The position numbers and the translations under genes are program-made. Below the pieces are notes generated by a model, which worked only from the letters and a program-made list of their open reading frames with translations, was not told the origin of the DNA and searched no databases. Positions 1-64,000 of a stretch of DNA of 64,000 nt are shown here, one piece after another. Source of the DNA: Candidatus Heimdallarchaeota archaeon (GTDB taxonomy: Archaea; Asgardarchaeota; Heimdallarchaeia; Heimdallarchaeales; Heimdallarchaeaceae); the NCBI GenBank assembly GCA_018238545.1, contig JABCTC010000006.1, positions 40,609 through 104,608 on the forward strand, given 5' to 3'. The stretch's first letter is position 1, and the number at the start of each line of letters is the position of its first letter.

Positions 1-654
1 CGACTTCATGTTTCTGAAAAAATACGCAATCGTTCTTTGTTTCTATATCACAAATACAAAAAAGAACATAAAGGCAAAATAACAAATCATGTCCTGTTAT
101 CTGCTTTGTCTCTTCTTCTTAGTGTCCGTGAATTCAAACATAATTGTCCTTTAACCCTCAAAGAGATAGTTGGAACATACAGAGAATTGGGTCACCGAGT
201 ATTGGGTAAAAACTTACTTAGTTTGATGCAAGATTTAAACATCAAATCTCCTTCTTCAAACATAAGAAGGAGTGAAGAATATGTTTTCCGGATATGTTCT
301 CTTATATGCCGCCATTCTCCAATAAAAGAAAGAATAGAAAAAAAATATTCTGTTGATGTTTATGTATATGAAAAAATGCTTCAATTACTTTGTTTACGAA
401 TTCTAGAAAGTATCCCTTACGTTGAACGTGGAGGAAAACGCCCTTATCCTTTTTCTGCAGCCTCTGCCTACGTAGCTGATAAACTTCTATCAAAGAAACT
501 CAACAGTTCTTCAGCTCTAACTCAAAAACTAGTTGCTCAATCAACTAATGTTGCTGAATTTACTATCAGAGATCATGCAGAATTTATGTTTAGTTATGAT
601 TATGATCAAATAATCACTGAAATTAGTAAAAGGCTTTCTTCAAGTTTCGAATAA
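1..654 (+). CDS. TFB/TFIIB-like cyclin-fold protein, 5'-partial
   Basis: Frame is open from position 1 (RLHVSEKIRNRSLFLY). The C-terminus GKRPYPFSAASAYVA...LTQKLVAQSTNVAEFTIRD resembles the second cyclin repeat and HTH of TFB. Confidence 0.65.
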   Translation, partial: RLHVSEKIRNRSLFLYHKYKKEHKGKITNHVLLSALSLLLSVREFKHNCPLTLKEIVGTYRELGHRVLGKNLLSLMQDLNIKSPSSNIRRSEEYVFRICSLICRHSPIKERIEKKYSVDVYVYEKMLQLLCLRILESIPYVERGGKRPYPFSAASAYVADKLLSKKLNSSSALTQKLVAQSTNVAEFTIRDHAEFMFSYDYDQIITEISKRLSSSFE

Positions 655-688
655 TGCTTAGTAGAGAAATAAATGAAATTCCCCTACT

Positions 689-1312
689 TTAGAACCGAAT
701 TAGATTCGAAAAGAAATTTTGTACCACTAATACAATTGCTATGTGAAGAATAAAGACAATTACAACTTTAAAGATTATGCGCTTTTCATTACTCATTTTC
801 AATAAGTAGTAGTTATTTAAACAATTGATTACTAAAAAGGAAAATGACAAAAATGACCATATAGTAAACGAAAAAGAGAACGAGAAATCCCCGGTGCTAA
901 TTAAGGAATAAAAATTGGAAAATAAAGGAGAGAACCCTGCTATCATAGCTATTGTAATTAGAGTAACATAACGTATTATCCGCATCCTTCTTATATGTAC
1001 CTTTAATAAATCATCTCTCTCTTCAAGCGCTTCTTCTCGCATTTTAATGAGTTCTGCAGTTGATTTAAACCGTTCTATCATTTCTTGAGTATCAGCTTGT
1101 AATGCTGATGCAAATAGATTAGCAATCTCGGAATAATCTAATTTAAGTGATGAGAAAATATCGGTGATTTCCTCTCCAAGCTGAATCCTTAGAAGTAATT
1201 CTTTAGGAAAATCTTGTATGGAGAACATAGCTCTCTCAAGATTTTCTCCTTTTTCCATTTGGTTTGCTATTTCGCGGAGTAAAATATGATCTGAAAATGA
1301 TAGTTTATACAT
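689..1312 (-). CDS. Type II secretion F-family (TadC-like) pilus platform membrane protein
   Basis: N-terminal 'IANQMEKGENLERAM' T2SSF-like helix and 3 C-terminal TM segments; operonic with the secretion ATPase. Confidence 0.6.
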   Translation of the reverse strand: MYKLSFSDHILLREIANQMEKGENLERAMFSIQDFPKELLLRIQLGEEITDIFSSLKLDYSEIANLFASALQADTQEMIERFKSTAELIKMREEALEERDDLLKVHIRRMRIIRYVTLITIAMIAGFSPLFSNFYSLISTGDFSFSFSFTIWSFLSFSFLVINCLNNYYLLKMSNEKRIIFKVVIVFILHIAIVLVVQNFFSNLIRF

Positions 1313-2114
1313 TCTCTCCTCCCATGCTTTTGTTCTGAATTAACCTAAGTGTTACAGTTCCAAAAACTGCGTAAAGTAATGGAAAAAGCAGCAATGTTGG
1401 TGAAGTTGGTGCTACTATAAGTGATAAAACTAAACTAAGAACCAAAGGTAATAGACACGAGATTGCAACAAAGATGACCATATTATCTTCAATTAACTTG
1501 ATTTCTCTTTTTAATTTGGTCAAGAAATCAGGATCGGTTTCTATGAAAGAATCTGGGTTTTTTAGGCTTTGAAAAGCATATTTGTGCTTTCTGTTCTGAA
1601 ACATTTTTGAATTTTCGTCAATTGTTTGATTTTCATCAGCCCCAATGTTCAGATTGAAGATCATATCTTCAAAGTGTTTTTTGTAGAAATTATCAGTTGT
1701 CCCTTTTTTTAGAAGTAATTCGATGGAGCGAGGTAAAGATTGTGTTGATTTCATACTGATTGAGAGAGAATTTATAATTAGAAAGGCTACCTCGTCAAAC
1801 AATCTGTGCTTTTTTATTATGCTTGACCTAACATAATCACTAAAAATAAAGAAGAGAGCAAGTGAAATTACAATTGAAACAATCAGTGTAAAAACCAAGT
1901 TTAACTGAATTAGGAAGTAACAGAGTAGCATCGAAATAAAGAAACTAAAAATTGCAAGATTGCATAACACCACTAGTTTTACCAAATCGTTTTCTGATAT
2001 GAAATCTTCTGAGTGTTTTTTTATTTTGCCTAATGTGATCTTATAAAGAAATTCTTTTGGTATCATGCTAAATTGCATTGTCCTTTGTATCAACGAAAAA
2101 TACCTCGACCCCAC
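1305..2114 (-). CDS. Type II secretion F-family (TadB-like) membrane protein
   Basis: Two N-terminal and two C-terminal TM segments around 'SISMKSTQSLPRSIE'; abuts the ATPase stop codon. Confidence 0.6.
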   Translation of the reverse strand: MGSRYFSLIQRTMQFSMIPKEFLYKITLGKIKKHSEDFISENDLVKLVVLCNLAIFSFFISMLLCYFLIQLNLVFTLIVSIVISLALFFIFSDYVRSSIIKKHRLFDEVAFLIINSLSISMKSTQSLPRSIELLLKKGTTDNFYKKHFEDMIFNLNIGADENQTIDENSKMFQNRKHKYAFQSLKNPDSFIETDPDFLTKLKREIKLIEDNMVIFVAISCLLPLVLSLVLSLIVAPTSPTLLLFPLLYAVFGTVTLRLIQNKSMGGENV

Positions 2115-3491
2115 TTACCTCACCGTTAACAGTTGCTCTTTTATCTTCTCAACATGATGTTGAAAACTTATGTCTCTTTTAATGATTGAATCAATTTTCT
2201 CTTTAATGAACGATTCTTCTTTTATTGTATCTATTGTTCTTTTCTTATCCCAAGAAGAGTCGTAAACTTTTGTTAAAAACCCATATTTTTTATCTATTTG
2301 TAGATTATTTGCATTGACCTCATAGATTTCAGCGATAGTTCTAATAAAACTAGTTTTCAGTATTTCGCGTTTCATGATTATAATCGTTTCTAGAGATAGG
2401 AAGTCTGTAACTGAAATTTTGTGCAAATTCTCCCATCTTCTTAATATTTTTTCAACAGAGTCGGCATGAGCTGTCTGTATGCCTTTTAAACCAGCATTTA
2501 ATGCTTCAAACATGGCTTTTGTGTGCTCACTCGATTGGATCTCTCCTAAATATATCCAATCAGGAGATCGATGAAGAAGTTTCAAAATTTCCGATGTTTT
2601 AGTGTATAAAGATCTATTAGATTCAAAAGAATCTACTTGTATTGATAATTGTTTATAACCTAACTCTGTTTGATTTATTGATTCAATAGCATCCTCTATT
2701 GCAATTTTTCTCCAGTGCTTTGGTGTATACAGGTCTATGGCATTTGCCAATGTTGTTTTCCCTGAGTTTGGTTCTCCAATGACTGTGATATTTCTTCTTT
2801 TCTCTACGACTTCAACTAAGTAAGCTGCTATGAATGAAGGTAAGGTTTTCAGTTTTATTAAGTCAACTATTTTTAAAGGGTTCCTATGAAATTTTCTGAT
2901 ATTGAATGTGGGACCGTTTGGAGATAATGGGGGGAAATCCATTGAAATTCTCATATGAAAATCATTAGTTTTAAACTCAATTTTGAGAGATGGTTTCTTT
3001 GTTGTAATGGTAATGGGGTGCTCTAATTTCAGTCTGTTTAGTAGACTTCTTATTTCTTCTTCTTCTAAAACTATCCCTGTATTGCACCTGCCGAATATCC
3101 TGTGATCAACATATATTGGAGCATTCATTTGATCCAGATATATCTCATTTACTCCATCATCCAAAAATAGTGGGATAATCCTATCTAGCTTTATTAATTT
3201 GTGGATAAACAATTCCGCAAATAAATCGGGTTCTGTTGGCAAATTATCAATTTCTAATACTTTCCACATAAATATTGATTTTAATACACTAATTAATTCA
3301 TCAAACTTTAGTATTTTTTTCCCTAATCTTTCCTTGTTTTTGAAAACTATTGACGATAATTCTGTGAATAATAGTGGGTCCTGATCAAAATTATACTCGG
3401 GTTTTGCACTGTAGACCAGGTAATTGCCATCGGTTGTAATTCTAATTTTGTATCCTTTGACTTTGTATTCACTTATTCCATTCTTTTCCAA
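2115..3491 (-). CDS. Type II/IV secretion (TadA/CpaF/ArlI-family) ATPase
   Basis: Walker A GEPNSGKTT, Asp box IAIEDAIE, Walker B PDWIYLGEIQ, His box QTAHA, and GPTFNIRKF. Confidence 0.9.
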   Translation of the reverse strand: MEKNGISEYKVKGYKIRITTDGNYLVYSAKPEYNFDQDPLLFTELSSIVFKNKERLGKKILKFDELISVLKSIFMWKVLEIDNLPTEPDLFAELFIHKLIKLDRIIPLFLDDGVNEIYLDQMNAPIYVDHRIFGRCNTGIVLEEEEIRSLLNRLKLEHPITITTKKPSLKIEFKTNDFHMRISMDFPPLSPNGPTFNIRKFHRNPLKIVDLIKLKTLPSFIAAYLVEVVEKRRNITVIGEPNSGKTTLANAIDLYTPKHWRKIAIEDAIESINQTELGYKQLSIQVDSFESNRSLYTKTSEILKLLHRSPDWIYLGEIQSSEHTKAMFEALNAGLKGIQTAHADSVEKILRRWENLHKISVTDFLSLETIIIMKREILKTSFIRTIAEIYEVNANNLQIDKKYGFLTKVYDSSWDKKRTIDTIKEESFIKEKIDSIIKRDISFQHHVEKIKEQLLTVR

Positions 3492-3681
3492 TTAGAAATC
3501 TCCCTTTCAGTTTTCACACTATCTTAATTACTAATTAGTATATCAACACCACTTTTTTGAATAAATCAGCAATTACAAGATGAACTGCAGCTAAGTTTAG
3601 AAAAGCTAATTCATCAATAATTTCGACACATATATGTAATAACTTTAAATAGAAAAAACTTGCAGTTGATGATGTGAGAAA

Positions 3682-4653
3682 ATGGCCAATAAATACGATG
3701 TAATGTGGACAGAAAAATATAGACCAAAAACTCTTGACGATTTGAAGGGCCACGAAGATATTATAGTACGTCTAAAAGGATTTATAAAAAGAAGGAATCT
3801 TCCTCATTTGTTATTTGCTGGACCTCCCGGCACAGGTAAAACAACAGCTCTTTTAGCCCTTGCCAATGATTTGTATGGTCACACAAATGTTTCTCGTAAC
3901 TTTCTAGAAATGAATGCTTCGGACGATCGTGGAATTGATACAATACGAACTAAAGTAAAAGAATTTGCCCGTACAGCTTCTTATGGAAACACCCCATTTA
4001 AGATAATATGTTTAGATGAAGCAGATAACTTGACTTCTGCAGCTCAGCATGCTTTAAGGAGAACAATGGAAAGATATGTAAAAACAAGTAGATTCGCATT
4101 AATTTGTAACTATTCAAGTAAAATAATAGAACCTATTCAATCGAGATGTGCAATATTTAGATTTAAACCACTTGATGAAGATAGTATTCGAGAATTTCTC
4201 AAATACATATGTGATAATGAAAAACTAGTATATGATAAAGAAGGGTTGGATACAGTTCTTTACATATCGGAAGGAGATTTAAGAAAAGCTGTTAACATCT
4301 TACAATCTACTGCAGCCGCAGGCAAATCAGTGGAACGAGTAACTGTATTACAAACTGTAGGACATGCGGATCCTGAAAGGATTAAGGAGATGCTTAATCT
4401 TGCATTAGACAAAAAATTTGAAAAATCTAGAGCGGTTTTGCAGAACCTTATTCTACAATATGGGTTATCTGGAACAGATGTAACACACCAAATTTATAGA
4501 GAAATATCTTCTCTCTCTATTCCTGATAGCAAAAAGTTGGAGATTACCGAATTTTTAGCTGAAATTGATTTTCGTATTTCAGAAGGTGCTTCTAGTAATA
4601 TCCAACTGACTTCTTTCTTAGCAAAATTAGTAAAAGAAGCTGATAAAGAATAG
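3682..4653 (+). CDS. rfcS: Replication factor C small subunit
   Basis: WTEKYRP, GPPGTGKTT, LEMNASDDRGID, LDEAD, IQSRC. Confidence 0.97.
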   Translation: MANKYDVMWTEKYRPKTLDDLKGHEDIIVRLKGFIKRRNLPHLLFAGPPGTGKTTALLALANDLYGHTNVSRNFLEMNASDDRGIDTIRTKVKEFARTASYGNTPFKIICLDEADNLTSAAQHALRRTMERYVKTSRFALICNYSSKIIEPIQSRCAIFRFKPLDEDSIREFLKYICDNEKLVYDKEGLDTVLYISEGDLRKAVNILQSTAAAGKSVERVTVLQTVGHADPERIKEMLNLALDKKFEKSRAVLQNLILQYGLSGTDVTHQIYREISSLSIPDSKKLEITEFLAEIDFRISEGASSNIQLTSFLAKLVKEADKE

Positions 4654-4671
4654 TAGAAATTAACTGCGTTC

Positions 4672-5514
4672 CTATATATTTAAATCTTTGATATATTCCA
4701 AAATCAGTCTTTTTTGTACCTCTTCTTGTTTTATTTTTCTTAAAATACCACTGATTTTGTCTCTAATGATTTTTAATGCTTTACCATTAACAATCCATTT
4801 TACATCTTCATAATACTGTTTTACCAAGATTAGATTATTGGGGTCTGCAGGTTGTATGTTTAAGCTATCAATATCTGTTCTCGTACGAAGGAGTGCTTTT
4901 GTATTTTTTAATTCAACAGATAATTTACTATAATTCATGATATATCCTACGATTCTTCTAACTTGTTCCCATAGAAAGGATTGTGCAACAAATTCAAATA
5001 GAATATAACCTTGTTCTTCCATAATATTGATTTGTTCGATTTCCCTAATCGTATTGCGTTGATCATTCTTACAGAAGAGCCTATAATCGTTCTTTCCTTC
5101 AAAAAGTGAACAAATCTTCTGCATTTTACTTATCTCTTTTTCTATTTCGTCTTCTAAGTTCCCTTTTTCTGCTAAATACCAATATTTTTTCTTCAAACTG
5201 TGTTTAGGGGAAAAGTCTTCTTTGACTTTGGTATGAGACCAACATACAATCGAATTATCTTTAGGAAGTTGTGCATTTATTTGCTCTAAAATTATCTCCT
5301 TTTCTGAATTGAAACCAATTACATTGCCTATAGCGTTTACATTTTTATCCGTTCTACTTGCACTAATAAACCAATTATTTTGTGCTGATATGATGTGATT
5401 TGTTTCTATGAGTGCTTGTAGTAACGTTTCTTCAACCGTGGATATATTTGGCTGCCTTTGATAACCAAAGTAATTTTTACCTTCATAATAAACTTGTACT
5501 ATGTACCGTATCAT
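4672..5514 (-). CDS. truA: tRNA pseudouridine(38-40) synthase TruA
   Basis: YEGKNYFGYQRQP, ASRTDKNVNA (catalytic Asp), SFLWEQVRRIVG. Confidence 0.92.
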   Translation of the reverse strand: MIRYIVQVYYEGKNYFGYQRQPNISTVEETLLQALIETNHIISAQNNWFISASRTDKNVNAIGNVIGFNSEKEIILEQINAQLPKDNSIVCWSHTKVKEDFSPKHSLKKKYWYLAEKGNLEDEIEKEISKMQKICSLFEGKNDYRLFCKNDQRNTIREIEQINIMEEQGYILFEFVAQSFLWEQVRRIVGYIMNYSKLSVELKNTKALLRTRTDIDSLNIQPADPNNLILVKQYYEDVKWIVNGKALKIIRDKISGILRKIKQEEVQKRLILEYIKDLNI

Positions 5515-5601
5515 CTTCTACTTTTTATTCTCTATATGATTAAAAATATAATGTAACACAAAGAAAAAAATTAAAAACCCAACCCCTCTCATTATCTTAC
5601 T

Positions 5602-5679
5602 GCCTCGATGGTGTAGCTCGGCCAATCATTGCGGACTCTCACTCCGCAGACCCGGGTTCAAATCCCGGTCGAGGCACCA
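5602..5679 (+). tRNA. tRNA-Glu(CTC), CCA encoded
   Basis: Acceptor GCCTCGA/TCGAGGC, anticodon arm GCGGA-CT-CTC-AC-TCCGC, T-loop TTCAAAT, 3' ACCA. Confidence 0.96.
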
Positions 5680-5702
5680 CTATTTCTTTTATAATTACTT
5701 TT

Positions 5703-6005
5703 TTATTGCTTTTCTTCCCATACTGCAAACAGTTGCTTCAAAGATGATGCGAGGATATTTTCACTATCATATTGATATATCAAAATCCGTCCAAATTTCT
5801 TTTCTCTGATAAGTCCAGCTTTACATAAAAATTTCAAGTGCCCTTTTACCGACGAATGATTAAGATTTATGTTTCTTGAGATTGCAGATACGTTTAATTC
5901 GTCTAGTTCTGCTAGTAGTTTTAGGATTCTAACTCTACCTCTTGATGACAGAACATCTTCAACAGCGAGTCTTTGTGTATCTTTTATTTTGCCAATATTT
6001 GTCAT
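5703..6005 (-). CDS. ArsR-like winged-helix DNA-binding protein
   Basis: VLSSRGRVRILKLL...LNVSAISRNINLNHSSVKGHLKFL...GLIREKKFG; directly downstream of cdc6. Confidence 0.85.
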   Translation of the reverse strand: MTNIGKIKDTQRLAVEDVLSSRGRVRILKLLAELDELNVSAISRNINLNHSSVKGHLKFLCKAGLIREKKFGRILIYQYDSENILASSLKQLFAVWEEKQ

Positions 6006-6017
6006 TTTTTTCCCCTT

Positions 6018-7235
6018 TTATCGGTGTTCTATTGTTTTCTTTTGATTTTCAATGGTTTTAACCAAGAACTCTTCAATAGCTTCAACGGAAATATCTGGAA
6101 TGCTTATTAATGTGGTTTTACCTCGCATTCCCTCACCTGAAATTTTTGTACTTATGATGTCCTGCTTTGATAGCTCTTTCAAATATGTCCAGATTTGTGT
6201 ATGTTTTCGTGGATCTTCGTTGTATTCCTCACATAGTAGTTTGTATGAACTAATCGCATCATTTGTTGAAATATATGCATTTTTTGTATGTTTTAGTTTT
6301 CGTATTGTTGCTAACAAAACTAGTTTTTGGTGTAATGTTAGAGTAAGAATAACTTCTCTCCTGATTTCTGGATGAATTAATCCCTTGGCTTTTCTTACAT
6401 GATCTGGATAGATAATTGGAGAATTTTCATCATCTGCACATTGACCCGCACCCCATAACAATTCTATTGCATAACGAGCATCTCCTAATTTACTCGCAAT
6501 GTCAGCAATCAATTCTGTAGCATCTTCTGTTATTACCCCATCATAAAATGCTAATTCAGATCGAGATTTTATTATGTCCCGTAGATTTGTTTCGGAATAT
6601 CTATCTAATGATATGTGACTTGTTTGAAAACTACTTTGTGTGCTTGCATCAAGACTATGGATGAAGTTTAGATTTCTAGCAATAAAAATGTAAGATATCC
6701 ATTGTTTTGTTGTCATTTCGCTTATTCTTAATAAAGTATAGAGAAAATCTGTTCCTGCACGTGAGATAAGATAATCAACTTCATCCAAAATCAGCAATAT
6801 TTTTTGTGAATAGAAGTCCAATAAACGAATCAAGAGGTCTTGTAGTTCCTCAAAAGAATATCCTCGTGGTGGAATTGCCTTATTCAACTGGCGCGCTAAT
6901 GTGCTAATGATGAGATAAGGACTTTTATAAATTCGGCAATTGATGTAAACTAAACGGAAATTTTTCTGTTTATCAATATTTTCTAGTAATTGACCAAACC
7001 GTTTAGCTAAAGTAGTTTTACCAGAACCTGTTGGTCCTGTTATACTTATTTTTCTTAAAGGTTCATCCCTTTCTTCAAAAATTGTTTTGAAATATTTTGC
7101 TAAAGTTCTGAGTTCCTCCTCCCTGTGTGGTAGGTGTGGTGGGATATATGTGACGGATAAACAACTTATGTTCTTAAATACAGTAGGTTTTTTCAGTAAG
7201 GAATTAAAAAATTCCTCGTCAGATGTAGGCATCAT
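6018..7235 (-). CDS. cdc6: Orc1/Cdc6 replication initiator
   Basis: YIPPHLPHREEEL, GPTGSGKT, YINC, ILDEVD, GDARYAI and a C-terminal wHTH. Start placed at ATG 7235; the ORF track uses TTG 7256. Confidence 0.95.
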   Translation of the reverse strand: MMPTSDEEFFNSLLKKPTVFKNISCLSVTYIPPHLPHREEELRTLAKYFKTIFEERDEPLRKISITGPTGSGKTTLAKRFGQLLENIDKQKNFRLVYINCRIYKSPYLIISTLARQLNKAIPPRGYSFEELQDLLIRLLDFYSQKILLILDEVDYLISRAGTDFLYTLLRISEMTTKQWISYIFIARNLNFIHSLDASTQSSFQTSHISLDRYSETNLRDIIKSRSELAFYDGVITEDATELIADIASKLGDARYAIELLWGAGQCADDENSPIIYPDHVRKAKGLIHPEIRREVILTLTLHQKLVLLATIRKLKHTKNAYISTNDAISSYKLLCEEYNEDPRKHTQIWTYLKELSKQDIISTKISGEGMRGKTTLISIPDISVEAIEEFLVKTIENQKKTIEHR

Positions 7236-7489
7236 TCTCTCTCTGATTGTACCCAAGGGAAATTACTATTTATATTTAGCAGACAGACATCTCTGAAAGT
7301 GATAATCAAAAGCAACTCTAACACTTGTCTAGAACCAAGTTTCCTTGTTCCTAGTTACAATTTTCAGATTTGATAAAAACAAAGCTTGAATTGTAAGTAT
7401 TCATTTTAGAATGTATATTCTCAGTTGTGTTATATTGAACATGTGCCGATAAAGTTAAAAATCAACGTTATCGGTTTTATTCACAACAT

Positions 7490-7574
7490 GTGGAGATTGC
7501 CGAGTGGTCAAAGGCGCTAGAATGAGGATCTAGTCCTTAGTGGTCCGGGAGTTCGAATCTCCCTCTCCGCACCA
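7490..7574 (+). tRNA. tRNA-Leu(GAG), CCA encoded
   Basis: Acceptor GTGGAGA/TCTCCGC, anticodon arm CTAGA-AT-GAG-GA-TCTAG, long variable arm, GTTCGAAT, ACCA. Confidence 0.95.
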
Positions 7575-7624
7575 TCTAAAAAATATTTTTTTGTTATCTC
7601 CATTATCTGATTACAAGTTCTTTT

Positions 7625-7810
7625 TTAGCTGAACAAGTCATCTATAGAGGTAGTAGACCAATCAATTAGATTTAAAATCACACCAAAAATGATGGCGAAA
7701 ATGAAGACAGCTATACCGATGAGTAAAATTTCCTCAAGTATTGGGGATCCTCTCTTTTTACTAAATCTGAAACTTTTGAATAATTGAAATATCATCCTCA
7801 TAATTCTCAA
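7625..7810 (-). CDS. Small class III signal peptide protein (Flp-like type IV pilin)
   Basis: Basic leader ending KKRG, then SPILE (Glu at +5) and a ~20-residue hydrophobic helix; 40-aa mature chain. Confidence 0.75.
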   Translation of the reverse strand: MRIMRMIFQLFKSFRFSKKRGSPILEEILLIGIAVFIFAIIFGVILNLIDWSTTSIDDLFS

Positions 7811-8059
7811 TATTTAACTAAAGTTTGTTATTTAAACTCCACAAAACACACATTAAGCTTTCACTCTTCAGTAAAACACAGTTGTAAATATCCTCCATCC
7901 GCTATATTTTCTCGTTCATTTGTAAAATTGCTGTCATAATGATAAATTTGAGAATCATAATCATTCAGCAGAACATTATCTAAAATACTTGTGTATGGAA
8001 AACCTTTTTTATTATCATAAATCGGTGCGATATAGTATTAACCATTCCTAGGTGCCACT

Positions 8060-8893
8060 ATGGATATAGAGCTTGTTGAAATATTTCCAAATTCAGTTAA
8101 ATTCATCCTTTCGGATGTTTCATTAGCTTTCGCTAATGCTCTTAGACGTTTAGCTTTGGCTGAAGTTCCATCATTAGTAATTGAGGATGTTTATGTATTA
8201 CGAAACACTTCACCGCTTTTTGATGAATTTATTGCACATAGATTAGGGTTAACACCCTTAAAATATGATATTGATGAACTCGATTTGAATTTCAGAGACA
8301 AATGTGATTGTGGCGGAATTGGTTGCAATTTATGCACAGTAACTTTAATGCTCTCAAAAGAAACAGATGCTCAAACCACAACCGTTGTTTACAGTGGTGA
8401 TATTGTATCAGCCCAAGAAGGAGTAGAACCTGTAACATCAAAGATTCCAATCGTTAAATTAGGACCAAATCAAGCACTAGAATTGGAATGTATGGCACAA
8501 CTTGGAATAGGAAAAGAGCACGCTAAATGGCAACCAGTTTCTGCAATGGGATATCAAGAATTCCCAATACCAGAAATAAATAAGAGTAAATGTACTAACT
8601 GTCTTGCTTGTATAGATGCTTGTTACAGGGGAGTATATCAAAAAGTAGGGGACGAAGTTCAAGTGACCAATCCTTTAAGTTGCACCTTATGCAATTATTG
8701 TCTTGATTTTTGTGAACCTGGTGCCATTGAAATTGGAAACGACCCTTCCAAAATAATTTTTTCATTTGAAACAAATAGCGGTATTCCTCCTTCAAAAATA
8801 CTTTCTAAAACAGGAGAAATACTTCTCACAAATATCGACGAATTCAAAAAGACATTAGAATCATCGTTATTAGAAAAAGAAGAAAAAGAATGA
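8060..8893 (+). CDS. rpoD: RNA polymerase subunit D (Rpo3) with ferredoxin-like insert
   Basis: FANALRR, DEFIAHRLGLTPL, GKEHAKWQPV; CTNCLACIDAC and CTLCNYCLDFC motifs. Confidence 0.97.
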   Translation: MDIELVEIFPNSVKFILSDVSLAFANALRRLALAEVPSLVIEDVYVLRNTSPLFDEFIAHRLGLTPLKYDIDELDLNFRDKCDCGGIGCNLCTVTLMLSKETDAQTTTVVYSGDIVSAQEGVEPVTSKIPIVKLGPNQALELECMAQLGIGKEHAKWQPVSAMGYQEFPIPEINKSKCTNCLACIDACYRGVYQKVGDEVQVTNPLSCTLCNYCLDFCEPGAIEIGNDPSKIIFSFETNSGIPPSKILSKTGEILLTNIDEFKKTLESSLLEKEEKE

Positions 8894-8904
8894 GGTGAGC
8901 TTAA

Positions 8905-9270
8905 ATGCCAAGAAGAACAGGACCAACAGATCCAAATATTATACAGTTAATTAACCAGCTTAAGAAGAAATCAGCTGAAACAAATGTTTCCATTTGGAAA
9001 ACAATTGCTGAAAGAATAGAGAAACCTAGAAGAAAAAGGGCCACTACTAATCTCAGTAAAATAAATAGATACTCAAAAGAAAATGATATTATTATTGTTC
9101 CAGGTTCAGTTCTAAGTTCAGGGAAACTTGATCACCCTGTAACTATTGTGGCTCTTAAAACCACTGAACAAGCAAAGGAAAAAATACACGCAACAAAAAG
9201 TAAATTCCTTACTATTCATGAACTATTAGAATCTAATCATGAAGTTGGTAAAATGAAAATAATAATCTAA
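8905..9270 (+). CDS. rpl18e: 50S ribosomal protein L18e
   Basis: TGPTDPN, PRRKRATTNLSKINRY, VPGSVL; conserved position after rpoD. Confidence 0.95.
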   Translation: MPRRTGPTDPNIIQLINQLKKKSAETNVSIWKTIAERIEKPRRKRATTNLSKINRYSKENDIIIVPGSVLSSGKLDHPVTIVALKTTEQAKEKIHATKSKFLTIHELLESNHEVGKMKIII

Positions 9271-9284
9271 TCAAGGTGAATTAA

Positions 9285-9755
9285 ATGGTAAAAACTGGAA
9301 AAAACGTTGTAACACAGTTAGTAACTCCCAAAATTATAATTGATGCAGATAATGCAATTTTAGGTCGTTTATGTTCTGAAGTTGCAAAATATCTACTAGA
9401 TGGTTATGCAGTAAATATTGTAAACTGTGAAAATGCTATAGTTTCTGGTAAAAAACACTCAATTTTAAATGAGTATAGAAACATGCACAAAATTCACACT
9501 GCAACTAATCCCCGAAGAGGACCTTTCCATCCTAAACGACCTGATAGATTAGTACGACGCACTGTTAGAGGAATGCTACCTTGGAAAAAAAGCAAAGGTA
9601 GAAATGCGTATCATAGACTGTTAACATATATTGGAATTCCAGATGAGTTTTCTAATTTAGAAATTATTAAACCGAAGTATGCTGATGCAAACAAACTGGA
9701 CTGCAAAAAGACAACTGTTGGAAATCTATGTAAAGAGTTTGGCTGGCAAGAATAA
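9285..9755 (+). CDS. rpl13: 50S ribosomal protein L13 (uL13)
   Basis: IDADNAILGRL, GPFHPKRPD, RRTVRGMLP. Confidence 0.96.
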   Translation: MVKTGKNVVTQLVTPKIIIDADNAILGRLCSEVAKYLLDGYAVNIVNCENAIVSGKKHSILNEYRNMHKIHTATNPRRGPFHPKRPDRLVRRTVRGMLPWKKSKGRNAYHRLLTYIGIPDEFSNLEIIKPKYADANKLDCKKTTVGNLCKEFGWQE

Positions 9756-9765
9756 GGTGATTAAT

Positions 9766-10170
9766 ATGGGTAAAGTTATTGTATCGTCTGGAAAGAGAAA
9801 AACAGCAATTGCACGTGCAACTATTAAAGAAGGAAAAGGAAGAGTTAGAATAAATGGTGTTCCATTAGAAGTTCTACCCAATGAGCTGAAACGAGTAAAA
9901 ATAAATGAAGTATTCGTACTTGCGGGTGGTGAAAGAAGAGATTCTGTGGATGTCAAAGTTAAAGTAAAGGGAGGCGGATTTATGGGACAAGCTGAAGCCG
10001 TTCGTACGGCTATTGCAAGAGGTTTAATCGAATTTTTTGATGACATGGTTTTAAAAGAAGTTTTTGTCGCTTATGATAAAACAATCATTTCTGGTGATCC
10101 AAGAAGAACTGAACCTAAACATTTTGGTGGGAAAAGTTCACGTTCCAGATTTCAAAAATCCTACCGATAA
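9766..10170 (+). CDS. rps9: 30S ribosomal protein S9 (uS9)
   Basis: SGKRKTAIARA, GGGFMGQAEA, QKSYR end. Start moved to ATG 9766, which has an AGGTGA Shine-Dalgarno. Confidence 0.97.
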   Translation: MGKVIVSSGKRKTAIARATIKEGKGRVRINGVPLEVLPNELKRVKINEVFVLAGGERRDSVDVKVKVKGGGFMGQAEAVRTAIARGLIEFFDDMVLKEVFVAYDKTIISGDPRRTEPKHFGGKSSRSRFQKSYR

Positions 10171-10198
10171 CTTTTTCCCTTCCCTTATTTTATTTTAA

Positions 10199-11245
10199 GT
10201 GAATAAAATGTTGACTGTTCTAGATTGTTCTATGGGTGAAGGGGGCGGATCAGTTGTTCGCATTTCTGTTGCATTGGCAGCAGCTGCTAGCTCTTCCTTA
10301 AAACTGATTAATATAAGATCTAATAGATCAAATCCTGGTTTAAGAGCTCAACACCTTGAAGCAATAAATGCTTTAAGACAACTGTCTGGTTTTGAAATTG
10401 CTGGTGCAGAGTTGGGGAGTAAGGAAGTATATATTCACCAATATGGAAAAAGAAGAAATGAGGCAGCTGTGCACATAAATACAGCTGGAAGTATATCTCT
10501 CGTTGCTCAAGCAGTTCAATATTATGCATTGAATAGGGAGGTCGAAATAGGATTAAACATACAAGGTGGAGCTACTCATGGCAAATGGGCTCCTTCAATT
10601 GAATTCATCACAAATGTTACTTTTAAAATTCTTGAAAAAATGAACAAAGTAATCGATGTAAAGATAGATCGACACGGTTTTTTTCCAAAAGGTGGAGCGC
10701 AATCCTGTTTTATATTTCGCCCCCATGATAGGATATTACCCCTGAATTTAACGGAAAAAGGCATTTTAGAAGAAATACATATTTTTTCAACAGCTTCCTC
10801 TCATCTTGAGAAAAGGAAGGTGGCTGAAAGACAGCTAGATTCTTTTGTTAAATTAGCAAAATCAACAGTAAACGCTGTACATCACATAAATTATGTGGAT
10901 AGCATATCTCCTGGAAGTGGTTTAACAGTTGTGAATCAGTATTCAACGGGAACTTCAAAGGGATGTTTTGTTCAAGGAGAAAAATTATTAACGGCAGAAA
11001 CTGTTGGTAAAATGTGTTGGAGACAATGGAAAAGCTTAGAGCAAGACTCAGCAGCTGTTGATATTCATACAGCTGACCAACTTATCGTTCCCATGGCCTT
11101 AGCCGAAGGAAATTCAACAATAACAACAGCTAGATTAACTAATCACACCAAAACAAACATAGAACTAATTCAAAAATTCACCCATGCAGTTTTTAAAGTA
11201 AATAAAGAAAATGGACATTATCTCATATCTGTTAAACAGCCCTAG
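10199..11245 (+). CDS. rtcA: RNA 3'-terminal phosphate cyclase
   Basis: GEGGGSVVR, NIRSNRSNPGLRAQH, GGATH, VDIHTADQL (catalytic His). Confidence 0.93.
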   Translation: MNKMLTVLDCSMGEGGGSVVRISVALAAAASSSLKLINIRSNRSNPGLRAQHLEAINALRQLSGFEIAGAELGSKEVYIHQYGKRRNEAAVHINTAGSISLVAQAVQYYALNREVEIGLNIQGGATHGKWAPSIEFITNVTFKILEKMNKVIDVKIDRHGFFPKGGAQSCFIFRPHDRILPLNLTEKGILEEIHIFSTASSHLEKRKVAERQLDSFVKLAKSTVNAVHHINYVDSISPGSGLTVVNQYSTGTSKGCFVQGEKLLTAETVGKMCWRQWKSLEQDSAAVDIHTADQLIVPMALAEGNSTITTARLTNHTKTNIELIQKFTHAVFKVNKENGHYLISVKQP

Positions 11246-11421
11246 ACTAGCTGATTATTCATTTCTCGCTATTTCTTTCTTAACGACATATTTATATGAT
11301 GCTATACAAGTCGGAGTACGACATAAGAGTATAATTTCTATAAAAATTTACTCTATTGAATACGTTTAGTAATATAAACTAATCAAAGAAATATAAATGA
11401 AACATTAAGGACGTTGAAAAT

Positions 11422-12423
11422 ATGGGGCATAGAAGGGTAAGTGCTCCCCATCGAGGATCTCTAGGATATCGAAGGGTAAGAGCAAGAAGAACAGTACCTG
11501 CACCTCGCGCATGGCAAACATACGAGGGTGCTCCTAAGTTACTAGGTTTTCTTGGTATTAAAGCTGGAATGACACATTGCGAATATCTTGAAGATAGACC
11601 AAGAAGCCATTTAGTAAATAGGGAAGTTACTGTAGCGGTAACATGTATTGAAACACCACCAAATGTTGTATTTGGTTTACGTGGTTATAAAAAATCACCT
11701 TATGGTCTCAAAATTGTTGCTGATTTAATTACAACAGAGACAAAGGAAGAGCTTAAAAGAAGGGTTAAACTTCCTAAACAATACGATCTTGAGAAAGCAA
11801 AGAAAAATTTTGAAGACCACCTTGAGGAAATAGTTGAACTAAGAGCAATTGTTCATACTCAACCTTATCTCACAGGAGTTGGTATGAAGACGCCTCAAAT
11901 TGCAGAAATTAAAATTGGTTGCTCAAAAATTGAGGAAGGATATCAGTATGGTATTTCTCTTCTTGGGAAAGAAGTGCTTATTCGAGATGTATTCAAAGCT
12001 GGTGAATTTGTAGATTCTATTGGTGTAACAAAAGGAAAAGGTTTCCAAGGACCAGTAAAACGACATGGAATAAAAATCCTCCAACACAAGTCAAAAGCAA
12101 CTAAAAGGGGAGTAGGTTCAATCGGTCCATGGACACCTTCAAGAACAATGTGGACTATTCCAAGATCTGGTCAGATGGGTTTCAATATTAGAACCGAGTA
12201 TAACAAAAGGATAATGCAGATTGGTTCTGATGGATCACAAATCGTTCCTAAGGGAGGATTTGTAAGATACGGTGTTGTGAAAAACAATTACGTTTTGCTT
12301 AAAGGATCTGTTCCAGGTCCTAAAAAGCGTACAATTCTACTAAGAGAACCTGTTAGAAAAGCTCCACAACCTGAGAAAGAGCCACAAATACTCTATATCT
12401 CAACAAGGAGTCAACAAGGTTAG
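11422..12423 (+). CDS. rpl3: 50S ribosomal protein L3
   Basis: PHRGSLG, KAGMTH, TKGKGFQGPVKR, GSVPGPKKR. Confidence 0.98.
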   Translation: MGHRRVSAPHRGSLGYRRVRARRTVPAPRAWQTYEGAPKLLGFLGIKAGMTHCEYLEDRPRSHLVNREVTVAVTCIETPPNVVFGLRGYKKSPYGLKIVADLITTETKEELKRRVKLPKQYDLEKAKKNFEDHLEEIVELRAIVHTQPYLTGVGMKTPQIAEIKIGCSKIEEGYQYGISLLGKEVLIRDVFKAGEFVDSIGVTKGKGFQGPVKRHGIKILQHKSKATKRGVGSIGPWTPSRTMWTIPRSGQMGFNIRTEYNKRIMQIGSDGSQIVPKGGFVRYGVVKNNYVLLKGSVPGPKKRTILLREPVRKAPQPEKEPQILYISTRSQQG

Positions 12424-12439
12424 GATTGAGGCGATAAAG

Positions 12440-13237
12440 ATGAACACAAAAATATATTCCATCAAAGGAAAAAAACTTTCGGAAACAATTGAACTACCAG
12501 AAGTATTCCAAACACAATTGCGACCAGATATAATTAAAAGAGCTGTACTTGCTGAACAAACCTGGAAGAGACAGCCAAAAGGCGTTAGTCCTATGGCTGG
12601 AAAATCAGTTGCTGTTGAGAATTGGGGACCTGGTCGTGGTGCTGCAAGAGTTCCAAGAATAAAAGGTTCTAGAACACACAGTGCTCAACGAACAGCTTTT
12701 ATCCCACAAGCACGAGGCGGTCACAGGGCCCATCCTCCTAGAGCAGAGAAGAAGATAATAGAAAAAATCAATCGAAAGGAGCATCTAATTGCTTTGAAAT
12801 CTGCTATAGCATATACAGCACAAAAAGAATCGGTGGGTCAAAGAGGGCATCGTTTTGATGATAAAACTGACTTCCCAATTGTTATTGAGTCAAAAGCAGA
12901 AGAACTGGCAAAGACTCAAGAGGTTGTTACACTGTTAGATAATTTAGGTCTATCTTTGGAATTATTAAGGGTGAAATTTGGTAAAAATGTTCGCCCTGGC
13001 AAAGGCAAAGGAAGAGGGCGTAAATACAAAGTACCTGTTGGTCCTTTAATAGTAGTAAGTAATAGTGAATGTTCTTTGGTCAAAGCAGGAAGAAATATTT
13101 TAGGTACCAATGTTGTTACTGTAAACAAACTTACAACTGAACTTTTAGCTCCAGGAACTCAACCTGGAAGACTAACAATCTGGACAGAAGATGCAATAAA
13201 ATCTTTGAATGAACGCTTTATTTCAGGTGATAAATAA
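12440..13237 (+). CDS. rpl4: 50S ribosomal protein L4
   Basis: RPDIIKRAV, WGPGRGAARVPR, LAPGTQPGRLTIWT. Confidence 0.98.
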   Translation: MNTKIYSIKGKKLSETIELPEVFQTQLRPDIIKRAVLAEQTWKRQPKGVSPMAGKSVAVENWGPGRGAARVPRIKGSRTHSAQRTAFIPQARGGHRAHPPRAEKKIIEKINRKEHLIALKSAIAYTAQKESVGQRGHRFDDKTDFPIVIESKAEELAKTQEVVTLLDNLGLSLELLRVKFGKNVRPGKGKGRGRKYKVPVGPLIVVSNSECSLVKAGRNILGTNVVTVNKLTTELLAPGTQPGRLTIWTEDAIKSLNERFISGDK

Positions 13238-13497
13238 TGGATCCGTACAAAATAATAGTAAAACCCCTTATCTCTGAAAAAGACTTCGAGTTAATTGAGA
13301 AAGAGAACAAGTTAGTTATCCAAGTTGCTCTGACCGCTACTAAGCACCAAATTAAAGAGGCGATGGAAAAATTGTACGAGGTTCAAGTTCTCAAAGTAAA
13401 CACCTTGATCACACCAAAAGGAACAAAGAAAGCTTATGTAAAACTAAGCGAATTCGATGATGCTGCAGATATAGCTTCACGAATGGGATTATTCTAA
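13237..13497 (+). CDS. rpl23: 50S ribosomal protein L23
   Basis: KVNTLITPKGTKKAYVKL; operon position. Confidence 0.97.
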   Translation: MDPYKIIVKPLISEKDFELIEKENKLVIQVALTATKHQIKEAMEKLYEVQVLKVNTLITPKGTKKAYVKLSEFDDAADIASRMGLF

Positions 13498-13511
13498 AGG
13501 AAGTGAATTAG

Positions 13512-14249
13512 ATGGGTAAGAAAATATTAGTCCAAAGACGAGGTAGAGGAACATCACAATTCCGAGCTGCTTCCCATAAGAGAAAAGGTAGTGTCAAATA
13601 TAGAAAAATTACCAAAATTGAATATACTGACGAAATAATAATCGGTTCAGTAAAGGATATTGTACATGACCCTGGAAGAGGAGCGCCTGTAGCAATAGTT
13701 CTTTTTCAAGATGGATTGAAAAAAGTGATACTGCCCTCTGAAGGATTAAGAGTAGGACAAACTATCGAATATGGTACTGGTGCATCAGCTGTTATCGGTA
13801 ATACAATCCCCTTACAAGCAATTCCTGATGGATCTCCTGTCTTCAATATAGAATTAACCCCTGGAGATGGAGGTCGTTTAATCCGATCTAGTGGCGGATA
13901 TGCAACTATCTTAGGTCGTGATAAAGGAAAAGTAACTCTTCAATTACCAAGTGGTGAAATGAAAGAAATTCCTCAAAGGTGCCGAGCAACAATTGGTATT
14001 GTGGCAGGCGGAGGAAGAACCGAAAAACCATTTGTTAAAGCAGGAAATAAACATCATCTCAAAAAAGCAAAAGGGCATTATTATCCAAGAGTGAGAGGTG
14101 TTGCTATGAATGCGGTTTCTCATCCACATGGTGGTGGTGCACATCAAAGCCCTCCACGTGCAACAACCGTTTCAAGACATGCTCAACCTGGAAGAAAAGT
14201 TGGTCTTATTGCAGCAAGAAGAAGTGGAAGAAGAAGAGGCAAGAAATAA
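13512..14249 (+). CDS. rpl2: 50S ribosomal protein L2
   Basis: QRRGRG, HDPGRGAP, VRGVAMNAVSHPHGGG. Confidence 0.98.
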   Translation: MGKKILVQRRGRGTSQFRAASHKRKGSVKYRKITKIEYTDEIIIGSVKDIVHDPGRGAPVAIVLFQDGLKKVILPSEGLRVGQTIEYGTGASAVIGNTIPLQAIPDGSPVFNIELTPGDGGRLIRSSGGYATILGRDKGKVTLQLPSGEMKEIPQRCRATIGIVAGGGRTEKPFVKAGNKHHLKKAKGHYYPRVRGVAMNAVSHPHGGGAHQSPPRATTVSRHAQPGRKVGLIAARRSGRRRGKK

Positions 14250-14339
14250 TTTTGCCCTTTTATTTTTTATTTTTACATTTTTTAATAAACATAGTCATTA
14301 AAAACCCAAGGCTAAGATATATTGATAAGGAGTATTAGA

Positions 14340-15083
14340 ATGACAAGTAAGAAAACATACGGAGATGTCGAGTTTATATTTGAAAAACCTCAAAACTTTG
14401 AAGGTTGTGTTCTCTTAAACGGATGGCATGGGATCGGAGAATGTGGCTTTATATCGATGAGTCATTTAGTTGAAAACCTAGGATTAGAACGCATCGGTTT
14501 CATCATTACAAATAACCTACCTCAGTTTATTTCTATCAAAAATGAGCAAATTACTTTTCCATTTGAAATTTATCGCAAAGATAATTTAGTCGTAATATTG
14601 CCCATTTTTGAACCAATAAAATCTGAACATTTGCTTTTTACCAAAACTATTGTTGAATGGTCTATTGAAGAGAAATTCCAACAGGCTATTCTTATTGGCG
14701 GGTTGGATAAGCGTTTGCAAGGTGAACATGCTGTCAAGGGGATTTACACCCGTTCTTTCAAAAGGGACACTTCTATTTCTTCTATCCCTGTTCTTGATGA
14801 AGGACTATATGTAACTGGTCCCTTAGCTTACATGCTCATGTTTTACGAGCTCAATCAATTCCCCGCTGTAGCTCTCTTACCATATGCGGAAAGATCACGA
14901 CCTGATCCTGTTGCCGCAAGTGTAGCAATAGAACAGATCAATCTCTTATTAGGTATTGGAATTGACACAGAAGGATTGCTGAAAGAAGCAGAAAAGATAG
15001 AGAAGGAAATCGAGTCGTTAATCCAAGCAAGCAAACCTACAAGGGATAGAGATAAAGATTCTGATCAAGGAATGTTTGTGTAG
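14340..15083 (+). CDS. Proteasome assembly chaperone PAC2/PbaA-B family protein
   Basis: GWHGIGECGFI, FPFEIY, ILIGGLD, TGPLAYML, PDPVAAS, LLKEAEKIEKEI; start placed at ATG 14340. Confidence 0.85.
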   Translation: MTSKKTYGDVEFIFEKPQNFEGCVLLNGWHGIGECGFISMSHLVENLGLERIGFIITNNLPQFISIKNEQITFPFEIYRKDNLVVILPIFEPIKSEHLLFTKTIVEWSIEEKFQQAILIGGLDKRLQGEHAVKGIYTRSFKRDTSISSIPVLDEGLYVTGPLAYMLMFYELNQFPAVALLPYAERSRPDPVAASVAIEQINLLLGIGIDTEGLLKEAEKIEKEIESLIQASKPTRDRDKDSDQGMFV

Positions 15084-15097
15084 ACGAATAAAAAAAG

Positions 15098-15190
15098 TGG
15101 CGGACCAGACAGGATTTGAACCTGCGAACCCCGGCTTTCTTCAATAGATTTCCGGAGGCCGGTGCCTTATCCAGACTAGACTACTGGTCC
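15098..15190 (-). tRNA. tRNA-Arg(CCG) with a 15-nt intron at 37/38 (intron 15137-15151), CCA encoded
   Basis: Reverse complement GGACCAG...CCGGC-CT-CCG-G[AAATCTATTGAAGAA]A-GCCGG...GGTTCAAATCC...CTGGTCC-GCCA. Confidence 0.93.
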
Positions 15191-15246
15191 ATTTTCTTTT
15201 TCAAATAATGTAGAATTTATTAAAACTAATTCATTGGTATAAAAAA

Positions 15247-16362
15247 CTAAATGTCGTAAGAGAAATCCTCCTCCTCTTGGAGTAGAAACTCTTCAGAAAT
15301 TGACAATTTAGCAACATCTTTGAATTTTTCTTTGGTTTTGAGCATAGTTAACACCATAGTCTTCAAAGCTTCTACAAGTTCTTCTAATCCCTTACCTTCC
15401 ATAGTAGAAACGTGATATTCCGTTTTGAACTCAGCTTTAGCTTCTTTAATTTGCTCGTCAGTGAGCAGGTCTACTTTGTTAAGTACTCTAATAGTAGGAT
15501 TATCACTGAACTCATTGGAAATATCCTCAAGCAAATTATTCTGTTCTTTAGCAGATAATTCGGCCTTTTTTGAGTAATCAAACATGTATACAATAACATC
15601 TGAAATATGCTTGATTGAAGCAATACTTTGAAGTTCAATTAAACTGCGTTCATCAAAAGGACGATCAAGTAAACCAGGTGTATCAACAATCTGAACGAGA
15701 GTTAAGCCAAAATTTGCATGACCAAACACTATCTGTTTTGTAGTAAAAGGATATTCACCCACTTCAGGTGATCCTGAGGAAATACACCTAACAAGAGAAG
15801 ATTTACCAACATTAGGGGCACCAGCAATGACTATCGTAGGGAGGATAGTATTAAAATCGGGTACAGATTTCAATTTTTTAACAATTCGGATAAGATACTT
15901 CACATCTCCACGAGCCTTTTTAACAAGAGACACATATCTACCTCCTGTTTCCTTTCTTATTGAAGCCATAACAATAGGGTGATTTGTATCATTTAGTTTC
16001 TGTAATTGTTCCCTCTCAATTTCACGTAACTGATTAGACATGCCTTTTAATCTGCCAAGTACCTTCTTGATTTTGTCAACACTCCCCACTAAATTACAAA
16101 GTTCTTGATAAAATGGATGAATATCTTCAACCCAAGGAAACAGATTAATTATGCTATCAATCTTTCTGGTTAATTCATCTGTTAAGGTATTAATTCTATC
16201 TTTTTCAAGAAAAGAAAGTTTTTGTTCTCTGCTAATTCTTTTCTTAATACGTGTTCGTCTAATAGCTTGGCTTTGTTGAAAAGCATTGTCTATGATTTCA
16301 TCTATGGGAGAGATATAAGTAACCCTTCTAAACGGGTTGCTTGTTTTAGGGTCATTTTTCAA
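15247..16362 (-). CDS. NOG1-family GTP-binding protein
   Basis: IHPFYQEL, GAPNVGKSSL, YPFTTK, DTPGLLDRP, NKVD. Confidence 0.93.
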   Translation of the reverse strand: MKNDPKTSNPFRRVTYISPIDEIIDNAFQQSQAIRRTRIKKRISREQKLSFLEKDRINTLTDELTRKIDSIINLFPWVEDIHPFYQELCNLVGSVDKIKKVLGRLKGMSNQLREIEREQLQKLNDTNHPIVMASIRKETGGRYVSLVKKARGDVKYLIRIVKKLKSVPDFNTILPTIVIAGAPNVGKSSLVRCISSGSPEVGEYPFTTKQIVFGHANFGLTLVQIVDTPGLLDRPFDERSLIELQSIASIKHISDVIVYMFDYSKKAELSAKEQNNLLEDISNEFSDNPTIRVLNKVDLLTDEQIKEAKAEFKTEYHVSTMEGKGLEELVEALKTMVLTMLKTKEKFKDVAKLSISEEFLLQEEEDFSYDI

Positions 16363-16364
16363 TA

Positions 16365-17486
16365 TTAATCACTTTCTGAATCTAGCACTGTCATGTCAAT
16401 TTCGTGTTCAAAGTACTTGGGAAGACACTTTATTACTTCTTTTCGTTGAGTTTTATGTTTTTCTTGATACTTCAGTACCATCTCAAGTAAACGGGGCTTA
16501 CAATCAAGACCACAAATAAGTTTACCACCTAAACAGCCTTGACGAGTTTCCTCTAAATCATCATCATCTTGAATGAAAAATTTTTCAAACCAATCAAAAA
16601 TTGTACAAATGGTAGGATTTGCTCCAAGTTCTCTTTGTTCTTTAACTGTAGTTCTTCCACCAGTGAAAGCGCCCATTATCTTTTTCTTTACAGTCTTAGG
16701 ATCATCTCTTAGGAAAACACATGTTTCAGGAGATGATGAAGACATAGGTCCCCCTGTAAGACCCTTCATATACCTGATGTATAAAGAGGCGGGCAAAGTA
16801 ATTTTACGCTTTCGAGCAATGTCTCGAGTTAAGCGCATGTATACATCCTGATCAAGACCAATTGGAACAACAACTGGAAAATCATCATCTACAGAGGGCT
16901 GGAGAATATGAGCTGCTTGAATGCAGGCATAATAAACAATACCCGCATTTTCCTCACCAGTTAGACCTAAGGCAGCTTTAATGGCATTATATGTTTGGTT
17001 AATAGAAAACGTCAAAGCAAGATAATGGATTCTTGGTGTAACACTGGAAATGTAGGCATGAACATTATTAGGATTAAAACCTACTGCAAAAATGTCAATA
17101 GCATTCTCCAAAGCAGGTTTATATGTATTTTCCAAGTTTTCAACTTTGCGAAAAACATACTTCTCGTCATCAGATAGGGGCATATAAAATTTACAATCAT
17201 ATTTCTTTTGCAAGTAACGTATTAATTCAAAAAGAATCAAATGACCAAAATGTAAATCGTTTGATGGACCACGACCGCTGATAATGGCAAATCCTTTGTT
17301 TTGTTCAATTCTGCTAAGGATTTTATCAAAGTCTCTATGTGCAAAGACTACTCCTCTCCTAAATAACAAGTGATCCTCTCCTATTCGAGGTAAAACATTA
17401 TCTATTTTAGCAATACCAAACTCTTTGAGAATAGTTTCGTAATCCGTCCTTTTCTCTATCTCTCTATTTTCTACAATCTTGCTCAT
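16365..17486 (-). CDS. trpS: Tryptophanyl-tRNA synthetase (archaeal/eukaryotic type)
   Basis: RRGVVFAHRD, SGRGPSNDLHFGH (HIGH), PIGLDQD, PMSSS, AFTGGR; ATG 17486 follows an AGGTG Shine-Dalgarno. Confidence 0.95.
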   Translation of the reverse strand: MSKIVENREIEKRTDYETILKEFGIAKIDNVLPRIGEDHLLFRRGVVFAHRDFDKILSRIEQNKGFAIISGRGPSNDLHFGHLILFELIRYLQKKYDCKFYMPLSDDEKYVFRKVENLENTYKPALENAIDIFAVGFNPNNVHAYISSVTPRIHYLALTFSINQTYNAIKAALGLTGEENAGIVYYACIQAAHILQPSVDDDFPVVVPIGLDQDVYMRLTRDIARKRKITLPASLYIRYMKGLTGGPMSSSSPETCVFLRDDPKTVKKKIMGAFTGGRTTVKEQRELGANPTICTIFDWFEKFFIQDDDDLEETRQGCLGGKLICGLDCKPRLLEMVLKYQEKHKTQRKEVIKCLPKYFEHEIDMTVLDSESD

Positions 17487-17532
17487 TCTAAACACCTTTT
17501 ACAAAATGAGAATAAAATACTTTTCAAAGAAT

Positions 17533-17613
17533 AGCGATTTGGTCTGTCCCCTATAGAAATTTTGCAGTTGATAAAACAGGGGAAAGTCAATGCCAGTCCA
17601 AGTTACCACGCTC
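17533..17613 (-). ncRNA. Candidate structured 5' leader of trpS
   Basis: Nested stems AGCG/CGCU, UUGG/CCAA, CUG/CAG and UCCCCUGU/AUAGGGGA; GC-rich within an AT-rich spacer. Confidence 0.4.
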
Positions 17614-17634
17614 AATATCTTTTTACAAAAAAGT

Positions 17635-17643
17635 CTTTATAAG
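17635..17643. promoter_or_regulatory. Candidate bidirectional TATA box between trpS and the ADP-kinase gene
   Basis: CTTTATAAG lies ~21-28 nt before the kinase ATG (+) and ~22-29 nt before the 5' end of a hairpin on the - strand. Confidence 0.45.
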
Positions 17644-17663
17644 ATTGTCGAACAAATAAAATA

Positions 17664-19088
17664 ATGATGGAAACTTGGAAAAAGATCTATCTAGAAGCAT
17701 CAAAATCGATTGACGATGATAGTATTCGTTCCAAAGGTGTCATATTAGGATTTAATGTCAACATAGACAAAGTTATCAAAATAACTCCTGAAATCCTCTC
17801 AAATATTCCACAGACAACTAGAGTAAAAAATAGATTATCAGGCAATAGTAGTCCAAAAGTAATTACGAATATTGAAGAATTGCTTATTTGTCTACTTCAA
17901 TCAATTAACGAAGGTAAAGCAGATGAGGTTCTCATAAGTTCAGATGAGGTTGCTATCTGGATAGAGGAGCACTTTGTGATCTCAAGAACATTGTTGGGGG
18001 GTCAAGCAGGAATAATGGCAAACCTGTTGAGAAAAATTGAAGTAAATCCGGTATTGTTAAGCATGCCAATTTCAAGTCCCAATTTAACTAAATTGCTTGA
18101 TTCATCAATTATTGACCCAATTACAAGCTATGATAAATTTCAATTAGAATCAAAAAATGCTTCAGAGAAGATCGAACCAATAACACACTATGTTTTTGAG
18201 TTCTCTAAAGGTCAGTATTCGGTCGGTGACAGGATAATTAATTGCGAAAGATCAAACCGCTTTATTGGTTCATATGATAAAATAAATTCCCTACTTATGT
18301 TTTCAGAGGAATTTAGTGAATATAGTATTAATAACATATCAAATTATACCTTATGTGTTATAGCAGGATTTCATCTCATTAATTTGGGAAATAGTTCTTC
18401 TAAATCTTATGCAGAGTTTTTCGAACCTGTACTAAGTTTAATAAGAAAATGGAAAGAAAGAAAACCTTCTCTAATTGTTCATCTAGAACTTGCTGCAGTA
18501 AAAGATGGTGTTTTGAAACAAGCGATAATTGATAATCTATTTACAGTTGTTGATTCTATTGGATTAAATGAACAAGAACTTGTATCTTTTCTACATTGTA
18601 TTGATAAATCTCTTTCAATATCTTTGCATTCAACCATGTCTTCGATTAATATATTCAAAGGAATGCACGCTATTTTTTCCAAGTACCCTCACATCCGGCT
18701 ACATCTTCACTATCTTGATTATTTTTTGCTTTTATCCCCTTTAATCTCAGAAGAATCTGCTCTTATGCGAAAAAATTCATTGGTTATTTCTTCACTTTTT
18801 GCTGCAACTAAAGCAAAAAACGGAAGTATAGATAGATTATCAGACACAAAACTGATTGATTATAATATATCGAAAAAAGGTTTAGAAGAGTTGCAGAATC
18901 TAGAAAATTATCTAGTAAACGAACGGGATGGTGATAATAGTTTCATAAATAATGGTTACATACAAACAAAATCATTTACTATGGTTGGAACCCCAACCAT
19001 AGTTGTACCATCTCCAAAGTACTTGGTAGGCCTTGGAGATACTATTTCTCTGGTGTCACTTTTGTATGAATTCAATAAACTTGACTAA
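17664..19088 (+). CDS. ADP-dependent glucokinase/phosphofructokinase
   Basis: GFNVNID, GGQAGIMANL, RSNRFI, HLELA, SIGLNEQEL, VGLGDTIS. Confidence 0.93.
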   Translation: MMETWKKIYLEASKSIDDDSIRSKGVILGFNVNIDKVIKITPEILSNIPQTTRVKNRLSGNSSPKVITNIEELLICLLQSINEGKADEVLISSDEVAIWIEEHFVISRTLLGGQAGIMANLLRKIEVNPVLLSMPISSPNLTKLLDSSIIDPITSYDKFQLESKNASEKIEPITHYVFEFSKGQYSVGDRIINCERSNRFIGSYDKINSLLMFSEEFSEYSINNISNYTLCVIAGFHLINLGNSSSKSYAEFFEPVLSLIRKWKERKPSLIVHLELAAVKDGVLKQAIIDNLFTVVDSIGLNEQELVSFLHCIDKSLSISLHSTMSSINIFKGMHAIFSKYPHIRLHLHYLDYFLLLSPLISEESALMRKNSLVISSLFAATKAKNGSIDRLSDTKLIDYNISKKGLEELQNLENYLVNERDGDNSFINNGYIQTKSFTMVGTPTIVVPSPKYLVGLGDTISLVSLLYEFNKLD

Positions 19089-19199
19089 TCAGAGAGAACA
19101 TTATTCGCTGTTTTAGTAAATGCTAATTGATTTCTCGGTGTTTAAATAACTTCTTCTAATAAAGATAATGAGTTTCAATTCAAATTAAATAATTCGAAG

Positions 19200-20609
19200 T
19201 TGACGACAATGATGACTGTAGATCACCTTTCAGAAGAAAAGCAAAATTCTTTAGATTGGAAGCAGAATAATGATATTATTACAATACAAGTATTCGAGAT
19301 TAGTTTGAATAGGAGTCGAGATCAACTAGCAAATTTGTTAACGGAATTAAAGTCAAAAAACGTAATGTTTACTTTGAAAATAACAAGAAACAACCTTTTT
19401 CTCTTGATTTATTCTCTGAACAATTCAGGAAATACAAACAAAGAAACTGGGTTGATAAATCATGTTGTGCAAACTTATTCTCTCAATGATACAGTTAATG
19501 TAGAGGATTTTTTCATTCAAAATGTGAAGAAAGTAGTTCAAAAGGATTACATTCTACAATTCTTTCATGAAGGTGAAAAACAGTCCTATGCACTAGGGCT
19601 TTTGCTTTCTTCAATAGATTCAGATTCTAATAGTTTTTTGAAGCATTTTACTAATTTCATGGTTAATCTTGTGAAAGCTGATATTTTCTCAATAATTATT
19701 TCTTCTATCCCATCAATTGACAGAACAGCTTCAATACGCTCAAAATGGGCGCTAATGCTTCTCGCTCAATCTGATAACCGAATTCAGATAGAAAAAAAGG
19801 AAGAAACATTTCATCGTTTCCTAAATGCGAATTCATCAAAACTACATTGTAAATTATCATATATAACAAAGAAAGAATTCGTGAGGCACAAAACAAATTT
19901 TAGATACCTTGTTCCTTGGCATTATCATAAAGGCGATTTTGCAGATAATATTGAGATAAACAAATTACTGATATTTGATAACAATTCTCTTAATCCAACA
20001 GTAGAGCATTACACAAATACACTTAGTACAACCCAATCTACTCCAGTTAAAGAAAAACTAATAATCAAAGAAGCTCGGGTGGTTAAACGACCCTTTCCTT
20101 CTGTCAAAGCTTCAAAACCTAGCAAACACATTTCTCCCCCAGTAATTGTTGAAGCGGAGAGAAAACCCAATTTTACAAGAATGAAGAGGGACAAATATTT
20201 GGTAAGTAATTTAGACGATATTTCTATTCCTATGCCAAAAACAATGAATGTTGTTTTTGATTTAGAGTATTTGAAGGTAAGAATTAGCAAGATGTTTAAG
20301 GATTTCGAATTTAAAGAAACAGTGATTTTTGAGGATGATTTTGACTTGGTTCTTCGAAAAGGATCCTTTTATATATTTACTAAATTCTATAAGGAGATTC
20401 TAAATCAAGCTGAAGCCTATAAAATTATTGAACATTTAAGTAGTATAGCAGGGTTAAGGAACCAATTTTTATGTATTGTAGTTGCTGATACTATAGAAGA
20501 AAAATCTATGAAGATTCTAAACGAGTTTAATGTGCTTCATTTAACGTTAAGTGATGTTTTACTTGAGGATACGCTGAAAAATAAGATTTACAATACTATC
20601 TTAGCCTAG
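19200..20609 (+). CDS. Hypothetical protein with a P/K/S-rich linker and a C-terminal restriction-endonuclease-like domain
   Basis: Long ORF; the C-terminus DFDLVLRKGSFYIFTKF...LCIVVAD...NVLHL has Mrr-like topology without a clear ExK. Confidence 0.5.
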   Translation: MTTMMTVDHLSEEKQNSLDWKQNNDIITIQVFEISLNRSRDQLANLLTELKSKNVMFTLKITRNNLFLLIYSLNNSGNTNKETGLINHVVQTYSLNDTVNVEDFFIQNVKKVVQKDYILQFFHEGEKQSYALGLLLSSIDSDSNSFLKHFTNFMVNLVKADIFSIIISSIPSIDRTASIRSKWALMLLAQSDNRIQIEKKEETFHRFLNANSSKLHCKLSYITKKEFVRHKTNFRYLVPWHYHKGDFADNIEINKLLIFDNNSLNPTVEHYTNTLSTTQSTPVKEKLIIKEARVVKRPFPSVKASKPSKHISPPVIVEAERKPNFTRMKRDKYLVSNLDDISIPMPKTMNVVFDLEYLKVRISKMFKDFEFKETVIFEDDFDLVLRKGSFYIFTKFYKEILNQAEAYKIIEHLSSIAGLRNQFLCIVVADTIEEKSMKILNEFNVLHLTLSDVLLEDTLKNKIYNTILA

Positions 20610-20760
20610 AAAGATGGCTGTTTTTTACCACCTTTGTTTATAATGCTGCATCAATTATTGCGGATAATACAACTAGAAAACAGGGGAATGGCAGTTTCTT
20701 TCTTGTTGTCTTTTAGAATATTCTTACACTTCTAAGTATGCCTTAATAGAGTGATGAATA

Positions 20761-20832
20761 ATGATGAAACAAACATATGACCCTGAACCTGGCGATGACG
20801 ACATAGGACCACCGTTGTGGTTTCCTAATTAA
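20761..20832 (+). CDS. Candidate 23-aa peptide MMKQTYDPEPGDDDIGPPLWFPN
   Basis: GAGTGA SD-like motif upstream, GC-rich core (24/40 over 20781-20820) in an AT-rich spacer, and a poly-T tract after the stop. Below the ORF-track cutoff. Confidence 0.5.
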   Translation: MMKQTYDPEPGDDDIGPPLWFPN

Positions 20833-20992
20833 TTTTTTTTCTTAATCTGTTTTGAATGGATAATTTATATCAATGGTTTTTACTTATTTATTACCCGAGT
20901 TTATATATGAAATGTCGGATTAATTTATAGATAACTGTTGCGCGCATGTATTGAAAAAAATAATTGTGTAGTAAATCAGTTTTCAAAGAAGT

Positions 20993-22582
20993 TTGGTGAG
21001 AGTTGTGTTGGATTCTAATCTGTGGAACAAGATTAAATTAGTTAAAACAAAGGAAGATTTAAGACGTTTTATTGATGCCTTGAGAATTATTGCAGCTAAT
21101 GAAAAATCAGAAGGAGTAAGAGATCTCATTAATGAAACGATTAAAAAATCTCTAGAAATTGAGGATGGTATTTCTCGTATTCATCTGTACGAATTAGAAA
21201 TAAAGCAGATTTTTCATCAAACTACAGAATTGCCTAAGGCCGAGAAAAAACTAATAAAAATGAAAAAACAGTCAATTGAGCAGAATTACAAGGATGGTTT
21301 AATTCTTAGCCTTTCAATTGAGTGGGGAATTGAAAAACTAAAGGGAAACAAAGAGAATAGTAGAAGAGCCATTACTCAATGCATGACTCTGTTAGGAAAT
21401 AATAATGCTACCGACGAATATGTTTATCATATTTGCAGATACATTTATGCAACTGAACAGTGGATAGACGAGCACAACTACCAATGTTCAAACATCCTTG
21501 AGGGGCTTATTCCTTATTTTCATCGAAAAGGTTTCCACAGAAGCATTGCACAAATTCTAGGAATGTTGTTAATTATATATCAACACACTCAAAATGAAGC
21601 AAAAGCAAGTTATATAAGCGAACAGTTATTTAGCAAAAAATACCAAATTAGTCAGCAATCTGATGATTTCCAAGTAATGTCTTATTATTTAGCTGGTGTA
21701 GGGCAATTATTGGGTCACAATTTGAAACAAGCAGAGAATCTGTTCAATGAATCTTATGTCTTGTTAAATAAACAACTACAGCAGAGCAGTTACTATGCCT
21801 ATTATTATATTAGATTATTATCCCATATTGCGATTGTTCAAGCTCTGCAAGGTAAAATTGCTCTTTCATATGAAAATATTGGAAAAGTTGAAAAACTGCT
21901 TGAAGATGATTTCTTTTCAAAAAATATGGACCCATATAGTAAGAAACAAGTTCCACACACTTTGAATTTAATCAAATTCTATGTAAAATCACGTCTATAT
22001 GGCTTCAAAACTGAGAATATTCAATAGCTTATAGGACAGATATGTAGAGGGATTGAAGGTAATTATAGTGATTCGATCCTTCTCAGTGAATTTATTCTGA
22101 ATGCAGCATTAAATGAAAAACTGCTAGAAAAACTAATTGAATCAAATAACGCAAGTTTACTGCGAATTAAACACATCATAGAATATATGTTACTAAAATC
22201 ACAGAACAATGATGAAGATACTGTTGGTTCTTATAGAAACGCTCTAAATAGAAAATTGAAAACTAAACGGATTACTTTTATTGAACAAGTATTTTCTAAG
22301 CTTCTACTTGCTCAAGAACTTTTCAGTAAGCAACAATATTCAGAAATCGCTCCTCTATTGAAGAAATACGAGCACAGACTACGGCGAATTGAAGTCCTGG
22401 AAATGCGGATTTTTATGGAAGCTTTTATCCAAGTAGGTGCATATAAGAACGGAGATCCGCTTGGTCCAGCTTTACAGTATATGGCAATAAAGAAATGTAG
22501 AGATTATGGGTTTTCTAGATTGGAAAACAAACTGCTAGATTACTTACAACTACAGCGAAAGGAGATAACAAGAACTAAATAG
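20993..22582 (+). pseudogene. TPR-like alpha-helical protein (529 codons) interrupted by one in-frame TAG at 22025-22027
   Basis: ORFs 20993-22027 and 22187-22582 share a frame, and the gap reads open (LIGQICRGIEGNYSDSILLSEF...). TPR-like helices include YYLAGVGQLLGHNLKQAENLFNES. Confidence 0.75.
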
Positions 22583-22980
22583 GATTCAAGTGAGTTTTTC
22601 TATGCTCTTTGGATGTTTTTTGTTTGTCAAAACTCTTCAAGCTACAATGAAATCTTTCATGAATGAATTCCCAAAAAGAGAAGGAACTATGCAAGATGAA
22701 GAGTGAATCGAGTTTCGTTAAAGTTTGCTCAAGGGTTCCTTATCAATACTGATGTGGTTACAGCATACAACATATTAGTTAAAAACAACCTGAAAACACT
22801 ATCTAAACTTATTGTAGACGGGGGTAGGGGGGATACGTGGTGTATCTATTCAGCTTTTGTCTAAGGCGATAGGAGAACAATAACCCATCGAAAATCTAAT
22901 GAAAGCAGTATTTAATTTTTGTTTGAAAATCGTTTGATAAATTCACTACTTGTTTTCTGTATTACAGAAGATTATCAGTC

Positions 22981-23394
22981 ATGAAGAAAATAGTCATCAT
23001 TATGGGGGAAGAATCAAAACTAATAACATCGTACATTGCTAGTATTGTTAAGAAATACTTGCCGAAAAATGAGGAAATCATTCACAGCGGTCTATTCCTA
23101 TTATCTGCAAGAGAAGAACAATTGAAAATCCCAGATTGGTATTATAACGGATATTCAGTAATTTCAGAAACTGTATCAAGCTATCTCCAAGCTCTTTGCA
23201 TGGAAAAGACTCTTACATTTACCAATAATGGAATGTACTTATTTATAGATGATCAGAATGCAATTCCAAGTGAAGATATAGAAACCGCTGTTTCTACTGT
23301 CGATAACATCTTACCAGATTGTGAATCAGGCATAAAAATAATAAAAAAAGCCAATAAAGAGTTTCAATTGAAACATATTGGCGCTGTCAGATAA
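22981..23394 (+). CDS. Hypothetical protein
   Basis: 137-aa ORF with ATG start, convergent on the HD gene; no recognised motif. Confidence 0.6.
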   Translation: MKKIVIIMGEESKLITSYIASIVKKYLPKNEEIIHSGLFLLSAREEQLKIPDWYYNGYSVISETVSSYLQALCMEKTLTFTNNGMYLFIDDQNAIPSEDIETAVSTVDNILPDCESGIKIIKKANKEFQLKHIGAVR

Positions 23395-23398
23395 TCTC

Positions 23399-24775
23399 CT
23401 AGTATGATGTTAAGGAAACATTTTTCTTTTTATCTTCTTCACTAGGTCGTATTTTTTTCCATATATCAGAGATGATCTTTGATTCATCTGGATGAGCATA
23501 GACTCTCACAAGTGTGAACAACGAGCGATATGCTCTAGGGCCTGAGAATGTTGTAATATATGTTGTTGTATTAAGAGCCTCATTTAATGTAAAGGAACTA
23601 CTTCCTGAGCGTATACGATCGTGAGGGTCGTAGATGTAAATGTTTGATGCTTGAAATTCTTGTTCGTTTATAGTTGAAAGTTTGTATGTAGAATCTATCT
23701 TCATTTTGTTTTCAAGAACAATATTATTCTCTTTACAGTCTTGTTCGATTCTCTTAATAAATGACTCTTGAGCGGTTAGCTTACATAACCCTTCCACAGT
23801 AATTCCTAGATTTTCAGCTGTTGATTCATCGATTATTTTTTCCCAGACTGACTTATAGAGCCGTCTATCAAACAAATCCTTAGCTAATGATTTTGCTTTC
23901 TTGAGCTCATCTGAATCCTTTGAGAAGAGCTCTCCAAGTAGTGTATATTCATTTAGATAAGTATATTCAGCTAAATCATTAGTTCGGTCTATAAGATTCA
24001 GTGGATCACAGGCTTCCCCAAGCATTTCGTGAATTGTGATATCAGCTGCCCTTGCAGTTTTATGAAAATAGACATTTTTATATTCGAAAAACCTTCCAAT
24101 CATTGATGAATAGATATCATCTAGACATTTCCAATTATAATGAATTGCATCTTTATCAAGGTGTTTTCTGATTGTAGTGTTATTGATAATCCTATTTACT
24201 GCAATAATTCCAAAGTGCAATGTTCCTGCAAAAAATGAATCTCTTAACATAAAATCTAAACGATCTGCACCTAAAGCTCCTTGAATAAGGGGATGCATAA
24301 GATAGTTTTCACCATTCCAAATCTTCATTAGTTCCTTTGGATTTGTAAATTCTTCAATGAATGGGAGAAGAAATTCTGATACAATCATTTTATCACGGTG
24401 AACATCGTGACCATGAGGTGCTTTTGGATATACTCTTTTAAAGACTACATCATCGTAAGTATGACTAAATGGACCATGACCTATATCGTGAAGTAATCCA
24501 GCTAAACGTGCTAACTGCACTTTTTCAACAACGTCTTCGTCCTCTCTAAAAACTTCTTCTGCATAACGACCAGCTAAGTGCATAACCCCAACGCTGTGAG
24601 TAAACCTAGTATGAACAGCAGAAGGGTATACTTGACGAACACCCGATAATTGGCTAATCCATCTTAATCTTTGGAAAATCGGTGTATCAACAATTTTATT
24701 TTCTAGGACCGTCATCCGTATTTCATCGTAAATGGGGTCTCTAATTGTGCGAACGAAGTTTAGAACGTCCTTCAT
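23399..24775 (-). CDS. HD-domain phosphohydrolase (SAMHD1/dGTPase-like)
   Basis: IRDPIY, FQRLRWISQL, HTRFTHSVG, LLHDIGHGPFSH, ADRLDFMLRDS, VYFHKT. Confidence 0.93.
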   Translation of the reverse strand: MKDVLNFVRTIRDPIYDEIRMTVLENKIVDTPIFQRLRWISQLSGVRQVYPSAVHTRFTHSVGVMHLAGRYAEEVFREDEDVVEKVQLARLAGLLHDIGHGPFSHTYDDVVFKRVYPKAPHGHDVHRDKMIVSEFLLPFIEEFTNPKELMKIWNGENYLMHPLIQGALGADRLDFMLRDSFFAGTLHFGIIAVNRIINNTTIRKHLDKDAIHYNWKCLDDIYSSMIGRFFEYKNVYFHKTARAADITIHEMLGEACDPLNLIDRTNDLAEYTYLNEYTLLGELFSKDSDELKKAKSLAKDLFDRRLYKSVWEKIIDESTAENLGITVEGLCKLTAQESFIKRIEQDCKENNIVLENKMKIDSTYKLSTINEQEFQASNIYIYDPHDRIRSGSSSFTLNEALNTTTYITTFSGPRAYRSLFTLVRVYAHPDESKIISDIWKKIRPSEEDKKKNVSLTSY

Positions 24776-24918
24776 ATCAATTCCTCTTTGTTTATCTATT
24801 TAATATTACAACCTTTTAATCTTTTTCCTCTTAACTAAATTCACGACAAAAAACATTTCGGCACCTCTAATGAGGAAAAGGCTCGCGAAACATCTTTTTT
24901 TACTTATTAAAAAAGTGT

Positions 24919-24995
24919 TGGTGGACCGACCGGGATTTGAACCCGGGGCCTCTTCGTTGCGAACGAAGCGATCTTCCAAGCTGATCTACCGGCCC
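24919..24995 (-). tRNA. tRNA-Ala(CGC), CCA encoded
   Basis: Reverse complement GGGCCGG...CTTCG-TT-CGC-AA-CGAAG...GGTTCAAATCC...TCGGTCC-ACCA; G3:U70 present. Confidence 0.96.
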
Positions 24996-25113
24996 GCTTA
25001 TTAACACATGTTATTATTTAATAGAATCTGAGACTTTAAATTGTCTAATTATGGACTCTATTGTGGCTTAAGCTTTATACATTGAGAAAAAGAAAGGGGG
25101 ATTGTAGTTAAAA

Positions 25114-25527
25114 CTAAGAAACTGGTTTGACTCTCATGATTTTGCTTTTACCGAAAGCTTTCCAGTATTCAACTTCCGCTCCTTCTGTGATTAATTTTTT
25201 CAATTCTTCTTCAGTTGGAAATGCGGCTTCGAATGTATCGTAAGTTTCAAGATCCATTAATTGAATACTATCACTACCTATAGAGATAACCTGTGCATTT
25301 CTTTTGTCAATAATTGGGGATTGTAATTTGGTATCACCAGGAATAGAAATTTCAGTTTTGCTACCAGTAAAAATATTCTCAATCTTCATTCTACACTTTG
25401 CATGTCCGTGTTTTCCTGTTTTTGATTTTTCGATTCCACGGACTAAAAAAACCTCACCATTTTGAATTATATGGTTACCTTCTTTGACTTGACCTGCTTT
25501 AATATTCTCGACATCTTGTTCTGACAT
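25114..25527 (-). CDS. eif5a: Translation factor aIF5A/eIF5A
   Basis: Hypusine-site motif KSKTGKHGHAK; IQLMDLETYDTF. Confidence 0.97.
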   Translation of the reverse strand: MSEQDVENIKAGQVKEGNHIIQNGEVFLVRGIEKSKTGKHGHAKCRMKIENIFTGSKTEISIPGDTKLQSPIIDKRNAQVISIGSDSIQLMDLETYDTFEAAFPTEEELKKLITEGAEVEYWKAFGKSKIMRVKPVS

Positions 25528-25755
25528 GTTTTCTCCTCTTCTTTATTTAATTTTGGTAAATGTTCTGAACGTTGATTTTACACATTACATATGAAGGAGT
25601 ACCACATTTGTGGTTGCTAATCCATGATTTATTTCAATATATTTAAAGGATTTTGTTTTTATTCTATTAATTATATCAATTTGTGATAAACATTTCAATT
25701 TAAATGAAACTAGGATTCAAAAACAAATCAAATTGAATAAAAAGAAGAGATGAGA

Positions 25756-26199
25756 TTATCTCTGAGGTTTGGCTTTGCGTCCAGTTACTAATTGACTAAC
25801 AGCAATACCGTTGATATGTGTAACTTGCCATTTAACACCTGGAATATCTCCCATAGCTCCCTTTTGAGCTCCTCCAATACTGCATACAAGAACCTCATCA
25901 TGTTCATCTATGTATAAAAGCCCTCCATCATGAGGAACAAAAGCCCCAACCTGTTTACCATTTTTGGTTAATCTTACTCTAACGCATTTTCGTAATGCAG
26001 AGTTTGGTTGTTTACTTTCTACACCGTATTTTTCTACAACAATTCCTCTAGCAGCTGGAGCACCTTCTAATGGGTCTGTTTTTTTATCTAATCTTAACAT
26101 TCTTCGTTTGTAATGAATATCTTTCCAGCGAAAATGCTTTCTCTTATTGGATAGTTTTCGAGCAGCAAATTCTCCTTTTGGACTCTTTGATCCAGTCAT
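25756..26199 (-). CDS. rps12: 30S ribosomal protein S12 (uS12)
   Basis: [21 protein letters not shown]. Confidence 0.98.
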
Positions 26200-26345
26200 T
26201 TTAAATCACGTATTTTATAGGCTTTATTGCTCTTAAATTGTATTAAAGCTATTAAGCAATCATCCCTCATACACTTTTAATAAAAACTTTCTGTTCTTTT
26301 ACTTCTACATGATAAAAAAAAATAGGCGCAAGAAAAAAAGTTTTT

Positions 26346-27554
<1,209 letters not shown>

Positions 27555-30251
27555 TTAATCTTCCTCCTCATTGTCAGCTTCTTCTGGATGCGTTTCTAAG
27601 ATTTTGTTTACAATAATGGAAACGTTTACAGCTTTACCGTGATCACTTTTGGCTGGATCAACATTGTCCTCTCCATACAAGAATTGTACAATCTCACCTG
27701 TGGCGTTTCGAACAGTTTTATCATAGCTTGATGATATGTCTTGTAGGGCATTTACCAGTCTTCTTTGCATATACCCACTCTGAGATGTCCGAACGGCTGT
27801 ATCAACTAACCCTTCTCTTCCACCTGCAGCGTGCATAAAGAATTCAACTGGATTTAAACCACTTCTAAAACTACTATCAACAAAACCATGTGCCTCAGCA
27901 GAAAGATCCCCTCGCTTAAAGAAGGGAAGAACTCTATCTCTATACCCGCGTTGGATTCTTTGACCTCGGACAGCTTGTTGTCCAACACAAGAACTCATTT
28001 GTCCAAGATTTAACATGTTTCCCCTAGCCCCAGTTTTTGCCATGATTAAGGCCTCGTTTTCTGGATCAAGATAGCTTGCTCCTACATCTGAAGCATCGGT
28101 TCTTGCCTTTGCTAAAATTTCCATAATTCTTGCTTCTAGTGTTTCTTCTTCAGTACGACCTGCTTGGCGTTCAAGAGTCCCATCACCATATTTTTTGATG
28201 ATATTTTGAACGTCCTTCTTTGCTTTCCCTAGAATTTCAGCAATTTTCTTATCAGCTTCCTTTGGAATATTGATGTCACTACCACTCAAACTAAAACCTC
28301 TAAGTGTGATATTTGTAATTAACATCCGAGTAACACTGTCAAGAAAACCTCTAGTGACATCTGCACCATACTCTTTCAGTATTCTATGAAGAACACTATC
28401 TGGAACTTCTGCACCAAAAGCTTTTTTGTCAATAATACCAGAAACTAAGACTCCATCTCTAATCAGAATATAGCCCTCTATTTCGCATTTTACCTTCTTA
28501 CACGTTTCACGCTTTTCACAGAGGTTATTATACATAGTAAAATTGAACGTATCTGGAAGAAGAGCACTGAATAGCGTTTTTCCACTCCACAATGGTTCAC
28601 CGTTATCACCTTTTAAATCAGGTTTAGGAAGTTCTTCTAGACCTGCAGCAGTAATTAATTGGGCTGCTTCACTCTTTGAATATTTAGCATCTTTTCGAGT
28701 TAGGTAATATCCACTTGTAATAAAGTCTTGAATAGCTCCAATAATTGGTCCCCCATATCTTGGAGTACTTATTTGCTCTTGAACCCTCATCAAAATACGG
28801 GCCTCAGCTTGAGCTTCTTCACTTTGTGGAACATGAAGATTCATTTCATCTCCATCAAAATCTGCATTATATGGTCTGCATACTGGAAGAGTCAATCTGA
28901 AGGTTTTATATGGAACAACCTTTACTTCATGAGCCATAATACTCATTCTATGCAGACTTGGCTGTCTATTAAAAAGAACAACGTCTCCATTTCGTAAATG
29001 TCTTTCAATTATGAATTCAGGTTGAAGAGAATCGGCAACAGCTTGTAAGTTTCTTGCATATCGTAAATCTACTCTTCGTCCATCAGGTCGAATTATATAA
29101 TTTACACCTGGAAATGTACGAGGACCTTTCATTACAAGTTCTTTCATTTCTTCAATATTCCATTCTGTTATTCTTTCAGGGACAGTTAATATTTCTGCAA
29201 TATCTTTGGGAACTCCTACTTCATTAATGCTAAGCAAAGGATCGGGACTGATAACAGTTCTCGCACTGAAATCTACTCTTTTTCCGCTAAGGTTAGCTCT
29301 AAATCTCCCTTCTTTACCTTTCAATCTCTGTGTGATTGTTCTCAATGCTCTACCGCTTCTATGTCTTGCAGGAGGAATGCCGCTAATTTCGTTATCAAAA
29401 TAAGTGCTTACGTGATATTGCAATAATTCCCATAAATCTTCTACAATGAGTTGTGGGGCACCGGCTTCACGGTTTTCTAATAATCGCTGATTAATTCTAA
29501 TAATATCTACAAGTTTGTGAGTTAAATCATCTTCAGATCTAATACCATTCTCGAGAGTAATGCTTGGTCTAACACTTACTGGAGGGACTGGTAAAACCCA
29601 GAGTATCGTCCATTCAGGTCTTGCAACACTTGGTTTAATACCTAACAATCTACAATCTTCATTTGAAATATCCTTAAACCAACTATGAATATCGAGTGGA
29701 GATAATTTATTTGTTTGTTTTTGACCTGTTTCCGTTTCGATTTCTTCGAAATAAGTTGTAGGTTTTTCAAGCCTAATTTTATTCTGAGGTTCACTGCAAT
29801 AAGGACAAGCATTCCTCTTTGCTGCTTTTTTCAGGATTTCCTCTACTAGATCATAATCAGGTAATCCCCATTGTTCCTCATATTCATCCATTTTTCCAGA
29901 AATTTCTGTAATTTCTTCTGGGTCAAGTAAAACTCTGTGACATGACCGACATGTTGCGCGAAGAACTTTGTAAAGAAGTTTATTAAAACCAACATGAATG
30001 ACCGGTCGAGATAATTCTATATGACCAAAGTGACCAGGACATCCTCCTACTCTAGCTCCACAAGTCTTGCACCTCTGACCAGGGTCAATAGTGCCTAAAA
30101 GACCATCCATTAAACCGGAGGTAATGGGAGTCCCGTCAGCATCGTAAGTATCAGGGGTGATAATGCGTTCAACTGATAATTTTCTGATAGTATCTGGATC
30201 AAGAAGACCAAACCGAATTCCAGATATTGATTTATAGCTTTCTGAGCTCAT
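27555..30251 (-). CDS. rpoA1: RNA polymerase subunit A' (Rpo1N)
   Basis: CPGHFGHIEL, GKRVDFSARTVI, catalytic YNADFDGDEMN, GGREGLVDTAVRT. Confidence 0.99.
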   Translation of the reverse strand: MSSESYKSISGIRFGLLDPDTIRKLSVERIITPDTYDADGTPITSGLMDGLLGTIDPGQRCKTCGARVGGCPGHFGHIELSRPVIHVGFNKLLYKVLRATCRSCHRVLLDPEEITEISGKMDEYEEQWGLPDYDLVEEILKKAAKRNACPYCSEPQNKIRLEKPTTYFEEIETETGQKQTNKLSPLDIHSWFKDISNEDCRLLGIKPSVARPEWTILWVLPVPPVSVRPSITLENGIRSEDDLTHKLVDIIRINQRLLENREAGAPQLIVEDLWELLQYHVSTYFDNEISGIPPARHRSGRALRTITQRLKGKEGRFRANLSGKRVDFSARTVISPDPLLSINEVGVPKDIAEILTVPERITEWNIEEMKELVMKGPRTFPGVNYIIRPDGRRVDLRYARNLQAVADSLQPEFIIERHLRNGDVVLFNRQPSLHRMSIMAHEVKVVPYKTFRLTLPVCRPYNADFDGDEMNLHVPQSEEAQAEARILMRVQEQISTPRYGGPIIGAIQDFITSGYYLTRKDAKYSKSEAAQLITAAGLEELPKPDLKGDNGEPLWSGKTLFSALLPDTFNFTMYNNLCEKRETCKKVKCEIEGYILIRDGVLVSGIIDKKAFGAEVPDSVLHRILKEYGADVTRGFLDSVTRMLITNITLRGFSLSGSDINIPKEADKKIAEILGKAKKDVQNIIKKYGDGTLERQAGRTEEETLEARIMEILAKARTDASDVGASYLDPENEALIMAKTGARGNMLNLGQMSSCVGQQAVRGQRIQRGYRDRVLPFFKRGDLSAEAHGFVDSSFRSGLNPVEFFMHAAGGREGLVDTAVRTSQSGYMQRRLVNALQDISSSYDKTVRNATGEIVQFLYGEDNVDPAKSDHGKAVNVSIIVNKILETHPEEADNEEED

Positions 30252-30469
30252 TTTTAATCTCCAAAAACCTTTGAATCTCTACACTAATTTAACATAATGT
30301 AGCTAACCTTATTTCTCGACCTTAGCGATTTGATAAAAATCTTTTGATTCTCAACCAGTAATAAAACATAGTACATTTTCTGATTTGGTTGATTATACTC
30401 GATTAGAACCAATAGATTCGGTAACTACTTAGAATTTATTAAGTGGTTTTAGTATCGTATAAGTGTTAA

Positions 30470-31432
30470 GTGAAAAAAATGGATTCGAATAAGACAAAAT
30501 CAAAGAAAATCGATGGCAGATTGTTTGCGCAAGAGTATTTGAATAAAGTGTTAAAACCTCGTTGTGAAACATTTACTGAGATTTATAAAAAACTACCAAA
30601 GTTATCAACCATTCTTGTTGGAGAGAGCCCTGCTTCAGAATCATATTTAAAGCTTAAAGAGAAATTTTTTGCCAAATTATGTGTCGAATCAGAAGTATTT
30701 CGTTTACCTGAAGAAACCACCGAAGAAGAACTTTTAGCATTTATCGATAAACAAAACCTTGATGATCAAATAGATGGAATATTGGTGCAAGTACCTCTTC
30801 CTTCTCACATCGATGAAGATACAATCAGTGAAAGCATTGAACCAAGCAAGGACGTTGAAGGTCTATCTCCAAGTAATGTACATGCTTGGGCTAAAGCTTT
30901 ACCTAACTTAGTTCCAGCAACAGCATTAGGCGTTTTAGCTCTACTAAAATTCTATAAAATTCCAATTGAAGGTAAGCACGCTGTTGTTATTGGAAGAAGC
31001 ATGATTGTAGGCAAACCTGTTACACATCTTTTACTTAAGGAAAATGCTACAGTTACAGTGTGTCATTCAAGATCAAAACCTCTTGAAGAGTTTACAAAAC
31101 AAGCAGATATACTCATTGCTGCAGTAGGATACCCTCATTTAATTAAGAAAGGAATGGTAAAGGATGGAGCCGTTGTAGTAGATGTAGGGATAAATTTTGA
31201 AGATGGCAAAATGATAGGTGATGTAGATCATGATGATCTTTTAGAAACAGCAAGCTATATCTCTCCAGTTCCTGGGGGTAGTGGTCCAGCAACAGTATGT
31301 ATGTTAGCTAGCAATCTATTACTTGCATATGAACTAAAACAGGTTAAGAAAAATGAAGAGAGACTAGAATGTTTAAGGGATTATTATGCAAATTATGACA
31401 CAATAGGCGAGATAGGTTTTTGCATGGAGTAG
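30470..31432 (+). CDS. folD: Methylenetetrahydrofolate dehydrogenase/cyclohydrolase
   Basis: DGILVQVPLP, KDVEG, VIGRSMIVGKP, VVVDVGIN, SPVPGG. Confidence 0.95.
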   Translation: MKKMDSNKTKSKKIDGRLFAQEYLNKVLKPRCETFTEIYKKLPKLSTILVGESPASESYLKLKEKFFAKLCVESEVFRLPEETTEEELLAFIDKQNLDDQIDGILVQVPLPSHIDEDTISESIEPSKDVEGLSPSNVHAWAKALPNLVPATALGVLALLKFYKIPIEGKHAVVIGRSMIVGKPVTHLLLKENATVTVCHSRSKPLEEFTKQADILIAAVGYPHLIKKGMVKDGAVVVDVGINFEDGKMIGDVDHDDLLETASYISPVPGGSGPATVCMLASNLLLAYELKQVKKNEERLECLRDYYANYDTIGEIGFCME

Positions 31433-31505
31433 TAAACAGATTCCATCACTATTTATCCTTTTTCAGAGAAAAAAATTAATAGTTATAATAATATATAGTA
31501 AAACA

Positions 31506-31853
31506 ATGAGCGAAATAACCGAATCAAACTCCTTTGAGATTGAAGAAAGGAAATTTGGGTCAACTTTGACTTCTTTTGAAAATGCAATAGCTTTGTACAT
31601 TTACGAGGAAACTCCACGAATAGGAACTTTTGGTGTTTCGGTTCCCGGTACTTCCATAATGCCTGCTTCAACACTTTACATAACTGGAGCAAAGAATGAA
31701 CATTATGCAAAAATGATGGGTGAGAGATTAGCTACAAAACTTCAAAAATTGGTTCTAATCTCATTGAGTGTGAAAGATATTGATAATAAATTAATCGTAG
31801 AACTTATGCATAAAATTGAAACAACTTTTTTTGACAATAAAAATAAAAATTGA
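31506..31853 (+). CDS. Proteasome assembly chaperone 4 (PAC4/Poc4)-like protein
   Basis: Pattern RIGTFGVSVP...ASTLYITG...AKMMGERLATKLQKLVLISLS resembles the PAC4 fold; 115 aa. Confidence 0.55.
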   Translation: MSEITESNSFEIEERKFGSTLTSFENAIALYIYEETPRIGTFGVSVPGTSIMPASTLYITGAKNEHYAKMMGERLATKLQKLVLISLSVKDIDNKLIVELMHKIETTFFDNKNKN

Positions 31854-31902
31854 ATATTTGATTAAATTAAAAAAGAGGGAAAGGAGGGTAGTAATTTGAT
31901 GA

Positions 31903-33231
31903 TTATTTCAAAATTGATAACCCTGGATAAAGTGGGAACTGCTTTGTAAGTTCAAGAATGGTCTCTCTGACTTTTTCACTTATTTCTGCGTCTCCCTTTG
32001 ATTTAATGACCTTTGATATGCCTTCAGCGATTACTTTCATTTCTGATTCTTTCATTCCTCTTGAAGTTATAGCAGGTGTTCCTAGTCTAAGTCCTGATGG
32101 GTGGAAGGGACTCGAGGGTTCATATGGGACTGTGTTTTTGTTAACTGTTATGCCTGCTTCATCCAAAGCATTTTGAATTGGTCCACCTTTTCCAATCAAA
32201 TCTTCAGGACGTAAATCAATGAGAATCAGATGGTTGTCAGTTCCATTTGTAACTAGTTTTGTATCAAGAGCCATTAATTCATCAGCCAAAGCCTTGGCAT
32301 TCTTGACAATTTGTTTTGCATAATCCTTAAACTCGGGTTTAAGAGCTTCAGCAAATGCAACAGCTCTTGCAGCTGTAGAATGGTCATGTGGTCCCCCTTG
32401 TAATCCAGGAAATACCGCAGAATCTATTAATCTTGCTAAGCTAAATGGCTCTCCAGCTTTTGTTTTTTTCTCAGGATGATGAATCTCATGTAACCTATCT
32501 TCCATTTTACTCATAATAATTGCACCACGGGGTCCTCTAAGACTTTTATGGGTTGTAGTTGTTACAACATCAGCATAAGGAACAGGGCTTTCATGTGCTC
32601 CACCTACAACCAGACCAGAAATGTGCGAAATGTCTGCAAGTTGATAAGCATCGACTTCTTCTGCTATTTCTTGAAATGCTTTGAAATCTATTTTTCTAGG
32701 ATATGCTGTTAAACCAGATATGATCATCTCTGGCTTTTCCTTCTTAGCTAACTCATGAATAACAGCCATATCTAACATTTCTGTCTCTTTATCAACATCA
32801 TAGCTAACACAAGCATAATTTTTACCTGAGAAGTTTACATGACTTCCATGGGTAAGATGACCCCCCGATGTAAGACTGAAACCTAGAAATTTATCTTGAA
32901 GGCTGAGCAAAGCAAAGAAAACTGCTTGATTCGCTGGGGAACCTGAATAGGGTTGAACATTAACATGCTCACAACCAAAGAGTTTCTTGGCGCGTTCTAT
33001 AGCTAATATTTCAACTTCATCAACAATTTCATTTCCACCATAATATCTTTTCTTCGGGTAACCTTCAGAGTATTTATTTGTTAAAACACTGCCCATGGCT
33101 TGAAGAACAGATCGATATGTATAATTTTCAGAAGGAATAAGTTCAATACCTTCTTCTTGACGCTTTAATTCCCTCAGAAGCATATCAGCAACTTCTGGGT
33201 CGGAATTGGCTAAATCATTCATTAGATTCAT
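31903..33231 (-). CDS. glyA: Serine hydroxymethyltransferase (bacterial-type)
   Basis: ELIPSEN, NKYSEGYPKKRYYGG, GGHLTHG, TTTTHKSLRGPRG, SGLRLGTPA. Confidence 0.98.
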   Translation of the reverse strand: MNLMNDLANSDPEVADMLLRELKRQEEGIELIPSENYTYRSVLQAMGSVLTNKYSEGYPKKRYYGGNEIVDEVEILAIERAKKLFGCEHVNVQPYSGSPANQAVFFALLSLQDKFLGFSLTSGGHLTHGSHVNFSGKNYACVSYDVDKETEMLDMAVIHELAKKEKPEMIISGLTAYPRKIDFKAFQEIAEEVDAYQLADISHISGLVVGGAHESPVPYADVVTTTTHKSLRGPRGAIIMSKMEDRLHEIHHPEKKTKAGEPFSLARLIDSAVFPGLQGGPHDHSTAARAVAFAEALKPEFKDYAKQIVKNAKALADELMALDTKLVTNGTDNHLILIDLRPEDLIGKGGPIQNALDEAGITVNKNTVPYEPSSPFHPSGLRLGTPAITSRGMKESEMKVIAEGISKVIKSKGDAEISEKVRETILELTKQFPLYPGLSILK

Positions 33232-33309
33232 ATGTAATCCTCAAAAGAATACAAATTGATTTCTTTAAATATTTTTTCAAATACACCATTACGCAAAACA
33301 ATGATCTGC

Positions 33310-33351
33310 AAAATCTTACCACATAAATTATTTAATGTGTGGTAAGATTTT
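33310..33351. repeat. Perfect 14-bp inverted repeat (hairpin or operator)
   Basis: AAAATCTTACCACA-N14-TGTGGTAAGATTTT between the UbiD-family stop and the glyA promoter. Confidence 0.8.
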
Positions 33352-33417
33352 TGTTATCCTTTTCTCGTTTTTAAAAAAAAGGAAATGCTATGAAATAACA
33401 ATAAGATTTAGGGAAAA

Positions 33418-34716
33418 TCAGTGATCAAAAGGCATGACTCTTTCGTATCCATTTTTATCTTTCTTCTTTGTTGCATCAATTATTATCTTGATTGAAGTGT
33501 TATCATCTCTATTCCGTGAAGGATCAAGAGAAGACCCCCTCATTTTTTCAAGCAAGGTGATATCGTTGGTTCCTGCTCTAGTAACCCTTGCCCATTCAAC
33601 AGCTGTACTATTGTGTATGTCTATGTCTTTATCCACAACTGTACACCATTTTAATGAGGGGTGTGCTTCAAAAGCTGTCAAACCTACCTCTCTAGCATCC
33701 CCATCATTTTTAGTTGATACAGAGATAACACAATTTAACCATCCACATCCACTGGGTGTTAAAGAAACTCCATGTACTTTAGAAACAATTTTACTTACTT
33801 TGTTATGGATTTCTGCTTCCCTTGGAAAACCCATAAGGATGAAATGTTCTTCATATGCAGGTAAAATAGTCTGAAAGATTGGTTCATCACGATACAACAT
33901 GTCCTCAAATTGAACTATCGGCTGAATTCGGATATCATCATAGGTGCCAGTAATGTCAACAAAAGGTCCTTCTCTCATCTCTTCGTTTGCAAGGATTTTC
34001 CCTTCTAAAATAAATTCAACATCAGAGGGAACAGCAATGTTATGACGGGGTGTTTTAATTGTTGAAAGTTTACCTCTCATCAGTGAGTTAGCTACAGCTA
34101 GTTCTGATTGCTTTAGAGGAGTAGGAGAAGAAGCTGCTAAAGCTAGAATAGGATGATAACCATTTACAACAGCAATTGGTGTATCTAAACCATTCTTCTT
34201 ATTTTCTTGAAAGATTTTATTTAAATCCCTGGGAACAATTCGTATAGTTCCTCTCTGATCATCAAGGATCATAATCCGATGAATACTCATGTTGGGAGTG
34301 TCAGTTCCAGGAAATTTAGCGAAAACGATACATGATGAAAGGTATCTGCCCCCATCGCCAGGAAAGAATTTCGGGATAGGTAGATGTGAGAAATTTACTC
34401 GTTTTTTGTTAGAAAAAGTGAGACTAGTCTCAGTTTTGGATGGTTTTGTAGGATTGAGAAGTGCTTGCTGAAAGAAATTATAGTAGTTCTCCTTTTTGTT
34501 TAAAACGAGTTTAAGCTGTTCACGAGACGAAAGACTATTTCCTAATAGCGGAAAATGAGAACCTTCTACATTATAAAACATAACAGCTTTATCCTTATTT
34601 GTTTGTAGATGTTCAGTAACGCCATATTCAAATTTAACTTCATCATGAACCTCAATTATTAAATTAGATTCCTTGAGTGTCTCCATGTAGTGTCTTAAAC
34701 TCATAATTTGTAGCAT
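33418..34716 (-). CDS. UbiD-family (prFMN) decarboxylase, possibly the archaeal mevalonate-pathway enzyme
   Basis: NMSIHRIM, EGPFVDITGTYD, EEHFILMG, GCGWLN, VVDKDIDI, GSSLDPS. Confidence 0.9.
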   Translation of the reverse strand: MLQIMSLRHYMETLKESNLIIEVHDEVKFEYGVTEHLQTNKDKAVMFYNVEGSHFPLLGNSLSSREQLKLVLNKKENYYNFFQQALLNPTKPSKTETSLTFSNKKRVNFSHLPIPKFFPGDGGRYLSSCIVFAKFPGTDTPNMSIHRIMILDDQRGTIRIVPRDLNKIFQENKKNGLDTPIAVVNGYHPILALAASSPTPLKQSELAVANSLMRGKLSTIKTPRHNIAVPSDVEFILEGKILANEEMREGPFVDITGTYDDIRIQPIVQFEDMLYRDEPIFQTILPAYEEHFILMGFPREAEIHNKVSKIVSKVHGVSLTPSGCGWLNCVISVSTKNDGDAREVGLTAFEAHPSLKWCTVVDKDIDIHNSTAVEWARVTRAGTNDITLLEKMRGSSLDPSRNRDDNTSIKIIIDATKKKDKNGYERVMPFDH

Positions 34717-34796
34717 CCTCTGAATACAAAAGACATAAGATACAATGATTTAAATATCTTGTTAGAAAGAAATCGATAGAAAAATCAGTCTTCCTC

Positions 34797-34881
34797 GCGG
34801 GGATTGCCGAGTGGTCAAAGGCGCTAGATTCAGGTTCTAGTCTTTAGTAGTTCGGGAGTTCGACTCTCCCTCCCCGCACCA
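34797..34881 (+). tRNA. tRNA-Leu(CAG), CCA encoded
   Basis: Acceptor GCGGGGA/TCCCCGC, CTAGA-TT-CAG-GT-TCTAG, long variable arm, ACCA. Confidence 0.96.
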
Positions 34882-34920
34882 AATTGATAATTAATTTTAT
34901 CAATAACATAGGTGTAAGTT

Positions 34921-35415
34921 ATGAAAATAGGAATCATGAGTGATAGTCATGATCATCGATCAAATATAAGGAAAGCTCTGGATATTTTTGAAAAAAAGGA
35001 AATAGAAACAATTATCCATGCTGGAGATTTAGTTTCCCCATTTTGTGTAAAAATGTTTGAAGAATACAAAGGTAAATTCTATCTCTGTTCAGGGAACAAT
35101 AAAGGTGATACAGCTGTCATATCTAAGATGATGAAAGAAGTAGGATTCTTTTATCTAGAAATAGGTGAATTCATTTTGGATGAGCAGAAATTTGCTCTCT
35201 ATCATGGCACAGAAAAACTCGTACTTAATTCATTAATTTATTCAAAAGATCCTTATGACTATGTAATAACGGGACATACTCATAAGAAACTTCTAAGGAA
35301 AGTTGGGAAAACCCTTGTAATAAATCCCGGGGAAACTTATGATTTATTTGATCATCCAACAGTGGTAGTTCTTGATACAAAAACACGTAAAGTTGAGTTT
35401 CACTCACTAGATTAG
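34921..35415 (+). CDS. YfcE/MJ0936-family metallophosphoesterase
   Basis: SDSHD, HAGD, GNN, YHG, GHTH, INPG. Confidence 0.93.
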   Translation: MKIGIMSDSHDHRSNIRKALDIFEKKEIETIIHAGDLVSPFCVKMFEEYKGKFYLCSGNNKGDTAVISKMMKEVGFFYLEIGEFILDEQKFALYHGTEKLVLNSLIYSKDPYDYVITGHTHKKLLRKVGKTLVINPGETYDLFDHPTVVVLDTKTRKVEFHSLD

Positions 35416-35424
35416 GGGAAAGAA

Positions 35425-36612
35425 TTGACACACACTCATTCTAATTCTAATAAAAGTGTTATCCGGAAAGAGTTTAGAGAATATGTTGAAACACTCTTTG
35501 GCGATATTTTAGCTAAGGACTATTTTGAAAAAATATCTACACCAATGGAGGAATACACACTTCATATCTTTCAAAAATATGAGCTGATAGAGAGAATAGA
35601 AGATAATCTCAGACAGATTGGGTACGAAGCCAAAGTGCATAATGAATTTCCCAATATAATCATAACGAAACCAAAAGGACAATTTACTTTAGAATTTGAA
35701 GAAAATATGAAAGAAATGATAGTTGATAACCGTGCAGCAGAGATGATTTATCAAGGATCAGATATTTTCATTCCAGGAGTCAAAAGAGCAAACAAAGTAA
35801 AAGTTAATGATATTGTTAAGGTAATTAATCAAGAAAAAAACCCTGTGGCAAAGGCTCAAGCTTTACTAAATCATCACGATATGCTTGTTAAAGGGAAAGG
35901 AGTTGCAGCAAGAAACCTATTATCTCCATTTAAGGTACCAAATCTTCAAGAAGTAGGATTAGATGATTTTCCTGCATACTTTCAAAGCTTACCCGCTTAT
36001 TTAACAAGCATAAATTTGGAACCAGAACCCAATGAGAAGATTCTTGATTGTTGTGCAGCCCCTGGTAATAAAACAATTCATCTTAATGAACTATCAAAGA
36101 ATAAGGCAACGATAATTGCAGTTGACAAATCAAAGAATAGAATGCAAAAACTGAACAAAAAAATAGCGAAGTACAGATTAAAAAACATTCAAACCAAAGT
36201 AGGCGATATAGTAAAACTAAGTAAGAGTTGGAGTGTGAAATTTGATAAAATACTCATTGATCCCCCTTGTTCTTCCCTTGGATTAAGACCTCGTTTGGTT
36301 CACAATGTTGATGTTAAACTAATAAAATCAATAGCAAAGTATCAAAAAGCTATATTATTTGCCTGTGATAAATTGCTAAAAAATAACGGTACAATTATTT
36401 ATTCAACCTGTACAATTACAAAAGAAGAAAATGAAGAAATTATACACCATGCTACTGAAAATATGAATTATAGAGTTGTTAAACAAAATTTTGTTTTTTC
36501 AAAAACAAACATATCAATTGATAATTTCGTTTTTCCTGTTCAACGATTTACCCCTGGAATAGATCATACTTTGGGTTACTTCATAGCAAAACTTCAAAAA
36601 TTAAAGAGTTAA
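35425..36612 (+). CDS. PUA-domain RNA m5C methyltransferase (NSUN6-like)
   Basis: PUA (AEMIYQGSDIFIPGV), LDCCAAPGNKT, DPPCSSLGLRP, YSTCT. Confidence 0.9.
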   Translation: MTHTHSNSNKSVIRKEFREYVETLFGDILAKDYFEKISTPMEEYTLHIFQKYELIERIEDNLRQIGYEAKVHNEFPNIIITKPKGQFTLEFEENMKEMIVDNRAAEMIYQGSDIFIPGVKRANKVKVNDIVKVINQEKNPVAKAQALLNHHDMLVKGKGVAARNLLSPFKVPNLQEVGLDDFPAYFQSLPAYLTSINLEPEPNEKILDCCAAPGNKTIHLNELSKNKATIIAVDKSKNRMQKLNKKIAKYRLKNIQTKVGDIVKLSKSWSVKFDKILIDPPCSSLGLRPRLVHNVDVKLIKSIAKYQKAILFACDKLLKNNGTIIYSTCTITKEENEEIIHHATENMNYRVVKQNFVFSKTNISIDNFVFPVQRFTPGIDHTLGYFIAKLQKLKS

Positions 36613-36659
36613 AACCGAACTTTTTTTAATGATTGTTTTTTCTTTTGAATTGATGCCTA

Positions 36660-37508
36660 TTGGTTTCTAAAGATTCTTGTATTCTGATAACGAGTTCAAG
36701 CCAGGAAAAAGTAAAAAAAATTGCTCTTTCAGCATATGATAGATTAAAAGAAAGAGGTTTCAATGTTTTTCTTGATTCTTTTCTTGCTGAAAGGGTGGTT
36801 GATATTGAACCAATTTGTTCAGAAATGACAGTTGAACTTATTTTGGTTTATGGAGGGGATGGAACCATATTAAAGACCTTCAAGAATTGGAAAAACATTC
36901 CGATTTTAGGTGTTAATTGTGGACGAGTTGGATTTCTTAGTGAAATAAAACCTGAAGAGTTAGATGAAGCATTAGACAGAATAGAACAAAATGATTTTTT
37001 CACAGAATACTATTTTGCTTTGGCTGTTTCAACAGATGCTTTTTCAACAATCTCTGCTGCAAATGATGTTGTTGTTACTTCAGATAAAATAGGTCAAATT
37101 ATCTCTCTTAAGGTTCAGGTGAATGATAAGTATCTATACTCAGTAAACGGAGATGGACTTGTTGTTTCTACATGTGTAGGATCTAGTGCATACTCCCTTT
37201 CAGCTGGTGGGGCTTTAATAATGCCAAATGTTGAAGTTTTTAATCTAGTACCTATCTGTCCTTTTTCTAGACGAATTGTGCCCCTAGTTATTTCATCAGA
37301 TGTTAAGCTCACTATAACAAATTTGAGCGATTATAGAGCGGGTCATGTAGTAGTTGATGGTGCAACTTATTACAGCCTTGGACATGGTGAATCTATAACT
37401 GTTCAAAAATCAACTGACAAGATTGGCTTCTTAAGGTTTTCAGATAATTATGTAGAGCGTGTAAAAAACAAACTGCTAAAATACGATCCCGATGATTTTA
37501 ATGAGTAA
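36660..37508 (+). CDS. nadK: NAD(+) kinase
   Basis: GGDGT, GRVGFL, AND, GDGLVVST, SSAYSLSAGG. Confidence 0.94.
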   Translation: MVSKDSCILITSSSQEKVKKIALSAYDRLKERGFNVFLDSFLAERVVDIEPICSEMTVELILVYGGDGTILKTFKNWKNIPILGVNCGRVGFLSEIKPEELDEALDRIEQNDFFTEYYFALAVSTDAFSTISAANDVVVTSDKIGQIISLKVQVNDKYLYSVNGDGLVVSTCVGSSAYSLSAGGALIMPNVEVFNLVPICPFSRRIVPLVISSDVKLTITNLSDYRAGHVVVDGATYYSLGHGESITVQKSTDKIGFLRFSDNYVERVKNKLLKYDPDDFNE

Positions 37509-38025
37509 GGAAAAGCAAGAAAGAAGAACTTACATAATTGATTCTACTGCAATTATGCATTTTTTTCCAAACGATAAATTTGTAAATGAGGATTCTTATC
37601 TTGTAATCCCTGACATTCTCAGATCTGAAATAAAATCTTTTCAAGCTAAAGCAGTATTAGAAGTAATGGCTGCTGATAAGCGTCTTACTTATACTTCACC
37701 TTCAGAACGTTCTCTAAACAAAGTAAAAGAAGAAGCTAAATCATCAGGAGACATTTCCTCCTTGTCGAAAGCAGATATTCATATTATTGCTACTGCACTT
37801 GATTTCCCTGGGTCTCATGTTATAAGTGATGATAATGCCGTTCAGAATTTATGCTCTTTCCTGGGAATAAAAGTTGAAACATTTCTCTTTAAGATTAAAA
37901 CTAGAAGAGTTTATTTCTGGAAGTGTATTGGTTGTAGTAGCTCATTCAAAGAAAAAATTGACGTGTGTCCTGAGTGCGGCAATAAATTAAAACGATTTTA
38001 TAAGAAAAAGAAAATCAAAGGTTAA
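37501..38025 (+). CDS. nob1: Nob1 PIN-domain endonuclease with Zn ribbon
   Basis: IIDSTA, LSKADIHII, SDDNAVQN, CIGC...CPECG. Confidence 0.9.
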   Translation: MSKEKQERRTYIIDSTAIMHFFPNDKFVNEDSYLVIPDILRSEIKSFQAKAVLEVMAADKRLTYTSPSERSLNKVKEEAKSSGDISSLSKADIHIIATALDFPGSHVISDDNAVQNLCSFLGIKVETFLFKIKTRRVYFWKCIGCSSSFKEKIDVCPECGNKLKRFYKKKKIKG

Positions 38026-38045
38026 TATCTTGAAGATTAGTATCT

Positions 38046-39158
38046 CTACAGGATAGATTCTAATATTTCAACAATTGCCATAATAAACTTATCATTAATC
38101 TCTGAATTTCCTAGAGTTACCAAAAAAGATTTTTCGCTATCTTTGAATGGTGGATATTTCTCGAATGTTTGAATAATTATACCCTTACTACATAGTTGTT
38201 CATATAATTCCTTAATGTTTTTCTTAAATTGAATTAGGAGAAAGTTTGTATCGCTTCTATGAACTTTAAGTCCATTCAACATACGAAGATGTTCTATAAC
38301 TCTTTTACGTTCGGTAATGAAATTATTAATTAATTCAACAAACCTGTAGGGTGCTTGAAGTATATAATTTGTTGCTAAAAGATGAATTGGTGGAATTTCT
38401 TCTATAATATAATTCTCCTTTAAAACATCAATATTAATTGCATTTGAAACCAGAAAGGCAGAAGAAAATGCTCCTAACCCCCAAGCTTTTGAAAAAGATC
38501 TAACAACAGTTAAATTATCGAAATTTTGCACTTGATTTACTAATGAATATTTACCAAATTCAACATAGGATTCATCTACAATTATAGGAATCTCTGTTTC
38601 CCTAGCCAATGTCAGAACATCTTCTTCCTTCAGCTGATTTGCAGTTGGATAATGGGGAGAAGAGAACACCATTGCTTTTGAATCTTCGTTTTTTATTTGT
38701 TCCAAGATGAGATTGATATCAAGTTCATAATTTGATGTTAATTCTGCCGTAAAAATGTTCAATTGTTGATTTTTGGCAATTTGGTAATAGATGTCCTTAT
38801 CTGGAACAATTAAAGAAATAGCGTCATTAGGTTTTGTGGCAACTCTAACAGCTCTTTGAATTAATTGGTTATGTGTTAAACCCGGATAAATAGAAGAGAT
38901 TTCAGCACTCACAAATCTAGATATTTCTTCAATTAGAGAAAAATAGTCGAGTGGATACTGTTTTCGTGGATCTATTGATTGAATCTCTTTAATTATAATT
39001 TTTTGAATTAAATTAGGTGGTATGAATAAATTATCACCCATACTTAAATCAATTATCTGATCTAGTGAAAGATTATATTTCTCTGCAACTTCTTGACGAG
39101 TTAATAACCGATCTAGAGCATATTTTATTTCTGAGATTCTATTAGACAGATGATTCAC
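38046..39158 (-). CDS. HisC/CobD-like class I/II PLP-dependent enzyme (divergent)
   Basis: SPHYPTA, VDESYVEF, RSFSKAWGL, SDTNFLL. Confidence 0.85.
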   Translation of the reverse strand: MNHLSNRISEIKYALDRLLTRQEVAEKYNLSLDQIIDLSMGDNLFIPPNLIQKIIIKEIQSIDPRKQYPLDYFSLIEEISRFVSAEISSIYPGLTHNQLIQRAVRVATKPNDAISLIVPDKDIYYQIAKNQQLNIFTAELTSNYELDINLILEQIKNEDSKAMVFSSPHYPTANQLKEEDVLTLARETEIPIIVDESYVEFGKYSLVNQVQNFDNLTVVRSFSKAWGLGAFSSAFLVSNAINIDVLKENYIIEEIPPIHLLATNYILQAPYRFVELINNFITERKRVIEHLRMLNGLKVHRSDTNFLLIQFKKNIKELYEQLCSKGIIIQTFEKYPPFKDSEKSFLVTLGNSEINDKFIMAIVEILESIL

Positions 39159-39356
39159 CCACTTAAGATGGAATTAATACTGTATCAAGCTTAAATTAAA
39201 AAAACCTATTGGTTAGATGAACGTCCACATAAAATCTGTCATTTTCTACTTCTTTTGAAATATAGTTACACAAAAAACAAATAAAGGGTCAACACTAAAG
39301 AGACACACTGAAAATGTATTAGAGAAAATAAACCTCTGTTATTAAAGGTGGAATAA

Positions 39357-40247
39357 ATGGTTCACAAATTTACTGTTGAGTTTCCGGAAAGAATATGGAA
39401 TGCAATCAAAGATAAGAAGGGACAAGGCTCAATTAAGGATTTCCTAATCAAACTTATCGAAAAGGAATTTGAGCTTAGAAAAATCAAAGCCTTCATTCTA
39501 GCAGGAGGGGAAGGGGCAAGATTAAAACCTTTGACAGAGGCAATTCCAAAAGCAATGATCCCTGTTGGATACAAACCTCTTCTCGAGTATAACTTGGAGT
39601 TAATATCAAATAGCGGGATAACTGATGTTGTTCTTTTAATTGGAAAATTGGGAGATAGAATAATGAAACATTTTGGGCAAAATTGGAATGGACTAGATAT
39701 AAGTTATGTAAGTGAATCTACCATGTTGGATACTGCTGGTGCAATCCACAACGCAAAAAATTTAGTTTCAGGAACTTTTCTTGTTATGAATTCTGATATT
39801 CTTACAGATATCAATTTATCACATATTATTGATTTCCACAAGAATCAAAGAAAAGAAAAAATTGCCACTATATGTGGAGTGGGCGTGAGCGATTATTATC
39901 AATTGATGGGAAAGACTAGTGATAAGGGAATCTTTGCAGATTATGGTGTATTCTACATGGATGACCAAATAAATAATAGAATCACCAAATTTGAGGAATC
40001 CCCAACTAAAGCCCAGCAAAGTGGCTATATTAATACAGGAATATATGTTTTTGAACCTGATATAATGGATTATTTGGTTGATTCTGAAGGTAAATCCATT
40101 TCAAGCGATATTCTTCCCGCTCTAATTAAAGATGAAAAATTACAGGGATATATATGCCCAAAAAACGTTTTCTGGATTGATGTAGCCCATCCAGTTCGTT
40201 GGAGTAAAGCTTGGGACGTTCTATTTTCTGGTGCATTGGAAGTTTAA
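39357..40247 (+). CDS. Sugar-phosphate nucleotidyltransferase with N-terminal ribbon-helix-helix-like extension
   Basis: ILAGGEGARLKPLT, PKAM, DTAGA, VMNSD, INTGIYVF; N-terminal KFTVEFPERIW...SIKDFLIKLIE. Confidence 0.88.
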   Translation: MVHKFTVEFPERIWNAIKDKKGQGSIKDFLIKLIEKEFELRKIKAFILAGGEGARLKPLTEAIPKAMIPVGYKPLLEYNLELISNSGITDVVLLIGKLGDRIMKHFGQNWNGLDISYVSESTMLDTAGAIHNAKNLVSGTFLVMNSDILTDINLSHIIDFHKNQRKEKIATICGVGVSDYYQLMGKTSDKGIFADYGVFYMDDQINNRITKFEESPTKAQQSGYINTGIYVFEPDIMDYLVDSEGKSISSDILPALIKDEKLQGYICPKNVFWIDVAHPVRWSKAWDVLFSGALEV

Positions 40248-40372
40248 CTCGAACATATTAGCATCTTGTTATTAACTATATTTTTAGTATCTGAAAAATT
40301 ATTCTCAAAAGTAAAAATCTTTAATAATTTGGGTATTGAAACAGCACCAAGTAGATATACTGGTGACAATTA

Positions 40373-40675
40373 ATGGATTTGAACAGAAGCATCAAAATAG
40401 CTGTAGATACTGGGAAAATTTCCTATGGTGTAGACTCAGCTAAAAAGGCTCTATTAAATAAACAAGCTAAGTTAGTTATAATCGCAAAGAACATTCCAGG
40501 TGACTTAAGAGAGGATATCACAAGATATGCATCTCTATCTGAAGTACCCGTTCTCGAATATTCAGGTTCCTCACTTGATCTTGGAGGAATATGTGGAAGA
40601 CCGCATTTTATTGCAGCAATGACAGTATTTGAGTTTGGTGACAGCGATATTCTAAAAGCAGTTGAGAAAAAATAA
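40373..40675 (+). CDS. rpl30e: 50S ribosomal protein L30e
   Basis: AVDTGK, DLGGICGRPH, GDSDIL. Confidence 0.96.
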   Translation: MDLNRSIKIAVDTGKISYGVDSAKKALLNKQAKLVIIAKNIPGDLREDITRYASLSEVPVLEYSGSSLDLGGICGRPHFIAAMTVFEFGDSDILKAVEKK

Positions 40676-40887
40676 TAAAAGGTGAGTTTATTTTTTCCTT
40701 TAGATTTTCTTTACTTTATTCATTAAAAATAATCGAACTATCGATGTTAGGGTTGAGAGAACACAAAATTCTACATATATTTAAATAGTGAATAACACAA
40801 AGAAAAGTAAGGGGAACTAATAAATTTATAAAGACCAGTAAAACAATTTAAATTAGGTAAACCGTAAAATTAGACTTTACAAAATGG

Positions 40888-41331
40888 ATGAATAACATGC
40901 CAGCTGTCAAACTATCTCAAACAGAAATGCAATTTATTACGATTTTCCAAGGAATTGTTAATGTAATCATTAAGGACTGTCTAATCGACGAAGAAGATAA
41001 CAAAGTTACTTTTGTAGTTTCAGAAGGACAAGCAGGTCTAGCTATTGGAAAGCGAGGAACCAATATTAATAGGCTAAAAGAATTAATAGCAAAGGATGTA
41101 GAGATAATTGAATACTCTTTGGATTCTGCTAAATTTATACGAAACTGTTTCTTACCCATTGTTACTAGAGCAGTGCTAATATTGGATCGAAAAAATGGCA
41201 AGGTTGCAACAGTAGAAGTAGATAATAGAGACAAGGGTCGTGCTATAGGGAGAAATGGAAAAAACATAAACAAGGTTAAAAATCTTGTTTTAAGACAATT
41301 TGATATAGTTGATGTAATGATTAAACAGTGA
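40888..41331 (+). CDS. nusA: Archaeal NusA (two KH domains)
   Basis: GLAIGKRGTNI, GRAIGRNGKNI; follows L30e. Confidence 0.95.
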   Translation: MNNMPAVKLSQTEMQFITIFQGIVNVIIKDCLIDEEDNKVTFVVSEGQAGLAIGKRGTNINRLKELIAKDVEIIEYSLDSAKFIRNCFLPIVTRAVLILDRKNGKVATVEVDNRDKGRAIGRNGKNINKVKNLVLRQFDIVDVMIKQ

Positions 41332-41432
41332 GAGAGAACACTTTTTCACTCAATATCACTCAATGTGTCCCACCTTCTGATTTTTCTTGTTTCAAGAAAA
41401 ATTAAAATAAGAAGGAATCTAGGTTAATTCAC

Positions 41433-41840
41433 ATGACCTCTTCTTCTGATGACGAGAAATTAGCAGAATTATTAGATATAATTGGGAAAAAAAAGAGTCT
41501 AACAGAAGTTTTGGAAAATGAAATTCTATCTGTTTTTGATTCAAGGGGAGAAAACGCTGTCAAAGTGCTAAAAGAAAATAATTTACAAAAATTAATTTTA
41601 GATGAAAATATTAGCATCTGGGAAGTTAAAGGTAGAAGCAAGGTCTACATTGTGATAGAAAATAACTATTGCGAATGTACCGATTTTCAGTTTCGTGTGT
41701 TAAGAAAAGGACAAAAAACCTTATGCTATCATCTCTTAGCCAAGATTATTGGGGAGAAGCTTGAAGTTTTCAATACTAGGTCTTTATCTACTGACGAATA
41801 CAATAAAATATTGGAACAAAGAATAAAAAATGAAAAATGA
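41433..41840 (+). CDS. SWIM zinc-finger protein (Sws1-like)
   Basis: CECTDF-x10-LCYH (CxC...CxH). Confidence 0.85.
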   Translation: MTSSSDDEKLAELLDIIGKKKSLTEVLENEILSVFDSRGENAVKVLKENNLQKLILDENISIWEVKGRSKVYIVIENNYCECTDFQFRVLRKGQKTLCYHLLAKIIGEKLEVFNTRSLSTDEYNKILEQRIKNEK

Positions 41841-41856
41841 ATGAAGTTAGAAGTAC

Positions 41857-44800
41857 TTATGCAATGTCTTCTAATTCAATGTGAGGAGCAATACCTAGAC
41901 TCATTAGTTCTTGCATTAATAGTTTGAAAGCATAGCTTATTACGACTTTAGCAACAGTTGTTTCTTCTTTACAAATAGGACAATGGTATCGATCTCTATT
42001 CCTATCATACATTGCTAAGAAACCACACCTAGAACAAATAAGGGCATCAGTTTTATCAGATTCATCAAGTAATCTTTCTTTCAGAAGAATAGATGTTCCA
42101 TGACCTATAAGGCAATCTCTTTCCATCTCTCCAAATCTTAGACCTCCTTCCCTTGCTCTACCCTCAGTAGGTTGTCTTGTGAGCATTTGTATGGGACCTC
42201 TTGCTCGTGCGTGTATTTTGTCTTGAACTAAGTGGTGCAGCTTCTGGTAGAATTGAGATCCTACAAACACATTCCCCTCTAGTCTTTTTCCAGTTTTTCC
42301 ATCATACATTACTTCTCTTCCATAGGGATACATGCCTATCTCTTTTAGTTCATCATGAAGATCATCAAGTTTGGTTTGACTAAAAGCTGTACCATATATG
42401 GCGGAACCCCTTTGAGCTGCAAGCTTACCTGCAAGTAATTCCATTAACATTCCTATTGTCATTCTTGATGGGACTGCATGTGGGTTGACGATGATGTCTG
42501 GGACAATTCCAGATTCAGTGAAAGGCATATCTTCTTGAGGTATGATGAGTCCTATAACTCCCTTTTGTCCATGTCTGGATGCAAATTTATCCCCAATTTC
42601 AGGGATTCTTTCAGATCTAACTCGAACCTTAACAAGACGATTTCCTTCATTAGTGTCTGTAAGTACAACAACATCAGATATCCCCTTTTCTCCATGTCTC
42701 ATAGCTTTACTAGTTTCTCTTCTGTTTTGTGGAGGAACATCAAATTCGGTATATTCTTCCAGAAATCTGGGAGGACTTGTTCTACCAATCAATACTTCTC
42801 CTCTACTCCCCTCAACACTAATTTCGGGTTCAATAACACCATCTTCACCAAGATGTACATATTGGGATTCATCCTTGTACCCTCTAACTGAATCATCTGG
42901 AATTTCAAATGTATCTTCTTGTCCATTTGGATATTTACGCTCTTCAGCATCATATGTCCTGTAAAATGTACTTCTTCCCAATCCTCTCTCAATAGCTGCT
43001 TTATTTATCAGTAAAGCATCTTCCATATTGTATCCCTCATAAGCTAGAATTGCAATAATGAAGTTTTGACCTGCTGGTCTACTTTCAAAGTTAATTGCAT
43101 CCATTCCATGGGTTTTAACTAATGGTTTTTGAGGATAATGTAGAATGTGGGCTCTTGTATCCATTCTATATCTGAAATTTGCAGAGAAGATACCAAGAGC
43201 TTGTTTTGCCATTCCCGCTTCATAGACATTTCTATCAGAACGATTATGTTCAGGATAAGGAATAAGGGAAGCACAAATTCCTAGAATTGTACTAGGTGTA
43301 ATTTCCATGTGGGTAATATCTGGACCAAGTGAGTTTTCATCAATTGCAATGAACAAATTCTCTTCTTCTTCAGCATCTATATACTCAATAACTTGGTTTC
43401 GAAGGAGATCTGACCAAGACCATTTATTACTAACAATCCAATTGATCATCTCTTTTGTTAGCTTTGAGTTACCATTTTCAACAATTATCAAAGGACGACG
43501 AACTCTTCCTGCATCACAATTTATCATGATTTCCCTTGTATCATCATAGTATGCAATATTGACTTCGTGGTGTATCTCCCCTTCTCTTCGTTTCTCAATT
43601 AGTTTATGTCTAAATTCTTCACCTTTTTCAACAGCTCCTAGAAAGCTACCATTCAAGAAAACCTTGTAGTAGTTTGGATTAGCAACTAGTTTTGCTAACT
43701 GAGAAGTTGGTTCTGCCAAATCTTGAGGCTTAATAATATTTAATCCTAAATCATCAATTAGTTTTTTCTCAATCTCTTTTTCTTGTAATCCTACACTGAT
43801 ATATGCTTGAAGAGCTAGATTTTTCACTAAACCACAATTTGGTCCTTCTGGTGTTTCATTTGGACATATCTTACCAAAATGTGTTGGGTGAAGATCTCGA
43901 GCTTCAAAGTGAGGTTGACTTCTACTCAAAGGACTCACTACTCTTCGCAAATGGCTTAAGGCTGACATGTAATTTGTTCTATCAAGCAATTGACTGACTC
44001 CTGATTTTCCACCAGTCCAATTACCAGTTGCTAGTGCATGTCTTAATCTTTCAGTAATTAAATCAGCTCGAACAGCTGTTTTTAGATTAGGTTTTCGACC
44101 TCTAACAGTTACTCTTTCTAATTGGTATTTGATATCACGGCATAATGCATGAAAAGCTACTCTATATAACATGAGTAACAAGTCTCCAGCGAGTTTTAAC
44201 CGTTTATTTGAATAATGATCCTTGTCATCTTTATGTCTAACGCCTGCTTCTAGTTCAAGTAATCTTTGAGCCATACGGGCAAGAAAGAACGCTTTCTTTA
44301 ATCTAGATTCTTCATCACTTCCAAGATGAGGAAGAAGATATTTATCTAATACTTGCATAGCTCGATTAATACGATATTCTTTTGTTTGCCCTACAGCTAC
44401 TCTTTTTCCAATATAATCCAGAGATTCTTCTGTAGTATCTATTTCCGAGGATTCTCTCATTAAGATTGACATAACTCGGGATCGAAGTTCAGGTGTCGGA
44501 CTTATGGCCATTGCAATCATATCGTCTCTTTCTATTCCAAGTGCTCGCATTAGAAGGATGAGAGATATTTTTCTGGGCATACTTGGAAAACTTACTCTTA
44601 ATTGACCATCATTAGTGTGCTCTACAGTAACTGGAGCTCGAAAACCATGTATAACACTGAACACTTTAGCTTCACTTGTCACATTTCCTTTGCTCTTGAG
44701 CTTGTCTATGAGAATGCGATTTGGTGATAAATCTTCTTGAGTTACAATAACACGCTCACTACCATTTACTAAAAAGTAACCACCAGGATCTTTAGGATCT

Positions 44801-45255
44801 TCTCCTAGTTTAATTAGAGATTCAGGAGTACGATTATATAGTTGACATTTATTGGATTTCAACATAATGGGGAGATAACCAATAAAAACACTAATTGGTT
44901 CCAAGGGAACTTCTACGCCATCATCAGAGCCTTTCCGAATTGGTGTCATATGCAGATTTAACCTTGAAGCATAAGTTAGATTACGAATCCTTGCTTCCAT
45001 TGGATAAACAGAACTCTGTGAGCCATCAGCTTCGCGAATAGTTGGTTCTTCAACCTCAACTTTATCTAACCTCACATAAAATTCGGAATCTTCAGGTTCG
45101 ATAGTTTTAATCTCTTTGATAACTGATTGTAATCTCTTTTCTAGAAATTCATTAAAAGAATCAAGATGCTGACGAACTAATCCTAGCTCATCAAACATTG
45201 CGTTAACTAAAACCCAACGACTATTGGTATTTGAACTACTCTTCTTTTTGACCAT
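41857..45255 (-). CDS. rpoB: RNA polymerase subunit B (fused Rpo2)
   Basis: GGYFLVNGSE, ETPEGPNCGL, GDKFASRHGQKG, GGLRFGEMERD. Confidence 0.99.
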   Translation of the reverse strand: MVKKKSSSNTNSRWVLVNAMFDELGLVRQHLDSFNEFLEKRLQSVIKEIKTIEPEDSEFYVRLDKVEVEEPTIREADGSQSSVYPMEARIRNLTYASRLNLHMTPIRKGSDDGVEVPLEPISVFIGYLPIMLKSNKCQLYNRTPESLIKLGEDPKDPGGYFLVNGSERVIVTQEDLSPNRILIDKLKSKGNVTSEAKVFSVIHGFRAPVTVEHTNDGQLRVSFPSMPRKISLILLMRALGIERDDMIAMAISPTPELRSRVMSILMRESSEIDTTEESLDYIGKRVAVGQTKEYRINRAMQVLDKYLLPHLGSDEESRLKKAFFLARMAQRLLELEAGVRHKDDKDHYSNKRLKLAGDLLLMLYRVAFHALCRDIKYQLERVTVRGRKPNLKTAVRADLITERLRHALATGNWTGGKSGVSQLLDRTNYMSALSHLRRVVSPLSRSQPHFEARDLHPTHFGKICPNETPEGPNCGLVKNLALQAYISVGLQEKEIEKKLIDDLGLNIIKPQDLAEPTSQLAKLVANPNYYKVFLNGSFLGAVEKGEEFRHKLIEKRREGEIHHEVNIAYYDDTREIMINCDAGRVRRPLIIVENGNSKLTKEMINWIVSNKWSWSDLLRNQVIEYIDAEEEENLFIAIDENSLGPDITHMEITPSTILGICASLIPYPEHNRSDRNVYEAGMAKQALGIFSANFRYRMDTRAHILHYPQKPLVKTHGMDAINFESRPAGQNFIIAILAYEGYNMEDALLINKAAIERGLGRSTFYRTYDAEERKYPNGQEDTFEIPDDSVRGYKDESQYVHLGEDGVIEPEISVEGSRGEVLIGRTSPPRFLEEYTEFDVPPQNRRETSKAMRHGEKGISDVVVLTDTNEGNRLVKVRVRSERIPEIGDKFASRHGQKGVIGLIIPQEDMPFTESGIVPDIIVNPHAVPSRMTIGMLMELLAGKLAAQRGSAIYGTAFSQTKLDDLHDELKEIGMYPYGREVMYDGKTGKRLEGNVFVGSQFYQKLHHLVQDKIHARARGPIQMLTRQPTEGRAREGGLRFGEMERDCLIGHGTSILLKERLLDESDKTDALICSRCGFLAMYDRNRDRYHCPICKEETTVAKVVISYAFKLLMQELMSLGIAPHIELEDIA

Positions 45256-45360
45256 TTAAACACCCATGGACGACTAAAAATTGCGATATCCTCGCATTTA
45301 CGAGCATTTTTGATAGATTAAAAAGATTATGAATCAAGACCACAAAAAAGAGTTATAGTC

Positions 45361-46758
45361 TCACTTGTCAGAGTGAAAAATTAAGGACCAAGGATAGCGT
45401 ACAGCTATTTCACTCACTACTCGTTTCACTTTCTCTTGTTCAGATGTATTTTCATAAAACAATAAAAACACCTCTCCTCCTCTACTTCGTTTCATTTTTT
45501 GATAGACTGTTTTTGGAGAATTCACTAAATCATATACTATAATTAACTCTGTTTGAGGGATGTCTATATCTCTTTCTCCAATGGGTGAAAGAATGAGTGC
45601 TGAGTGTTCCTTAGAGCTCTTAAACCTCTCAATTATCTCACTCTTGTTTCTTGATTTACCTGTAACTTCAAAAATTGTAATTCCTTCACTCTTAAGAAGC
45701 TGGGAAAGGGAACTTACTGTAGATAAAAACGAACAAAGAATAGTTATTTTCTTACGGTTCTTCACTATTTTTAACACCTCTAATTCTTTACCACTTATCT
45801 TTGGTATGTCAGAGAGAAGGCCCTTATCGAAACCATGACGCATCAAATAATTTGGATAGGTGCTTGCTGGCATAGAGTAAACATATTTTCTTAATAGTAA
45901 GAGTCGATTAAGTTTCTCCACCAAATCAGTTTCAATTGACATAAGTGAAATGTTTTGAAAGAAATTTTGCTTTAATCGCGGTAACTCGGTTGGAGATGTT
46001 TCACTTACAATTTGCAGTATTTCTTCTCGTAAATCTTTAATTTGTTTCGTAATCATTTGTATTATCTGGGCAGTTTTTTCATCTTTAACAGGATGAATGT
46101 GAACCTTTGTTTCTTTGATATATTCCTTAAGATCTGTCCCAATAAAATCTTCAATTGTTATAATGGAACTTTCAGGAATAAATTCCATTAAAGTACTTAG
46201 CTCGTTTCGTAATTTAAGCTGATCTTCATCTAATACAAAATGATCATCTCTAAGAGTGCCACTCATACCTACGAATCTTGTGTTATCTAGTTGTGCCAGT
46301 ATTCTATTCCATGGGACACATAAAACTCTCTTTAGAGAAACGCGTCGGATTATTTGGTCCACTTCATTAATAATTGCGATATCGATATTTTCAGCTAACT
46401 CTGGAAACTTTTTCAGTGTATTAGAAAAAACAATTGGAAGCGATAAGATTACACGGTTTTTTTCGATTATGTGTTTTCTATAATTTGCACTTAAACCACT
46501 CTTAACAACACCCAAATCTTTTATTCCACCATACTCTTTTTCCAAATAGTGGGCTGTTTCTTCAAGCGAAGTGTGTGTTTGCAGAAAAACCACAACTTTT
46601 TTGTCCTTAAACGCTTCCGTTACTAGCCTATACATCAGAACACGCTTACCCATCCCACAATCTAATTCTAGAATGACACTTTTTCTCGAATCTACCAATT
46701 CTTCAATTCGTTGAATGATAAAATTCTGATACTCACGAGATTCGATGGACAAGACCAA
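45361..46758 (-). CDS. Hef/Mph1-like superfamily 2 helicase with degenerate motifs
   Basis: REYQ, LDCGMGKR, INEVD, MSGT, GERDIDIP, QKMKRSRG. Confidence 0.7.
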   Translation of the reverse strand: MVLSIESREYQNFIIQRIEELVDSRKSVILELDCGMGKRVLMYRLVTEAFKDKKVVVFLQTHTSLEETAHYLEKEYGGIKDLGVVKSGLSANYRKHIIEKNRVILSLPIVFSNTLKKFPELAENIDIAIINEVDQIIRRVSLKRVLCVPWNRILAQLDNTRFVGMSGTLRDDHFVLDEDQLKLRNELSTLMEFIPESSIITIEDFIGTDLKEYIKETKVHIHPVKDEKTAQIIQMITKQIKDLREEILQIVSETSPTELPRLKQNFFQNISLMSIETDLVEKLNRLLLLRKYVYSMPASTYPNYLMRHGFDKGLLSDIPKISGKELEVLKIVKNRKKITILCSFLSTVSSLSQLLKSEGITIFEVTGKSRNKSEIIERFKSSKEHSALILSPIGERDIDIPQTELIIVYDLVNSPKTVYQKMKRSRGGEVFLLFYENTSEQEKVKRVVSEIAVRYPWSLIFHSDK

Positions 46759-46816
46759 TCACTTTGATATATGGATATTCGTATATAAAGAGACAAATTA
46801 ACAGCTAACAATCACA

Positions 46817-47647
46817 TCATATCTTATCTGAAATGTTTTCCTGAACCGATTTCAATAAGTTGAATGACTGATCTGATTTTTCGTGAAGATTGAATCCTAT
46901 CGCGGTTATGCTAATACTTTTCATGGTTTGCACTGCCCATGTATCGGTGTTTTCAGGAAAAGATTTTTTCTGTTCTCCCCACAACCATAAATACGGGAGT
47001 TTTCGCGGGTCTTTCTTCTCTACCATGTAGTTATTGTATTTGTAAAATGCAGGCCTTGTAATATATATCTCTGTTTCTTCTGTAATCTCCGTAGGGTAAT
47101 TTACATTTAGAAAAGCCAAACCTTGCGGCCATTCCATATCCAAGGTGTGCTCAACAATCATACGAGACATTTCTGCCATTCTATCGAAATTGATTCCTTT
47201 TTGTTCAATAAGTTGTGCATCATCTGATAAATCTGCTGAAAAAGCTATAGCTGGGACATTATTGAAAGCTGCTTCAAATGCTGCAGCGCAAGTACCACTT
47301 GTTAAAATTGAATGAATTGAAGAATTATCCCCATAATTGATTCCACTTACAACCATGTTAGGTTTCTTTTTCAAGACGTGGATACCAACAAGAACATTAT
47401 CAGCTGGTGCTCCAGTTGTACTGTAACCTATTGAACCATCTTCATAATCTATTTGTGAGAAACGTATGGGTTTATGGAATGTAAGGGCCTTTGATACGGC
47501 TGAACTAGCTTCAGCAGGTGCAAAGCACACTACTTTAGCTATTTTAACAAGCTCTTCTCTAATGGTGTTTAGACCAATGGATTTAATTCCATCATCATTT
47601 GTCAATAGAATAAGTTTATCTTTCACAAAGATATAATTGGCAATCAT
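46817..47647 (-). CDS. surE: 5'/3'-nucleotidase SurE
   Basis: ILLTNDDG, GAPAD, VSGINYGDN, SGT. Confidence 0.95.
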   Translation of the reverse strand: MIANYIFVKDKLILLTNDDGIKSIGLNTIREELVKIAKVVCFAPAEASSAVSKALTFHKPIRFSQIDYEDGSIGYSTTGAPADNVLVGIHVLKKKPNMVVSGINYGDNSSIHSILTSGTCAAAFEAAFNNVPAIAFSADLSDDAQLIEQKGINFDRMAEMSRMIVEHTLDMEWPQGLAFLNVNYPTEITEETEIYITRPAFYKYNNYMVEKKDPRKLPYLWLWGEQKKSFPENTDTWAVQTMKSISITAIGFNLHEKSDQSFNLLKSVQENISDKI

Positions 47648-47758
47648 TTGTTAAGTTTTATCTTTGGAAATAAATTTTAGTTCAAACATAACGTTAAAAA
47701 AAACAAATTGCGCTGTTCTTTTAGAATAAACAATTATGTACATAAAGGTGTTTTTACG

Positions 47759-50464
47759 ATGACTGAAAAATATGTCTATAAATTCTTTAGTAAAGATATA
47801 AGTGAAGGAAAAGCGGAAATGAAACCATTGCTAGGTGGAAAAGGAGCAAATTTGGCTGAAATGACAAATTTGGGGCTACCTGTACCACCTGGTTACGTAG
47901 TAACAACTCAAGCTTGTCTTCATTTTCTAGCGAATAACAATTCCTATCCTGAAGGGTTGGAAGAACAAATAGAATTGGCACAACAAGGATTAGAAAATTC
48001 TGCAGGGAAGAAATTGGGAGATGAAAATGATCCCCTATTAGTTTCTGTAAGGAGTGGATCAGTTGTTTCCATGCCTGGGATGATGGACACAGTGTTGAAC
48101 CTTGGTTTAACTGATAGTTCTGTTGAAGGGTTGGCAAAGGTGTCTGAAGACCCAAGATTTGCCTATGATTCATACCGTCGTTTTATTTACATGTATGCTG
48201 ATGTGGTAAAAGGTGTCAGCAAAACATTTTTTGAGAAAGAATTGGAAAAACTCAAAGTAGAACTCGGAGTAGAAACTGATACGGAAATACCTGCTGAAGA
48301 ACTCAAAAAACTTGTCCAAAAATACAAAATAATCTATAAAGAACATTTGGGCGAAGATTTTCCACAAGATCCACGTGTTCAGCTGTTGGATGCAGTTAAG
48401 GCTGTTTTTAAAAGCTGGAACAATAAACGTGCTATTGATTATAGAAACCATCAAGGCATTTCACATGATTTAGGAACCGCCGTAAACATTATGATAATGG
48501 TTTATGGTAACCTAGGCGATACATCCGCGACCGGTGTAGCATTCTCAAGAAACCCATCAGATGGAAGTAAGGGAATTTACGGAGAATATCTCATTAATGC
48601 ACAAGGAGAAGATGTTGTTGCTGGAATTAGAACCCCATTACCAATTGTAAATCTCAAGGACGACATGCCTACCCTCTATGATGAATTAGTAGAGATTTCT
48701 GAAAGCTTAGAGGCCAGATACCGAGACATGCAAGATATGGAATTTACAATTCAACAAGGAAAACTCTACATGCTTCAAACAAGAAGCGGTAAGAGAACTG
48801 GAATCGCTGCAAGTCAAATTGCATATGATTTAGTTAATGAAGGTGTTATTACTAAGGAAGAAGCCATCATGAGAATCACTCCAAGTGATGTTGAAAATGC
48901 TTTGTTCCCATCTATCGATTGGCAACAAATAAATGTTAATGCTCCTATAAAACAAATTAAACATGAATTAAGTGATAGACTCCTTGGTTCAGGTTTAGCT
49001 GCTGGAGCTGCTGCTGCAACTGGACTTGCTATTTTTGATGCCGATAGGGCTGAAGAAGCAGCAAAGCAAAATAAAGAAGTAATTCTAGTAAGGGTTGAAA
49101 CAACACCTGAAGATTTTCATGGAATGGCAGCCAGTAATGGTATTCTTACAATGAAAGGTGGTCTAACAAGTCATGCGGCGATTGTTGCAAGGCAGATTGG
49201 TAAAGCCTGTATTGTTGGAAGTGAAAATGGTGGTATTTCTATTGATGTTGAGAAAAATGAACTTTATGCAAAAGGTATAACCATTAAAGAAGGAGATTGG
49301 ATTACTATCGACGGTGAAGATGGTTCAATCTATGCTGGTAAATTACCCACTAGACCATCTAACTTAACCGATTCAATGAATACAATTTTAGATTGGTGTG
49401 ATGAAACCGCTAAAATTGGTGTGAAAGCTAATGCTGATAAACCTGATCAATTCGTAAAAGCTTTAGAGTTTGGAGCTAAAGGTATAGGATTATGTAGAAC
49501 AGAACACATGTTCTTTGATAACCTTGATTTAGTCAGGGGCATGATATTAGCCAAAAATGACGAAGAAAGAAAACACTATGTTGATCAATTAGAACCTGTT
49601 CAAGAAGAGGATTTTAGAGGTATATTTGATGTTTCAAAAGGTTATCCAGTTATCATACGTTTGATTGATCCTCCTCTACATGAATTCTTACCAAGTGAAG
49701 AAGAATTAATGACTGAGATTTTTGAAGCAAAACTAGCAGGTAAGAAGGATGAGGATTTCAAGGAAACAGCTGATATGCTAGAAGTTGTAAGAGAAATGAA
49801 AGAACAAAATCCTATGCTTGGTCTGAGAGGTTGCAGGCTTGGAATTACTATGCCAATTGTTACAGAAATGCAAGCTCGCGCAATATTCAAAGCAGCTGCT
49901 AAAGTTATCAAAAGTGGTAAAGAAGTACTTCCTGAAGTAATGGTTCCTCTTGTAGGATTCCAAAAAGAATTCGAACACCAAAGAACAATTATTGATCGAA
50001 TCGCCAAGGAAGTGATGCAAGAAGAGGGTATTGATTTTAAGTATCTTGTTGGAACTATGATTGAGGTACCAAGAGCAGCTTTGACAAGCAGTGAAATTGC
50101 AGGTGGAGAAAAAGGTGCTCAATTCTTTAGCTTTGGAACAAATGATCTTCATCAGATGGCATTAGGCTTTAGTAGAGACGATGCAGGTACATTTATCTCT
50201 AAATACATGGAACAAGGGATACTCAAAGATGACCCATTTGTTTCAATTGAAGAAGCAGGTGTCGGACGATTAATGAAGATATGTGTAGAAGATGGAAAAG
50301 CTACAAATCCAAATATCGAACTAGGGATTTGTGGTGAACAGGGTGGGGATCCTCAGTCTATAGATTTCTGTTACAGAATTGGTTTAGATTACGTGTCTTG
50401 CAGTCCATTCAGAGTACCAATAGCTAGATTAGCCGCCGCTCGCGCTACTTTAAGTAATAAATAA
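47759..50464 (+). CDS. ppdK: Pyruvate, phosphate dikinase
   Basis: LGGKGANLAEM, GGLTSHAA (phospho-His), GLCRTEHMF, FSFGTNDL; ATG 47759 follows an AGGTG Shine-Dalgarno. Confidence 0.98.
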   Translation: MTEKYVYKFFSKDISEGKAEMKPLLGGKGANLAEMTNLGLPVPPGYVVTTQACLHFLANNNSYPEGLEEQIELAQQGLENSAGKKLGDENDPLLVSVRSGSVVSMPGMMDTVLNLGLTDSSVEGLAKVSEDPRFAYDSYRRFIYMYADVVKGVSKTFFEKELEKLKVELGVETDTEIPAEELKKLVQKYKIIYKEHLGEDFPQDPRVQLLDAVKAVFKSWNNKRAIDYRNHQGISHDLGTAVNIMIMVYGNLGDTSATGVAFSRNPSDGSKGIYGEYLINAQGEDVVAGIRTPLPIVNLKDDMPTLYDELVEISESLEARYRDMQDMEFTIQQGKLYMLQTRSGKRTGIAASQIAYDLVNEGVITKEEAIMRITPSDVENALFPSIDWQQINVNAPIKQIKHELSDRLLGSGLAAGAAAATGLAIFDADRAEEAAKQNKEVILVRVETTPEDFHGMAASNGILTMKGGLTSHAAIVARQIGKACIVGSENGGISIDVEKNELYAKGITIKEGDWITIDGEDGSIYAGKLPTRPSNLTDSMNTILDWCDETAKIGVKANADKPDQFVKALEFGAKGIGLCRTEHMFFDNLDLVRGMILAKNDEERKHYVDQLEPVQEEDFRGIFDVSKGYPVIIRLIDPPLHEFLPSEEELMTEIFEAKLAGKKDEDFKETADMLEVVREMKEQNPMLGLRGCRLGITMPIVTEMQARAIFKAAAKVIKSGKEVLPEVMVPLVGFQKEFEHQRTIIDRIAKEVMQEEGIDFKYLVGTMIEVPRAALTSSEIAGGEKGAQFFSFGTNDLHQMALGFSRDDAGTFISKYMEQGILKDDPFVSIEEAGVGRLMKICVEDGKATNPNIELGICGEQGGDPQSIDFCYRIGLDYVSCSPFRVPIARLAAARATLSNK

Positions 50465-50492
50465 TATTTCTCTCTCTCTTTTTTCTTTTCTT

Positions 50493-51443
50493 TCACAATG
50501 ATATTATTCTATCAATACTATCTAAGAAGAAACTTATGTCTTCTATGAATTCAAAGAGAAATCTAACGAGTTCAGATTTTAATGAGGTTTTATGAAGCGT
50601 TATTAGTTCATCAAGCATCTGAATATTTGCTTTAGTATTTGCGAATTCAGTATAGACTCCGATTATATCTCTTTCCTGAACTGAACTAAGAAGATTTTCA
50701 AGAATATCAAGAATGAAATACATCTTGTTGTTGATATCTCCTGATTCACTATAGTTGTCTAACATTATCTGAGTTGAGACTTCTTGAGCCTTTGTTGCGA
50801 TATCTTCATAGGCTATATCCAACATGTCGATTACAATCTCATCTATATTCATCTCATCTGCTCTCTGCTCCACTGGCACCGTTGAAACTTCCATTCTACA
50901 TGTTGTATCTTTGATTTCTTCATCTAACCACTTAGCAAAGGAGGGTGTAATTATTGGTTTACGATCCAGAAGAGTATCAGCAGATGTGAACTCCTCTTGT
51001 TTTGGCTTAGGGTGAAAAAACTGTTCTTTTATCTGTGAATGAGCAGTGTATTCAGGATAATTATCGTAAACATACTTCACCAACTGCCGTAGACTATAAT
51101 TCTTAAAATCATAACAAAGGTCTTGGATAACTTGATCATAAATGTCCCCAAAATCATTTTCTAATAAATACTGTTCTCCATGATCTGTTATTTGATAGCG
51201 ATGAAGAATTTCACCACCGGCTTTTTCAACTTCTTCATGTTCAATGTAACCATAATCATCTAAATGATGAATGTCCTCTTGGATAACTTGACAATATGGT
51301 CCAAATTTGAAAGGAATGAAATCATAACCCGTATTGATGTGATAGTTCTTCTCCAAAAGAAACAAGAGTTTTTGAAACTGTACTCTCCCATTAACATACC
51401 CCATATGTTTTAGAAGTAATAACAATGTTGCGTAACGGGACAT
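50493..51443 (-). CDS. SocA/Panacea (DUF4065)-like wHTH domain protein with acidic helical C-terminus
   Basis: GRVQFQKLLFLL...YDFIPFKFGPY...LVKYVYDNYPE. Confidence 0.65.
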   Translation of the reverse strand: MSRYATLLLLLKHMGYVNGRVQFQKLLFLLEKNYHINTGYDFIPFKFGPYCQVIQEDIHHLDDYGYIEHEEVEKAGGEILHRYQITDHGEQYLLENDFGDIYDQVIQDLCYDFKNYSLRQLVKYVYDNYPEYTAHSQIKEQFFHPKPKQEEFTSADTLLDRKPIITPSFAKWLDEEIKDTTCRMEVSTVPVEQRADEMNIDEIVIDMLDIAYEDIATKAQEVSTQIMLDNYSESGDINNKMYFILDILENLLSSVQERDIIGVYTEFANTKANIQMLDELITLHKTSLKSELVRFLFEFIEDISFFLDSIDRIISL

Positions 51444-51556
51444 CTCACTATAATTAAACAGAGATTAATATATAAACTCATAGAAATATTTGGGTCTAAA
51501 CTGTGTTACACTCTTTTTATCGGCAATTTACTGATTTTAGTGTTAATTTTGTTATT

Positions 51557-52672
51557 TCAGAGGTCTATTTTGTAAATAATTTTCTCGCGGAAACCTGTAA
51601 TTACAGCTGTATATCCTCTTAACAACGAATCCAACTCATTATCTCCTGTATCAATTAAAAATGGTCGGCCATTTAGTGAATTGATTTTATGTTTTGTGGC
51701 TAAAACAATTATACTGTCTTTTCCTACAATCCTAATCACATTAGGGCTTAATTGTTGATTACCTCTGCCAAGTAAGAAACCTTGACCCCCAATAGGCGTG
51801 ATAATTATTTTGGTTTTTTTTTCTTTTATTCGTTCAAGCAGCGTTTTTTCATTTAAATCCATTTCAATGAGCTTTTTTCTATAGATGAGATCCACACCTA
51901 ACAAGGTATATTCAAGATTCAATTTTTCCATAATTGATTTAGTAGTTGTACCAGGTCCAATGATATACAGATGTTCATCGTCCATATTGTCAACAATTTC
52001 TTGAGCAATCGCTTCTTGCGAATATTTTTCAGTTGTTGAACTTCCAGTTTTCAATCCTTGAGTGTGCTTTTTCTCAAATGGAATCTTTAGGTAACCATAT
52101 AGCTTTGCAGATACAAATCCTGCTCTGAACGCTTCCTCATCAATATCCATAACTTCTGCTTTTCTTAGCTCTTTCACCTTTCCTTGGAGATAAAGCACAG
52201 CAAGATCTCCAGCTCTCATTGGATTGTGGGCATATACAGCTGAATGCATTTTGACACCCGTTGGGATACCCAATACAACAATTTCATCCCCAACAGCTTT
52301 GTAAATATCTCTCGCTGTTCCATCTCCTCCAGAAAAGAGTAATAAGTCGATTTTAAGATTGCACAATTCTTTTGATGCTCGTTGAGTATCATCAGCCGTA
52401 GTCTTCCCTTCAGCTATAGATCCAATAACTTTAGGATTGAAACCACATTGTTTAGCAACATTTTCCCCCATCTCTCCAGGATATGTAATTAGTACAATTT
52501 CATCTTTGAGGAAAATTAACCTTTCCAATGCTTTAATGGTGCGTTCTGGTGAAACTTGTTCTGCACCTAAACTTCTTGCTTTAGCTAAGACGGTTTGTCC
52601 GTCAGTTCCTTTAAGCCCTACTCTACCACCCATACCAGCAATAGGGTTTACTATTAAACCTATTTTCTTCAA
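51557..52672 (-). CDS. ATP-NAD/AcoX-kinase family protein
   Basis: [41 protein letters not shown]. Confidence 0.9.
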
Positions 52673-52694
52673 ATGAAACCACCTTTGTGCAAAT

Positions 52695-54245
52695 TTATTT
52701 TTGGTTTTTCTTCAAATAAGCTCTCCATGTAATAGCCCATTTTGTAGGATCATCTAATGAATCTGTATCGATTTTGTGTACAACACTTCTATGAGGCGCA
52801 CTCTTAACTAGTTCTGGATTTTCATATGCTTCTTCAACCACTCGCTTTAGTCCAGCAATGTACTCGTCGATTTCAGCTTTTGAATAAGACTCCGTGGGTT
52901 CTAGAGTAAAAGGTTGAGGGACAATAAATGGATGATGACTAGACCACATGTGAAAACCAAAATCAGCCATACGACAAGTAATATCTTCTGTTGTCACCCC
53001 TGTCTCATTGTAAAGCTCTTCCCAACTATAACGAACTTGTTCAATTCGATGCCTCCCCTTTGCATATGGAGCACTAGCACCACGAATCTCTAATATTTTC
53101 TTTAATAGATAATTATTATTAAGCACAGCAATTTGAGAGACTTCCTTTAAACCTACATTACCTAAACTCATAATCCATGAGTAAGCTTTCAAAATTGCGG
53201 GAACAACTCCATAGAAGGATCTAATCTTGCCTATGGTATTGGAAACACTGTAGTTGAAATAATATTTTTCCTCATCAAATTCGACTAAAGGAACAGGGAG
53301 ATATTTTATGAATTTATCAATTACACCAAGTGCGCCAGTAGCGGGACCACCACAACCATGAGGGGAAGAAAAGGTTTTGTGAAGATTAAAGAAGCAAAGA
53401 TCAAAATCAGCTTCTTTTGCTCGTGTAATTCCAAGAATTCCATTGGCATTAGCTTGGTCATAACCACACACACCTCCAGCTTCATGAACAATTCGATTAA
53501 ACTCTTTTATTTTTGGGTTAAAAATCCCCGTATCTTCTGGATTGGTAATTAATAATCCTGCGGTGTGGTTAGAAACAGCTTTTTCTAGAGCTTCAACATC
53601 AGGCAATCCATCTTCATTCGGATAAATATTGATGATTTTATATCCTTTGACAGTAGGTGCTGCTGCATCTGAAGGATGAGAAAACATTGTAGTAATAATT
53701 TCGTCACGTTGTTCTGATACATCATTTGCCTCATGATAAGCAAAAATAATAGATGCCATTGCTAAAATTGCTTGGCCTCCACCGCCTGGTTGGAATGTAA
53801 ACTTATCTAGGCCTGAGATTTCTCTGAGGAATAAATCTAGCTTATAGATTATTTCTAGGATACCTTGAACCGTGTCTTCATCTTGTGCTGGGTGAAGTGC
53901 TATTAATTTATGAGATGAAGCTAATTTTTCATTGATTTTTGGACTATATTTCATAGTACAGGTTCCTTGACCAATATCAACGTTAAAATCTGCTCCCAGA
54001 GTTTGCTGAGATAATCTCAGGTAATGCTTGAGAACCCGCATTTGAGATATCTCTGGCAAATTGGGTGGTTTTTGTCTTATCATGCTCGTAGGTAATTTTG
54101 AAAAACCATCTCCAACAATGTCTTCAATCTCTTGTTCAATCTCAGGAAAGAGGATGCCTCGTTCTCCTTTGTTACTTAACTCGTAAATAACTGGTTCATC
54201 CCATTTAGCTTGATGAAAATTCTTTTTTCTTGTTTGGTTGTTCAT
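52695..54245 (-). CDS. gcvPB: Glycine decarboxylase P-protein subunit 2-like
   Basis: [30 protein letters not shown]; ATG 54245 overlaps the gcvPA stop. Confidence 0.9.
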
Positions 54246-55657
54246 CTTCTTTTCTCTCCTTCGTTTAGACATTCATCCAAAGCTTGGACGAGTCTGTCAA
54301 TATCCTCTTTTTTATGAATTTCAGTTACACAATAAACAGCACAATTTCCTAATTCTGAAAATTCAATTGAAATATCTTTACCACCAAAGATTCTCTTTTT
54401 GAGCAGGGCTTTATTCACTTCTTTAACAGTTTTACCTGTTCCATCTAAATTCACAACAAATTCTTTGAAGTGAGATGATTGACTGAATTGAATTTTAATT
54501 CCTTGAACTTCTGAAAGTTTCTTCATAGCATACTGAGATTTTTGTAAGACTAATTTTCCAAGCTCTTGCATACCTTGGGGACCTGCTAATGCCAAATAAA
54601 CACCTGCGGTGATTCCCCAAAGCGCTGTAGCAGTACCTATGAACTCCTTACCTTCAATTCTATCATGAAAAGATGTCCTGTCATATGTTACGTCACCAAA
54701 CCCATGTTCCCCTTCAACAGCAGTGGTAGTAATACCAAAAAGCCGTGAGGGGTATTCCATAACATAGCGTTCCTCATCTCTAGTAGCTATAAAACCTGCA
54801 AGACCTCCGCCAAATTGCATATGCATACCCAATGACTGAATATCACCACAAACAATATCCGCTCCATAATTACTCGGTGGAACAAGTATGCCTAAGGATA
54901 TCGGGTCTGTTCCAACTAAACTTAATGCACCATGCGAATGTGCAACATCAGAAATTATTTGACCTTGATTTTCAATACATCCTAAGTATGAGGGATTTTC
55001 AAAATAAACACCTGCTGTCTTTGATGAGATTTTAGTTTTTAAATCATCAATATCTAGATTTCCAGTTGTTGTATTGTATTCAACTAGTTTTATAGTAACT
55101 GTAGGTTTACAATAGTTTTGAATAATTGATAATCTGTCTGGTGAAATGGTTTTGGAGATTAGTATCTCAGTTCGCCCAGTTATTCGAGCAGCCATTCTTA
55201 TAGAAGTACTTGCTGCTTGCCCCCAGTCATATGTTGGAACATTTACAACATCCATCTCCAGAAGCTCCCCCATCATACTAGCATATTCGAAAAGTGTCTG
55301 AAACCTTCCATGATCTTCATAGGGTTCCCCAGCATATGCTGTTAGAAATTCCGAACGTTGGTTGATTTCATCGCATATTGCGGGCACATAATGTTGCCAA
55401 CAGTCCCCTCCTAAGAAGCTTAGATTCTCTTGACATGTTTGATTTTTAGATAGAATCTGTTCAACATGTCTACTTAGGTCATATTCTGATGGGAACGGTT
55501 TAGGCAAATTCATTTCATCCTTGAGCCTTAGTTCTTCAGGAATATCCTCGTAAAGTTCTTCAATGGTCTTTACACCAATTACATTCAGCATCTCTGCTTT
55601 TATTTCTGGAACGGAATTTGGAATATACGGGTGAATTAATATCTTCTTTTTATCCAT
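54242..55657 (-). CDS. gcvPA: Glycine decarboxylase P-protein subunit 1-like
   Basis: HPYIPN, QRSEFLTAY, YFENPSYLG, CVTEIH. Confidence 0.9.
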   Translation of the reverse strand: MDKKKILIHPYIPNSVPEIKAEMLNVIGVKTIEELYEDIPEELRLKDEMNLPKPFPSEYDLSRHVEQILSKNQTCQENLSFLGGDCWQHYVPAICDEINQRSEFLTAYAGEPYEDHGRFQTLFEYASMMGELLEMDVVNVPTYDWGQAASTSIRMAARITGRTEILISKTISPDRLSIIQNYCKPTVTIKLVEYNTTTGNLDIDDLKTKISSKTAGVYFENPSYLGCIENQGQIISDVAHSHGALSLVGTDPISLGILVPPSNYGADIVCGDIQSLGMHMQFGGGLAGFIATRDEERYVMEYPSRLFGITTTAVEGEHGFGDVTYDRTSFHDRIEGKEFIGTATALWGITAGVYLALAGPQGMQELGKLVLQKSQYAMKKLSEVQGIKIQFSQSSHFKEFVVNLDGTGKTVKEVNKALLKKRIFGGKDISIEFSELGNCAVYCVTEIHKKEDIDRLVQALDECLNEGEKRR

Positions 55658-55709
55658 GAACTATCTCTCCAACAAAGGGATTTTTGCAATTGTTTCTAAA
55701 AATCATGAT

Positions 55710-56501
55710 TTAGGCTAGACCTCCTCCATCAACAATTATGACTGTTCCTGTTACCCAGCTTGAAAGATCACTAGCAAGAAATAGAACTGCATTAGCTACG
55801 TCTTGAGGATTACCTACACGATTGAGAGGACGATCAGCAGCTTCCTTCATGAATTCATCTTCATCAACGCCCAATTGCTTTGCTTCTCCTCTTAATAGTG
55901 GAGTGTCGACATCTCCAGGGCAAACACAATTAACGCGAATCCCGTGCTTACCATGGTCAATTGCCATTGCGCGTGTCATGTTTACAACACCACCTTTTGC
56001 TGCACAATAAGCTACAGCATTAGAACCGCCCTTAATTCCCCAACCAGAACCATTGTTAATTATGCTCCCACCTTTACCTTTGATCATGATTGGAATTACG
56101 TACCGAGAAAGCAGATAGATTGATTTCATGTTAACATCTACTACTAAATCCCAATCTTCTTCTTCTAACTCTACAATGTTCTTGCGTCGTATCACGCCAG
56201 CATTGTTAAACAAAATATCTACTCTACCAAACTCTTTGTAAATAGATTCAACTGTTTTATTACACTCTGCATCGGAAGTTACGTTGCAAAGGAAAAATTT
56301 AGCCTCTCCTCCTTCTTCTTTTATTTGTTTAGCTGCACCGCTCCCTTCTTTTTCATTAATATCTATTAATGTTACAATGGCACCCATCTCTGCGAGAAGT
56401 TTAGCTGTTGCTAATCCCATACCTGAGGCTGCTCCAGTAACTATTGCTACTTTTTCTTTCAACGAAATAAGATTTACAATTCTATTGTTTTTTGTATTCA
56501 T
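55710..56501 (-). CDS. Short-chain dehydrogenase/reductase (NAD-type)
   Basis: TGAASGMG, NNAG, YCAAK, NCVCPG. Confidence 0.95.
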   Translation of the reverse strand: MNTKNNRIVNLISLKEKVAIVTGAASGMGLATAKLLAEMGAIVTLIDINEKEGSGAAKQIKEEGGEAKFFLCNVTSDAECNKTVESIYKEFGRVDILFNNAGVIRRKNIVELEEEDWDLVVDVNMKSIYLLSRYVIPIMIKGKGGSIINNGSGWGIKGGSNAVAYCAAKGGVVNMTRAMAIDHGKHGIRVNCVCPGDVDTPLLRGEAKQLGVDEDEFMKEAADRPLNRVGNPQDVANAVLFLASDLSSWVTGTVIIVDGGGLA

Positions 56502-56538
56502 AGAGTTTCATCCCGATAATCTTCTTGTTTTGTGAAAT

Positions 56539-57306
56539 TTAATCCTCCAGTGGAGTATACGGACCAGCTGTTTCTCCACCATCAATATTTATTGCTTGAC
56601 CAGTAATGTATGCCGCTTCTGCTGATGCTAAGAAGGCAAATAGGCTGGCAACCTCTTTAGGTTCAGCATGACGATTCAAAGGTATTTTCGAATTAATCAC
56701 TTCCAGCATTTCAGGAGTATATTCAGCTTTTTGCATTGGTGTGAGTACATATCCAGGACAAATGGCATTTACTCTTAACCATGGAGCAAATTCTAGGGCT
56801 AACGATTTCGCTAGAAGGATTACACCTGCTTTTGAACTATTATAATCAGCATAATATGAATGTCCCTCAGTTCCATTAGTGGAACCTGTTAACAGAACAA
56901 CTCCAGAAAGCTGTTTCTTCATTCTTATTATTGCTTCTTTTGCACACAGAAACATTCCATCTAGATTTACTCGAAGAACTTTAGACCATTGTTCATAACT
57001 AATCTTAAGAAAAGGGTTACGAAAACTTATCCCGGCATTAGAAATTAGCACGTCAATCCCACCAAGAATATTGTCGATCTTCCTAAACGCTGCCTCAACA
57101 TCCTCGGGATTACTAACATCAGCATACACCCCACCTTTGATCTCAGGAATGACCGATGAAATATTTTCTAAATCCTTTTTATTCCAATCAATAATAACAA
57201 CCTTAGCTCCTTCATCCACAAAACGTTTAGCTGTAGCTAATCCTATACCACTTGCTCCACCTGTTATTACAACTCTCTTCCCACTAAGATCTTTGTATAT
57301 ACCCAT
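56539..57306 (-). CDS. Short-chain dehydrogenase/reductase
   Basis: TGGASGIG, SNAG, YNSSK, NAICPG. Confidence 0.95.
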   Translation of the reverse strand: MGIYKDLSGKRVVITGGASGIGLATAKRFVDEGAKVVIIDWNKKDLENISSVIPEIKGGVYADVSNPEDVEAAFRKIDNILGGIDVLISNAGISFRNPFLKISYEQWSKVLRVNLDGMFLCAKEAIIRMKKQLSGVVLLTGSTNGTEGHSYYADYNSSKAGVILLAKSLALEFAPWLRVNAICPGYVLTPMQKAEYTPEMLEVINSKIPLNRHAEPKEVASLFAFLASAEAAYITGQAINIDGGETAGPYTPLED

Positions 57307-57576
57307 TATTGTTCACTATACTGTACAAATCTGGTTATCATATTTTATTTTTTCGCAGATAATTGTTACAATAATTCCATCCATGATAAATAGTTAGTAA
57401 TACTATATTCTTGTTCCAACCGGTTCGTTAAGAAACTATATCTCTAATCGCTCCTTGTACTATATCGTATAGAGTATTTCTTTTTCTATATTACATAAAT
57501 AATACGCTATAATTACATGGTAAAAACGACAGAATTCAAAAGATTTTATAAGAAACTCTATTCTCTATTATTTATT

Positions 57577-58593
57577 ATGAAAAAGAAAAACATTATTGCT
57601 ATAATTATGACCGCTATTGGGATAGCACTCATAACAAGTGCATTAGTTATAGTTTATGCATCCTATCCTCCAAGAGGGAATACAATAGATGCAGCAATAA
57701 CTGATTATTTCTATAATAATAGAAGTGATGCTCTCGAACTCATAATGTACATAATAACATATTTGGGAGAAATTTTAGTATACATTGGTATGTTACTCCT
57801 TCTTTATTATCTCTGGGATAAAAAGAGAACTTATAGAACAATGTCACTATTAATATCATCTACAGTTATTAACGTTTCAACTAAAGCAATCTTTGATTTA
57901 CCAAGACCACCTAGCGTTCAGCACTCAGATTATATAAAAGAAATATCTCCTGGATTACCAAGTGGTCACGCACAACTGAGTACAACTTTTTGGGGTATGC
58001 TTGGAATTTTTCTGAAGAAGGTAATGATCGTTTTCTCGATTCTATTACCCTTGTTAATAGGTTTCTCTAGAATATATCTAGGTGTACATTGGTTTACTGA
58101 TGTGATAATGGGATATGGTATAGCCTTAATCATACTGGCATTGTACATCTTCTTTGGTGAATACGTTGAGAATTTTCTCAATGAGAAGTCAACAATAATT
58201 AAAATCTTAGTAACTATTGCAATATGTGCCATTTTTGCTATTCTCGCAATTTTCTTATTTTATAACCGAGTTGAGCATTATGAAGAACAAATTTCTTCTG
58301 CCCTGAAACTCATTGTGATGCTTGCTACACTTTCTATTTCCTATTCAGTTGAAGGTTCACTAATTAATTTCAGTAATGAAATTGATAGATGGTGGAAATA
58401 CCTTGTTAGGATTTTGATTGGAGCTATAACTTTTGGTATCTTCTATTTTGGAGTGTCAATGCTATTTGATCTTGCTATCAACGCTGTAGCTTGGGTAGGT
58501 ATAGAATTAACACTAGACCTAATTAGATATGCAATGCTTGGTCCTGCCCTCATCCTATTTGCTCCTTGGATAATGATGAAGTTAAAAGTCTAA
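57577..58593 (+). CDS. PAP2-family membrane phosphatase
   Basis: KAIFDLPRP, PSGH, SRIYLGVHWFTD; multiple TM segments. Confidence 0.93.
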   Translation: MKKKNIIAIIMTAIGIALITSALVIVYASYPPRGNTIDAAITDYFYNNRSDALELIMYIITYLGEILVYIGMLLLLYYLWDKKRTYRTMSLLISSTVINVSTKAIFDLPRPPSVQHSDYIKEISPGLPSGHAQLSTTFWGMLGIFLKKVMIVFSILLPLLIGFSRIYLGVHWFTDVIMGYGIALIILALYIFFGEYVENFLNEKSTIIKILVTIAICAIFAILAIFLFYNRVEHYEEQISSALKLIVMLATLSISYSVEGSLINFSNEIDRWWKYLVRILIGAITFGIFYFGVSMLFDLAINAVAWVGIELTLDLIRYAMLGPALILFAPWIMMKLKV

Positions 58594-58715
58594 AATAACT
58601 TCATACTTTTTTCTTTTTTTTATTTTTGTGAATGCAAGAAAGCTTATTATTGTCTCTCAACATTAGATTTTTAAAGTAAATCTGACTGGTCAATTTAGTT
58701 GAAAGAGGATTCAAA

Positions 58716-59285
58716 ATGCACGAGGAAATTAAACTCTTCAATAAATGGGACTTCAACGAAGTAGAAGTAAGTGATTTAGGTCTACAAAGATACATCTCTC
58801 TTCACCCCGTATATTTTCCACATTCAGGTGGTAGATATCAGGATCAAAGGTTCAAGAAAGCTGAGATGAGCATCGTTGAAAGATTTACCAACAAATTGAT
58901 GAAGAGAGGTAAAAATGCCGGTAAAAAGCAGAGAGCAATCAATATTGTAAGAATAGCTTTCGATATAATTTACGAGAGAACTGGCGAAAATCCCATACAA
59001 GTTTTAGTAAATGCTATTACCAATGTTGCACCCAGAGAAGAAACAACTCGTTTAACATATGGTGGTGTAGCGCAACATATTGCAGTGGATATTTCCCCTC
59101 TCAGAAGAGTTGATCTTGCACTAAGATATATGTCCAACGCAATTAAGCAAAAAAGTTTCAACAACGTAAAAAGTGTTGATGAAGTCACTGCTGAAGAATT
59201 AATCCTTGCCTCCAAAGGAGACCAAGCAAGTGCAGCAGTTAAAAAGAGACTAGAGATAGAACGAATTGCTCTATCAGCTAGATAA
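58716..59285 (+). CDS. rps7: 30S ribosomal protein S7 (uS7)
   Basis: KLFNKW, NPIQVLV, PREETTR, VDISPLRR, ERIALSAR. Confidence 0.98.
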   Translation: MHEEIKLFNKWDFNEVEVSDLGLQRYISLHPVYFPHSGGRYQDQRFKKAEMSIVERFTNKLMKRGKNAGKKQRAINIVRIAFDIIYERTGENPIQVLVNAITNVAPREETTRLTYGGVAQHIAVDISPLRRVDLALRYMSNAIKQKSFNNVKSVDEVTAEELILASKGDQASAAVKKRLEIERIALSAR

Positions 59286-59502
59286 AGATTAAAAAAAGGT
59301 GGAAACAATGGGTAAGAATCCCAATATTTTCTACTAGAGTGATAATCTTTACAAGCGAAAAGCAATCGTAAATGAGCTTGTTTGGGCTTCTTAAAACTAA
59401 TTTCTTTTAGATGATTTAATTATTATATAATAATTTTTGACAAAAAGTCATATTTACGAGAAAAATGAGCAACACTATATTCTATAATAGATTCATAGTA
59501 AA

Positions 59503-60630
59503 CTATCTTTCAATATACGTACTTTTAACTTTTGTTTGTTTTCCGCCTTTTTTTCTGTTTTTTAAAAACTTGGGGTGGAATGTCTCATTAAAATTTTCAA
59601 TTTCTTTTAACAATTGCATTTGATGTTGAAAGTTTTCATTGTTTACTTGTCCTCTATAACTGTTAATTTCAACCTTTATATCAACGTATTCACAATAATT
59701 CTTACATATATTATGGTATTTTTTATGATGTTGATTTGATTTATTTGTGACTAAAAGTTCTACAAATCTCTGATCTTGATGTAGGTTTGTCAAATAGTAG
59801 TTGATGATTATTTGCTGTGTTACTAATACAGCATTAACAAATAAGATCAATGATTTAGTCAATCTGATACCCGATAAGTTTTCAGAATATTTGATTACGT
59901 TATTTTCCATTCTTCTTGATAAAGGTATTAGATATGGAATGCTATGTCCTGCTTTGTGCATCACATTTTCTTTTTGATTATGAGAAATCTCTTCAATATG
60001 AAGTTCAGGTATCCACATGGCTTTATGAAAATAGTTATTTCGAATTTGTATGGCAAATCGACAAAATTTTGGAATATGTGAAAACAAAGATGACAAAAAC
60101 TCTCTTTCCCAATCATATACTTGATGAACAAATCTCAATTCTTCCTCTGATAAACTAAATTCATCTAAATTGGCGATATTATAGATGTATTCAAACATCA
60201 ATTTTTCTGGACTATTGTTAATGAATGATATTAAATCACTGTAATCCAAACCATTTTCTATTATTTTTGTCTTTTTCTTTATATTTTCTTCTTGTAAACT
60301 GTAGATTAAATTCATCAACATTTCAATTTCTCTGAAAACCTTAGAAATAACATCTATTGATTGATCAGTTTCCAGCAACTTTAACCAGAAATATCTTTTA
60401 TCCAATGAATCTTTGTTTTCTTCTGTTTCATCTTTATTCATTAGTTCAATCAGCTTATCTTGCTCCTGTCTGTACAAGTTAGAAAACTCTAAATAAGCAT
60501 CAAAAATAGGAATTTTTGACTTTTCTATTGCATATTGTACTAATACTAATAGGTCATTCAAGACTTGTTTCTGATTTTTTTGCTGTTTAGAAAAAGATTG
60601 ATATAACGAAGAACTTTTACGAGATCTCAT
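59503..60630 (-). CDS. Hypothetical helical protein with RxxxxH (HEPN-like) motif
   Basis: IRNNYFH at the end of a predicted helix; very AT-rich; defence-island context. Confidence 0.5.
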   Translation of the reverse strand: MRSRKSSSLYQSFSKQQKNQKQVLNDLLVLVQYAIEKSKIPIFDAYLEFSNLYRQEQDKLIELMNKDETEENKDSLDKRYFWLKLLETDQSIDVISKVFREIEMLMNLIYSLQEENIKKKTKIIENGLDYSDLISFINNSPEKLMFEYIYNIANLDEFSLSEEELRFVHQVYDWEREFLSSLFSHIPKFCRFAIQIRNNYFHKAMWIPELHIEEISHNQKENVMHKAGHSIPYLIPLSRRMENNVIKYSENLSGIRLTKSLILFVNAVLVTQQIIINYYLTNLHQDQRFVELLVTNKSNQHHKKYHNICKNYCEYVDIKVEINSYRGQVNNENFQHQMQLLKEIENFNETFHPKFLKNRKKGGKQTKVKSTYIER

Positions 60631-60822
60631 ACTACCCAGTTAATCTTGAGATATTTAATCGTTTCAGAACTTTGGATAAATTGTTCAAACTTTTGAAAAT
60701 ATGAACAGAGAGGTATTTGGTATACTGTTGCCTAAAAAAATATGTAACAATAGAACAAACCAATACTTGAAAAGTTGGAAGAAACCTTTCAAATAGGTAA
60801 CACACAATTAAGCTTAATCAAA

Positions 60823-62193
60823 TTATTCTAGTTCTTTCATTCTATTATTTAATCTGACCTTAAATTTTGCAAGAAGAGACTTTATTGATTTTCCTAATAC
60901 AAAATTTTGCATAGGAAGATTATTTTTTCTATAATATTCATTAATTCCTATTAAAATATCCAGTGCAAATGATTTCTGAAGGGATAATATATCTAAATCC
61001 TCAAATTCGGAGAAATGGCTGTTTTGATTTAGTTCTATTGTACTTCTAATAAAATGATTTAATTCGTTTATTTTTGTGCGCTCTAGAATGTCATAACAAT
61101 AATCTAGTAATGAAATTAATGTATAAAAATCATTTTTATATTTGTATTTAGAAATCTCTGACATTGTTTGAAAATCCATTGGCATTTGCTTATACAATGC
61201 TTTATTTTCATCAATTCCTACAGCCAATAAAGCTGTCATTCTTATAAAACATGCTAAACATGTTCCGCAATGGTAATGTCCAATATCTCGCAAATTGTTT
61301 TTCTTTAGTTTGTCACGCCTATTTGGGTGAGTACATGAATAGGAAAGGTGAATAAGTTTTTTCCTGTCCTTCAAGGTTTTAACTACATCAGCTTTAGTTT
61401 CTTTTGCTAATGAATCAGATAGTTTTATGCCAGTTAAATCAAAAGCAATATTAGCTATTTTTTCCATTAAATAGGGCGATACTGTTCTTGTTGGTTCTAT
61501 TGAAATGTCAAATTTAGGTAAGGTTGCAATAGCACCGTTTTCTGGTATAATTACTTCTTTTGCATTTACTGAATCGGCTATTGCTATTCCATTAAGAGCA
61601 TATGCTACAGCTCTACTATTGATTATGCCTTGCTCTTTTTCTTGTTTACATTTAATTCCAAAATAGTTTATCTCCACCAAATCTAGTCTGATCTTGAACA
61701 TTTTTTCCAGTTCTGATACCAGATTTCTTACATTTCTTGTTACTTTTTTGTTATGATTTGTGTAACATAACAGTATTTTCTCTCTATTTTCGATACTTCT
61801 CACTGTTTGTGTAAGTGAATCTAATCCTCCTGAAAATAATATTACTTTATCATATTTTTGATTATTTTCAATAATCTCTGAATTATATTTTATAGGCATT
61901 ATTTTCAATTTGAATCTATCTGTAAGACCGTTAAAGAAATATATTAACTCTTGAGTTATGCTTTGTATTTTTTGGAAATATTTATCATTGCAAAAGAACA
62001 CTGAAAATTCTTGCTCATTGAAAACAGAACTGTTTACATAGTATAGATAAGCACCATATTTAACAAGATCAATTCCCTTATCTGACAGAATGACTTCTTT
62101 TTTATCTTTACTTTCAACTGAAATAAGTTTTTGTATTTCTTTTCTATTTTTACTCTCAAGTATTTGATATATTTTTATGTGTCCTTGAACCAT
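60823..62193 (-). CDS. qatC: QueC-like PP-loop enzyme of the QatC type
   Basis: LFSGGLDS, IPENG, TRT, TKAD, SYSC...HCGTCLACFIR; N-terminal extension absent from housekeeping QueC; 456 aa. Confidence 0.8.
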   Translation of the reverse strand: MVQGHIKIYQILESKNRKEIQKLISVESKDKKEVILSDKGIDLVKYGAYLYYVNSSVFNEQEFSVFFCNDKYFQKIQSITQELIYFFNGLTDRFKLKIMPIKYNSEIIENNQKYDKVILFSGGLDSLTQTVRSIENREKILLCYTNHNKKVTRNVRNLVSELEKMFKIRLDLVEINYFGIKCKQEKEQGIINSRAVAYALNGIAIADSVNAKEVIIPENGAIATLPKFDISIEPTRTVSPYLMEKIANIAFDLTGIKLSDSLAKETKADVVKTLKDRKKLIHLSYSCTHPNRRDKLKKNNLRDIGHYHCGTCLACFIRMTALLAVGIDENKALYKQMPMDFQTMSEISKYKYKNDFYTLISLLDYCYDILERTKINELNHFIRSTIELNQNSHFSEFEDLDILSLQKSFALDILIGINEYYRKNNLPMQNFVLGKSIKSLLAKFKVRLNNRMKELE

Positions 62194-62211
62194 TCAGCTC
62201 CGCTCCGTTTA

Positions 62212-62520
62212 TTATTTGTGTATTTTTAGTATATCTGCTATTATTCTTCTTATTTTTTGTTCATTTTCATTATTTTCAAAGTCTTCAATGGATTTAATAC
62301 CTTGTTCGTTCAATTTGTTCACTATTTTTGAAGCAATTTTCTTTGCAGTTTCTGCCACTAAATCTTCTATATTTTTACGTATCTTATTGGGATCGCCCTC
62401 TGTTTCTTCAAAGCTATAAAATTCTTCTGTAAAGTTTCTTTTAATTAAATCCAATGTAAGATTCTTTAAATAGTTTTCAACAACAGATTGGATTATTTGA
62501 TTTAAAGTTAATTCTTTCAT
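62212..62520 (-). CDS. Small helical protein, possibly the C-terminal half of a QatB-like protein
   Basis: Own AGGTGA Shine-Dalgarno; ATG immediately follows the upstream TAA in frame; lies directly upstream of qatC. Confidence 0.55.
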   Translation of the reverse strand: MKELTLNQIIQSVVENYLKNLTLDLIKRNFTEEFYSFEETEGDPNKIRKNIEDLVAETAKKIASKIVNKLNEQGIKSIEDFENNENEQKIRRIIADILKIHK

Positions 62521-62913
62521 TTAATCACCTATAAGTCTTGAATAGCTCTCTTCTATTGCCCAAGTCGCTGCTCTTTTTGCATATTGACCAATATTTCTTC
62601 CCAAAAAAGGTCCGCCTATTGCAGCCATTGTGACATCTGCTAATCCTGATGTAAAGCCCTCTATAGCAAATGTTCTTGCAGCCTCAATTGCTCCTGCGGA
62701 TCTAGATCCTGTCTTTTGATACATTTTATAACCCGCAATTCCAGATTTAATTACATCATATATTGTTCCTACACCAGCTAAATTAGCTGCAAGATCTATT
62801 GTTTTATCTGCCATTTTTGCAAAATTATTTTCTTTTATAGAAGAACGAACCTCTTCAGAAATTTTTTTATATTTGCTATCATTCAATGGAGCAGACCTAG
62901 AAGCGGTACCCAT
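62521..62913 (-). CDS. QatB-like N-terminal protein starting MGTAS
   Basis: ATG 62913 is preceded by GAGGGA; MGT start; Gly/Ala-rich helices; 130 aa. Confidence 0.55.
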   Translation of the reverse strand: MGTASRSAPLNDSKYKKISEEVRSSIKENNFAKMADKTIDLAANLAGVGTIYDVIKSGIAGYKMYQKTGSRSAGAIEAARTFAIEGFTSGLADVTMAAIGGPFLGRNIGQYAKRAATWAIEESYSRLIGD

Positions 62914-62949
62914 AATTTCCCTCATCAATTAATTGTATGGTGAATTAAT

Positions 62950-63690
62950 ATGTTTTCAGAATATAAATTTTATGATATTCATAGTCATTTACACACTTGT
63001 TTGAACAAAATGTTGTTTGATGAACCATTTCTAGCTAAGCTTAAGCAAATGTCTATCGGCATTATCTTAGCTACTGAAGATTTTTTAGATTTTGAAGAAG
63101 CTACAAGAATTAGTACTAGATTGGGTTCCGTATTATCTGTAGGTCTTGGTTTTCATCCTAAAAATTATACCTATTTTGAACAGTTTTCCAGAATTTTATT
63201 CGATCGAATGGAAAATGTAGATATAATATCTGAAATTGGATTAGATAAGAATTCTAAGTGTCCAATGAACCAGCAAGAAACCTATTTATATGAGATGCTT
63301 TCCAATCTATCTTCCACACACATAATACAATTTCACTCCCCATCTTTGTCTTCTTCAATCTTGGATATTTTATCATCGTTTCATTTCAAGAAAGTTATTT
63401 TTCATCGTTTCAATGGTACTATGAATGAGTTAGAGCGAATAATTGATCAAGGATACTTCATTTCTGTTAATGTTGATGATATTCCAGCATTGTCTCGCAA
63501 CAATCTGATACAAAATTGTCCTCTTTCACAGATTTTAACAGAAACCGATTTTCCATATTGTAAGAATAAAAATTATTTAACTATTCTTCCCAAGCTAATA
63601 GAAAAGATTGCACAGATAAAAAATAGGTGTAAAGATGAAATTAGAACAACCATAAAAACAACCATCAATAATATTTTAGTTGAAAACTGA
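62950..63690 (+). CDS. tatD: TatD-family hydrolase (QatD-like)
   Basis: DIHSH, GFHP, SEIGLD, FHS, IFH, LTETDFPY. Confidence 0.9.
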   Translation: MFSEYKFYDIHSHLHTCLNKMLFDEPFLAKLKQMSIGIILATEDFLDFEEATRISTRLGSVLSVGLGFHPKNYTYFEQFSRILFDRMENVDIISEIGLDKNSKCPMNQQETYLYEMLSNLSSTHIIQFHSPSLSSSILDILSSFHFKKVIFHRFNGTMNELERIIDQGYFISVNVDDIPALSRNNLIQNCPLSQILTETDFPYCKNKNYLTILPKLIEKIAQIKNRCKDEIRTTIKTTINNILVEN

Positions 63691-63754
63691 AAATGCAGAC
63701 TTTTGAGTATATACTTCTACTATACATTGTTTCTTTAATTAAACCCAATGTAAC

Positions 63755-63925
63755 ATCCTTGAGCCAAAAGACATCCATACTAACTTAATCTCTTTGCATG
63801 ACCTCTTCACAAATGAATTTCTTGAAACGTTCAATTATCTTCCTTTCTTCAGGATTATTAGGGTTGTAGCATTTAATGAAGTCTTTCAGTTCTTCATAAG
63901 TGAGAGGATTCTGTTTACGAGTGAA
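63755..63925 (-). pseudogene. hsdM: Fragment of type I restriction-modification methyltransferase HsdM C-terminus
   Basis: Manual translation FTRKQNPLTYEELKDFIKCYNP...ERFKKF.CEEVMQRD*VSMDVFWLKD; internal TAA at 63785-63787 and no intact upstream frame. Confidence 0.75.
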
Positions 63926-64000
63926 TATTGATTTCTCCTCTTTTTCTGTTTACATATAGCTGAACACAAGCTTTTTGTTATGCTTATAGTATCTTACTTT

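Follow-up and report, generated by a model that had tools for sequence, protein, structure and literature searches.

What does the short leader of trpS read in this Heimdallarchaeota genome, and by what means? The gene lies in a window of 64,000 nt, the whole stretch of DNA analysed here, from a 3.6-Mb MAG that is 92% complete. A sequence-only reading of the leader proposed a compact tRNA-sensing element resembling a T-box: the UGGU within a bulged UGGUAAC would pair with the ACCA of uncharged tRNA-Trp. We compared the leader across a Heimdallarchaeota genus of 24 species, using 22 congeneric trpS orthologues (proteins 70-93% identical) and an alignment of 27 distinct orthologous leaders; all comparisons are among related MAGs and hence are not independent of one another.

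The window gene scores 214 bits against the TIGR00233 trpS model (cut-off 176.75). It is separated from a divergent ADP-dependent sugar kinase gene (ADP-PFK/GK; ATG at 17664, plus strand) by a 170-nt spacer with a TATA box inside (Table 1). The earlier reading is correct in sequence and coordinates, with UGGUAAC at 17608-17602 of the minus strand. The distance from the first T of the TATA box to the xTG of a conserved block is 26-28 nt in 22/22 congeneric orthologues, and the spacing is still 27 nt in lineage L097, where the promoter sequence is different. The GAG of this block lies 29-30 nt past the TATA start, as it does in the leader of tyrS, and transcription is predicted to start about 29-30 nt past the TATA box, near 17613.

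Several features of the surrounding DNA deserve mention in their own right. The TATA box is nearly symmetric, CTTATAAAG reading CTTTATAAG on the opposite strand, and on the plus strand the kinase ATG at 17664 is 28 nt away; 17635-17666 may promote transcription both ways and give a leaderless kinase mRNA. On the other side, a NOG1-type GTPase gene (15247-16362, minus strand) begins 2 nt past the trpS stop. Such a gene is found 3' of trpS in 21 of 22 loci, and trpS-nog1 looks like an operon. An intron-containing tRNA gene at 15101-15190 (minus strand), with the anticodon region CCG (Arg) and CCA encoded, was detected by Rfam and missed by a default ARAGORN run.

Table 1. Features of the trpS locus (window coordinates) and the corresponding leaders of other synthetase genes (contig coordinates)
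Feature	Coordinates	Strand	Sequence or layout	Remarks
trpS (tryptophan--tRNA ligase, 373 aa)	16365..17486	minus		ATG at 17486; PF00579 match
trpS Shine-Dalgarno	17493..17496	minus	GGUG	kept in leader alignment
Frame-1 ORF (alternative reading)	17499..17615	minus	TTG AGC GTG GTA ACT TGG ...	38 codons; 12-38 in relatives
P1 3' strand	17539..17546	minus	CAGACCAA	partner of 17594-17601
P2 hairpin	17547..17583	minus	UCCCCUGU ... AUAGGGGA	part of MFE
U tract past mini-ORF	17573..17576	minus	U4	U5 or longer in most relatives
Putative mini-uORF	17587..17601	minus	UUG GAC UGG CAU UGA (start, Asp, Trp, His, stop)	five codons
Cognate Trp codon, proposed sensing position	17593..17595	minus	UGG	invariant in 27/27
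P1 5' strand	17594..17601	minus	UUGGACUG	mini-ORF start, Asp codon, first two Trp-codon bases
Predicted RNA 5' end and SD-like element	17602..17613	minus	GAGCGUGGUAAC	includes UGGUAAC
Spacer, TATA box to predicted transcript start	17616..17634	minus	T6...A5	TTTTTT-nn-AAAAA in all orthologues
Promoter: BRE-like CGACAAT and TATA box (17643-17635)	17635..17650	minus	CTTATAAAG (TATA box)	gACGATAtTCTTATAAAG conserved genus-wide
tyrS leader	C124, ~16121-16150	plus	GAG xTG ATG CCC TTG GAA TAT Cnn stop	TTG GAA TAT Cnn stop in 21/23
pheS (PheRS alpha) leader	C7, ~866-906	plus	GGGGCGTAWCGTGAC TTG GAA TTT Cnn stop	19/23
ileS leader	C94, upstream of 21345	minus	GAGGAATTAGG ATG GAT CGC GAA ATT CGC stop, then T6	22/23
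thrS leader	C21, upstream of 71831	minus	GAGGACA ATG TTA GGT GAA nnn GAA ACA, two codons, stop, T6-7	17/17 with sequence
leuS leader	C21, ~190 nt upstream of 65965	plus	GAGGAAACCAAA ATG GGG TAT CGY GTT CTT CTY, 1-2 codons, stop	16/22

The block xTGAGnGTGrTnAmTTGGACTGG stands upstream of trpS in 22/22 congeneric orthologues. This 22-nt block is 90% identical between lineages in which four-fold degenerate trpS sites are 39% identical, and it occurs once in the source genome. In about 185,000 species genomes, the exact pattern has 25 matches, 23 of them within this genus; each of these 23 has a TATA box 26-28 nt upstream and, where the sequence reaches far enough, trpS about 130 nt downstream. 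Distant leaders were added by a degenerate-pattern scan of metagenomes, the matches of which were mostly due to chance (about 8 genuine among the 120 loci listed); they include L036 and L068, with TrpRS proteins 66-69% identical, and L097, at 68%. The 27 distinct leaders have 125-134 nt between the block and the trpS ATG, despite a diverged 3' half, and the leader remains with trpS in three loci that have no kinase neighbour. Judged by these sequence comparisons, it is a real, strongly conserved, Trp-specific regulatory leader.

Does this leader bind tRNA-Trp as a T-box would? The genomic tRNA-Trp gene has the ACCA end that had been assumed for it, UGGU is present in 20/27 leaders, and GUGGUAAC is similar to GGUGGNACC, the core sequence of T-boxes. 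The other side of the comparison is less favourable. Seven of the 27 distinct leaders have UGAU, so that these lack pairing to the universal CCA of tRNA. The helices drawn earlier can pair, and the three inner ones (UUGG/CCAA, CUG/CAG, and UCCCCUGU/AUAGGGGA) are included in the RNAfold minimum free energy structure (MFE), but their stability is not above that of shuffled sequences: the 111-nt fold has -21.1 kcal/mol versus -19.2 +/- 3.1 for shuffles (z -0.60), and the 141-nt leader gives z -0.34. Moreover, the MFE pairs GUGGU with AUCGC, so the UGGU is not displayed in a bulge, and the closing helix AGCG/CGCU that would make the bulge proved not to be conserved (57% of cells paired over the 27 leaders).

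RNAalifold found no consensus pairs in the 27 distinct leaders, and the covariation that a structured RNA might have left in relatives is missing there. A cmscan of 17300-17900 against Rfam, with E up to 10, returned four matches at chance level and no T-box (RF00230); the whole window, searched at gathering thresholds, has tRNAs only. With only about 12 nt between the predicted 5' end and the Trp codon, and no consensus structure, the leader lacks a tRNA-elbow platform and a Stem I/specifier, the latter as the sequence-only reading had itself recognized. The leaders of tyrS, pheS, ileS, thrS, and leuS, described below, have no UGGN element. A riboswitch of this kind appears extremely unlikely, and the UGGUAAC heptamer reads instead as overlapping a Shine-Dalgarno (SD)-like element. 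What stands of the proposal is a conserved, Trp-specific trpS leader that probably reports the charging of tRNA-Trp; what falls is the means, T-box-like tRNA binding.

Two other resemblances to structured RNAs were considered. C/D-box or k-turn sRNAs and a tRNA D-arm mimic were rejected by eye, their motifs being unfitting or unconserved. The 5' end of tRNA-Trp, GGGAACUUGG (C72:11630-11733, plus strand), and the leader stretch GGUAACUUGG (17607-17598) are alike at 9/10 positions, a probable coincidence given that these leader positions vary in relatives and that CUUGGA is common to the tyrS and pheS leaders.

The conserved block does have the form of a very short reading frame. The segment TTGGACTGG (TTG GAC TGG) is invariant in 27/27 distinct leaders, and 25 of them have a stop as their fifth codon (TAG in 13, TAA in 7, TGA in 5). 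Start and stop of this mini-ORF thus appear to be under selection, the UUG being invariant and the position of the stop fixed while all three stops are used. Upstream, G5, G7, T8, and G9 of the SD-like element are invariant and column 10 is G or A; its GnGUG core ends 5 nt before UUG, although as a Shine-Dalgarno sequence it is weak, and its spacing is different in pheS. Downstream, a run of at least five T starting in columns 36-50 is present in 18/27 leaders and one of at least four in 23/27. We infer that the five-codon ORF is translated from UUG.

Throughout the genus, mini-ORFs of the same layout, with the cognate codon in each case, precede tyrS, pheS, ileS, thrS, and leuS (Table 1; ileS, thrS, and leuS were identified with NCBIfam models, and TyrRS with NF006330, at 426 bits). 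With the leaders aligned on CTTGGA, the triplet one base further on is TGG for trpS and TAT for its paralogue tyrS; the pheS leader has TTT at this position. The tyrS leader is conserved in 23/23 genus genomes. GAG-N8-CTTGGA has 26 copies in the genome, all of them in coding sequence except those of the trpS and tyrS leaders. A broader non-coding pattern, TTGGA[AC]-nnn-nnn-stop, has 22 genome matches, among which only trpS, tyrS, and pheS have the promoter and gene context. U tracts equivalent to that of the trpS leader lie 2-14 nt past the stop in the tyrS, ileS, and thrS leaders.

Individual leaders show further details. The tyrS leader on C124 reads GAG ATG ATG CCC TTG GAA TAT CTA TGA, 100 nt upstream of tyrS (C124:16227-17291); a T5 tract comes next, together with a conserved GUAGGGCA. 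The pheS-alpha leader on C7 reads GGGGCGTATCGTGAC TTG GAA TTT CTA TAA before a gene at C7:983-2470, and has a conserved small hairpin, AGTTAgtagTAACT, and T7 about 25 nt before the SD; in one species (L230), ATT replaces TTT. The uORF peptides of ileS (MDREIR*), thrS (MLGExETxx*), and leuS (MGYRVLLx*) are all preceded by an SD, with a long-range helix around each uORF. The SD of the thrS uORF has its complement in a GUCCUC further down the leader, and in the leuS leader GGTTTCCAGG and T6 lie downstream, complementary to GGAAACC of the uORF's SD region. Five species have an abutting upstream gene and no leuS uORF; GATAACkCTTTTAAT, a second conserved element that resembles a promoter, is found about 100 nt ahead of leuS. 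A sequence similar to the beginning of the trpS leader (xTGAGnGTGAT), ATGAGGGTGATTTTTTTTGC, precedes aspS (C102:79086-80030, minus strand).

The Trp form of the layout also extends beyond the genus. Four of eight trpS loci from other families of the order, encoding TrpRS proteins about 40% identical, have GAGACG ATG CMA TTG GAA TGG (nnn) stop. The leader peptide, M-x-L-E-W-x-stop, comes close to that of the genus's tyrS leader except for the swapped codon, and both have an AUG two codons upstream in frame. Counting all families, 6/6 leader families conserve the codon of their own synthetase, and the codon before it is GAA or GAC in 5/6. A match of this kind in six families would have a chance of about 6e-9, or about 1e-4 if five positions per ORF are allowed, by a rough product of codon-family frequencies that ignores composition.

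Could the triplet be read by something other than a ribosome? One alternative is translation-independent, specifier-like sensing, in which a tRNA anticodon reads the triplet past UUGGA(A/C) directly. It accommodates the cognate codon in all six leader families, and the UUGGA common to trpS, tyrS, and pheS could be an RNA scaffold. It leaves unexplained, however, the in-frame starts and the SDs (GAGGA before the ileS, thrS, and leuS uORFs), as well as a stop at fixed distance that interchanges TAA, TAG, and TGA, and no second conserved tRNA-contact element was found in the leader alignment; we regard it as very unlikely.

Archaeal repressors often bind at the transcription start site (TSS). The block overlaps the predicted TSS and CTTGGA is common to the three aromatic synthetase leaders, as would suit DNA-level control of aromatic amino-acid genes by a transcription factor, through an operator or a promoter-proximal element. 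The motif is single-copy in the genome, which led us to reject a regulon operator, and on any operator reading the cognate triplet in six families and the in-frame stop would be coincidence. An independent micro-protein gene fares no better, a four-residue peptide with a free fourth residue being unlikely as a functional protein, and we hold operator and micro-protein together to be highly improbable.

A second frame passes through the same block. The sensor might be a longer, leaderless peptide read in frame 1, (M/L)-S/R-V-V/I-T/N-W-T-G..., with its Trp codon at 17600-17598. This frame begins at the predicted TSS and is open for at least 12 codons in 22/22 orthologues; its variable sites include third positions (AGC/AGT/AGA, ATA/ATT/ATC, GGC/GGT/GGA), and another in-frame TGG is found at codon 13 in many clades. 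On the other hand, 12 open codons are not significant in AT-rich sequence, and the start codon varies (TTG in 17, ATG in 9, CTG in 1); in some species the homologous pheS frame even begins with AAG or TAG, which excludes this frame for pheS. The near-invariant T of column 27 would be unusual at a third codon position and is expected for the stop of the other frame, and the trpS leaders of other families and the tyrS leader favour the L-E/D-X-x-stop frame. Following the comparisons with pheS, tyrS, and other-family trpS, the frame-1 peptide was demoted from main reading to a secondary one, and we now think it unlikely.

A +1 frameshift sensor would combine the two frames: a ribosome slipping at a hungry UGG would enter frame 1, which is open in all orthologues and in the window extends as far as a TAA 12 nt upstream of the trpS start, and so bypass the stop. 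The P-site codons GAC and GAA, however, offer no +1 re-pairing, and the length of the frame-1 extension is unconserved, ending at codon 12 in five species; such slippage seems highly doubtful.

We return to the five-codon frame. A start, sometimes with a clear SD, a single cognate codon, a drifting stop kept in place, and a U tract argue for a ribosome-read sensor rather than for RNA-tRNA pairing, and it is our preferred, fairly probable interpretation that the 5' leader of trpS mRNA is a ribosome-read sensor of charged tRNA-Trp acting by leader-peptide attenuation. The SD-like GnGUGR at the short 5' end would bring a ribosome to UUG (17601-17599), where it would read GAC and then need Trp-tRNA(Trp) at UGG (17595-17593). 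If charged tRNA-Trp were plentiful, the ribosome would be done within five codons and would leave; the 5' block would then be free to pair with 17546-17539 (P1) around P2, and RNA polymerase would be unaccompanied at the U tract about 10 nt past the stop and at further tracts before trpS. If charged tRNA-Trp were scarce, the ribosome would stall on UGG, cover the 5' strand of P1, and abut the U tract, and by altering termination or folding it would allow more full-length trpS mRNA.

A ribosome on UGG would have about 17-19 nt between it and the downstream U tract; estimated from bacterial expressome geometry, this would be roughly the distance at which ribosome and polymerase make contact. By analogy with the attenuators of pheST and those predicted for Streptomyces trpS and leuS (PMC1262725), we infer that a stall increases transcriptional read-through to the gene. 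The direction of regulation is likewise presumptive, as is the output step, which could be termination or RBS access.

The folding of the leader bears on this scheme at several points. The P1 helix, UUGGACUG/CAGUCCAA, has 86% of cells paired over the 27 leaders, and its core UGG:CCA is paired in 25-26 of them. Its 5' strand consists of the start, Asp, and Trp bases of the mini-ORF, so a ribosome on UGG would hold P1 open. P1 has no covariation because its 5' strand never varies; on the 3' side, a CCA with at least 90% conservation (columns 74-76) stands out from a variable stretch, and the duplex partner begins at column 69-73 in 15/16 lineages. The energy z-score of the duplex ranges from +0.45 to -3.1 among lineages and is -0.54 in the window, where P1 does not outperform shuffled sequences and an A.A mismatch weakens the helix. 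P2, in the register of the sequence-only reading, has 61% of cells paired, and in other clades the invariant UAG(G) of columns 63-65 is the 3' side of a hairpin whose 5' partners differ. No hairpin-plus-U terminator and no exclusive antiterminator pair of canonical type were found in the trpS leader. A simple switch by SD sequestration was rejected: making the ribosome footprint single-stranded does not consistently change the accessibility of the trpS SD/AUG, and with the footprint forced open the mean unpaired fraction of the trpS SD goes from 0.40 to 0.29.

Ribosome-mediated attenuation is a textbook bacterial mechanism, and a single sensing codon is unusual for it; archaeal termination needs only oligo-U or a factor. 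Classical attenuators precede pheST and, by prediction, trpS and leuS in Streptomyces (PMC1262725). Like the attenuators of E. coli pheM-pheST and of Streptomyces trpS and leuS, the archaeal leaders have a short leader ORF with cognate codons, with U tracts and RNA helices that overlap the ORF, and the design recurs with other codons before other genes. They differ in the archaeal host, in the single sensing codon of a five-codon ORF with the stop one codon later, in the Glu or Asp codon that precedes the sensor (5/6 families), and, for trpS, in having no clear terminator/antiterminator pair.

Mycobacterial polycysteine leaderless short ORFs, which are amino-acid-responsive attenuators (bioRxiv 10.1101/834739), are similarly very short and 5'-end-proximal and contain cognate codons, but they have runs of Cys codons and belong to bacterial biosynthesis operons, whereas here a single codon precedes an archaeal synthetase gene. 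In E. coli trpL and tnaC, too, a Trp-dependent ribosome event in a leader ORF controls downstream transcription. The tandem Trp codons and four competing segments of trpL are not seen in the archaeal leader, however, nor is the sensing of free Trp via nascent chain and Rho that distinguishes TnaC. A T-box (RF00230) would resemble the trpS leader in being a synthetase-gene leader with a conserved cognate triplet that would report tRNA charging; the trpS leader is without Stem I, a conserved UGGN bulge, or an Rfam match, and because start and stop frame the triplet, its reader is most likely the ribosome. Taken together, the leader sequences point to a device that works as a bacterial leader-peptide attenuator would, and not as a T-box. 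A literature search found no paper on archaeal ribosome-mediated attenuation or on amino-acid-specific control of synthetases by a leader ORF.

The composition of the synthetase itself is of interest in this context. TrpRS has a single Trp, residue 299 of about 373, in 22/22 genus orthologues; TrpRS proteins of the other families have 6-7 Trp residues, and the genome average for Trp is 1.09%. With one Trp, the protein can be made under Trp shortage, which fits a gene expressed when Trp is scarce. Two congeners (G004 and G006) carry an extra TrpRS copy of the approximately 40%-identical, Trp-rich kind, and no Trp uORF was seen before these second copies. Tryptophan synthase alpha (PF00290) was not found in the 92%-complete MAG, whereas 14/14 control genomes matched; the source organism may be a Trp auxotroph, and without TrpA the MAG offers no Trp-biosynthesis leader for comparison.

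More tentatively, and at somewhat less than even chances, many synthetase genes of the Heimdall-group Asgard archaea may be under one minimal uORF device: a uORF of 5-10 codons with Glu or Asp, a single cognate codon, a stop 1-2 codons on, and oligo-U. In such a device a waiting ribosome directly behind RNA polymerase at the oligo-U would decide between termination and read-through. If this is true, archaeal attenuation would operate via transcription-translation coupling and not via competing hairpins.

Asgard archaea are the closest prokaryotic relatives of eukaryotes. The evidence presented here is comparative yet unusually coherent, comprising six synthetase genes in one genus, each with its own codon, and the Trp form in other families. 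If the preferred interpretation is confirmed, Asgard archaea would gauge tRNA charging with the ribosome, using a very small, portable sensor of about 45 nt, and the leaders would provide a handle on archaeal transcription-translation coupling and oligo-U termination. The Trp-poor TrpRS of this genus would then also be accounted for.

Follow-up and report, generated by a model that had tools for sequence, protein, structure and literature searches.

A probable Qat-type immunity cassette of a Heimdallarchaeota archaeon with no QatA and a QatB divided between two genes

Qat-type systems and the layout of the cassette

Qat is a widespread anti-phage system, and QatABCD was reportedly introduced as such by Gao et al. 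in 2020. The classical system is a co-directional four-gene operon that encodes QatA, a KAP-family NTPase, QatB, a single polypeptide of approximately 250 to 290 aa, QatC, and the nuclease QatD. Structures are available for the QatB-QatC core (PDB 9y01/9y02, 9zee/9zef, and 9vlk/9vll; PMC13279940, PMC13376578, PMC13639016). The MGTS motif is essential in canonical QatB, QatBC alone is enough against some phages, and reconstitution of the canonical QatC reaction failed in one study (PMC13279940); an NDG-modified GTSKAY peptide was detected on QatB (PMC13639016). NDG chemistry has been firmly shown only for the Cap9-CdnD pair of type IV CBASS, in which the QueC-family enzyme Cap9 acts on the N-terminal glycine of CdnD (Wassarman et al., 10.1101/2025.04.06.647259; PDB 9nto).

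We analyzed a 64,000-nucleotide stretch of DNA, referred to here as the window, from a Heimdallarchaeota metagenome-assembled genome. A four-gene cassette of 3.1 kb occupies window positions 60662-63756. The preliminary description had listed a 456-aa QueC-like gene, 130-aa and 102-aa small genes and a TatD gene on the opposite strand, and all four open reading frames are present where it placed them. The features are as follows.

60662..63756, no strand: shared block, 92.3% nucleotide identity to genome G024, flanks unrelated
60823..62193, minus strand: QatC-type QueC-family enzyme, 456 aa (best matches QatC in NCBIfam and PADLOC; AF2 model)
62212..62520, minus strand: putative QatB C-terminal half, 102-aa helical protein, pI 5.5 (hhalign, joint model)
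62518..62523, minus strand: gene junction TAA-ATG (GGT GAT TAA ATG AAA), conserved stop-start boundary
62521..62913, minus strand: putative QatB N-terminal half, 130 aa, pI 9.4, starts MGTASRSAP (SD-like GAGGG, joint model)
62914..62949, no strand: divergent intergenic spacer, 36 bp, read directly from the sequence
62950..63690, plus strand: QatD-type TatD-family nuclease, 246 aa, HxH (type II) (NCBIfam, PADLOC, and PDB matches)

The 130-aa gene runs on the minus strand from an ATG at 62913 to a stop at 62521-62523, and the TatD gene, on the strand opposite to the other three genes, begins 36 bp from its start. Both genes bordering this spacer have SD-like elements, so that each promoter would have to overlap the other gene. 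A scan of the cassette for bacterial-type promoters and terminators, a type of scan not suited to archaea, gave results at the level of shuffled sequence, and no convincing terminal repeats or integration signatures were found at the cassette edges.

We read this locus as a self-contained, horizontally mobile, Qat-type immunity cassette without QatA, in which QatB is produced from two translationally coupled genes, and we assign this reading a probability of roughly 0.7. It is a variant of the already known Qat and not a wholly new kind of system. With QatABCD it shares a three-domain QatC-type enzyme with SGGxDS, a Zn Cys4 site and TxT where other family members have Tyr/Asp, a partner gene directly upstream of the QatC gene with a Met-Gly-Thr start and a QatB helical fold (here modelled), and a QatD-type HxH TatD nuclease. 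It differs in that QatB is represented by two polypeptides of 130 and 102 aa, QatA is missing, QatD is divergently transcribed, and the host is an Asgard archaeon. The Cap9-CdnD pair likewise combines a QueC-family enzyme with a partner that starts with MG plus a small residue; however, the present cassette has no CD-NTase, no Cap10 transglycosylase and no effector, and Cap9 has a minimal fold with Tyr/Asp, whereas the enzyme described here has QatC extensions and TxT.

The QatC-type enzyme and the QatD-type nuclease

The 456-aa protein has an N-terminal extension, a QueC core with a PP-loop (SGGLDS), a TRT motif and a four-cysteine Zn site (C...HCGTCLAC), and a long helical C-terminal extension. 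QatC is its best match in both NCBIfam (1.5e-30) and PADLOC (1.9e-27), with a score of 106 bits against the NCBIfam QatC model NF041925 that is far under the 280-bit equivalog cut-off, and a sequence search of the PDB matched it to QatC 9zee_B (7e-10). No canonical QatC is more than 30% identical to it. An AF2 model (pTM 0.79) superimposed on QatC 9y02_B with a Z of 26.1 and an rmsd of 3.2 Å over 355 residues, pairing model residues 5-421 with chain residues 28-452 through the N-domain, core and C-domain. Housekeeping QueC (Z 14.6) and Cap9 (Z 12.3) aligned to the same model only over residues 113-328, which form the core. From the model we assign the 456-aa enzyme as a three-domain QatC-type protein.

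The catalytic signature of QatC is kept (SGGLDS, Arg194, IPENG, EPTRTVSP with its TRT, ETK, and the four cysteines), including the QatC-specific TxT that replaces Tyr/Asp. The motifs D(x)4R(x)7WxR, HP and CGxCxxRR are specific to the QatC cluster (PMC13329287). The first of these, in the N-domain, is absent from the 456-aa enzyme, where the alignment has a gap, HP is changed to SP and RR to RM, and the C-terminal extension is longer than in canonical QatC. A PP-loop Rossmann core and a zinc-binding cysteine cluster are shared with housekeeping QueC, but the score against the QueC equivalog TIGR00364 is only 23.9 bits for a cut-off of 150.3 bits, and the genome has a genuine queC (140 bits) beside queD on another contig, C71. 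The QatC-like character that had been noted from the sequence is borne out by the higher structural score, the retained TxT and the separate queC, which together group the enzyme with QatC and not with housekeeping QueC, Cap9 or Dpd-type enzymes.

For the TatD protein the best family matches are to QatD in NCBIfam (1.1e-24; 87 bits, below the 230-bit cut-off) and PADLOC (7.5e-23), with a Pfam TatD_DNase match of 1.5e-29, and the nearest solved structure is QatD 9xsn_A (2.4e-12). NCBIfam and PADLOC each place QatC and QatD as the best match of the respective gene, and these family assignments are not due to chance. Residues H11, H13, H69, E95, H129, H152, and D200 do not vary between this protein and canonical QatDs and correspond to the catalytic set given in PMC13434339, and the two-metal site is complete. 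The nuclease is both QatD-like and flipped, as had been proposed. An inverted QatD is also present in L064, an otherwise canonical metagenomic operon.

Two small genes in the position of QatB

The preliminary description had proposed that the two small genes are a QatB in two pieces. We modelled the read-through 130-aa plus 102-aa pair with AF2 as a single artificial chain, on the basis of just four sequences, and obtained a ten-helix model with a pTM of 0.75. In a Foldseek search of 350,542 chains QatB occupied ranks 1 and 2 (E 0.13, TM 0.3). VIA-align matched residues 13-230 of the pair model to residues 64-277 of QatB, co-linearly over both proteins (Z 8.5, rmsd 3.9 Å, 165 residues), and among 48,161 representative background chains the maximum Z was 5.3. 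For an all-helical model this is a moderate match and not an overwhelming one. Using hhalign, the concatenated pair matched a 64-sequence QatB profile with a P of 2.9e-5 in an alignment that crosses the gene junction. The 102-aa family alone matched QatB columns 176-269 (P 1.7e-4), and the 130-aa family alone was non-significant even with richer profiles. The first hhalign runs, with 5-sequence profiles, were likewise non-significant (probabilities 0.6% and 1.5%), and the curated QatB model NF041924 matched neither small protein. The Pfam set used did not include PF28083, and genuine QatBs also give no match in it. The profile comparison of the small proteins thus succeeded for the concatenated pair against the QatB profile and failed against the curated model. 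Together with the unique best structural match, these results support a model in which the 130-aa and 102-aa products jointly form the QatB helical domain. In the joint model the 102-aa protein is part of the QatB-like fold and the gene boundary falls between helices; the 102-aa family is always encoded by a separate gene of approximately 100 to 110 aa just upstream of the QatC-like gene.

Canonical QatB starts with MGTS in 47 of 55 cases, and the 130-aa protein starts with MGTAS, with Ala instead of Ser at the fourth residue. The open reading frame list began this gene at an upstream TTG (62928, MMREIMGT...). This start was rejected: in the G024 copy, which is 92% identical, the TTG does not share the frame of the gene, and the SD-like element precedes the ATG, so MGTAS is the real N-terminus. 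At the locus itself the element is a GAGGG 7 nt upstream of the start, and each of the five loci compared has a GAGGG or GGAG 6 to 8 nt ahead of its ATG-GG start, upholding the SD-supported start that had been read from this one sequence. An MG start is found in every variant locus with an intact 5' end (8/8), and MGTASRSAP is identical in a homologue of roughly 47% identity. The 130-aa protein is the predicted acceptor, with Gly2 exposed once Met is removed. In the pair model, residues 1-11 have low confidence and are followed by a helix at 13-27, residue 13 aligning to QatB residue 64. The flexible N-terminal tail would thus be approximately 11 residues, whereas the canonical QatB tail has 30 to 90, and no evident counterpart of the conserved Pro16/Trp18 pattern is seen. 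From about residue 87 to 110 the protein also has a segment that is rich in Gly and Ala and modelled with low confidence.

This segment and the short tail are unlike canonical QatB. With the modest Foldseek values, the lack of a match to the curated HMM, the first hhalign probabilities and the non-significance of the 130-aa family alone, they would fit an alternative in which a QatC-like enzyme recruited two proteins unrelated to QatB, a Gly-tipped substrate and an adaptor, in a distinct QueC-family tagging system. We consider this improbable, since QatB is the single top structural match and covers both proteins in order, the richer profile alignment runs across the junction, the MGT[S/A]S start and the gene order directly upstream of qatC are shared with QatB, and QatD co-occurs.

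Transfer, gene content, and proposed function

A blastn search aligned window positions 60662-63756 to L041 4606-1511, the copy in genome G024, over 3097 bp at 92.3% identity. Genome G024 is from the same family as the source genome but from a different genus; core genes of the two genomes are 67-76% identical, and those of G024 lie on a different contig than the cassette. The shared block ends 66 bp after the TatD gene. These identities show that the 3.1-kb unit was recently transferred between genera. The dN/dS values (0.21 for the QatC-like gene, 0.24 for the 102-aa gene, 0.25 for TatD, and 0.45 for the 130-aa gene) point to purifying selection on all four, and the four genes move and stay conserved as one unit. 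The variant occurs in 2 of 399 Asgard genomes and in none of the 23 genomes of the same genus. Probes of the 102-aa family had no match in JGI metagenome contigs, and with no match in viral contigs a virus-borne cassette is unsupported.

Other archaea have QatC-like modules with two small genes, found at L055 and L065 with an ASCH protein, at L046 and G181 with an HD enzyme, and at L111. All five share the order of an MG-start small protein, a helical protein of approximately 100 to 136 aa and a QatC-like enzyme, and none has QatA. The L055, L065, L046, and G181 modules carry another accessory gene, whereas the cassette's own lineage, G024 and L045 have the divergent QatD-type TatD, which makes this lineage the closest of the variants to classical Qat in gene content. 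A CBASS cyclase and a TIR gene neighbor the L043 locus, the cyclase, whose protein starts MTVQ, being part of an adjacent system on the opposite strand, and a NYN/HEC-09 gene adjoins the G024 copy. In the window itself the only neighbor of possible defence type is a 375-aa open reading frame, and ribosomal and metabolic genes lie nearby.

That genomic setting, and the part that TatD enzymes also play in DNA repair (PMC13434339), could be taken to mean that the same chemistry serves a non-antiviral purpose, with small-protein tagging used for housekeeping or regulation, for example in nucleic-acid repair or a stress response together with TatD. Such a role is quite improbable given the patchy distribution, the recent transfer between genera, the defence-type neighbors in L043 and G024, an accessory partner that varies among TatD, HD and ASCH proteins as is typical of defence modules, and the anti-phage function of the nearest characterized relatives.

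Neither the shared 3.1-kb block nor its flanks in G024 encode QatA. The contig of the source genome ends at window position 64000, 310 bp past the TatD gene, and the absence of QatA therefore required evidence from outside, which is supplied by G024. There the cassette lies inside a 270-kb contig, and no ATPase is found among the genes annotated around it, which cover approximately 1.5 kb on the TatD side and 4.5 kb on the QatC side. A QatA family search of the whole source genome (91.8% complete, 128 contigs) gave a best E of 0.3, KAP_NTPase-like matches on other contigs were weak (27 bits on C102), and no QatA match was found in the variant loci L043, L045, L046, L055, L065, L111, and G181. 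The suggestion that no ATPase adjoins the cassette thus agrees with the second genome, and the genome-wide search for qatA found none. It is very unlikely that the system is a dispersed four-component Qat, completed in trans by a QatA-type ATPase encoded at another place in the genome or in a part of it missing from the assembly: the fragmented assembly, the contig end and the weak matches on other contigs leave room for it, but the family search, the G024 contig and the variant loci all speak against it. The 375-aa downstream open reading frame, considered as an effector in place of QatA, is not part of the cassette: Pfam, PADLOC and NCBIfam gave it no family match, the shared block does not include it, and the G024 copy has no such neighbor. 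A canonical qatABCD may also be present in the archaeal family of the host, in G025, although on a contig that may be bacterial: the contig is 12.5 kb long, Bacillota and metagenome proteins share 60-94% identity with the QatB encoded there, and two large open reading frames on it were read from the sequence as probable IS21-type istA/istB. We did not rely on it as proof of a native classical Qat in Heimdallarchaeia. The cassette would escape standard defence finders, as it has neither QatA nor a match to the QatB model.

The two small genes share a reading frame and have a single TAA between them, which an ATG follows immediately, an arrangement that appears suited to termination-reinitiation coupling. 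The stop between them is TAA in the locus itself and in L045, and TAG in G024 and L043; at L046 the junction is an out-of-frame TGA/ATG overlap and at L055 an out-of-frame overlap of 11 nt. A fused form of the two proteins was not found among 1.84 billion representative proteins. A stop that is kept while its codon changes, or is replaced by an out-of-frame overlap, indicates an ancestral split rather than a mutation. The TAA, the TAG and the out-of-frame TGA overlap in the relatives likewise rule out that the in-frame TAA is recoded or read through. That the locus is an inactive, decaying qatABCD remnant, with QatA lost, QatB broken by a nonsense mutation and QatD inverted, would accord with the single in-frame TAA, the missing QatA and the low family scores, but is largely refuted by the conserved boundary, which lies out of frame in the more distant relatives, the lack of any fused homologue, the purifying selection on all four genes and the intact catalytic residues.

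The genome encodes a QueE-like/QueD/QueC cluster and arcTGT, in keeping with the archaeal host and the deazaguanine supply that had been anticipated for the cassette. By analogy with QatBC and Cap9-CdnD, the mechanism is likely to be QatBC-like N-terminal glycine deazaguanylation supplied by the host queE/D/C pathway. Methionine aminopeptidase would expose Gly2 of the 130-aa protein, and the 102-aa protein would complete the helical domain and contribute a large part of the docking surface for the QatC-like enzyme. This enzyme would spend ATP at the SGGLDS loop to activate 7-carboxy-7-deazaguanine (CDG) drawn from the host QueE-like/QueD pathway. The tagged complex, together with the TatD nuclease, would then restrict archaeal viruses with no need for QatA, just as the bacterial system does without it against some phages. 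The fission may itself be functional: as a rather doubtful extension of this scheme, the glycine-tipped, Gly/Ala-rich 130-aa protein would be a payload that, once tagged, leaves the complex and acts alone as a signal or effector, the 102-aa half serving to hold it on the enzyme. Such a payload could, for example, switch on the TatD, HD or ASCH partner or act on membranes. If this were true, the split systems would amount to a natural experiment that takes apart the role of tagged QatB.

The persistence of the QatBC core without QatA agrees with bacterial deletion data, in a 3.1-kb unit that has passed recently between genera. The natural division of QatB would here fall between two helices, with the tail on one piece while the other completes the domain, and this split offers an experimental handle, as the acceptor half could be expressed, tagged and traced apart from the other half. 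The cassette would extend QatC-type protein tagging to Asgard archaea, in a host where a complete 7-deazaguanine pathway is available.

The QatC-type enzyme and the TatD protein

The ORF listing of the window contains every open reading frame claimed in the preliminary description, each at the claimed place:

60823-62193, minus strand, QueC-like gene, 456 aa
62212-62520, minus strand, ORF of the 102-aa gene
62521-62913, minus strand, 130-aa gene, with an ATG at 62913 giving MGTAS...; the mechanical ORF opens at TTG 62928
62950-63690, plus strand, TatD gene, 246 aa

The GC content is ~28-30% over the cassette stretch, compared with ~36-39% further upstream. A ribosomal protein S7 gene 2 kb from the cassette is 97% identical to that of Heimdallarchaeota MAGs, which assigns the 104-kb contig bearing the cassette to an Asgard archaeon (MAG 91.8% complete, 128 contigs).

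The best-matching models are QatC for the 456-aa enzyme (NCBIfam 1.5e-30, 106 bits; PADLOC 1.9e-27; Pfam QueC just 1e-10) and QatD for the TatD protein (NCBIfam 1.1e-24; PADLOC 7.5e-23; Pfam TatD_DNase 1.5e-29), with the QatC and QatD scores both lying far under the NCBIfam equivalog cut-offs. The sole close homologue of the enzyme is a metagenome fragment of 49% identity, and its remaining relatives, including annotated QatCs from canonical qatABCD operons, are at most 30% identical. By sequence, the enzyme matches the solved QatC chains 9zee_B (7e-10) and 9vlk_A (3e-6), with the QatC-specific TRT motif aligned. Its AF2 model (pTM 0.79) superposes on QatC 9y02_B with Z 26.1 and rmsd 3.2 Å over 355 residues (model 5-421 on chain 28-452), an alignment that spans the N-extension, core and C-extension, whereas housekeeping QueC (Z 14.6, residues 113-328) and Cap9 (Z 12.3) align with the core alone. 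The QatC-like identity initially proposed is therefore upheld by both models and structure. When checked against the published QatC signature (PMC13329287, PMC13279940), the enzyme was found to possess SGGLDS, the conserved Arg, IPENG, TRT, TK and the four Zn cysteines, but it differs from canonical QatC in lacking D(x)4R(x)7WxR, in having SP for HP and RM for RR, and in its longer C-terminal extension. It does not group with housekeeping QueC, and a genuine queC gene (140 bits) is found separately, beside queD on contig C71.

In an alignment with canonical QatDs, the metal and catalytic residues (H8, H10, H60, E86, H124, H148 and D196 in A. baumannii numbering, PMC13434339) are all invariant in the TatD protein, as H11, H13, H69, E95, H129, H152 and D200. 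Among solved structures, QatD 9xsn is nearest in sequence (2.4e-12), ahead of generic TatDs. The gene is transcribed divergently from the small genes, 36 bp from the 130-aa gene, which agrees with the flipped QatD of the preliminary description; an inverted QatD also occurs in one metagenomic operon (L064) that is canonical in all else.

Two small genes and their likeness to QatB

The two small ORFs lie in one frame, separated by a lone TAA followed by an ATG (GGT GAT TAA ATG AAA). At 62194-62214 (minus strand) the stop of the 102-aa gene is likewise in frame with the qatC start (TAA TAA ACG GAG CGG AGC TGA ATG), with the SD-like element GGAGCGGAG between them, so that one reading frame is common to all three operon genes. 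An exhaustive profile search of 1.84 billion representative proteins, with the read-through pair as query, found no fused or QatB-length form; it returned seven proteins in all, separate products of 102-130 aa, each matching one half. The relatives' loci share the order of an MG-start protein, a helical protein of ~100-136 aa and a QatC-like enzyme, and the boundary between the small genes differs among them:

Window and L045: TAA
L041 (the copy in G024, a different genus of the same family) and L043: TAG
L046: TGA/ATG overlap, out of frame
L055: 11-nt overlap, out of frame

Since the codon varies between loci, the stop has been maintained while its identity drifted, which is incompatible with assembly error, codon reassignment or a nonsense mutation that arose recently.

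Each ATG-GG start has an SD-like GAGGG/GGAG 6-8 nt ahead of it, as the preliminary description had proposed for MGTAS. The upstream TTG (62928) was rejected as the start of the 130-aa gene because it is out of frame in G024 and the SD-like element precedes the ATG. A homologue of just ~47% overall identity shares all of the first nine residues, MGTASRSAP, and an MG start is encoded at each of the eight variant loci whose 5' end is intact (MGTAS in four, MGS in two, MGR and MGH in one each), in one of them as TTG-GGA.

Neither small protein has a Pfam, PADLOC or NCBIfam match, and the curated QatB HMM misses both. Initial hhalign runs against QatB with five-sequence profiles were non-significant, the weak alignments being co-linear. 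The joined pair was folded as a single chain, the stop being written as X (four sequences), giving a globular ten-helix model (pLDDT 74.8, pTM 0.75) of low confidence at the N-terminal tip (residues 1-11) and at residues 87-110. Foldseek ranked the QatB chains 9y02_A and 9y01_A first and second among 350,542 chains, with weak scores (E 0.13, probability 0.77, TM ~0.3). VIA-align matched the model to QatB with Z 8.5 and rmsd 3.9 Å over 165 residues (model 13-230 on chain 64-277), the runner-up chain reaching Z 5.3; when 48,161 representative chains were scanned independently, none exceeded Z 5.3, and the match to QatB is thus specific to this model rather than generic helical background. With richer hhalign profiles (nine variant pairs against 64 QatBs), the 102-aa family matched the C-terminal third of QatB (P 1.7e-4) and the concatenate matched QatB (P 2.9e-5, probability 74%), crossing the junction unbroken (residues 114-130 of the 130-aa protein and 1-65 of the 102-aa protein against QatB columns 151-233). 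The predicted profile similarity thus held for the concatenate and the 102-aa family; the 130-aa family alone remained non-significant. The segment ahead of the first helix is ~11 residues here, in contrast to the flexible 30-90 residues of QatB (PMC13279940). The evidence, of moderate strength, makes it very probable that the small pair is a two-piece QatB, as first suggested, divided between helices.

Exchange, substrate supply and proposed mechanism

The window closes at the very end of contig C86, 310 bp past the TatD stop, so this contig by itself cannot show whether QatA is absent. These terminal 310 bp are unique within the assembly and hold a short ORF (63796-63950, minus strand; ...YEELKDFIKCYNPNNPEERKIIERFKKF...) with no obvious start codon, where the contig breaks. 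In G024, all four genes recur on a contig of 270 kb, with 92.3% identity over 3097 bp (window 60662-63756). The shared block stops 66 bp past TatD and ~160 bp past qatC, and the flanks are unrelated; those of G024 encode a TPR fragment, a Schlafen/AlbA_2 protein, an NYN/HEC-09-like protein and a YaaC-like protein, and no ATPase. Searches of the whole host genome gave a best E of 0.3 for QatA and weak KAP_NTPase matches alone, on other contigs. The earlier claim that no ATPase is adjacent therefore stands.

Core genes of the host are just 67-76% identical to those of G024, where they are located elsewhere, indicating that the block was exchanged recently. All four genes are under purifying selection (dN/dS 0.21 for the QatC-like gene, 0.24 for the 102-aa, 0.45 for the 130-aa and 0.25 for TatD). 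Immediately beyond the TatD stop, where the transferred block ends, a ~60-nt fragment (63700-63760) resembles part of the 102-aa gene (62406-62466; 27 nt at 89%); it is also present in G024 (L041 1509-1568) and could be left over from duplication or recombination of the cassette. A helical 375-aa ORF with an RxxxxH motif (IRNNYFH) follows qatC at a distance of 192 bp, also on the minus strand (59503-60630), without Pfam, PADLOC or NCBIfam match or a paralogue in the genome; it is outside the shared block and absent beside the G024 cassette, and so does not belong to the conserved unit.

The host 7-deazaguanine cluster (C71, 43717-47287) comprises a QueE-like radical-SAM gene together with DUF366, QueD and QueC genes, the first lying ~2 kb upstream of the other three, and the genome encodes an archaeosine tRNA-guanine transglycosylase. 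Judging from these genes, CDG should be available, as had been supposed. A 233-aa ORF without family match follows the cluster.

QatB binds QatC in a 1:1 complex, which on its own protects against some phages, and the MGTS start and Gly2 of QatB and the QatC PP-loop are essential (PMC13279940). QatB loses Met1 (PMC13376578), an NDG-modified GTSKAY peptide has been detected on QatB, which also contacts QatD (PMC13639016, PMC13434339), and Cap9 modifies CdnD by the same chemistry (10.1101/2025.04.06.647259). In the archaeal cassette, the acceptor would be Gly2 of the 130-aa protein, the 102-aa protein would complete the QatB-like domain and help to dock it, and the tagged complex and the TatD nuclease would act against viruses. 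The parts list, homology, conserved split, selection and mobility are observed here; we assign a probability of about 0.85 to the cassette being a Qat-type system with a split QatB, and even to slightly better odds to this chemistry and antiviral role.

Relatives and distribution

Two of the QatBC structure papers (PMC13376578, PMC13639016) contain no mention of a split QatB or of archaeal Qat variants. A survey of the QueC family describes the QatC cluster as largely bacterial, without analysing several clusters restricted to archaea, and a census of Asgard defence lists "Gao Qat" by name alone. A QatC-like gene of any kind was detected in 6/399 Asgard genomes, and this variant in the host and G024 alone (0/23 same-genus genomes). 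Another Asgard genome, G181, encodes a co-directional set (L058, contig C69, 164-3437, minus strand) of four proteins: one of 71 aa from an internal MGTAS start, one of 96 aa, a QatC-like one of 478 aa, and one of 392 aa that is a distant relative (E 1e-4) of the HD-domain partner in L046. G173 has a single 187-aa QatB starting MGTSKS. The Heimdallarchaeota MAG G025 carries a canonical co-directional qatABCD (L042, contig C35, 4330-8984), whose QatB starts MGTSSIFDGP and shares 60-94% identity with proteins from Bacillota and metagenomes. Two large ORFs of its 12.5-kb contig read as putative IS21-type istA/istB; the operon either crossed between domains recently or sits on a bacterial contig that was mis-binned.

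Of the 80 QatC-like loci from metagenomes, 46 comprise a complete canonical ABCD operon and another 15 are canonical but truncated by a contig end. Ten others encode long stand-alone QatC-like proteins (536-733 aa as stop-to-stop ORFs; L071, L079, L097, L107, L108, L113, L115, L124, L137 and L143) with no QatA, QatB or QatD match nearby, and may represent a different QueC-based system. Some database relatives have PF18742 fused N-terminally. Two of the 80 are two-small-gene variants, L065 with an ASCH gene and L111 without; elsewhere, the accessory gene encodes an ASCH protein in L055, and in L046 it encodes one with an HD domain. The L043 cassette has as divergent immediate neighbours (1-1747, minus strand) genes for a CBASS-type oligonucleotide cyclase (PADLOC 1e-46) and for a protein with a TIR domain, which indicates a defence-island context. 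The two-piece lineage is a minority branch without QatA, mostly archaeal in this small sample, with interchangeable accessory enzymes.
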